From positions 124,001-188,000 of the forward strand of contig NIVC01001978.1 in NCBI GenBank assembly GCA_002269645.1: DNA of 64,000 bases. Reading direction: 5' to 3'. The notes under the pieces are model-generated. The model saw only the letters and a list, made by a program, of their open reading frames with translations, had not been told where the DNA came from and did no database searches. Made by a program: the position numbers and the translations under genes. Every line of letters begins with the position of its first letter. Within the stretch, counting starts at the first letter, position 1. The DNA comes from Macrostomum lignano (taxonomy: Eukaryota). Positions 1 to 64,000 of this stretch are shown here, in pieces.

Positions 1-2579
1 GCGCCTTCTCTGGAGCAAGGGGCAAGTCTGATGTCTTGTCGTGCAACTCTGGGGGTAATGGAGATCAACCTTTAGCAGGTATCCAACATCGCCCTCTGGG
101 TCAAACTCATCCCTGATCCATCTCTCAACCTCATTGTTTGGTGGTACAGTGTCAAGCATTGGAACCCACACCATGGCAGTTTGGTGGACAAGGCGTGTCC
201 GTAGAGGTTGTTGGCGTCGATGGGGATAAGATAGGTTTGAGGTTGATGCGAATCATACAGCTCACCGAGTCCGGGATGGTTGGCTTTGGCTCTGTGTGTG
301 TTGACAAATGTCATACCACCACGAGTACCCTCTTCAAATAAGCTGTACAACTCTGGACATTGCAGCAATTCAAGCTCCAATTTACAGTACTTAAGCGCTG
401 CTTCGAAAGACATTCCCGGCGTCGTTATAAAATGCACTGGGTCTAGCCCATCCGAAGTGAGGCTCATTCGACGAAACGCCTCGAACACATCGGCGAGCTG
501 GCGAATGTCCATTTCTAGGTATGCAAGCATGTAGTCGCGCAGTGTCTTACATCCAAACTCTCTCCAGGCACGCTGGGCAGTTGCATAGTCCTGATCATTG
601 CAAGGCTCATTGTTCAAGTCGTTAGCAAAAGCTTCTTGGGATGGGAGCTGTTGCTCATCTAAATTCGAATCACTAGTTACATAGGAATAGGGGAACACCC
701 CCTTTCGCAGTAGGACTTCGGTGGAGGCGAGTGGATATCGCTGCTGCATCTCCATCGTGTAGTGACAGTCTACCGGGGTTAGATTGCGCACTAATTGAGC
801 AAGACTCGACGCCATGAATTGGAAAGAGTCGAGAAAACGCAGACGCATGAATTTTGGCACCAAGCGATCTTTAGATGAGTCATAGACCGACTCAATAGGT
901 ATACGGGCCTCTAGAGTCATGTAACGCTCCTTTGTTTGTGCAATGACACTTAGTTCCCAATGTTTCATACGACCGATCACCGTGCTGCACAACAAGTGTG
1001 AATCATAACCTCGGAAATTGTGAAAAAAGATTGGAAGAAAGTCGCGCTTGAGAACAGCTGACTCATTACACGACGGGCATGCAGCACCCAAAAACTTGCC
1101 ATTGAGATGATCATGATGAAAGTGGCGATCGTCATCAAGAACTTTCTCGCACAAGCAGCAATGAGTGGCAGTCTGGAACTGCTCTTCCTCCTGGACAGAG
1201 CGATTGGCAGGGTAATGACTATGTCGCGCATTCCACTTGTATGCTGCAATGGCGACAGCCTCCAGTACCTGTAGGAAGTGCATCATGCACTCATCCGACT
1301 TTGAAAACAGCTGCATAGGACGTTCGGAGAGTGGAGGCCCAGCTACGTCACTTCTTTGGACAATAAGGAATCCGGCAGCGGCTGGAAGGTGGTGTGCAGT
1401 CTTAAAGGTAACACAGCCATCTAGCTCATCGTCTATGGGGGACATCATTGCTTCAAAATCTGCATAGATGACATGAGGTGGGGAGAGTGTTTTGTGCCAT
1501 GCCTTGAATCGTAGTGTTTTATCCTTTGGCATCACCTCCTCCATGCTATCCTTACGGCCAATGCACCGCCGTCTATGAACGGATAGAGACTCAACCGTCC
1601 GGAACTTGCCTAGACAGCGATCGCACCAACGATATCTATGCGCGTCATGACTGTTCATTAGACGATCTAGGTTAGCAATAGCACACCAATGGTTGCCGGC
1701 ATCAGTGGTAACCAATAGAAGCAGGATCAATCGATGAGGTCGCCATTCGTGAATGAGATCTGCTGGGGCTGGGCGTAAGCACTGGGCATGGCCGTTAGTC
1801 CAGTTGAAGGCCGAGATAGCCAATCCTGGATTGTTCTTTTCCACTCGACCCAGGTCATTCACGTTGGCAGGGAAAGGAACGTTGTCCCAACGGAGTTCGT
1901 CTTCCCACTCCCGGAAAGTGAAGCGTCGCAAAGGCTTCTCACTGCTGACACGGTCTGCGTGCAATGCAGACAGAACGGCATATTTCAGACAGTCGTTCCC
2001 ACTGGAGTAGGCATTGATCACTGCCTTTTTAGCCTTTAGCTTTGGTGGAAGTTCAAATGGGTTGGAACTTATACCTGAGCCATGAGGCAACTGATATCTT
2101 ACAATGGAAAGATCTACGCAGCGAGTGGAGTCAATTGTCCACCCACTGCCATTGCGAAGGTATTTGCTCAGTCGTTCCAAAATAAGTGGGATTTCCCGAA
2201 CAAAGAAATCTTCTTCCTCATCTGAAAGGACTTCGGCCGTTTCACTGGCAAACCAGGCTGTGCTCTGCGCCACAAAGCTGCCACCAGCCCAACGCTGCAT
2301 AGACACGCCGAGTCGGATTTGGACCTTGATAGCAAAGCCTGGTTTCGAACGCAGATCTGCCAGGAGTTCTGTGCCTGAAGCAATGGATGACTCCAGGGCG
2401 TCGATGGGATCGCCGGCAACGATCCGCCGATAGAGTCGCGTCTGGCCGAAAAATGCTTCTTTAATTAATTGGAATTGACATGGTTCATCAGAAAATAAAG
2501 TTGGAATAATTGGGCACACTGAGTAGTGAGCTAATATGTCACCGGGCACTGTCTGACTACAGTATTCACAAAATGTCAT
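1..2579 (-). CDS. Protein-primed family B DNA polymerase (Polinton/Maverick PolB), frameshifted near its 3' end and running off the window
   Basis: The 835-aa ORF 72-2579 has exonuclease motif YADFEA, RFLDSFQFMASSLAQLV, LLRKGVFPYSY, GLDPVHFITTPGMSF, RGGMTFV and polymerase motif A IDANNLYG. It also has an internal CxxC..HxH..CxxCN (endonuclease VII-like) insert and a C2HC-like finger. Homology continues past the ORF stop in shifted frames (EFDPEGDVGYLLKVDLHYP, then ELHDKTSDLPLAPEK). No introns. Confidence 0.92.
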
Positions 2580-2668
2580 GTTTAAAATTTAGAACGCAAA
2601 ATTTAAAGTCTTTAAATAAAACTCTAGGACCGAAAAACTGTGAGCTTTCCTTCCGGCTGTGTGCGAGA

Positions 2669-2675
2669 TTATATA
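2669..2675 (-). promoter_or_regulatory. Candidate TATA box of PolB
   Basis: TATATAA on the minus strand about 90 bp upstream of the PolB ATG, in an AT-rich spacer. Confidence 0.35.
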
Positions 2676-2696
2676 CGACGAGAGTTGGTAAGTAAC

Positions 2697-2897
2697 ACCA
2701 GCTCCCGCTCCATAGCAATAACCAATCCGAACCCGAATCCAACCCCACACAACAGCCCTCTCGCAGGAACTCTCGGCAAATCAGGAGCCCTTCCGGGGAC
2801 CACTCAGCCATTTAGAAACCAGCTCCTGTTCCATAGCAATAACTAATCCGAACCCCAAATCCAACCCCCACACAGCAGCCCTTTCGCAGGAACTCGG
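2697..2897. repeat. Two imperfect ~78-bp direct repeats in the Polinton subterminal region
   Basis: CCAGCTCC..CCATAGCAATAAC.AATCCGAACCC..ATCCAACCCC..CACA.CAGCCCT.TCGCAGGAACTC occurs at about 2698 and 2819. Confidence 0.8.
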
Positions 2898-3182
2898 GCC
2901 TTAACAAAGTCTCAGCCATCAACGTAACAGGAGGTGGCGGGACCTTCTTGCGGCCCTCTGGCCGCCAAGAAGTAGCGTTCTAGGTCTAACGACCTCACGC
3001 TGTACCCGCCACAGCAAGATACAGTACAACCAAAGCATGGAATGAGGGTTTTGCCTTGGCTAGCTTTAAAGGCGGTAAGTGAGACAGGTAATAAGACTTG
3101 GGTTTAGGAATTAGGAGGGGGGAATTGGTTTTGGTTAGGGTACAGGATAGAAGGACCTTGCTACATGGGATGGGGCAAGGCG

Positions 3183-3522
3183 TAGGATAGGAGGGGGCCT
3201 TGGTATGGGATGCATGGGGTGCAGGACAGGAGGGGGTCTTGGTATGGGATGCACGGGGTGCAGGACAGGAGGGGTGTAGGACAGGAGGGGTTCTTGGTAT
3301 GGGATGCATGGGGTGCAGGACAGGAGGGGTGTAGGACAGGAGGGGGTCTTGGTATGGGATGCATGGGGTGCAGGACAGGAGGGGGTCTTGGTATGGGATG
3401 CACGGGGTGCAGGACAGGAGGGGGTCTTGGTATGGGATGCACGGGGTGCAGGACAGGAGGGGGTCTTGGTATGGGATGCACGGGGTGCAGGACAGGAGGG
3501 GTGTAGGACAGGAGGGGGCCTG
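3183..3522. repeat. 39-bp tandem repeat inside the Polinton terminal arm
   Basis: Unit GGTATGGGATGCACGGGGTGCAGGACAGGAGGGGGTCTT, about 7-8 copies, some with an extra GGGTGTAGGACAGGAG. Confidence 0.9.
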
Positions 3523-3724
3523 GTTTGGGGTCGGGGGTGGGTGCGTGGGTTTGGGGTCGGGATTGGGTGCGTGGCGGTGGTGGGTTTGGGGTCGGGGTGG
3601 GTTTGGGGGTCGGGGTGGGTTTGGCGTCGGGGTGGGCGTCTTCGGGGCGCCCTCTCCCCTCATTGGCCGGGTGCCCCGGCCAATCCCGTGCGATGGCGGT
3701 AGAGGGTACCACTTTCCTACTACT

Positions 3725-4680
3725 CCGCCCCTTTCTCCTTCATTTACTCTGATCTCCGCCCCAATTCCTCCCTCATTCACTCTGATCTCCGCCCCAATTT
3801 CTCCCTCATTCACTCTGATCTCCACCCCAATTCCTCCCTCATTCACTCTGATCTCCGCCCCAATTCCTCTCTCATTCACTCTGATCTCCGCCCCAATTCC
3901 TCCCTCATTCACTCTGATCTCCGCCCCCAATTCCTCCCTCATTCACTCTGATCTCCACTCCTATAATTCCTCCCTCTTCACTCTGATCTCCGCCCCTTTC
4001 TCCTTCATTCACTCTGATCTCCACCCCCAATTCCTCCCTCATTCACTCTGATCTCCGCCCCTTTCTGCTTCATTCACTCTGATCTCCGCCCACAATTCCT
4101 CCCTCATTCACTCTGATCTCCACCCCTTTCTGCTTCATTCACTCTGATCTCCACCCCCAATTCCTCCCTCATTCACTCTGATCTCCGCCCTTTCTGCTTC
4201 ATTCACTCTGATCTCCGCCCCAATTCCTCCTTCATTCACTCTGATCTCCGGCCCTTTTTCCTTCATTCACTCTGATCTCCGCCCCAATTCCTCCTTCATT
4301 CACTCTGATCTCCGGCCCTTTCTCCTTCATTTACTCTGATCTCCACTCCTATAATTCCTCCCTCTTCACTCTGATCTCCGCCCCTTTCTCCTTCATTCAC
4401 TCTGATCTCCACCCCCAATTCCTCCCTCATTCACTCTGATCTCCACCCCCAATTCCTCCCTCATTCACTCTGATCTCCGCCCCAATTCCTCCTTCATTCA
4501 CTCTGATCTCCGGCCCTTTCTCCTTCATTTACTCTGATCTCCACTCCTATAATTCCTCCCTCTTCACTCTGATCTCCGCCCCTTTCTCCTTCATTCACTC
4601 TGATCTCCACCCCCAATTCCTCCCTCATTCACTCTGATCTCCACCCCTAATTCCTCCCTCATTCACTCTGATCTCCACTC
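3725..4680. repeat. ~33-bp minisatellite (Polinton insertion site)
   Basis: Unit CATTCACTCTGATCTCCGCCCCAATTCCTCCCT, about 29 copies. Confidence 0.95.
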
Positions 4681-4985
4681 TTCTAACCTCATCATAAAAA
4701 TCAAGTCCAATCGCAGTACCAAGTGTTAAATTTGATGCTCAATGTGTTTAATGAAGTTACGGAACATTTTAGCACTGGCTATATATAGTGCAACATTATA
4801 TTACAGTATAGTTTATTGAAATTAAAATCTAAAACTATCATGGTCAATCGCGGAAGCTAGTAAACAAAAGGTAAACAAAAGTTTACAGTAAATCAAACTT
4901 TATAAAATTTCTAAATCATTCAATTGAAATTTGAATTAGCTTTACTTTCAGTAGTTTCAGTAAAGGGGTCGTATCTGATGCAGAT

Positions 4986-20401
<15,416 letters not shown>

Positions 20402-20989
20402 ACTAGGCTTGTCCTCGAATCGTCAAGATTAAAAAAAGCAGACTGTTCAATCCTAACAGGTCAAATTTTAGGCTCTCTATGCTAGCGAAGCATTTTTTTA
20501 TCGATTATAAGAAAGTCAGACGACTGTTAAGTGACCAAGTTTTTATAGATATTTTTTCTCTTCACCCTGGATTCCTGTCCTCCTAGCTAGCTATGCTGCA
20601 CTGCATTGGGTCCTAATTTTAATAAAACGATAAGACCCAGTTAAGATTCGTTAAAAATAAGATTTCTAATGACATTTTTGCACGTACCTGTATGTACAAG
20701 ATTTGTGTAGAAAAATATATTTAAACATGTTAATTGTCTACTGTAAGTAGCCAGCGCATTTTACGAGCTATGTCACAATAGAGTTTTGATTTAAATGATA
20801 TTTTTTAAAAAATAAAACAACTTCAAAAACATTATAAACGTTCACAAAGCCGAAAACCAATAGTGTGTGAATGGATTAGATACGGATGCGATGACTTGTC
20901 ACTGAAAGTGAAGCGAAGTTGCACAGTCCATCAAATGACTCTCTCGATTTTCTGAAATCTCTACCGTTCTCAAAATAACTTCAATGCCT

Positions 20990-21520
20990 GCCCCAACCCC
21001 CATTTTTACACCCCGTGGCACCAAACTCACTCCTTGCCTCAACCCCCTCAGTTTCTACCCCCGTGGAAGCCACCTCACTCTCTGCCTCAACCCCTCAACT
21101 TCTACCCCTCGTGGCAGCCACCCCACTCCCTGCGTCAAACCCCTCAATTTCTACCCCCCGTGGCAGCCACCTTACTCCCTACCTCAAAGCCCTCAGTTTC
21201 TACCCCCGTGGCAGCCACCTCACTCCCTGCCTCAAACCCCTCAATTTCTACCCCCCCCCCGTGGAAGCCACCTCAATCTCTGCCTCAACCCCTCAACTTC
21301 TACCCCTCGTGGCAGCCACCCCACTCCCTGCGTCAAACCCCTCAATTTCTACCCCCGTGGCAGCCACCTCACTCCCTGCGTCAAACCCCTCAATTTTTAC
21401 CCCGTGGCAGCCACCCCACTCCCTGCGTCAAACCCCTCAATTTCTACCCCCCCCGTGGCAGCCACCTCACTGCGTCAAACCCCTTAATTCCAACCCCCTT
21501 GTGGCAGCCACCTCACCCCT
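20990..21520. repeat. ~47-bp C-rich minisatellite between the PINCH and claudin-like genes
   Basis: Unit CCCCGTGGCAGCCACCTCACTCCCTGCGTCAAACCCCTCAATTTCTA. Confidence 0.92.
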
Positions 21521-21555
21521 CGATAATTCCAACCAATCGAGCTTCAAGAGCAATC

Positions 21556-24500
21556 CTACGCCATCAAGGGCCTGCCTATTCCACGGTCGGTCTCCTCTCT
21601 ACAGCAGGCGCAGCAGCAGCAGAACTTGGCGCAGGGCAGCGGCCTGCTTGACTCTCGAACCAGCAAATCCAGCATCATGCAGAACGCGGCCAGACACTGC
21701 AACCCGGACGTGGCCCAGCCCAGAAAATATCCGTAGCCATAAACAATCGAATGCAGTAGAAATCTTTGCAGCGAATAAGGATAAATTACAGCCGAAATGG
21801 TGGACAGCATGGCTGTAATACGTGTATGTGATAACGATACAGTCTTGAACCAACATTGAAAAATCTTAATACAGTTAGATCTATGAGTGCTCACCGCATA
21901 CGAAGAAAATTTCTCCGGAGGAATGAAAGTAGTAAATCTTTCTTGGCAGGTAGCTGACCCAGAATCCACACAGGGCTACGACCGAACCAATGACAGTTAA
22001 AAGTACCGAGGAAACCAGTAGGAAGGCCACCGACTTTTGCCAGTCTGCAAGTTTTTTGTCAAATATGATTGTTAGAGAGTGCTTAATATGTCCTATCTTC
22101 AGCTGTATTGATTCTATCTTGAACTGATTGCGTCACTGTCTTGAACTGATTGCATCGTCACTGTCTTGAACTGATTCCGTCACTATCTTGAAACGATTGC
22201 GTCACTGTCTTGAACTGATTGCGTCACTGTCTTGAACTGATTGCGTCACTGTCTTGAACTGATTGCGTCACTGTCTTGAACTAGCTTTTCAAACTGGACC
22301 AAAACTTTCAAACCAAAGCGGCAGCTACTCACCAGAAGCATCGCTGTTTGTGGTTGGCAAATCGAACGCACTGATACAGGTGTCGTTTGCCGTAAAGCAC
22401 GTGTCCCAGAGTCCCGATGCCGCCAAAGTGACATTGTCTACAGATATTTTTTGTAAAAAAATTGCACTTAGACTCTTCAAAATTTGGATGCTTTATAGAA
22501 TGCAGGAACTTATGACCTGAGATGACAGTCTCTACGACCTGAGATGACAGTCTCGATGATCTGAGAAGACAGTCTCTATGACCTGAGATGACGGTCTCTA
22601 TGACCTGAGATGACTGTCTCCATGACCTAAAATGACTATATCTATGACCTGAGATGACAGTCTCTATGACCTGAGATGACAGTCTCCATGACCTGAGATG
22701 ACAGTCTCCATGACCTGAGATGACAGTCTCAATGACCTGAGATGACAGTCTCTATGACCTGAGATGACAGTCTCTATGACCTGAGATGACAGTCTCCATG
22801 ACCTGAGATGACAGTCTCCATGACCTGAGATGACAGTCTCTATGACCTGAGATGACAGTCTCTATGACCTGAGATGACAGTCTCTATGAACTGAGATGAC
22901 AGTCTCTATGACCTGAGATGACAGTCTCCATGACCTGAGATGACAGTCTCTATGAACTGAGATGACAGTCTCTATGACCTGAGATAACTGTCTCTATGAC
23001 CTGATATGACAGTCTTTATGACCTGAGATGACAGTCTCCATGACCTGAGATGCTCACCCGACATCCGGTGGGTCGACCAGGCCCGACAGCTCACTGAGGT
23101 AACGCCGACAACCAAAGCGGCACCAACGCACAGCATGGCAACTATGCGAGCCCTATTAAACACCGGATGCTGCCAGAAGGCCAACAGGCGGCTCCACTGG
23201 TTCATCGTCAAGTCCGTCTCCGTCACCTGGTGTCGACCTCGACGACGCTGGCCTCCCCTCTGTGCCGGTTGCATCGGCTGCTGTCGCTGGCGCGGCGGTG
23301 GCAGTGTCGAAGGGAGCAGCGATTCCCCACCGTAGCCGTCGCCTGTAGCAACCAAGGGATCGCTGTTGGGCCGACCGTTAAGCGGAGGTGGCAGCTCTCG
23401 AATAGCCGTGATTGAGTCGCGAGCTTTACGCTGACTTTGGCGAACAATCTGTAACATGTTTAGCAGAGTGAGCGAAAACCCGCTTAACTTAACACTTGCT
23501 CCCTGCGGACTAACCGCAGCCAATACTACTTAACTTGCCGTACTGTCAGCGTTGAAAAACGTTGTCAGCGGTATAAAAAAAACTGTTTACTGTTATCTGC
23601 TATCATTTACTGTTATCTATTGTATCTACTGTTATCTACTGTTATCTACTGCTATTTACTGTTATCTACTGCATCTACTGTTATCTACTGTTATCTACTG
23701 TTATCTACTGCATCTACTGTTATCTACTGTTATCTACTGTTATCTACTGTTATCTACTGCATCTACTGCTATCTACTGTTATCTACTGTATCTACTGCTA
23801 TCTACTGTTATCTACTGCATCTACTGCTATCTACTGTTATCTACTGTATCTACTGTTATCTACTGTTATCTACTGCATCTACTGCTATCTACTGTTATCT
23901 ACTGTTATCTACTGTTATCTACTGTTATCTACTGCTATCTACTGTTATCTACTGCATCTACTGTTATCTACTGTTATCTACTGTTATCTACTGCATCTAC
24001 TGTTATCTACTGTTATCTACTGTTATCTACTGTTATCTACTGCATCTACTGCTATCTACTGTTATCTACTGTTATCTACTGTTATCTACTGTTATCTACT
24101 GCATCTACTGCTATCTACTGTTATCTACTGTATCTACTGTTATCTACTGTTATCTACTGTATCTACTGTTACCTACTGTATCTACTGTTAGCCACTGTTA
24201 TCTACTGTTATCTACTGTATCTACTGCTATCCACTGTCATCTACTGTTATCCACTGTTATCCACTGTCATCTACTGTTATCCACTGTTAGCCACTGTTAT
24301 CAACTGTTATCTATTGTTATCAACTGTTATCTATTGTTATCTACTGTTATGTATTATAATGTACAGTAGTTTCCAGTAATCTAATATAAACTGATGTTAT
24401 ATAATATTGTAGTTTGGTGTTTTGTATTACTAGCTACTGCTTTATGCTGTCATCGCCTGCCATTTACAGCACTGCACTGGACTGTTTTCTACTAAAATAT

Positions 24501-24810
24501 AGATAGCAAACTATTATTGTAAGCCTCAATTACTTCCAATATCCCAACGCCATACCGAAGCTCTTCTCTCTCGCGACCACCGCAACCACGCGGAATTCCC
24601 GTTGACGAGACCGGCGCCAACCTCCTCCTGGCGCCAAGCCTGCGGCCTCACCGACGGCTCCACGTAGGTTCTCGGCAGGCGGGCCTGACCGGCTGCCGAG
24701 CTGCTGCTGGCTGACGGTGCGGCAAGGGTGAAGTTGCCACCGCCAGGACTGGTGGATGCGAAGAACCCCGGCGGAGGTCCAGAACCGTTTGCTGCCGTTG
24801 GCCTCTGCAT
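21556..24810 (-). CDS. Claudin/PMP22-superfamily tetraspan membrane protein (TMEM47/VAB-9-like), 5 coding exons
   Basis: Exons (minus): 24810-24652, 23448-23058, 22437-22333, 22044-21895, 21812-21556, all GT-AG and phase-compatible. Four hydrophobic segments. First loop has W..GLWDTC..C, followed by DWQ, IYP and YGYGYFLGW, and a Cys-rich tail (CCCCACC). A probable 5'UTR exon donor lies at about 25410. Confidence 0.85.
22123..22281. repeat. 22-bp intronic minisatellite
   Basis: Unit CGTCACTGTCTTGAACTGATTG. Confidence 0.9.
22511..23052. repeat. 22-bp intronic minisatellite
   Basis: Unit ATGACCTGAGATGACAGTCTC(T/C), about 24 copies, starting within 10 bp of the exon donor. Confidence 0.95.
23585..24350. 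repeat. 10-bp-based intronic repeat
   Basis: Unit ATCTACTGTT with ATCTACTGC/ATCTACTGCT variants. Confidence 0.95.
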
Positions 24811-24813
24811 TGC

Positions 24814-25397
<584 letters not shown>

Positions 25398-26104
25398 AGG
25401 AGCGCTCACCTTAGAGCTCCTGTACGACTTTAATCCGACTGCAGCTTATTCAGCAATTACCAATCAAAGCTAAAATTTGAAGTTTTTGAGCAGCAGACGG
25501 AGCTCCAGAAATCGCCATGCAAGTCTCGCCGAAGAGTCGCCCTCCCAATATTAAAAGCTTCCTTTTTTGAACTGCTAGTCAGCCACTGCTTGAGACTGTC
25601 TCTGTCCGGGACGGATTAGCAGGCTTCTGAGAGATCAGAAAAGGGACCAAAGCAAAAATTCTTCCCTCTGTTTGCCTCCCCTCTCCCCCTCTCCAAGTTC
25701 AGCCGCTGTCCCGCTTGATTTCATTCTCTGCTCACCCCCGCTCACCCTTGAGCCTCACCAGCCAACTGGGACACGGCTCAGCGACATTCACTTAATATCG
25801 ATTATTGGCGATCAGAAAGAGGGGCTGTATGTGGTAAAATCGATCAAGGATATGCACGCGCTTTAGCTTGAAAACCATGTGTCCGGGTGTACCGTATACT
25901 TGGGGGGATTAGAAAATGGGGGTGGGAAAGAAGTACTGAGAACAGTGAACAGTCAACGCCTAATACTCGATACGTTTTCATGGATCAAATAATACTGTAG
26001 ACGAGGGAAAATAAGAGGTTAGAATGGAAACGTTTCTACTCGTAAAGGCTTAAAAATAAGCATTGATTATGTTGAAACAAGTTTTCTGCAATTTGTGTAA
26101 CAAT

Positions 26105-26558
26105 AGATACAGACATATACAGAGTATAGACAGGTATAGAACAGTAGAGACAGGTATAGACAAGTAAAGACAGGTATAGAAGAGTACGGACAGGTATAGA
26201 TGAGTACGGACAGGTATAGATAAGTAAAGACAGGTATAGAAGAGTACGGACAGGTATAGATGAGTACAGACAGGTATAGAAGAGTACAACAGGTACAGAA
26301 GAGTACGGACAGGTATAGTAGAGTACGGACAGGTATAGAAGAGTACAGACAGGTATAGAAGAGTACAGACAGGTATAGATGAGTACAGACAGGTATAGTA
26401 GAGTACAGACAGGTATAGATGAGTAGAGACAGGTATAGAAGAGTACAGACAGGTATAGAAGAGTACGGACAGGTATAGTAGAGTACAGACAGGTATAGAT
26501 GAGTAGAGACAGGTATAGAGGAGTAGTGATAGGTATAGAGGAGTAGGAGTAGAGACAG
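26105..26558. repeat. 20-bp minisatellite (same family as 41625-42568)
   Basis: Unit GACAGGTATAGAAGAGTACA, about 22 copies. Confidence 0.93.
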
Positions 26559-27354
26559 GGTGTTCCTTCATCCGCTTTGCACAGCTCGTTAAGTCGAGCA
26601 TGGATTACGCATAATCTTTCACTCACCTGTTCATCATAAAAAATTCACCGGGAAGAATTGAATGCTTAGTCACGAGCAAGCGTGTTATTAGGCGAATAAC
26701 AATAAGTATATCCTAAATTATAATTGAGCGGGAACTGCAATGAAGGAAGCTCAGTCTCTAATAACACCCCCCTACTGAGACTTCAAACCGGAATCAGATG
26801 GCTTCTTTGGAAAGGGAAGAAAGAAATAAGAAACAGAAAGATTAGTGTGTTTCGTTGTTTAAATACACTTATTATTGTCACTTATTATCCAAATAAGGAA
26901 ATGCATAAGAAGAAACTCGGGGTAAATTTCATGGCGCCACCCTTGTACAAAGCTGGCCAACTGATTACAAACTAAATAATTATTCTTTATCTTTTGTCTA
27001 GATTATTTCTGTGATCTGTGATGGGCAGCTGGCAGCTGCTGTTTGTTTATCTGGAATTAGTCTAAAGCCTTCTTTCCTAATACTCTTAATTCCTTAGGCT
27101 GGGTTGGTTGGCTGACGATGTGAGGAAGGCCTGTCTGTCAGTTCCGTGGGGTTTGGTGCGGGAAGAAAATATCGATCGATCGGATGTGTCCTTTAACTTT
27201 CGTACGCGAAGAAACCCCCGCCAACCCCTCAACCCCGAAGCCCGAACCCCCCAAAGCCTTAGTGCGAAGAGCCACCCCAAACCCAAAGCCTAGACCCCCC
27301 AGTCCCGGCCTGCAGTGACCAATCGAAAGCCAGCAAAGCAAGCAAGCAGGATTA

Positions 27355-30197
27355 TCTCTACCTATAAAAATCAAAACTCTGTGTGTGTGTGTGTGTGTGG
27401 ACAATTTTGATCGCTATGGACTCCCAAACCGCTCAACCAAATTACACCAAACTTTACACCCACCCTAAACTTACTACGGAGAATGTCTTAGGCTACCTTT
27501 TAATTTCCTAAATTTGAGTCTTCCTACCTAAAAGTGCAAAAAACTGCTCAAAATGCGCAATTTTTTCACTAAATCCTCCATAGCGCCGCTCCACTTCTAC
27601 CGATTCTCTTCAAATTTGACACAGACAATTTTCAACTATTTTGGCACAATCATGTAAAATTTAGAGTCTGAAAGTTAATCCTGAACGGCGCTGTGCACTT
27701 TTAAAGTTTGGCTGTTTTTTTCAGCGAGGCAGCCACCCCAACCTCCGCCCGCCTGCCTCTCTTTCCCGATCTAGGCAAAGGGTGTGAGTAGGTTTTAAAA
27801 TGCCTAACTTTCGGCTGCCATAGTTTTGCTCCACGTGAAGCGATTGACTTCAAATTTGACACAATTCTTTATTGACTCATTCTCTGTCTACATGTAAAGT
27901 CTCAACTCTGTATCTCAATCAGGACAGAAACTGTAAGCATGTGAATTTTGTCTGCTTTTCTGTTGTTTGTGCCTCTCACTCACTCATTCCCCCAGCCCAG
28001 ACGAAGGGTCAGGCGATAGGGCTCAATGTACTTAGCGAATGTACAGTGTTTTGGAATAACTTTTTAATAGCCTTCTCGGCACCCCGCGCGCGGAGAGGCG
28101 TGGAGAGGAGAGACAGTTTCAGCGAGAGATTCAAACCACTGTCCTCTGTATAGACAAGTCTGCAGCCGTTTAACAGTGGATGGCAAATCAAGGCGATGTG
28201 GGATGGTTTATAAAAATAGCGAAAAATTAATGAATAACTGATTAGTAGTGATTACAATGCAATCCTACTAAATTAGTTACACCATGAAAATTTTAACATC
28301 AAGATTCGCATAAGGTACTTTAAAATTTAAATGGCTCCTAAGAAATACGTATTTCCTTGGTTGCTAGACTGCTGCAGACTGTGGTGGTGGAGCTGGGCTG
28401 GAGGGAGATACACAAATTCCTCTCAGGGCTGCTAATTGGCCAGAAATATGATGTGATTAAGCATAACAACCATGAGAGTACTACGTCCCACAAACGCTTT
28501 CGAAGCGGGGATTGACAGACTTTAACCTCAAATGCCAGATAAAGAATCAAGCTCATGGCTGATGAGATGAGAGTGAAAAGGAGAAGGAATAGACTATAAG
28601 AAGAGAGGAGAAGCGAGAGGAGGATAAGAGAAAAGATAGAAGACAAGAAGAGAGATGATGGGGTAAGGATAAGGAGTGAGCAGATAATATTGGAGTAAGA
28701 AGCGAGAGGAGGGGAGAGAGAAGAGAGAGGAAAGAGTAGAAGTGAGAAGAGGGAGAGAGAAGATGGGAGAGATGAGACAGGATCGATGACAGAGGAGAGC
28801 AGAGAAGAGTGAGAAGAGAGTAGAGATGAGAGATGAAGGAGGAGAGAGCAGAGTGCAGAAAGGCGAGAGAAGAGAATAGAGGGGAGAGAGTATAGAAGAG
28901 AGAAGAGAAGAGGAGTAAGGAAAGAGAGTAATCAGAGGAGGGTAAAGAGAAGAGTACACTGAAGATTGGAGAGTACAGATGGCAGAAAAGAGAGGGGATG
29001 AGAGTGAACACGATATCTGAGAGGAGAGAGGAGAGAGGAGTCAGATGAGGGGAAAGAGAAGAGTACAGAGGAGAGAGGTGAGAACATACGAGTATACGAG
29101 AGTAAAGATGACAGATGAGAGAGGGAAGATAAGACTAAGAGAGCAAAGACGAGAGTGAACACAGGAGAGATGGGAGAGTAGAGAGAAAAGAGGATAGATA
29201 AGAAATAAGAGATGAGAGATGAAAGGTGAGACAAAGGGAGAGAGAGAGAGAAGTGAGTGAGGAAAGAGGAGGGGAGGGGAGAGAATCGAGAGGACAGGGG
29301 AAAGAGGGGAAAGGATGAGAGAGGGGTGAGGAGAGAGAGGGAGAGATAGAGGTAGAGAGCATGCAGAGAGAAATGAGAAGAGATAAGAGAGAAAATATAA
29401 AAGAAGAGAAAGGTGAGATAGATAAGAGAGCAAAGACGAGAGAGGAGAGGTGAAGGAAGAGACGATAGAAGAGAGGACAGAGAGACGAGAGAGTACAGAG
29501 TACAGAGGAGGGAGGAGAGGAGAAAGGAGAGAGGAGAAGTGTTCGGAGAGGGTAGAGTAAGGAGTGAGAAGAGGGGAGAGGGAAGAGAGAATAGAGAGTA
29601 GAGAGCAGAGAGAAGATAGTAGAGAGCAGAGAGAAGATAGTAGAGAGCAGATAGAAGATAGTGCAGATCGAGCAGAGGGAAGATAGAGTAGAGAGCAGAG
29701 AGAAGAGAGAGTAGAGAGCAGAGAGAAGATAGAATATAGAGCAGAGAGAAATGGGAAGAGATAAAACAGGAGAAAGGGAGAGATAAAAGAGCAGAGACGA
29801 GAGAGGAGAGGAGAGGAGAGAAAATAATAAGAGGGAATAGACGAGAGAAGAGGGGATAGAAGAGAGAGAGAAGAGACCATAGACCAGAGAAGAGAGAAAA
29901 CAGAAGAGAAGGTAGAGATAGAAGTTTCTAAGGATCCAACTTCAAAGGGACACAAGGAGAGGCAGAGGCCATGAGTTTGCCTGACATTCTGTGCAGCACC
30001 CCAACCAACAATATTAATGTTTGCTTCAAATACTAATTGTACACGAATGTACTCTATTTTATGTTTAACTCTATCCTAAATTCCTAACTGTTAAAAAGTT
30101 TTTGTTTAAGTATGGGCTCAGATTTCAGAATACATGCAAAAATAGTTCCGGGGGTTGGAATTCCCCGGGTTCAAATTCCGCAGGTTTCAACAGCTTG
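27355..30197 (+). mobile_element. Non-autonomous Helitron, copy 1 (2843 bp)
   Basis: Starts TCTCTAC..TATAAAAATCAAAACTC(TG)n immediately after A(27354). Ends with a subterminal hairpin and CAACAGCTTG. Internal AG-rich low-complexity tract at about 28560-29930. Confidence 0.78.
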
Positions 30198-31677
30198 TCT
30201 CTACATATAAAAATCAAAACTCTGTGTGTGTGTGTGTGTCTGTGTGTGGACAATTTTGATCGCTATGGACTCCCAAACCGCTCAACCAAATTACACCAAA
30301 CTTTACACCCACCCTAAACTTACTACGGAGAATGTCTTAGGCTACCTTTAAATTTCCTAGACTCAAGTCTTCCTACCTAAAAGTGCAAAAAACTGCTTAA
30401 AACGCGCGATTTTTTCACTAAATCCTCCATAGCGCCGCTCCACTTTTACCGATTCTCTTCAAATTTGACACAGACAATCTTAAACTATTTTAGCACAATC
30501 GTGTAAAATTTCGAGTCTCAAAGTTAATCCTGAGCGGTGCTGTGCACTTTTAAAGTTAGGCTGCTTTTTTTCAGCGTAGCAACCACCCCAACCTCCGCCC
30601 GCCTGCCTCTCTTTCCCGATTCCGATCTGGGCCCAGATGTGTAAAATGGGTTTCAAAATCGACTAACTTTCAGCTGCCATAAATTTGCTCCACGTGAAGC
30701 GATTGACTTTAAACTTGACACAATTATTCATTGACTCATTCTCTATCTAAATGTAAAGTTTCAACTCTGTAACTCATTCAGAAAAGAAACTGTAAGCGTG
30801 TGAAGTTTGTCTGCTTTTTCTGTGTTTGTGCCACTCACTCACTCATTCCCCAGCCCAGCCGAAGGATCAGGCGATAGGGCTGAATGTACATAGCAAATGT
30901 ACAGTGTTTTGGAATAACTTTTAATAGCCTTCTCTGTACCCCCGCGAGTAGAGAGGCGTGCAGAGGAGCTTTAGCGAGAGATTCAACCACTGTCCTCACT
31001 CCTCTGTATAGACAAGTCTGCAGCAGTTAAACAAGGATGGCAAATCAAGGCGATGTGGGATCATTTTTAAAAATAGCGAAAAATTAACTGATTACAATGC
31101 AATCCTACTAAATTAGTTACACCATGAAAATTTTAACATCAAGATTCGCATAAGGTACTTTAAAATTTAAATGGCCTCCTAAAAATGCGGATTTCCTTGG
31201 TTGTTAGACTGCTGCAGACTGTGGTGGTGGAACTGGAGATACACAAATTCCTCTCAGAGCTGCTAATTGGCCAGAAAGATGACGTGATTAAAGCGTGAGA
31301 AATGATAACAACCATGATAGTACTACATCCCACAAACTGGATTTCGAAGCAGGGATCGGCGGATTTTTTACGTCAAAGGCCAGATATAGAATCAAGCTCA
31401 TGGCTGCGGGCCATATGAAAGTGAAAAGGAAAAAGAATAGACTATTAGAAAGGGAGGAGGGGCGAGAGGGGCATAAGAGAAAAGATAGATATCAGGAGAG
31501 ACGAGGGGGTTGAGGAGAGAGCAGAGAATATGGGACGAAGAAGCGAGAGGAGAGAAGAGAGAGGGGAGAGGAAATAGTAGAGGTGAGAAGATGGAGAGAG
31601 AAGAGTCGAGAGATGAGACAGATGATCGATGAGAGAGAGAGAGAGAGAGAGAGAGGAGTGAGAAGATGAGATAAGAG

Positions 31678-31760
<83 letters not shown>

Positions 31761-33314
31761 GAGAAGATGAGATAAGAGATAAGAGAGAGAGAGAGATTTG
31801 AGAAAGAAGAGAGGAGAAAGGAGAGATGATAGAGTAAAGGGAAGAGGAAGAGAGAGGAAAGAGATGAGATTGTAGAGATGAGAGAGATGAAAGAAAAGAT
31901 GATCGAGAGAGTAGAGATGAGAGATGAAGAAAGAGAGAGCAGAGTGCAGAGAGACGAGAGAAGAAAATAGAGGGGAGAGAGTATAGAAGATGGAAGAGAA
32001 GAGAGGAGTAAGGAAAGAGAGGAGTCAGAAGAGGGGAAGAGAAGAGTACACAGTAGAGAGGAGAGTAGAGATGACAGAAGAGAGAGGGAATGAGGGAGCA
32101 AAGATGAGAGTGAACAGACGATATAAGAGAGAAGAGAGGAGAGTGGAGAGAGAAGAGAGAAGACAAGAGAGGGAGAGTATAGAAGAGAGAAGAGAAGAGA
32201 CGAGAAGAAATAAGAAAGGAAAGAGAGTCCTGAGTCAAAAAAGGGGAAAGAGATGAGTACAAGAGAGAGGTGAGGGAACATATGAGAGTAAAGATGAGAG
32301 ATGAGAGAGGGGAGATGAGAGAGCAGAAACGAGAGTGAACAGACGAGAGATGGGAGAGTAGAAAGAAAAGAGGAGAGATATGAAATAATAGATGAGAGGT
32401 GGAGACAGGGGAGAGATGAGAAGTGAGTGAAGAGAGAGGAGGGGAATGGAGAGAATCTAGAGGACAGTGAAACTGGTGAAAGGGACGAGAGAGGAGAGGA
32501 AAGAGGGAAGAGATTAGAGAGAAGAGAGATAGGACAGGAGAGAGCAGAGAGATGAGAGGAGAGAGAGAGGGGGAGAGAGAGAAGATAGAAATGAGAAAAG
32601 ATAAGAGAGAGAGAGAAGATAAAAGAAGAGATATGAGAGACAAGAGAGCAAAGACGAGAGAGAAGGGAGGTGAGGGAAGAGACGATAGAAGAGATGAGAG
32701 CAGAGAGCGGACAGAGGAGAGGAGAGAGTTGAGAGAAGAGAGGAAAAATGAGAGTTGAGAGAAGAGAGGAAAAGGAGAGAGTAGAGACGAGGGAAGTGTT
32801 GAGAGAGGGTAGAGTAAGGAGTGAGAAGAGGGGAGAGGGAAGAGAGAGTAGAGAGCAGAGAGAAATGAGAAGAGATAAAAGAGGAGAAAGAAGATATGAG
32901 AGACCAGAGAGAAGAGAGGAGAGGAGAAAAAAAGAATAGAGAGAAGAGGGGAGAGAGGAGAGAGGACAGAGGAGAGAAGAAAGAAGAGATAAGAGGAGAG
33001 AGAGAGAAGAGCCGAGAGAGAAGATAGGAAACAGAAAAGAAGATGGAAGTTTCAAAGGATGCAAGGGACATAGGTAGAGGCGGAGGCAGAGGCCAGAGTT
33101 TGCCTGACATTCTGTGCAGTACCCCAGCCAACAATATCAATGCTTGCTTTAAATGCTAATTTTACACGAATGTGCACTCTATTTTGTGTTTAACTCCATC
33201 CTAACTATTAACAAGTTTTTGTTTGAGTTTGACCTCAGATTTCAGAATACATGCAAAAATAATTCCGGGGAATGGAGTTCCCCGGGTTCAAAATCCGCGG
33301 GTTTCAACAGCTTG
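30198..33314 (+). mobile_element. Non-autonomous Helitron, copy 2 (3117 bp), head-to-tail with copy 1
   Basis: Same 5' end TCTCTACATATAAAAATCAAAACTC, with ~1.2 kb clearly homologous to copy 1. Hairpin CCGGGGAA-tggag-TTCCCCGG (33265-33285), then AAATCCGCGGGTTT and CAGCTTG followed by T(33315). Internal AG-rich tract at about 31445-33060. Confidence 0.8.
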
Positions 33315-33495
33315 TGAGGTTATAAAAAAACGGAAACAACCTAGACCTAGACCTAGGCCATAGACCTATTCCTTGCATCGATTGAATTTTCTCTTGTTTC
33401 TTTATTTATTGCGTTTGTTAAGTCTTTTAGCGAACGTCTCAGGGTTAATTCTCGTCTTATTAGATTTAGAAGTCTGCTATTCGCTAACATATAAA

Positions 33496-34830
33496 ATGAA
33501 CTCGAATTCGCATGTCCAGCACCAGGAGCCGGAATCCGGTACTTTTGAAGGCAATATGCTGCAGTATCAGCAGCAGCAACCGCCAGAGCAGCAAACTGAA
33601 TCTACAGCGCAGCATCGCAGCTACTTTGCTGACGTTAGCAGCGCATTTCTAACTCGAAAGGACGAAACTCAGAGACACAATTCAATTTCTGAATCGTCTA
33701 AAAATGATGCGGCCAATCCAGCTGCCGCTGATTTCAACTCTCTCAAAGAGGAGCTGACAAATTCTGCAACGATTCAAGCGACTACGACTGCAGATACTTT
33801 AGCCGATGTTCCCGCACCATCCAGCGCTGCCGAAGGTGGCGGTGTCTACTTTGACGGTAGCTTTCAGTCAGCTAATAGAGGCGGCTGTGGTGTGGAGTGT
33901 GGACGGAATACAGATAATCACCCAGTTTCTATAGCTGATAGTGATGCAGTCTTCTCAATCTCTAATGATCAAGCTAGCAGTATGATGTTCCAAACGAATC
34001 AGCACGAACTGAAGTATTGGTCAACTGACAATGAGCAGGCTTCATTTCGTGAACAGTTGATGGCTATACAACAAGATCAGCTGCAGCGACAACCGCATCT
34101 AGGAGGCATCTCCGGTCAAGAAGCGTTCAGCATCCAATCTGTCAATCAGTCCAGCAGCAGTGTAAATGCACAGGTTGCAGCAGATGTTGGAGTAAAACAA
34201 ACCATTAACTTGGTGAATCTGGAGACAGATCGAACTGCAGTGCTTAGCACCGTTGAGGCAGCAGCGCCAACAACTGTGGCTAATGACGACTTCACAGCCG
34301 CCGCCTCAGTCGTGTCCAAATCGGAAACCGGCAGAGCCCCAAATCTGTCAAAAGCTCCGAGCGCCTGCATTGTCGGCCAGGGTCAGTTTAGCCAGTTCGA
34401 GTGCGGATTGTGCGGCCAAGTGTTCGGCGAGATCGAGGCGATGGCTCAGCACATTGTAGATGTGCATTTAAATGCGGTAAGTAGCCGCTATATACAAGTG
34501 ATGCTTAATTTCTATTTGTCATAATGCGCATCTCATGAGTTCAGTGCATACAGTACATACTGATCTGTCCACTGACTGGGTCACCTAAACTGCGTTAGAA
34601 TTCGTTCAAGTTGAAAGCTAGCGGAAGTGACAGGCAAGACTTCTCGACGTCGTGAAATTTTGAGCTTGCGAATTTTTGGCTTTGCATTGGAAAGTGATCG
34701 ATATTGTTACGAGGATTTGAAGTTTGGAGCTCAGGGAATTCTATCAATTTGTCCTTCTGTCTATATCATTAAAACAAATTATATTCCTCTGTCTGTAGCC
34801 TGTCTGTCTGGCTGTCCGTCTGTCTGTCTT

Positions 34831-34925
<95 letters not shown>

Positions 34926-34930
34926 GTCTA

Positions 34931-34993
<63 letters not shown>

Positions 34994-34998
34994 GTCTA

Positions 34999-35065
<67 letters not shown>

Positions 35066-35116
35066 GTCTACTTGTCTGTCTGTCTATCTGTCTACTTGTC
35101 TGTCTATCTGTCTACC

Positions 35117-35157
<41 letters not shown>

Positions 35158-38107
35158 GCTCGCCTTGCTTTCCTACCTGCCTGTTTGTCTGTCCGTCTGT
35201 CGGTAGTTCCGCTTTTAGTAGCTTATAATTGGACATACAGACAGTCTTTTACGTACTGTCCGTCACGCTGGCATTTCAGATGCGATTCATGCAGCAGCAG
35301 GATCAAGCCTATCAGCAGAGTGCGGTTCACCAACGCGCCAAACTGATCACCCCGTCGGCTCTGATCTGCTGCCTTCGCCTCGATCTGCGCGTCGACAACG
35401 AGCCGGAGCCCAGCAGCTACATGAGTCACCTGTCCGGCCGAGAGACCATTGCCGACAGTCTCACGGTGGTGACCACCCGAGACCGCGAGGGCCGACCGAG
35501 GCCAATGTTCGAGTGCCGCCGTTGCAATCGAATATTTGCCAGCCGGCACGAAGGTTTGAAGCACACCGACTGCGCCAGGTTCAAATGCAACTATTGCGAC
35601 TATGTTTGTCGCAACGCTAGCGCCAAGGCGCAGCACGAGAAGAAACGGCACTGCGGCTCGTCAACGACAAACGCTGCAACCGCTGGCGCTTCGTCGGTAG
35701 CTGCGACTTCTTCAACGGATCGACAGTCGAACAAGAAGACTGCAGCTGCTCCGCACCGGCAACAGCAGCAGAAGATCAGCAAGTCAAAGGCTGGCGGCGG
35801 AAAGAAAGTAGGAAAAAAATCGAAGACCAGTGGAAGACAGCAGAATTCTGCAGCCACAGCGACAGAGCCGGATGCGTTTGGTGAGCGTGCATGAGTGCAT
35901 CGGTTGGACGTGTTGGTGTGTCAGAGCTCATATCTAGTGATAGTACCGTATACGCGACATAAATTATTGTATATATACATAGGGACGAATTTGTTTTTAT
36001 TGGAATAGTAACATTTTCTTGACTTTACTTGCTATCGACGTAACAAATTTGAAAAATATCGTTGATAGTCCCCTGGGCCCGGTGCCACCTGCTGAAGGTG
36101 CCTACAGCGTCGGATTAGTGACGAAATATTATACTTGAGAGAATAACTGAGGATTTCCAGCAGTTTTGGTTTGCCTACTGTCCAGGCTTGATCAGTGAAA
36201 CTAGAAAAATTCGCAACATGGTGTCCATAGTCACCTGGTGACACCTGTTAAAGGTCTAGAAGCTTCGCCAGGGTAAAGGCTAGTGACCAACGAAGTCAAG
36301 GCTGATGCAGACACATGTCGCGTGCTGATGAAATTTGGAGGCTTGGCAAGGCTGCATTGAGGCACAGTACTGATCGGCGCATAAGGGTATATGGGATTAT
36401 GAGAAAATTCCGAACTTCTGGCAGAATTGTTAAATATTTCGACGTTCTGTAAGCTTGTGACTTCATTCTTGTTTAAGAAGGTGTGCAACAAAAAGTTAGC
36501 CCGTGTTCTTAAATTTTGTGTGCCTGTGTTGCTCCGTTTCGGCGCGGCAAAATATTGTCAGTAGGGAATTCCCAACTGCTAGTTCCACTAGCAGTATGGC
36601 GGCTTATCAGTAACATACTGGAGTGGCGGCTTATCAGTAAGATATTGAGGTGGCGGCTTATCAGTAAGACATTGGAGTGGCGGCTTATCAGTAAGACATT
36701 GGAGTGGCGGCTTATCAGTAAGATATTGAGGTGGCGGCTTATCAGTAACATACTGGAGTGGCGGCTTATCAGTAAGACATTGGAGTGGCGGCTTATCAGT
36801 AAGACATTGGAGTGGCGGCTTATCAGTAAGACATTGGAGTGGCGGCTTATCAGTAAGACATTGGAGTGGCGGCTTATCAGTAAGACGTTGGAGTGGCGGC
36901 TTATCAGTAAGACATTGGAGTGGCGGCTTATCAGTAAGATATTGAGGTGGCGGCTTATCAGTAACATACTGGAGTGGCGGCTTATCAGTAAGACATTGGA
37001 GTGGCGGCTTATCAGTAAGATATTGAGGTGGCGGCTTATCAGTAACATACTGGAGTGGCGGCTTATCAGTAAGACATTGGAGTGGCGGCTTATCAGTAAG
37101 ACATTGGAGTGGCGGCTTATCAGTAAGACATTGGAGTGGCGGCTTATCAGTAAGACATTGGAGTGGCGGCTTATCAGTAAGACGTTGGAGTGGCGGCTTA
37201 TCAGTAAGACATTGGAGTGGCGGCTTATCAGTAAGATATTGAGGTGGCGGCTTATCAGTAACATACTGGAGGGGCGGCTTATCAGTAAGACATTGGAGTG
37301 GCGGCTTATCAGTAAGATATTGAGGTGGCAACTTATAAGTAAGATATTGGGGTGGCGGCTTATCAGTAAGATATTGGAGTGGCAGTAAAGGCAGCTTATC
37401 GGTTAAGATATTGGAGTGGCGGCTTATCAGTAAGATATTTGAGTGGCGGCTTATCAGTAAGATATTTGAGTGGCTGCTTATCAGTAAGATATTGGGGTGG
37501 CAGTAAAGGCCGCTTATCGGTTAAGATAGGAGTGTCCGAAAATGATGCTATGCTGAGTTCTTAATTTATATTTTTATGTTACTAAAAGTAGTATTGTACG
37601 CTTTTTTTATTCGGGTGAGATATCTACTGTCTAATTAAATGCATTTCAGGCGACTTAGAGCAGCAGCAACAACAGCAGCAAATGCAAATGCAAATGGTTG
37701 ACAGCTCAGATGCTCAGCTGCAGGCTCTGCTATTGCATCAGCAGCAGCAGCAGCAGCAGCACGATCAAGCTATGCAAATTTACCAGCAGATGGTTGGCTA
37801 CGGCGGCGGCAGCTTTGACTCGCAGCAGCAGCAGCAACAGCAGCAGCAATATCAACAGATTCCAATGGCGTTACATACGCCAGATTCACAGTACCAATTG
37901 GCCGCCTATCATCATCCCGCCAATGCATTTGCTTTTCAACAGCAGCAGCAGCAGCAGCAGCAGTACTATTATCCGCAGTACCAGCAGCTGTACGACCACT
38001 ATCATGGCCAGTCGGCTGGTCTGGCCATCGCCTCCGCTCTGTCCACTGGCGATGCCACCGAAGCTTACTACGCTGTGACAGCTGCGATAGATAATGAGAC
38101 TGCTCAA

Positions 38108-38142
<35 letters not shown>

Positions 38143-38212
38143 GATGGAACAGGAGATCGAGCAACAGCAGCAGCAGCACCAGCACCAGGAGCAAAGTATG
38201 GTCAATGAATGA
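33496..38212 (+). CDS. C2H2 zinc-finger protein with a poly-Q C-terminus, 3 coding exons
   Basis: Exons 33496-34476, 35280-35880, 37650-38212, GT-AG, intron phases 0 and 1 compatible. Fingers are FECGLCGQVFGEIEAMAQHIVDVH, FECRRCNRIFASRHEGLKHTDC and FKCNYCDYVCRNASAKAQHEKKRH. A Lys-rich NLS-like stretch and Q-rich tracts follow. Confidence 0.85.
34800..35190. repeat. (GTCT)n microsatellite, intronic
   Basis: Direct observation. Confidence 0.97.
36595..37530. repeat. 27-bp intronic minisatellite
   Basis: Unit GAGTGGCGGCTTATCAGTAAGACATTG with two recurring variants, about 34 copies. Confidence 0.96.
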
Positions 38213-38346
38213 ATGAATGATTCAAGGACCGATGTTGAACTCATCAACGGAATGAAACTTTTCTTGTGTTTAATGTTGGCTTCTGTTATAAAAGCAGCCC
38301 GTGTTTAAATTCTAATTTGTTAATGTCAATAAATTGTTTGTTTCTG

Positions 38347-38412
<66 letters not shown>

Positions 38413-38441
38413 GTGTCTGTCTGTCTGTCTGTCTGTCTGTG

Positions 38442-38490
<49 letters not shown>
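38347..38490. repeat. (GTCT)n microsatellite
   Basis: Direct observation. Confidence 0.97.
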
Positions 38491-38492
<2 letters not shown>

Positions 38493-39099
38493 TTCTGTTT
38501 GTTTTCCCTCTATTTATCAGCATTAGCTTCAAACTTGCTGTTGTTCAAGCGAAACCAAGGTAAGCTCGTATTGTGTTATTGAATCGGTTTTCAGAAGTTG
38601 TGCCAGTATCGTTTCTATAAGAATTGTTGCCGTAGTTGTTATTTTGTTAAACCTAGCTAAAAGCTAGATCGCAGTTAAACAAGCTAATTAATAATCCAGT
38701 AATCTTCCTAATCACTCTAGTTACTCTTTTTGCGAAGTTTCTATGCAATCAATAAACAGTCGAGTCAAGTGGCAAGCAGTGTTGTTTTGGTTTCCGCGAT
38801 CTCCCATTTCAAAGTCTGCTTTCTAATATGCCTTGGTTCATGCAAGTGTTACGTCTATTCGTAATACTTGTGTATAAGGAAAATTCGTGACATTCTTGTT
38901 ATTACCGACTAGGCTGAGTAGATTGTGCTAATAATACAGGGTAGGTAAGGGTGAGAGAGAATATTATTAAAAACATATTTAGCTCTCTGACGCATACTGC
39001 ATGGTACTTGCTGGATTACCAAAAGCAAGTTGCTTCAAGCCTTCAGGAAATCCGAGTGTATAGATAAACTTTTGATTTCTGCTAAATCATGCGACGCTC

Positions 39100-39760
39100 C
39101 TGTCTAACAGCTCACACAGGTGATACATTTCTGTCTAACAGGTGATACACTCCTGTCTAACAGGTGATACACTCCTGTCTAACAGGTAACAATCCTGTCT
39201 AACAGGTGATACACTTCTGTCTAACAGGTGATACACTCCTCTCTAACAGGTGATACACTCCTGTCTAACAGGTGATACACTCCTCTCTAACAGGTGATAC
39301 ACTCCTGTCTAACAGGTGATACACTCCTCTCTAACAGGTGATACACTCCTCTCTAACAGGTGTCACTCCGCTCCTGTCTAAAGGTTGACATAATCCAGTC
39401 TAACAGGTGACATTCCTGTCTAACAGGTAACAATCCTGTCTAACAGGTGCCATTCCTGTCTAACAGGTGATACACTTCTGTCTAACAGGTGATACACTCC
39501 TGTCTAACAGGTAATACACTTCTGTCTAACAGGTGATACATTCCTGTCTAACAGGTGATACATTCCTGTCTAACAGGTGATACACTCCTGTCTAACAGGT
39601 AATACACTTCTGTCTAACAGGTGATACACTCCTGTCTAACAGGTAATACACTTCTGTCTAACAGGTGATACACTCCTGTCTAACAGGTGATACACTCCTG
39701 TCTAACAGGTGATACACTCCTGTCTAACAGGTGATACATTCCTGTCTAACAGGTGTCACT
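39100..39760. repeat. 22-bp minisatellite
   Basis: Unit CTGTCTAACAGGTGATACACTC, about 30 copies. Confidence 0.95.
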
Positions 39761-40529
39761 CCGCTCCCAATCAAAACGGCACTGATCTTACAAGCCCTTG
39801 AATGGTTGGGCGCACTGCGGGCTCCCCTCTTCTATTGGCTCTGGAGTTCCTATGTTTCAAGCCGCTAAAAAGGCTGAATTTTTATTCAGCCAGAAAATCT
39901 TTCACAAAGTAGACAATCGTAGCCTAGTAATTTGAATATCGATTGAATTAATCAACAAAATGACCAGCATATTAGTTCGGCCCTTAATCCTCATTTGCTG
40001 GATTTTATTTATTGCATCCGCGTTGAGGTGTAAGTCTCGTCTCGTTATAAATTGCTTTGTAGTTTTATACAGACTGGAATTATTTTTAGTTTCCAACCAA
40101 TTTTGCGAAAAAAATTGCAATTAGAAAGGAAGATAGACTCGATTTTTTGGAAAGGAGCTGGGAGGCCAATAAATTCACTATAGCGATACGACATACTTGT
40201 ACATTCCTTACTGGTCTCAACCGAGAATACCCTTGTAGCGTCCTTCTATTGTACTTCAGTTTTCCACACATATTATATGTTTCAGAAGTGATTGACAGTT
40301 CGTCTGTAAAGAAAATAATTCAATCGTGCGCAGAATTTCCCCAGATGTGTCAGTTGAGCTGTTTCACTAAACTCTTATATGTAGCCTTCATACAGTTATG
40401 TAGTTATAAATGGATATTGGGCCATTTAGAACTCCTTATTAAATTAGTTTCATTCCAGGGCAAAAACGGATTTTCTCGACCACAAAATGAGAATTCATTT
40501 TGGTTCAGTTAAATGTGAAAGCTGATTTT

Positions 40530-40856
40530 TGGCGCCACAAATTAAACACAGAGTTTCGGTGCCACAAACACAGAGTTTCAGCGCCACAAACAAACACACA
40601 GAGTTTCAGCGCCACAAACACACAGAATTTCAGCGTCACAAACACACAGATTTCGGCGCCACAAACACAACGATTTTTAGAGCCACAAAACCACTGATTT
40701 TTGGCGCCACAAAAACAATGATTTTCGGCGCTACAAAACAATGACTTTCGGCGCCACAAAACAATGATTTTCGGCGCCACAAAACAATGATTTTCGGCGC
40801 CACAAAACAATGATTGTCGGCGCCACAAAACAATGACTTTCGGCGCCACAAACACA
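40530..40856. repeat. ~23-bp GGCGCCAC-core minisatellite
   Basis: Units (TTTC)GGCGCCACAAAACAATGA and GCGCCACAAACACACAGA. Confidence 0.9.
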
Positions 40857-41624
40857 ATGTGCTAAAGAATTAGCCACAACAGAATTTGAATTTAGTTAAA
40901 GAAATATAATTATCTTTTGGATTTCTGCCTGTCAGAAGCAGACTCGGTGGCGTGTGAAGCCAGTCACCAATTCCAAGATTTCACGCCTCGATCAGAACCG
41001 CTTTGGGCTTATTTTAATCCCAAGCTCCCAAACTGTTGAGATTTCACCCACAACTCCTGTCTTGGCTGGAGAAGAATCCGAATTTTATTATCGAGTTACT
41101 TATTCTCTACAGAAGCAGCCTTTAGCTTAGTCTGTCTTCTGCCTGCCCGTCTCACTTCCTCTGCTCTCCGCTTGTCGCCCCTCGGGAACCGGCTGACTGA
41201 CTGGCTGGCTGAATTGAGTCAGTCGGCTTCCGGAGTAAAGTAAAGTCTAGGTAGAGCCAAGGCAGTTGAGAAGTAGCTAGCAGGGGTAAGAGGGGAGAGC
41301 GGACTGGCTTGGGAGCGCACGCAACTATGCACGATCGAGTTTCCACTGCGAAAGGCCTCAGCACTTGCGTGGCGCAGTCCCTCGAGTCTGCATGAGCACA
41401 CACACGCCGCTTACTTGTTATTAGTAGACTTAAACTAATTCCTAGGCATATAGAATGCGCTAGCCAGTTGTGGCCAGAGCGGCGTCGCGTTTTGATTGCT
41501 CAAAAGAGTCAAACTTCCGGTCAACTATTGTGTACTTTGACAAAGAAATTAAATTGCTCTAATGGCTCCTAGCAAACAATTTTCTGTCTAAATTTAATAG
41601 CAATAGGCTGTTTAAGCTTATAGA

Positions 41625-42568
41625 GGCAGGTATAGAAGAGTACAGACAGGTATAGAAGGGTAGGGACAGGTATAGAAGAGTACAGACAGGTATAGAAGGG
41701 TAGAGACTGGTATAGAAGAGTACAGACAGGTATAGAAGGGTAGGGACAGGTATAGAAGAGTACAGACAGGTATAGAAGGGTAGAGACTGGTATAGAAGAG
41801 TACAGACAGGTATAGAAGGGTAGGGACAGGTATAGAAGAGTACAGACAGGTATAGAAGGGTAGAGACTGGTATAGAAGAGTACAGACAGGTATAGAAGGG
41901 TAGGGACAGGTATAGAAGAGTACAGACAGGTATAGATGAGTACAGACAGGTATAGAAGAGTACAGACAGGTATAGAAGGGTAGAGACTGGTATAGAAGAG
42001 TACAGACAGGTATAGAAGGGTAGGGACAGGTATAGAAGAGTACAGACAGGTATAGAAGGGTAGGGACAGGTATAGAAGAGTACAGACAGGTATAGAAGGG
42101 TAGAGACTGGTATAGAAGAGTACAGACAGGTATAGAAGGGTAGGGACAGGTATAGAAGAGTACAGACAGGTATAGAAGGGTAGAGACTGGTATAGAAGAG
42201 TACAGACAGGTATAGAAGGGTAGGGACAGGTATAGAAGAGTACAGACAGGTATAGATGAGTACAGACAGGTATAGAAGAGTACAGACAGGTATAGAAGGG
42301 TAGAGACTGGTATAGAAGAGTACAGACAGGTATAGAAGGGTAGGGACAGGTATAGAAGAGTACAGACAGGTATAGAAGGGTAGAGACAGGTATAGAAGAG
42401 TACAGACAGGTATAGAAGGGTAGAGACAGGTATAGAATACTACAGACAGGTATAGAAGAGTACAGACAGGTATAGAAGGGTAGGGACAGGTAGGGATGAG
42501 TAGAGACAGGAATAGAAGAGTAGAGACAGGAATAGAAGAGTACAGACAGGTATTGAAAAGTACAGACA
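41625..42568. repeat. 20-bp minisatellite with ~80-bp higher-order pattern
   Basis: Unit GACAGGTATAGAAG(A/G)GTA(CA/GG/GA), about 47 copies, with variants recurring in fixed order. Confidence 0.96.
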
Positions 42569-43459
42569 TAAAATTAATACAATTTTCTTTAAACTCAATT
42601 AGAACTCAAGCCGAACGCTGTATTATTGAGGTGTCCTCAAAAGCTCATCTTGCCCCATGAAGTACTTCGTATATATTTGAGACAGTCAGCCTTCGTTAGG
42701 AAATAAAAAGCAAACCAATATATAAGCTACTTTGACGTAGATGGGGGTGTGGAGGCTTTCTACAATAGACAAAGTTTTATTGCGTCAGGCTAAATCAACA
42801 TGTTCCTATAGTCTATGGCTAGGCCCAAATGGGGAATAAAAGACCCGGACTTCCAACTCCAGGAAGCCGACCAGGGAACGATAGTTTTCTGAAGTAGTCT
42901 ATGGCCGAAGATATAAGATGGGAGCCTTTTCTTCATTAATAACCTTCTCCCGAGAATGTGCTCGGACTATACTTGGAGAATTTCTCAAGAGTCCCAAGCA
43001 ACTGCTGGTTTTATTAATTTATTCATAGGCACTAAATTATAAACGAAGCTATGCTAACATAGCTTCAATAGGTTTTGCTTGACTGCTTTGCATATCGAGT
43101 AGGTCAGAATTGGCTTCAACAACGAATTGATGTATTGGTGACCTACGGTAAAACAGCAAGCTTAAATGGGAATGAACCGACCCAGCGACTCTAGGGAGTC
43201 AGTGAGAGAGCGAGTGGGAAAGAGGAATTTCGGACTCAAATGCTATCTGAGCACAACTTCCGTCAAAATTCCATTAAAAATTTCCAATTTGGCTTCCCCT
43301 TGGCTACAGAAAGTCAGCAGAGGGGGAGTCAGCATAGGTTAGAGCTCAGCTTTTAGAAGCCCCTGATTTAGTATCTTCTTTAGCGAGAAATCGTATAATA
43401 ATCAAAGCTTTGTTTTCAGAACCCAATGTAAGTTCGGCGCCCCTGTCTTTTGGGTAGAT

Positions 43460-44577
43460 GGGCGCCACTGTCTCACTGTCTCTTAGGTTGGCGCCACTGT
43501 CTCACTGTCTCTTAGGTTGGCGCCACTGTCTCACTGTCTCTTAGGTTGGCGCCACTGTCTCACTGTCTCTTAGGTTGGCGCCACTGTCTCACTGTCTCTT
43601 AGGTTGGCGCCACTGTCTCACTGTCTCTTAGGTTGGCGCCACTGTCTCACTGTCTCTTAGGTTGGCGCCACTGTCTCACTGTCTCTTAGGTTGGCGCCAC
43701 TGTCTCACTGTCTCTTAGGTTGGCGCCACTGTCTCACTGTCTCTTAGGTTGGCGCCACTGTCTCACTGTCTCTTAGGTTGGCGCCACTGTCTCACTGTCT
43801 CTTAGGTTGGCGCCACTGTCTCACTGTCTCTTAGGTTGGCGCCACTGTCTCACTGTCTCTTAGGTTGGCGCCACTGTCTCACTGTCTCTTAGGTTGGCGC
43901 CACTGTCTCACTGTCTCTTAGGTTGGCGCCACTGTCTCACTGTCTCTTAGGTTGGCGCCACTGTCTCACTGTCTCTTAGGTTGGCGCCACTGTCTCACTG
44001 TCTCTTAGGTTGGCGCCACTGTCTCACTGTCTCTTAGGTTGGCGCCACTGTCTCACTGTCTCTTAGGTTGGCGCCACTGTCTCACTGTCTCTTAGGTTGG
44101 CACCACTGTCTCACTGTCTCTTAGGTTCGCGCCACTGTCTCTTAGGTTGGCGCCACTGTCTCACTGTCTCTTAGGTTGGCGCCACTGTCTCACTGTCTCT
44201 TAGGTTGGCGCCACTGTCTCTTAGGTTGGCGCCATTGTCTCTCTTCGGTTGGAGCCACTGTCTCTTAGGTTGGCGCCACTGTCTCTTAGGAATTGGCGCC
44301 ACTGTCTCTTAGGAATTGGCGCCACTGTCTCTTAGGAATTGGCGCCACTGTCTCTTAGGAATTGGCGCCACTGTCTCTCTTCGGTTGGAGCCACTGTCTC
44401 TTAGGTGGGCGCCACTGTCTCTTAGGTTGGCGCCACTGTCTCTTAGGTTGGCGCCCCTGTCTCTTAGGTGGGCGCCACTGTCTCTTAGGTTGGCGCCCCT
44501 GTCTCTTAGGTTGGCGCCACTGTCTCTTAGGTTGGCGCCACTGTCTCTTAGGTGGGCGCCACTGTGTCTTATGTGGG
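43460..44577. repeat. 29-bp / 21-bp GGCGCCAC-core minisatellite
   Basis: TTGGCGCCACTGTCTC(ACTGTCTC)TTAGG: a homogeneous 29-bp block followed by more diverged 21-bp units. Confidence 0.96.
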
Positions 44578-45109
44578 CGCCCTTACTCCCCGTCTCCTAA
44601 GACCAGAGAATGTCACATCCAAGAGTTTGGCAAAAGTGGAGCTCCTGTCCTTCAGTGAGCATGGTTGCTTTTTTCATTTAGTTTTTGTAGGGATATTTGG
44701 GGTGCGCCGCCCCCTTGCCCTAATCCCAAGAATCCTCGATTCCCGGGAAAAGAAATCTGGATCCCACCCGTTCGCTGCCAGGATTTGGGTGGGGATTTTT
44801 GTAAAGCCCTTTTTTGTCAAGTAGGATTTCTATAATAATCGGTAGAGACGATCGGGACTTATTTGATTGCGAGGTGAGAATTAGCTACGCTTCTATGAAT
44901 TCCGTCACTGTACATTGAAATCCCGTTCTGAGCTGGGCTTGCATTGAGTTGAGATTTCTAGGAGTAGAAATCCTTCGCTGTATGCCTTAACAAATGTGGG
45001 AATAATGAGTCGACCGGATTTTTAAGTTGAAGAGGAGCGGCTAAGGGCGTCAATGGGATTTCAGCGAGCGTCAGTATTGAGTTCGTTGTATAGCTTCTCA
45101 AGGCATCCA

Positions 45110-45360
45110 GTGCTGCACCTCAAGGACACCCAATTTTGCACCTCAAGGACATTCAATTTTGCACCTCAGAGACGCCCAATGTTGCACCTCAGAGACACCC
45201 AATGTTGCACCTCAGAGACACCCAATATTGCACCTCAGAGACACCCAATGTTGCACCTCAGAGACACCCAATGTTGCACCTCAGAGACACCCAATGTTGC
45301 ACCTCAGAGACACCCAATGTTGCACCTCAGAGACGTCCAATGGACACCCAGTGTTGCACT
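45110..45360. repeat. 23-bp minisatellite
   Basis: Unit TGTTGCACCTCAGAGACACCCAA. Confidence 0.92.
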
Positions 45361-45560
45361 TTAGTGACTGACACCTTCACTCCTCAAGGTCACTAGAAAG
45401 TCTCTCAGACACCGGATCTAGTATCTCAAGGACGCCTAATTTGACACGCCCAGTTAGTTCACCATTTTCCATGCTATGCCCTATAGTCTCGTTGGAGGAG
45501 AACGCTGTGGAATATAAAATAGCTCGTATATGGATATGAAATCTTGCTGATTAAACGCAG

Positions 45561-48500
45561 GCCAAGCCTATTCGCTAACCGAAGACCGCCAGTTACACAT
45601 CAACGCATCGGTTGAGTACATGCTCAAGCAGCGACTGCTCAGGGGATACGACACCACTAGCCGGCCGGTTCGCAGGGATTTGAGTCCGGTGGACACCAGT
45701 GTTGGAATGTCGCTGTTTCACATCTTGGACACTGTAAGTTGATCGAAAATGTACATTTTTATATTGTCTGTCGTGAAGTGATAACTGTTACTGGGTGACA
45801 GATTTTAAATAATAATGTGTCTAACGGGTGTGACATCGCGTATAACAGGTGTGAGGTTGTGTCTAACAGGTGTGAGGTTGTGTCTAACATGTGTGAGGTT
45901 GTGCCTAACATGTGTGAGGTTGTGTCTAACAGGTGTGAGGTTGTGTCTAACAAGTGTGAGGTTGTGTCTAACATGTGTGAGGTTGTGCCTAACATGTGTG
46001 AGGTTGTGCCTAACATGTGTGAGGTTGTGCCTAACATGTGTGAGGTTGTGTCTAACAGATGTGAGGTTGTGTCTAACAGGTGTGAGGTTGTGTCTAACAG
46101 GTGTGAGGTTGTGTCTAACAGGTGTGAGGTTGTGTCTGAAATGTGTGACATTGTGTATAACATGAGTGACATTATCAGACAGAATTATGCGGGATTGATT
46201 CTGTCCTGTCAATCTAAAACGAACGACTGTTCTGTAGAGAAAAAAATCCGCGCAGAAAAAGTTTTCAAATCGGTGCTTTGCCAAACAGGCAGCAACAAAC
46301 TGGTGGGACGAAAAAGAACTACTGGAAAAAGCATAGCGCAGCCAAGAGGCCTCCAAAACAGCTATAAAATAAGCATTAAAATGAAGAGAAATTGCCGGAA
46401 AAAAGCTATCTGCTCTGCCATTAATCCGCCATGCATTTTTACAGTTCATACACTTAAACAAAATTGTTCCACATTTTCCCGTTGCAGAGTGAGCGCCATC
46501 AGACCATCTCTGCGCAGGTGTCCGTTCGAGTGGTAAGGCGCTGGTAGAGTTCCAGAATCAACAGCTGAATCAACAATCAAAATTAAATTCACTTTTTGTG
46601 GCGTTCTTAAATTCTCGTTCTTCTGTTGTCGTTCTTCTTTTCCAGCACTGGTGGGACGAATATTTGACTTGGAGCGTGGAGGACTTTCCCATACAGAGAT
46701 TCTGGATCCCTGCTAAGAGCATCTGGCGACCGGATCTCATCATCACCAATTAGTGAGGAAACATCGCGCTTCGCCTGACCTTTGTTGGAACAGAATGAAA
46801 GGCAATCTAGAAATACAACCAGAATAGAAGATTCGAACTGATACATTCGGGATTCACACGAACTTGAATCCCACAGCTGACACTCCCTGACTCAACAGGA
46901 TGTAAAGACACCGAATCCCACAGCTGACACTCCCTGACTCAACATGATGTAAAGACACCGAATCCCACAGCTGACACTCCCTGACTCAACAGGATGTAAA
47001 GACACCGAATCCCACAGCTGACACTCCCTGACTCAACAGGATGTAAAGACACCGAATCCCACAGCTGACACTCCCTGACTCAACAGGATGTAAAGACACC
47101 GAATCCCACAGCTGACACTCCCTGACTCAACAGGATGTAAAGACACCGAATCCCACAGCTGACACTCCCTGACTCAACAGGATGTAAAGACACCGAATCC
47201 CACAGCTGACACTCCCTGACTCAACAGGATGTAAAGACACCGAATCCCACAGCTGACACTCCCTGACTCAACATGATGTAAAGACACCGAATCCCACAGC
47301 TGACACTCCCTGACTCAACAGGATGTAAAGACACCGAATCCCACAGCTGACACTCCCTGACTCAACAGGATGTAAAGACACCGAATCCCACAGCTGACAC
47401 TCCCTGACTCAACAGGATGTAAAGACACCGAATCCCACAGCTGACACTCCCTGACTCAACAGGATGTAAAGACACCGAGTCCCACAGCTGACACTCCCTG
47501 ACTCAACAGGATGTAAAGACACCGAATCCCACAGCTGACACTCCCTGACTCAACAGGATGTAAAGACACCGAATCCCACAGCTGACACTCCCTGACTCAA
47601 CAGGATGTAAAGACACCGAATCCCACAGCTGACACTCCCTGACTCAACAGGATGTAGAGACACCGAATCCCACAGCTGACACTCCCTGACTCAACAGGAT
47701 GTAAAGACACCGAATCCCACAGCTGACACTCCCTGACTCAACAGGATGTAGAGACACCGAATCCCACAGCTGACACTCCCTGACTCAACATGATGTAAAG
47801 ACACCGAATCCCACAGCTGACACTCCCTGACTCAACATGATGTAAAGACACCGAATCCCAAAGCAGACACTCCATGACTCAACAGGATGTAAAGACACCG
47901 AATCTCACAGCAGACACTCCCTGACTCAACAGGATATAAAGACACCGAATCCCACAGCTGACACTCCCTGACTCAACAGGATGTAAAGACACCGAGTCCC
48001 ACAGCTGACACTCCCTGACTCAACAGGATGTAAAGACACCGAATCCCACAGCTGACACTCCCTGACTCAACAGGATGTAGAGACACCGAATCCCACAGCT
48101 GACACTCCCTGACTCAACAGGATGTAAAGACACCGAATCCCACAGCTGACACTCCCTGACTCAACAGGATGTAAAGACACCGAATCCCACAGCTGACACT
48201 CCCTGACTCAACAGGATGTAAAGACACCGAATCCCACAGCTGACACTCCCTGACTCAACAGGATGTAAAGACGCCGAATCCCAAAGCAGACACTCCATGA
48301 CTCAACAGGATGTAAAGACGCCGAATCCCACAGCTGACACTCCATGACTCAACAGGATGTAAAGACACCGAATCCCACAGCTGACACTCCCTGACTCAAC
48401 AGGATGTAAAGACACCGAATCCCACAGCTGACACTCCCTGACTCAACAGGATGTAAAGACACCGAATCCCACAGCTGACACTCCCTGACTCAACATGATG

Positions 48501-51034
48501 TAAAGACACCGAATCCCACAGCTGACACTCCCTGACTCAACAGGATGTAAAGACACCGAATCCCACAGCTGACACTCCCTGACTCAACAGGATGTAAAGA
48601 CACCGAATCCCACAGCTGACACTCCCTGACTCAACAGGATGTAAAGACACCGAATCCCACAGCTGACACTCCCTGACTCAACAGGATGTAAAGACACCGA
48701 GTCCCACAGCTGACACTCCCTGACTCAACAGGATGTAAAGACACCGAATCCCACAGCTGACACTCCCTGACTCAACAGGATGTAAAGACACCGAATCCCA
48801 CAGCTGACACTCCCTGACTCAACAGGATGTAAAGACACCGAATCCCACAGCTGACACTCCCTGACTCAACAGGATGTAGAGACACCGAATCCCACAGCTG
48901 ACACTCCCTGACTCAACAGGATGTAAAGACACCGAATCCCACAGCTGACACTCCCTGACTCAACAGGATGTAGAGACACCGAATCCCACAGCTGACACTC
49001 CCTGACTCAACATGATGTAAAGACACCGAATCCCACAGCTGACACTCCCTGACTCAACAGGATGTAGAGACACCGAATCCCACAGCTGACACTCCCTGAC
49101 TCAACAGGATGTAGAGACACCGAATCCCACAGCTGACACTCCCTGACTCAACAGGATGTAAAGACACCGAATCCCACAGCTGACACTCCCTGACTCAACA
49201 GGATGTAAAGACACCGAATCCCACAGCTGACACTCCCTGACTCAACAGGATGTAAAGACACCGAATCCCACAGCTGACACTCCCTGACTCAACAGGATGT
49301 AAAGACGCCGAATCCCAAAGCAGACACTCCATGACTCAACAGGATGTAAAGACGCCGAATCCCAAAGCAGACACTCCATGACTCAACAGGATGTAAAGAC
49401 GCCGAATCCCACAGCTGACACTCCCTGACTCAACAGGATGTAAAGACGCCGAATCCCACAGCTGACAATTTTGTTGCGTCCTACTACTTCAATTGACCTG
49501 TTGACCATACTTGAATCAAACCTTCAAATCAACCCGATTCGCTTCGAATTCTCAGCGCCAACGACGAATACTCCGACTACATGAACACTAACGCTATAGT
49601 GGAGAAGAACGGCAAAATAATGTGGACTTTTCCCATGGTTGTAAAAATGTACTGCACCCTGGACGTGCGCTATTTCCCATTCGACTCGCAGGACTGTAAC
49701 GTGACGTTCGTGTCGTGGACATACGACGGATTCCAGGTGGCGCTTAACCACACCGGCCGAGACGACCAGAAAGTGTACTACAATGCCAGAAACCAAGAAT
49801 GGAAAGTGACAGGAATTTCGCCGCGCCAAGAGCTGATCAAGTATCCCTGCTGCAAGTCGCCGTTCCCAGTTATTCACTTCACGATACACATGTACAGGCG
49901 GTGTCTTTTCTACGTTATCAACCTTATTTGTCCCTGTCTGCTGATCTACTTTGTCTCATTTCTGGGCTTCTACCTGCCAATAGAATCTGGCGAGAAGGTT
50001 AACCTTGAAATAACTGTACTGTTGGCTCTGGTGGTCTTCCTGCTAATGGTGAGCGAGACTATGCCGCCGACACCTGATGCCATTCCTATTCTTGGTTAGT
50101 AATGCTCCTCGGTTTCATTGGTTTCAAGATTAGAATCAAGGACTTCTAGACTAACAGGACGTAAAACTCAAAGATATTGAATCCAATTACGAAAAGCATT
50201 CCTACGAGCTAACAGGCTACTTAAGAATGATAGGATAGCAAGGATAGTTATGTTTACTACCTGAATACTACCTTAAAAATGAAACTAATCTCTTCCAAAC
50301 CTCGATAAACTGGCCGAACTTTCAGGCCTGCTATTCACTGTCACAATGACAATGGTAGCCCTTGCAGTTGTCATGTCGGTGATTGTAACGCGAGTGTTCT
50401 TTGCCGACCAGCATCACCAGCATCAGCAGGAGGAGCATCAGCAGGGTCTGCACCAACGAAGGCATCGACTGCCGAGTTACATTGTGTGGCTCGCCAAACT
50501 GCATCGTCGCTGGACTGGCTCCTCGCTAGGGAAGTCAAAGAATGCGACAACAGCGACGGGCGCGGCTGCTTCGGAGTCGCGCTGCTCGTTGGGCCAGCAG
50601 CATGAGCAGGCCACTAGACGCCGCTGGGCCGAAGCGACCGACAGTTCGAATTCGCCGTTGAAATCGCCAGTGCAGCAGCCTCCGACATTGCCATCAACGT
50701 ACTTTAAGGTAGTTCAGAGAAGCTCCTTATGATAGTTAATTAGGGAGCCATTCTCAGTTCTACCGCTATTCTCACTTATTAATATGTACTCAAGGTCGCT
50801 CTACAGCCAATCCCAGCATCATCTAATGGCACAAGCGATGGAACTCGGCTACAGCAAAAGCAGAAGCAACAGGAGCAGCAGCAGCAAGAGTTGCAGGAAT
50901 TATCCGACGTGTGGAAGCACGCGGCGTTCGCTCTGGATAGGATATTTTTCTGGGTGTTCACAGCGCTCACAGTGGCCATGTTCTTCACCATCTGCTGTGT
51001 GGCATCGCCCGCTTTCAATGAGGATCACTCTTGA
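45561..51034 (+). CDS. Nicotinic acetylcholine receptor alpha-type subunit (Cys-loop ligand-gated cation channel); signal-peptide exon not located
   Basis: Exons 45561-45733, 46488-46532, 46646-46752, 49556-50094, 50326-50708, 50807 (or 50795)-51034, GT-AG and phase-compatible. Has Cys-loop CTLDVRYFPFDSQDC, loop B WTYDG, vicinal YPCC, IWRPDL, M1-M3 (PCLLI..LGFYLP.ESGEKV...VLLAL.VF.LMVSE.MP) and M4 preceded by W...A..LDRIFFW. Confidence 0.95.
45820..46140. repeat. 21-bp intronic minisatellite
   Basis: Unit GTGTCTAACAGGTGTGAGGTT, about 15 copies. Confidence 0.94.
46865..49467. repeat. 47-bp intronic minisatellite (2.6 kb, highly homogeneous)
   Basis: Unit CCGAATCCCACAGCTGACACTCCCTGACTCAACAGGATGTAAAGACA, about 55 copies. 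Confidence 0.97.
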
Positions 51035-51134
51035 ATGACAAATGGAACCTGGGCGCCTGTTTCATTGTACTACTAACGTATGCAGTAGTTATTTTACCCT
51101 AGAACTTAGTTAGCATTCAGCCTATGTGAATGGC

Positions 51135-51460
51135 AGATCATTCTGTGAATAGACTGTATGAATAGCATATTATTCTGTGAATATTCTGTGTGAATAGCCA
51201 ATCAATATGTGAATAGTCTGTATGAATAGCCAATCATTCTGTGAATAGTCTGTGTAAATAGCCAATCATTCTGTGAATAGTCTGTGTGAATAGCCAATCA
51301 TTTTGTGAATAGTCTGTGTAAATAGCCAATCATTCTGTGAATAGTCTGTGTGAATAGCCAATCATTCTGTGAATAGTCTGTGTGATTAGCGAATCATTAT
51401 GTGAATAGTCTGTGTGAATATCTGATGAATCTGTGAATAGTCTGTGTGAATGGCTGTTCA
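51135..51460. repeat. ~32-bp repeat downstream of the nAChR stop
   Basis: Unit GTGAATAGTCTGTGTGAATAGCCAATCATTCT. Confidence 0.85.
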
Positions 51461-52369
51461 ATCTGTAAAAAGCCTGTCTGAATATAAATATGATAAAATA
51501 TGAAATATGAGTAAAATATTCGTTATAAACGACCGATCACCGAGTTAGCGAATATTTTCGGTGATTGCACTTAAAATTCAGAATACAAACAGACAAGTTA
51601 ATTTACCGTCTATATAATTACAATTCACTTATTACACAATTAAAACAAGTGCAGATTTACAACAGTAGATAAGGAATATTGCTGAGTAAATCTTATAGCA
51701 AATTTTATTTATTTATAGGTAACTATACTGTTTTATTATTAAATAAAAAACAATAGAACAAAAGGTGAATAATAATTAATTTAGAACTCATTAAGTTAAA
51801 TAAGCATATTATAGATTCAGTAAAACAAAACTGTTATAAATCAGTAATACCGGTAATAATATTAGCAGATACTACTGATATCTGAGAGGTAAAAGCACTC
51901 GAAAAATATGTCGTCTATTGCCTCAAAACTTGTATGAAAAGTCAACTCCTAATGCAATAAAACTTTAGTAATATCATACGCTAATCACACTACTATAAAA
52001 AACTGGATGTAAATAGTTTTCGGAAAAATGTTGCGTTTAATAAAAAATACCAGCACGATAAATTCAAATAGAAAAAGCCGGAACGCCATTTAAAACGAGA
52101 GAAAAATAGTTCAATGCTAGCGGACAAAGCGACAAAGAAGGTCAATGCACACGGATATGGTAACCATAACTACGATTACTAGGCACACTTACACAAACAG
52201 CTAAATAGTAGTTTAGCAATATTATATAATCTATTCACCACATAGAAAATTATCAAAGGATTAGGAGTAAGGATTAATAAAACAGGTACTGAAACATATT
52301 TGTATAATAATCAGAACAAAATAATGAAAATCATTTTTATATCAAACAATCGATTAATCTATTAAGTCA

Positions 52370-52570
52370 TCAAATCAAATCGATCGATCAATAGCTCAAT
52401 AAATCAATTAATTATTCAATCAAATCGATCAGTTAATAAAAAAATCGATAAATCAATAAATCGATAAATCAACCAATCGAGAAATCAATAAATCGATAAA
52501 TCAATAAATCGATGAAGCAATAAATCGATAAATAAATAAATCGATAACTCTATAAATCGATAAATCAATC
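52370..52570. repeat. AATCGATAAATCAATA degenerate repeat
   Basis: Direct observation; lies in the presumed SPR 3'UTR. Confidence 0.8.
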
Positions 52571-52670
52571 AAATTATCAGTTTCGTTAACAAACCAATCA
52601 ACAACATCAACTAGATTACTTTACCCATCAGTTAGGCCAACAAGGCAGCCGATCTCCACGATCTCCGCTC

Positions 52671-52981
52671 TCAGTCGGCCTGCTCAGAGGTAGCCGGCGT
52701 TGGCGGCGTCGGCGGCTGCAGCAGCTCGTCCATCACGTCGTAGACGTCCACCTGCTGATGCTCGCCGCCAGCAGTCGTGCCGAAGCCGCCACGGCGCAGC
52801 ATCCGGACGAGAATCAGCGCCGATTGCGCCGGTGGCAGCAGCCGTTCGCGCAGGTCCTGCCACATCGCCCGGGACTCCGGGTCTGCGGACTCTCTGAGCT
52901 GCGCCTGCATGTCCGTGTCCAGGGGGCCCGGCCCGTAGCTTAGCAGGCTCAGGTCCGGCCTGCGGCGGGTGAACGGCGGTA

Positions 52982-53056
<75 letters not shown>

Positions 53057-53094
53057 GCCTGTCTGTCTTAGTGTTTATCTGTCTGTCTGTCCTG

Positions 53095-53173
<79 letters not shown>

Positions 53174-53176
53174 CTG

Positions 53177-53236
<60 letters not shown>

Positions 53237-54596
53237 GCCTACCTGCCTGCCTTTCAACCTACCGATTCATAAGTCTCTTTACTATCAGTATTCTAACTAA
53301 CTATTTTACTGATCGACGATCCAGTCTATCCCACTTTTCTCTTCAATCTACTCGACTCTCCCCAATTTACTCCACTCTACTCCATTCTCCCCCACTCTAC
53401 CCCACTCTCCCTCAATCTACCCACTCTCCCCCAATCTATCCCACTCTCCCCCAATCTACTCCACTCTCCCCCAATCTATCCCACTCTCCCCCAATCTACT
53501 CCACTCTCCCCCAATCTACTCCACTCTACTCCACTCTCCCCCACTCTACCCTACTCTCTTCTAATCTACCCACTCTCCCCCACCCCAATCTATCCCACTC
53601 TCCCCCAATCTACTCCACTCTCTCCCAATCTATCCCACTCTCCCCTAATCTACTTCACTCTCCCCACTCTGCTCGACTCTCCCCCAATCTAGCCCAGAAT
53701 AACAATCTCAGGTCTCACCTCTCGGCAGCCAGAGTGCGAAACAGCATGAGCCTGGCAGCTTTGCTAGCGCAATAGACAGCCATAGATTTGAAGGGTTGCA
53801 CAGCGCACAGCGAACTAACATTGACTATCCACCATTGATTCACAATTGACAGCTTAAGACAGTAGGCGTTTAACAGCAGTACAGAAGTGATATTCACACT
53901 CCAATGCTCGTCCAATACCGCTTTATCAGTCAGGCAGTCGGATTTCTGGCCATAGATTCCCAGAGTGCCGGCATTGTGCACCAGCAGGCCAAATGGGGGT
54001 GCGTCTAGAAGTTTTGAACAAAAGTACATGAGGTACTTACTATGTACTTTATATAGCCGCTCAATTGTGCTATTTCCGAAGCTTGTTCCAGTTAAAGATT
54101 TCACCATTATGGCACTGAATAAGACTGAGGCCATGGAAGATGTGATCTCCCCTTTGTGCATCATGGGGTCACTAGAGAATGACCCCCTCTTGGTACATCA
54201 TGGGGTCACTGAATATTGACTCAATTAGTTCGTTTCGGGAAAAAGAAGTAATTGAAAAGAAAAATCCAATCAATGAAACTTACAAGTTCCCAACAGTGGA
54301 CTCTTAGTGGCTTCTTGCAGAGCAGACTCTATTGCATCAGCATTAGCCTGGCCTAAATCCAAACTTACAGTTCGAGTTTCAATTTCATCAGAGGCGTTGC
54401 GCAGTTCAGCAATAGCAGCAGCAACCAAGTCCAAGGCTTCGCTATTTCGGCCAATCAGGATGAAACGAGATCCTGGAGCGGCATCCTCTGCTAGGGCCAG
54501 GGTTAGGGTGCGGCCGAAGCCGCGACCTGCACCAGTGATAATGTATAAACCTGGTTGGCTGGTCATTGGCAGTGGCTGTGGCTTGATCTGAGCCAT
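52671..54596 (-). CDS. SPR: Sepiapterin reductase (SDR family), 3 exons
   Basis: Exons 54596-54284, 54004-53719, 52959-52671, GT-AG and phase-compatible. Motifs are IITGAGRGFG, LVHNAGTLG, VNVSSLCAVQPF, catalytic YCASK, LSYGPGPLDTDMQ and C-terminal VDVYD. Confidence 0.93.
52982..53690. repeat. (GTCT)n microsatellite plus CTCTCCCCCAATCTACTCCA-type repeat in SPR intron 2
   Basis: GTCT run at 52982-53250 and ~20-bp C-rich units at 53330-53690. Confidence 0.92.
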
Positions 54597-56676
54597 GTTT
54601 TAAAGATTATTTAGCATGCAAAATGAAGGGTGTAAATTGTGTTATCTAAATTATCTAAAATATTTTCTAACAAATAGAGACATATGGAAATAAAAACATA
54701 CATATTTGGCATATGGATAAAAAAATAAATTGAAATTTAGAATATTATTAATGAGACTGAAATTTTTCAGATTTTCACATTGAGTATTATACTTTCTTTT
54801 ATTTCACAAATAATTTATTCATTTATATATTTATAATTCATTTATATTTCATTTTATTATTGCATTTTATTACATATATATATTACATTTACATTTATAT
54901 ATTACATTTATATTACATTTTATATATTACATTTATAATTCATTTATATAAATTACTATTTGACAAAAATAAAGCATTAACTTAAAATGGAGAATTGTTA
55001 GTAATAAATACATTCATATATTACGACTAATCCGACGTGACAGTCTAGTTTAATAATATATGGGAAAAATTATTTCGAAAAGGACAAGTATGTTCTCTTT
55101 TAGTAAATTTGAAAGCATTTTAACTTTTGGGTTTTAAACTGAAGTGTTATTATCCTAATTTGTTTAGTTTAGCAATATTTTACAGGTTAGGTATATTCAT
55201 AAAATATCAATAACAAAATTAACAAAAAATAGAAAATAGTAGCTAAGGCATACATGTAAGGTATGTTAGTGGACGACTGGTATGTGGTATGATTTTTTAA
55301 TTATAAGCGTAGACGAAGTAAAGTCACTTTTAGTAGACGAAGCAGTACGAAAAAATAGTTCATTTGCTTCAACCACCAAATAACATATATAACAGTAATT
55401 CGTAAAAAACAATTTCAAATCATAGAATATAAAATTTTGTTGGTATTAACAGCAGCAGAGTCAACAATAATTAGCCTGCTTTTGCCCACTTTCGAAGAAA
55501 AACATCAGATTAGAATTATTTTCCAAATCATTATCATAAAAACGGTTTTGTGATTTCATACAGCAATCAATTTACAGATATTTAATTTGTCTCCTTACTG
55601 CATTTAAGGTCTATTCTTTTGTTATTAAAATAATTTTTAAAACCAACTTTGTTATATCGGTAAGCTAATCCGGCAGTGTTTAAAAATCACTGATGAGAAT
55701 GAAAGATAAGTCTATTCAATGACCACTGCATATAGCTGTATGTAGTTTTACAACGGTCCTTGAGTATATTCTCACATGCATAAAATACTATTGCTATCCA
55801 TGAACGTTTTGGGTACTTAAGAGTTGAAAATTGTTTAACGGCCGTGGCGGTATACTAGCTACTCGCCACGGCCTTGTGTCCACTTGGTGTATTGCTTTGT
55901 TTTTTTAAGTTAATGTTTAAAAAATTAGATAAGAAAAAACCATATTATTCACATCCATCTCTTTGCCTCTTCACTATATATTCCAGTTTTTTTATGAATC
56001 AAGTGAAAATTATCACCAGACTGCAGAAGACTGCAATAGAGGGCAATAAAAGCTCGACTTTCTTATGCATATACGAACGCGAATCTATACACCACCTCGA
56101 CCATAAATTTATGCTCATGTATACATGTAGTTATATTGATGAGGACGCACTTTTTTCCAAATTTCACGCTCGCACGGGTTCCAAACTTGCTAGCCTACTA
56201 ACAGCAGGCTATGGGCGTTTTTCTCCCTCTTTTGTAATTTTTCTAGAATTCATACTAGTAGGACTTCTGTAGCTATATTAATCTGCCAGCAAATCTGCCA
56301 GGTCTGACAGCAACCTGCGCCTCACTCAGTGCGGAGGCTGCATGGCGCTAGATAGTCTGAAAGGATGCGGGCGGTACGCAGCTTTTTTCTCATCATTTTG
56401 ACAGGCCATCAAGATTTATGAGGTCAGGGCCTATTGTTCGTGTTCACTCAAGCGTGTGACAGCTTTGACAGCTATGCGTTTTACCCCTAAAAGTACGTTG
56501 GGATTGGCGATTAGCGATTTCTCTTCATTATCTTCGCTTTCTACTTAATAAGAGCTTTCTAATGTATATTTTTTCATTGATTTTTGTCACTTCTACGCGA
56601 AAAGGCATAAATCATTTTGTTGCGATTTTGATTGATTTATGGCCGCACCTGTCATATTTTTACGACCCCGAGGGAA

Positions 56677-57312
56677 CTGATAGGATCTGCCGGTCACGTG
56701 ACTTTGGGTGGCAACAAGCTCAGCCAAGCAGGAAATTCGACGCTCATTCTAACAAATCGGCTCAGCCAATCAGAATCGACGTGTTCCATTATAACAAACT
56801 GCGGTCCAGTTGGCGGCTATTTAAACCGGTGTTTTTGGCCCGCTCGGACTAACCCTTTCTGGAGACCGGCCAACAGGAACTTGCTCTCTCTCTGGACCGA
56901 CCGTCGTTTCTTGATCCCCGGATTGCGACTCCCCCCATCATCGTCAAGGACGAATTCCCCCGGTCATCAGCAGTGAACATCAAAGTTAAGAGCATCACCT
57001 GCTAGCTATCTGCAAAGGTTATGACATCAGCATCATCCCGGGTCTACAACTGCAAAGCACTAAGCCGATTCGGTCACTGTGGATTACCTGGTTTCCGGCT
57101 GTTGAGCTTCTGATTGGTTGGGTGAGAGGCTGCCTAGACTTGCTTGATTGGGGGATTCCTTACCTGTCCCCTGTTTCAGTAGCTGGATTAGGCGCACACT
57201 TTTGCTCATTTTGTTCAGTAGTGCTGTTACTGAGGCGGAAACCATTCAATAATACTGCTAAAACTCCAATTCCGAGTCCGAGTCCGAGTCTCCAAGTCCG
57301 AAACACCAATTC
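56677..57312 (+). mobile_element. LTR-like segment (tentative)
   Basis: Starts TG. Contains CACGTG, CCAAT (CAGCCAATCAG) and a TATTTAAA box followed by a pyrimidine-rich leader, and lies upstream of a decayed Gypsy pol. No second LTR, PBS or TSD found. Confidence 0.3.
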
Positions 57313-57686
57313 AATCTGAAGTGTGAAGTGATTCAGTGAGAAGGTTAAATCTGACAGTTATTGTTATCGGTTTTATTTCTTTGTTCGCCGATGGCTCAGA
57401 TGAGTAGTTAGTAGGCGCCGGTCACAGTGGACCAATGGCAAGGCAGTTCTCAGTCGACCAATCTATCAAATCAGTGAGCAAAACTGCCAGAAGTGCAGAA
57501 TCGGCGCCAGAGATGTACTTTGTGCACTCTAGGTTTGCCAAGCGGCTCGGGTAATGAATCATGCGGTCTCTGAAGTTCGAGTTAGTCTATCATCAGCGCT
57601 ATGAGAGGCTAGTTGGCGCGTTGAAGGCCAAAAGTACAATTCTTCGTATTTAGCAATGTAATAGTACATGTATAGCTACCCCATAG

Positions 57687-58406
57687 TCTCGCCACTGCAA
57701 GAATCCCCTGCACAAGTCCCCTCTGTACCTGCATGGCCAATGCGATCGAGTCCCAGCAGTGTCCCTTAACATCGGCTATGACTTCGAGATTGACAGCAAA
57801 AAGAAACGTGTAGTTGGCAGGTAAGTGCAAAGCCCCTTCTAGTCGGAAGCCCGATTTCGAGAGTCCTGGTGAGCCAGGACGTACGGGCTGGTGGCAGCGA
57901 GTTAGCTAATCTGCGGATTAACTAATTTCTACCTTCAAAATTCTCCCTGCTTGTCTCTCGCTGTCCCTCTCTTAGCTATAGGACCTAGACTGCTCGCCAC
58001 ACGATCAAGCTACCATGTGGCTGACCATCTGACAGGAGTGGGGGACCAGGACTCTAATTGATTTATTTCTGAGACCTGAGGCCCGAAGGCTTCCCCACGA
58101 GGGGGCTGAAAGGCCGAAACCCATCAATATCCCCAATTTTTTTCTAAAAATTGTTAAAAATTTAGATTTCGGAAGGGTAAGGAGTTTGAAACAATGCACC
58201 AAAAACAGATACATCCGTTCAAAAACCCGCCACCAGCTGTACCAGACGGTAGGAGGCTTCCAGACGCTGACGTCAATCAGAAGATCGCGGCAAGTGTGGC
58301 GGGCTACGCGCAGAAAAAGGTTAAGAAAAAAGCAAAACGGAAGTTTATGAAAAAGGGGGCTAAATTCACTGGAAAGGTTGTAACGGATATTCTTGACTTT
58401 GATTAA
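57687..58406 (+). CDS. Candidate small basic protein (Lys-rich C-terminus, PFK.PPP motif); 5' end unresolved
   Basis: ORF 58194-58406 (70 aa) is open back to an acceptor at 58165. A strong donor CAG|GTAAGT at 57820/57821 splices in frame (exon 57687-57820). No start or signal exon is established. Confidence 0.4.
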
Positions 58407-58659
58407 TAGGTTAGTACGCTCGTAATGAGCGATAAAAAAACAACTTCAGCAGGTACACGATCAGTGTGAGAAGCTAAAAAATTGGTTTTGTATGTAAATG
58501 TGTTTGTTTTTAACAAATGAAATATACGAGCGTACATGTATGTAGCCACAAAGCGCGTCTTATCTAAGTAATGATGAAAGATGTAAAATAATGTTACTAT
58601 ATTCCTTAAATACATGAACATGTATACATACATAAGTTCTTTTTCTAATTCCATACCTC

Positions 58660-59915
58660 TAGGAACAACAACTCACTGATTTTTATGGGAATACAACTAC
58701 GAAGATAGCAGCTCATTGGCCTCTAACATTTGTTGTTGCTCCTCTGTGCACATATGTACCTCCGAGGTGGCTTCCCGACTGAGCAGAACAGGCTACAGAG
58801 AATGTTACTTTGTCGCAAGAAAATCACTGCCATCACTCTGCCGATGCTGCGTTATTTGGCGAAACTTGATTAAAGCATCCTTCTCATTGTTGGTAATCCA
58901 ATGACGGTTCTGTTGTTTCTAGTCTGAGGCCAGGGCCATAGAAGTACATGTACTCCCAAATTTCTTCACCTGTGAGGATGCTATCTACTCAGGCAAGTGG
59001 CAAGCATCAACTGGATGAACTCAACTCGGACTTCTGGGCATCCCATCGTCTCAAGCCCTACATCCTGGTTAGAAAGTTCACCATCGTCATATTGATCACC
59101 AGCCGTTGATGCGTCCATTTGGCCGATCTCTGGGAATCCCGACAAATATATCGCTAAGCCATAGCATTTCGACTATTACGACATTCAGTATGCGCCGGAG
59201 AGTTAAATGATTCTGATGCGCCATCACACGGGTTGGTCCAAGCCATGGATTCAGGAAGCATAGAGAGTGCTAGCTCGTATCGTATCAACTTTGTAAACTT
59301 TGAATCGCCCGTAATCCCGAAAAATCGCATTGTGTAGCGGAGATCGACGCAGAACCATTCGTTCAACGCGTCATGCAAAAAGGGTTGTCTGGTTACTGCA
59401 TGGAAGTCGTGATCTCAGGCCGAGCAGTACTAATAAGCTCACCATCAAAAATGGACTTCCATTCAATGGGCCGCGAAATGCCCATTCACTTCAAACTCAC
59501 AACTCATAATGGGTACATAGCAACCTACAAGTACATGTTCGTGGCCCGGCGTACGATCTGACGTCGAGCACTATGTTGCACCGCATGCAATGTCCTCCGA
59601 CCAAGGCTTGCACGAGAGCGTGACGCACCATTTCAGAAGCTTCAAATGGATTGATCTGGCAACATCCTCATTATTGTTGTTGATGCACACTCCGGCTGGA
59701 TTGAAGCTTTTCCATGTAGAAACCGAACTTTTACTTCTGTTATCACCGCACTTCACACAGTCGTCACACGCATTGGTGCTCCAGAATTTCTCGAGTCCGA
59801 TTAAGGCCCTGAATTCATCAGCGATGAGCTGACCTCCTGGCTAAAGACATGGCACATTAGGCAGCTCGAATCCTCATTTATTATTGGCAAGCCAACGTGA
59901 CGGGCGCGGCGCAGA
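58660..59915 (+). pseudogene. Decayed Ty3/Gypsy LTR-retrotransposon pol (RNase H - integrase)
   Basis: Frameshifted fragments on the plus strand: FWASHRLKPYILVRKFTIV / DHQPL (RNase H), FDYYDIQY, THNG..T....F / WPGVRSDVEHYV (integrase H2C2), and ILIIVVDAHSGWIEAFP...IGAPEFLESD*GPEFISDEL (rve core; SDNGPEF carries a stop at 59802). Confidence 0.85.
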
Positions 59916-59923
59916 CGGGGGGT

Positions 59924-60020
59924 TTCACTAGGCCGAAACTTCACTAGGCCGAAACTTCACTAGGCCGAAACTTCACTAGGCCGAAACTTCACTAGGCCGA
60001 AACTTCACAAGGCCGAAACT
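59924..60020. repeat. 16-bp tandem repeat, probably the end of a non-autonomous DNA element interrupting the Gypsy
   Basis: GGGGGGT followed by about 6 copies of TTCACTAGGCCGAAAC, exactly where integrase homology stops. Confidence 0.75.
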
Positions 60021-61923
60021 AACATGGTAACATTAAAGTGAATCTTAGAGCCATGCATATTCTACGAATAGGAATCTAGGCAAATCTGCGTGCTTTCAAA
60101 GGAGCCACAAAAACATACAAACTTTACAACTTAAAAGTCCATCCGATTGAGACAGAAAATGGCAATGAAAATAATAAGCAATCAGAGTTCACCCCCAAAT
60201 GAAGTCAGAAATGTCGAAAAAACTGAGTGACCATATCGTGCTCCCACTTTGGTAGCAGAGTAACACTTAGGTCAAAATAAAGAAACTGGTGCAGAGAAAT
60301 CGTCACTGCTTGCGGTTCCATTTTGGAGGCTTAAGTTCACATCCTCTTTCGACCATAGTAAGGACGCTGCTAAAATGATTTTTCGGCAATGTGAAGTTTC
60401 GGCCAAGTGAAAGCGCCCCGCGCGGACGATATAACACCGCTTGGGTCCTCGATGGCGAATTGCTAGCTCGTACGCCTAGCAAGTAATCAACAAGCGCGCC
60501 CCACAGGTTGAGGATAGTGATGAACACGTCCCGGCCGCTGACGTAGTTGCGCAACCACCTTGACGTACTCACGTAGCAGCCGTGCCAGAAGCAAGTCCCC
60601 GACTCCCCACTTATAGCTTTCCTGATTCCTGAAGGCACTTCCTGAAGTACTGTCAGTTAAAGACTTAATTCCCTGTGTATTATATCAGCCCCCTGCCCTT
60701 TGACGAGTTCTTATTAGTGCCCTTTGAAACATCTCAAATTTTATTTCCAAAGACTTGTTATCGAAGGGGCATGTTGTAGACTACGATCTGCTCTATAACT
60801 TCGATGGCACAGTTTGTTACAGCTGTTACAGCTCGTTGGGGCTTTCATGTTAAACTTTAAGCCTCTCTTAACTCAGCGACTACTCAAACATCATGTTAGG
60901 TCAAGTACTCAAACTCCGTCAAGTTTTTTTTTGATTAAAATAGAATGCATGCTGGGCAATGTCATGCCACGATCAAATTCACATTTCCTAAATTTCAGCT
61001 CTCTGAGTTAGCCGTTACAACAACAGTAGAACCTTTAATAACAATGTATTTGAATTTGTACTCGGAAAAGTTTACAACGTTAACAAACGTATCCAATCGC
61101 TTTAAGTTATTTTTAATTAAAAAATTTACTTTATTTGTACAAAGAAAAGTTGCACAACAACAGTATAGTTTCAGCAAGTGTTTCTACATTAGGAAGGTAT
61201 ACTATAAAAGGTACTGAATTCTGATAAACAAAGTGAATGACGGTTAAACTCTAGTGAACTACAAGCTAACATAAACTATTTTTATGATAAAATACTTGGG
61301 CCGCTTAGACACTTGTGTTTAGTAAAATACAATTAGGTTCAGTCATAATGTTCATTGTAAGCCAAGGCAACTGAAATGTACATTGACGTGTACATTAAAA
61401 TGTACATGTACATAAAAATTAGACCTGGGCCTAAGGGTTTAGCTACGGATGGCCTGCAAGGGATGGGACAGAGAAGCAATAAATGAGCCTTTAAGGAATG
61501 CAATTACAATGCTTTTACTTGTATTTCAACTTCTACTGAACTGAAAGTAGCTTGTATGCTATAATGCGCTGAGTGAATTCACCATCTAGTTGTTACAGTT
61601 TGAAACTTGTATAGTTTTTATAGGCAAGCAGAGCAGATTCTGCTTTTATATCCTACGTACATGTCTCATACCTAAAAATCATAAAAGATTCATGTTTAAA
61701 GCTCGACTCATTGGTTTTATAAATCTATTTTCTCATTCTGTTACACTTTATTGCTACACACTCAGCTATAAGAGTTTTAATTTTCTAACTTTTCTAAGAA
61801 TCTAAATTTTCCAAGAAACGTTTAGTTTCGGACGCTTCTATACCTGAGTAGTCCCCTCATTATACAGATTTCCCAAGTTCAGAAACAAGATTCCATCTCT
61901 TCTTACCGCTACTGCATCCTTCG

Positions 61924-61938
61924 GTTGCTATGGGCAAC
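61924..61938. promoter_or_regulatory. Candidate RFX X-box
   Basis: GTTGCT-ATG-GGCAAC, a near-palindrome matching the X-box consensus, about 390 bp upstream of the ATG at 62327. Confidence 0.4.
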
Positions 61939-62326
61939 GAAATAAGATTTGTAATCACAACCAGTAGACACAGGAATGCCAAGCATTTACTCAAGTAAGA
62001 CATTTTGCTGGCTGCGACAAAATAAAATTAATAATGACCAACGAAATCTGGCATGCGACTACATGTAGGGTTTAGGTAATTCCGACTCTCAGTTGGCGTC
62101 TAGGCCATAGACATCTGCGTAAAGTACATGTAAGTCAACTTGAAGAAATATTGCACTTTCGCCAGATCTTAGTCAATTATTTGACTTTATATCTTTGCAA
62201 TCGTCCATGGCCAAAATAAACCTAATAAACATAAGCTTTGAGCTAATTTCTAATTCGAGTAGATGATTGCTACCTCTACATCATTTTAGTAAGAGTAAAA
62301 AAAGCATAAAAATATTAATTTCGAAA

Positions 62327-62740
62327 ATGTCGAGCAGTCAACTTTTCACCAGTCTGTGCTTGCTGGTAACGGCTCTGATGTTAGCTAATGAAGTTCAAGG
62401 ATGCCCTAGGCCTATTTTAAGAAGAGGTAAATATCCTAATTTGTGTTCTAGTTGACATGGGCTCTACGTACGATGTAGGAATAATAGGACAGATAGACAC
62501 GGCGGAATAGAGCAGTTCGTCACATCGGAGCCTCTCCTTTCTTCCGCAGTGAAGAACATAAGAAATCCGTTTAAATCGCCGCCACCTCCTCCAAGAAAGA
62601 AGCTGGACATCAGCTGGCCCGTGAACCGGCCTGTCAAGTCAAAAATGGCCTCAATGAAGTCCATCAATAAGGATTTGAAGAAAATGAAAAAAGCACGGGA
62701 AGCGGCTTATTTTAAAAGAAAGCAGGCCGGCAAGCTATGA
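62327..62740 (+). CDS. Small secreted cationic Pro/Lys-rich peptide, 96 aa, 2 exons
   Basis: Exon 1 (62327-62426) encodes a signal-peptide-like MSSSQLFTSLCLLVTALMLANEVQG/CPRPILRR. The intron 62427-62549 (GTAAAT...CCTCTCCTTTCTTCCGCAG) is phase 1 and joins in frame to exon 2 (62550-62740). AATAAA at 62941. Confidence 0.75.
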
Positions 62741-63319
62741 AGCGAAAAAGTTTACTGCATTGGACAACAAGCTCATGTGGTGTCAAAGAGCTCTACTTTT
62801 TACTGATCATCGTTTTTGATCAGTCAATGTGAGTTCTTTATTGACTACTAGCACGCTGTTTATTTTTTTGAAGGAGTACGAGTATAGCTTTTTTGTACAT
62901 TTTTTTCAGTCACCCTTTTTAACGAGAGTAGCGAAACTTTAATAAATAAAATTGCAAGTTGCAAATAGCTTTTTGCCATAATGAAGCATGTATCCATCTA
63001 CGAGTTGCATGTACTCGTACTGAATGCCTAACATGTACAATATTGTCTGCAACGCTCTAGTCGTGTACTCTATAGCTTGTATACAAGCGTAAAGTAATGC
63101 ATCCAACAAATATTCGAAAACGCGTTTTGACATTGATTTTAGCGAAAGAGCTCAAAGTAATAGTGATGCAGTAGTGTAAACATCACTCATAAATTGTAGG
63201 TATCGTAAGGTTTAATTTGAATACGTATTTGCCCCTGTGTTCTTCGATCTTGGTCGTGCCGGGATTCTTCGAACTGGGACCTAGGTGCGCTGTCGTCCAC
63301 TCTGCTGGACATGGATGGG

Positions 63320-64000
63320 GGTCCACCCCAACTGCCAGCCGGAAAACTGCCAGCCGACAACTGCCAGCCGACAACTGCCAGCCGACAATTGCCAGCCGAG
63401 AAAACTGCCAGCCGGAAAACTGCCAGCCGACAACTGCCAGTCGACAATTGCCAGTCGACAATTGCCAGCCGAGAAAACTGCCAGCCGGAAAACTGCCAGC
63501 CGACAACTGCCAGTCGACAACTGCCAGCGGACAAGTTCTAGATAATTGAATCTACTGTAGCCTACTTATTAGCTAAGTAAAAAGCACAAAACTGTTTGGC
63601 TAGCAAAAGGCTTGTGGGGTAGCCTTAAATGTCGCCCTTCTCTTCCCTAAATTTTTCAGATTTCCATTAGAAGTATATATGTGAAGGAGAAGGCATTTTG
63701 TAATGCCTATTGTAAATATTTCTGTATTGAAAGTTTATATTTACTTTATTATTTAATTTGCGATTGCGATTGCTATATGACGCAATCCTAGATAAGTATA
63801 TTAAATTACTTTACTTAAATAAAGCTTTCAAAGAAAGAACAAAGGCTACCTAAAATACAAAATTTGAATGCTTTCTCCTTCAACTGTTGTCGGCTGGCAG
63901 ATTTCTCGGCTGGCAGTTGTCGGCTGGCAGTTTTCCGGCTGGCAGTTTTCTCGGCTGGCAATTGTCGACTGGCAGTTGTCGGCTGGCAGTTTTCCGGCTG
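63320..64000. mobile_element. Foldback/MITE-like element with inverted arrays of 15-16-bp subrepeats (right end beyond the window)
   Basis: The left arm 63330-63530 is (AACTGCCAGCCG(A/G)(C/A)A)n. The right arm 63884-64000 is its reverse complement (GTTGTCGGCTGGCAG)n. An AT-rich ~350-bp spacer separates them. Confidence 0.8.

Follow-up and report, generated by a model that had tools for sequence, protein, structure and literature searches.

The window, a 64,000-nucleotide stretch of Macrostomum lignano DNA, carries close to its end a two-exon gene on the plus strand. The gene starts with an ATG at 62327, and the coding part of exon 1 (62327–62426), which equals the annotated CDS, ends in phase 1 after codon R33. 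A 123-nt phase-1 intron of the GT..AG type follows (62427–62549), beginning with GTAAAT and ending with CCGCAG. The coding part of exon 2 (62550–62740) includes the stop codon TGA (62738–62740) and encodes the remainder of a Pro-rich core, VKNIRNPFKSPPPPPRKKLDISWPVNRP, a variable linker and a Lys-rich C-terminal helix predicted at residues 69–95. Translation of the joined exons gave a spliced CDS of 291 nt and a protein of 96 amino acids. Downstream, the 3′ UTR runs from 62741 to a putative 3′ end at 62965 and contains the poly(A) signal AATAAA (62941–62946), which is kept together with its surrounding sequence in paralogue B (see below).

The gene product was identical over its full length (100%) to PAA62065.1 and PAA62673.1 (BOX15_Mlig009388g1/g2; UniProt A0A267EKJ8), a hypothetical protein of M. 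lignano, and the 414-nt span of the annotated Mlig009388 gene coincides with 62327–62740. The initial annotation of the window had proposed the two-exon structure with its 62426/62550 junction, and both match the annotated CDS and span exactly; the 96-residue sequence that it gave is the same as our translation. The annotated CDS encodes exactly these 96 residues, indicating a whole gene and no fragment of a larger one. The description of the gene as unrecognised has to be withdrawn, since it has been annotated as hypothetical protein BOX15_Mlig009388 since 2017. The Mlig_3_7 annotation drew on RNA-seq (StringTie/TACO), a de novo transcriptome and experimentally defined transcript ends, and novel models with an RPKM below 0.5 and no overlap with a de novo transcript were dropped from it (PMC5730564). 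Because the annotation was built from RNA-seq, the 62426/62550 junction has transcript-level support. In addition, the final 11.7 kb of the window matches contig NIVC01001978.1 of assembly GCA_002269645.1 at 100% identity. This match, the identity of the product with the GenBank/UniProt protein, the agreement with the annotated span, and the retention of the exon boundary and donor in the paralogues argue that this is no chance ORF, and we are highly confident that Mlig009388 is a genuine two-exon gene of M. lignano.

Searches with tblastn placed Mlig009388 as member A of a tandem array, in the order A, B, C, that occurs at three loci in M. lignano. Exon 1 of paralogue B lies approximately 3.6 kb downstream of the stop codon of A (at about 66.3 kb, some 2.3 kb past the end of the window), and paralogue C lies approximately 6 kb beyond B. 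The homology search for paralogues that the initial annotation had recommended thus returned further M. lignano relatives, all unnamed: BOX15_Mlig020625g1 (PAA84953.1; 96 aa, 74% identity), BOX15_Mlig027967g1/g2 (PAA62066.1/PAA62672.1; 100 aa) and BOX15_Mlig033008g1 (PAA84952.1; 94 aa), a variant of Mlig027967 from the locus with an in-frame stop. All of these are uncharacterised. The membership of Mlig009388, Mlig020625 and Mlig027967 in one family was established with E-values of 1e-38 and 2e-21 and with profile matches of 7e-54 and 3e-42. The paralogues resemble A in the signal peptide, the Cys after the cleavage site, the CPRPI, NPFKS.PP and KK.DISWPVNRP blocks, the intron position, the positive charge and the tandem layout. 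They differ from A in overall sequence (55–74% identity) and in the C-terminal half, which has diverged in B and is replaced, with indels, in C.

The duplicated unit comprises the gene only: both exons and the 3′ UTR, with approximately 90 nt of flanking sequence on the 5′ side and an end about 110 nt past the AATAAA (~63059). It begins with the flank at 62237–62326 (plus strand), which is common to paralogues B and C; similarity between A and B starts approximately 90 nt upstream of the ATG, and ungapped identity over positions −100 to −1 is 74%. Conserved columns in the three-copy alignment of this flank comprise an acceptor-like TTTTAG (62284–62289, TAG|T), an A/T-rich block (62305–62314) and the start context CGAAAATG, from which we infer that the flank may act as a promoter or a trans-splice acceptor. 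Exon 1 of A aligns with that of B without gaps at 84% identity. Furthermore, the exon 1/exon 2 boundary, the phase-1 intron position and the donor GGTAAATAT are common to A, B and C, and the introns at this shared boundary measure 123 nt in A, 796 nt in B and approximately 1250 nt in C.

The flanks of the three loci are 95–97% identical to one another. M. lignano is a free-living marine flatworm whose DV1 line has large duplicated genome blocks (PMC5730564), and we read the three array loci as such blocks. Two of the loci carry the same CDS of A. The remaining one, L003, has a frameshift in its copy of A and an in-frame stop in its copy of C, defects that reflect either real decay or assembly errors. 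Since two copies at L003 carry such lesions (possibly assembly errors), the family appears to tolerate loss.

A small cluster had been proposed between this gene and an ORF of 70 aa at 58194–58406. The two sequences have only the eight-residue string HPFKNPPP in common, and it is with paralogues B and C that Mlig009388 is actually clustered. The 70-aa ORF lacks a signal peptide, matched no annotated or homologous protein, and is interrupted by an insertion of approximately 920 nt at a sister locus. With similarity limited to one eight-residue motif, it was rejected as a relative of Mlig009388.

A HMMER profile of the family, run against 1.84 billion representative proteins with other flatworm proteomes included, matched nothing outside the family. 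Pfam gave no credible match, and a profile search of the PDB gave no match. Within the databases searched, which probably lack other Macrostomum species, the family is thus restricted to M. lignano. No mention of Mlig009388 or of peptide strings of the family was found in the literature searched, and nothing relevant was found there on a Macrostomum single-cell atlas or on Macrostomum antimicrobial peptides. The three gene IDs did not turn up in the M. lignano supplements searched, as far as their tables reached, a result that is in part uninformative because later work used the v3 transcriptome, with over twice the number of units and probably a new numbering. The gene is public, yet the family is uncharacterised and has no known relatives.

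The first 25 codons (62327–62401, plus strand) encode a predicted signal peptide, MSSSQLFTSLCLLVTALMLANEVQG, with a hydrophobic core and a VQG|C site. The 12-residue Kyte–Doolittle maximum reaches 2.5–2.7 at the N-terminus and no more than 0.23 elsewhere, and VQG|CPR is the only site past the hydrophobic core that satisfies the (−3,−1) rule and is common to all paralogues. The signal-peptide-like N-terminus claimed for A is thus found by these heuristics in every paralogue. Because the call rests on heuristics only, we rate secretion of the Mlig009388 product as probable, somewhat less firmly than the reality of the gene. This conserved N-terminal segment, present in all paralogues, led us to reject a protamine-like or sperm nuclear basic protein.

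Cleavage at G25|C26 would leave a part of 71 residues. Recounting gave the composition originally stated for it: 23 Lys plus Arg, three Asp plus Glu, ten Pro and one Cys, with a net charge of +20. The single, unpaired Cys directly follows the predicted cleavage site in all paralogues. An AlphaFold2 model built with three sequences in the alignment had a mean pLDDT of 71 and predicted helices at residues 3–23, in the signal peptide, and at 69–95. The second helix, with a pLDDT of approximately 90, agrees with the C-terminal Lys-rich helix that had been anticipated; residues 24–68 were predicted without regular structure (pLDDT 56–70). Within the helix lie two basic clusters of the XBBXBX/XBBBXX type, KKMKKA and FKRKQA. 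Clusters of this type have been linked to glycosaminoglycan binding.

The initial annotation had seen in this layout a resemblance to Pro-rich and helical host-defence peptides; a classical peptide on these lines would join a Pro-rich half of the apidaecin/Bac7 kind to a membrane-active amphipathic helix. The product is indeed small, cationic and predicted to be secreted, with a C-terminal predicted helix, tandem paralogues and, as in amidated peptides, a Gly at or near the C-terminus, features that recall cecropin, magainin and LL-37. Amphipathicity was assessed as the maximum 18-residue Eisenberg hydrophobic moment (μH). The helix reached 0.41 in A and 0.34 in B, compared with 0.39 ± 0.10 for shuffled sequences, and 38% (A) and 67% (B) of the shuffles attained the observed value. 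On the same scale, magainin 2, melittin, cecropin A and LL-37, in the sequences that we take to be theirs, gave 0.51–0.89. The helix described as probably amphipathic is thus no more so than its shuffles and falls below all four benchmark peptides. In addition, its mean hydrophobicity is very low, far below that of the cecropin, magainin and LL-37 peptides, its charge density is much higher, and it has no sequence similarity to them.

Pro-rich antimicrobial peptides typically have a short mature form, consist of Pro to roughly a quarter or more, are rich in Arg and repeat PRP or PxP motifs. The N-terminal PRP, the PPPPP run and the many basic residues of the Mlig009388 product are reminiscent of apidaecin, drosocin, Bac7 and PR-39. 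However, only 10 of its 71 mature residues (14%) are Pro, Lys outnumbers Arg (15 vs 8), the PRP motif is single with no repeated PRP/PxP pattern, and the mature part is long. Both named antimicrobial architectures therefore fail, since the amphipathicity of the helix does not exceed chance level and Pro makes up only 14%. No family match among representative proteins, in Pfam or in the PDB speaks for them either, and we regard the classical host-defence peptide as very improbable. Known membrane-active antimicrobial peptides do not typically combine a net charge as high as +20 in 71 residues with a helix that is not amphipathic, and the product does not seem to work in the classical way, by inserting an amphipathic helix into membranes. 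In short, the initial annotation was right about the sequence but took the function too far.

Conservation across the family was examined next to divergence. Invariant alignment blocks cover most of the signal peptide, C26-P-R-P-I, N-P-F-K-S, P-P, K-K and the nine-residue D-I-S-W-P-V-N-R-P. Nei–Gojobori estimates, calculated here on short sequences, gave a dN/dS of 0.32–0.71 for the signal peptide (codons 1–25) across the A–B, A–C and B–C pairs, with one estimate of 0.43. For the Pro-rich core (codons 26–61) the values were 0.51 (A–B), 0.32 (A–C) and 0.04 (B–C), the last reflecting one non-synonymous against five synonymous changes. In the C-terminal half (codons 62–96), the A–B comparison yielded a dN/dS of approximately 3, with 16.5 non-synonymous and 1.5 synonymous differences; this excess had Fisher p values of 0.03–0.21, depending on how the fractional counts were rounded, and binomial p values of 0.10–0.26. 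The contrast between the core and the C-terminal half is therefore suggestive and not robust. Net charge remains high despite the divergence of the C-terminal sequence (+20 in A, +16 in B and +13 in intact C). This finding points to selection on composition in the C-terminal half and on sequence in the core. Tandem duplication with a fast-diverging C-terminal half is a common pattern in secreted effector families.

Over the whole mature part, dN/dS is close to 1, a value also expected under relaxed constraint. It could thus fit a lineage-specific gene of recent origin that has little function, if any; its transcripts would be spliced while its sequence drifts, and recent duplication alone would have preserved it. 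The 3′ UTR of A and B, which equals the CDS in substitution-level identity, the disabled copies at L003 and the lack of relatives outside the species in the databases searched fit the same picture. However, A and B have CDSs of equal length and proteins that align free of gaps, whereas the 5′ flank, the intron ends and the 3′ UTR show 14–40 gap columns per 100–200 nt. Because frame and length are kept while the non-coding flanks gain indels, A and B appear to be under coding constraint. Together with the conserved signal peptide and a core dN/dS of 0.04–0.51, including the B–C count given above, this makes a gene of little function improbable.

Our leading explanation, which we hold tentatively, is that Mlig009388 encodes a predicted secreted polycation of a species-restricted tandem family that acts on polyanions. 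In this model, the 96-residue precursor would enter the secretory pathway, the 25-residue signal peptide would be removed at G25|C26, and a protein of approximately 71 residues beginning with one free Cys would be released. Its first part would be the conserved, non-regular, Pro-rich basic core (CPRPI...NPFKS.PP..KK.DISWPVNRP), and its second part the fast-diverging, strongly basic C-terminal α-helix ending in ...KRKQAG(KL/RR). As an extracellular polycation, the protein may bind polyanionic targets electrostatically, with microbial envelopes, sulfated mucus or matrix glycans, and nucleic acids as candidates. The conserved core might make a specific contact or, via Cys26, serve as a disulfide anchor.

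Several settings are conceivable for such a polycation, and its basic features also invite readings of a different kind. A structural role would have it as a small Lys/Pro-rich component of mucus, rhabdites, eggshell or adhesive that cross-links or coats polyanionic glycoproteins and is anchored through its N-terminal Cys. The conserved unpaired Cys directly after the predicted cleavage site, the Lys- and Pro-rich, largely non-regular sequence and the KKMKKA and FKRKQA clusters are consistent with this role. The protein has no repeats, however, its C-terminal half is highly divergent, and with a single Tyr, DOPA-type chemistry is unlikely. The known adhesive proteins of M. lignano are, moreover, reportedly large. 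We consider a matrix polycation rather unlikely on this evidence.

The conserved KK/KKK directly before the invariant DISWPVNRP, the amidation-like C-termini of B (...QAGRR) and intact C (...AAAQG), and the predicted signal peptide would also suit a precursor of the peptide-hormone or neuropeptide type, from which convertases acting at basic sites free an (L/M)DISWPVNRP peptide, a C-terminally amidated helix or both. Against such processing, the dibasic RR at 32–33, at the end of CPRPILRR, is AK in B and C, no basic site is conserved past the core, and the GKL terminus of A is no canonical amidation signal. The basic residues are spread as a matter of composition and do not form discrete sites, and the search yielded no relative from other flatworms' proteomes. 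A hormone-like precursor therefore seems to us quite unlikely; the C-terminal Gly and the conserved KK before DISWPVNRP are leads for processing and amidation and no evidence of either. The WPVNRP string had also offered a lead to the Drosophila sex peptide (WPWNRKP). A BLASTP comparison, with a query that is presumably the sex-peptide sequence, gave E = 0.43 and left the motif unaligned, and this candidate was dropped.

A reproductive secretion would be a seminal-fluid protein from the prostate or a protein of a female gland (cement, shell or antrum); it would be transferred or deposited during mating or egg laying and would bind the surfaces of sperm, eggs or partner tissue. Such a role would match a small, orphan, tandemly duplicated, fast-evolving protein with predicted secretion. 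Dozens of prostate-limited transcripts of this sort are known in the same species: 76 have been described, 65 of them with a translatable ORF, and 38 of these 65 have a signal peptide (PMC5977470). These putative seminal fluid proteins (Mlig-pro1-76) are likewise small, secreted and mostly unannotated (PMC5977470). Expression patterns were sought through the in situ hybridisation (ISH) screen primers of Table S11 of PMC7336406. Parts 1–4 of the five parts of this table were used; they cover antrum, gonad, ovary, prostate, prostate-plus-other and some testis probes, and among the prostate probes are most or all of those named Mlig-pro. None of the 448 unique primers from these parts, searched on both strands against the window and loci L001–L003, matched fully, and the best agreed at 18 of 23 bases. 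Unlike the Mlig-pro set, the gene and its paralogues are thus not among the validated reproductive-tissue probes of parts 1–4. This result lowers the seminal-fluid reading without removing it, because the prostate ISH screen was limited to tail-specific, socially plastic candidates (PMC5977470). Overall, we regard a reproductive secretion as unlikely.

For the polyanion-binding polycation, the single most likely setting would be secretion by a gland, for a role of the host-defence type or in coating surfaces, an assignment that is possible but doubtful; the classical lytic model accounts for a small part of it. A more specific version would make the protein a host-defence or effector precursor, with a conserved signal peptide and Pro-rich core carrying a diversifying, hyper-cationic, non-amphipathic helix that is possibly released and amidated and that binds polyanions without inserting into membranes. 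Precursors of cathelicidins and amphibian peptides share this evolutionary logic and nothing more, namely a conserved signal and N-terminal part followed by a fast-diverging cationic C-terminal part. Unlike cathelicidin precursors, the Mlig009388 product has no cathelin domain or acidic propiece, its N-terminal part is basic, its cleavage sites are only putative, and the divergence amounts to 18 substitutions. We judge this version distinctly unlikely; if it is true, a regeneration model with transgenesis and RNAi would gain a secreted effector class that is new.

Whether its role is immune, reproductive or matrix-related, the family would be the first defined family of small secreted polycations in a genetically tractable regenerating flatworm. 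It would also serve as a small, self-contained example of tandem genes in which a fast-evolving tail is attached to a conserved core. Specialists in lineage-specific secreted proteins should find nothing surprising in these results. The present yield is mainly a correct gene model, which was already public, and its practical value lies in a shortlist candidate for ISH and RNAi screens.

Other features surround the gene in the window. An ORF on the minus strand (62003–61860), head to head with Mlig009388, has a signal-peptide-like start and a phase-1 GTAAGA donor at its end; no annotated or homologous protein corresponded to it, and a second exon was not definable. Immediately 3′ of the gene, a 14-nt unit forms two arrays in inverted orientation. 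Elsewhere, the window contains an ORF of a polymerase-B-type element, an exon of a Cys-loop channel and an SDR gene.

A signal-peptide-like open reading frame lies on the minus strand (61860-62003) in a head-to-head orientation with Mlig009388 (gene A), separated by 324 nt from the ATG of the latter. Its N-terminus reads MSYLSKCLAFLCLLVVITNLISLPIATEG followed by CSS, whose Cys comes after the likely point of cleavage. A phase-1 GTAAGA donor stands directly after the ORF. This layout of a signal-peptide-like sequence, a Cys and a phase-1 donor is identical to that of exon 1 of gene A. The ORF is conserved at the sister loci. A search for an annotated or homologous protein returned none, and no second exon of this ORF was identified.

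The GenBank model Mlig027967 (P0004; L001 13848-14979 and L002 13958-15044, corresponding to ~66.3-67.4 kb in window coordinates, past the window end) begins at exon 1 of the tandem paralogue B at both loci and takes an exon 2 of the paralogue-C type located past the L001 and L002 stretches examined, so that a B-type exon 2, although intact, has no annotation there. This B-exon-1/C-type-exon-2 model may reflect genuine skipping of exons between the tandem copies; the alternative is an assembly artefact caused by multi-mapping. At the third locus, L003, copy A (6299-6710) carries a frameshift and copy C (17660-17860) an in-frame stop (…KQVPA*ELV…); the two copies are decaying, or else the defects are indel errors of long-read sequencing.

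The initial annotation had proposed a Lys-rich ORF of 70 aa at 58 kb (58194-58406, plus strand) as a possible cluster partner of gene A. The only motif common to the two is HPFKNPPP; the ORF is without a signal peptide, and neither a homologue nor an annotation was found for it. In addition, an insertion of ~920 nt interrupts this ORF at L001.

Just 3′ of gene A, two arrays of the 14-nt unit CAACTGCCAGCCGA (63329-63534 and 63886-64000, the second extending past the window end) are arranged in inverted orientation, with arms of 92 nt that are 96% complementary and separated by ~380-560 nt. The arrays look like a foldback or MITE-like element, of which the sister loci hold more copies.

Further upstream, a short-chain dehydrogenase/reductase gene (adh_short; ~52670-54600, minus strand) lies ~8 kb from gene A, and its annotation is present at both sister loci. 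The plus-strand ORF at 49581-50099 belongs to a ligand-gated ion channel gene, of which it forms one exon; it encodes the last part of the Cys-loop ligand-binding domain (Neur_chan_LBD, E = 2e-24) and the first part of the transmembrane region (Neur_chan_memb, E = 3e-17). Finally, an 835-aa minus-strand ORF (72-2579) matches DNA_pol_B_2 (E = 3.5e-7), a type B polymerase of the organellar/viral kind. This ORF probably belongs to a mobile element, Polinton/Maverick-like or similar.
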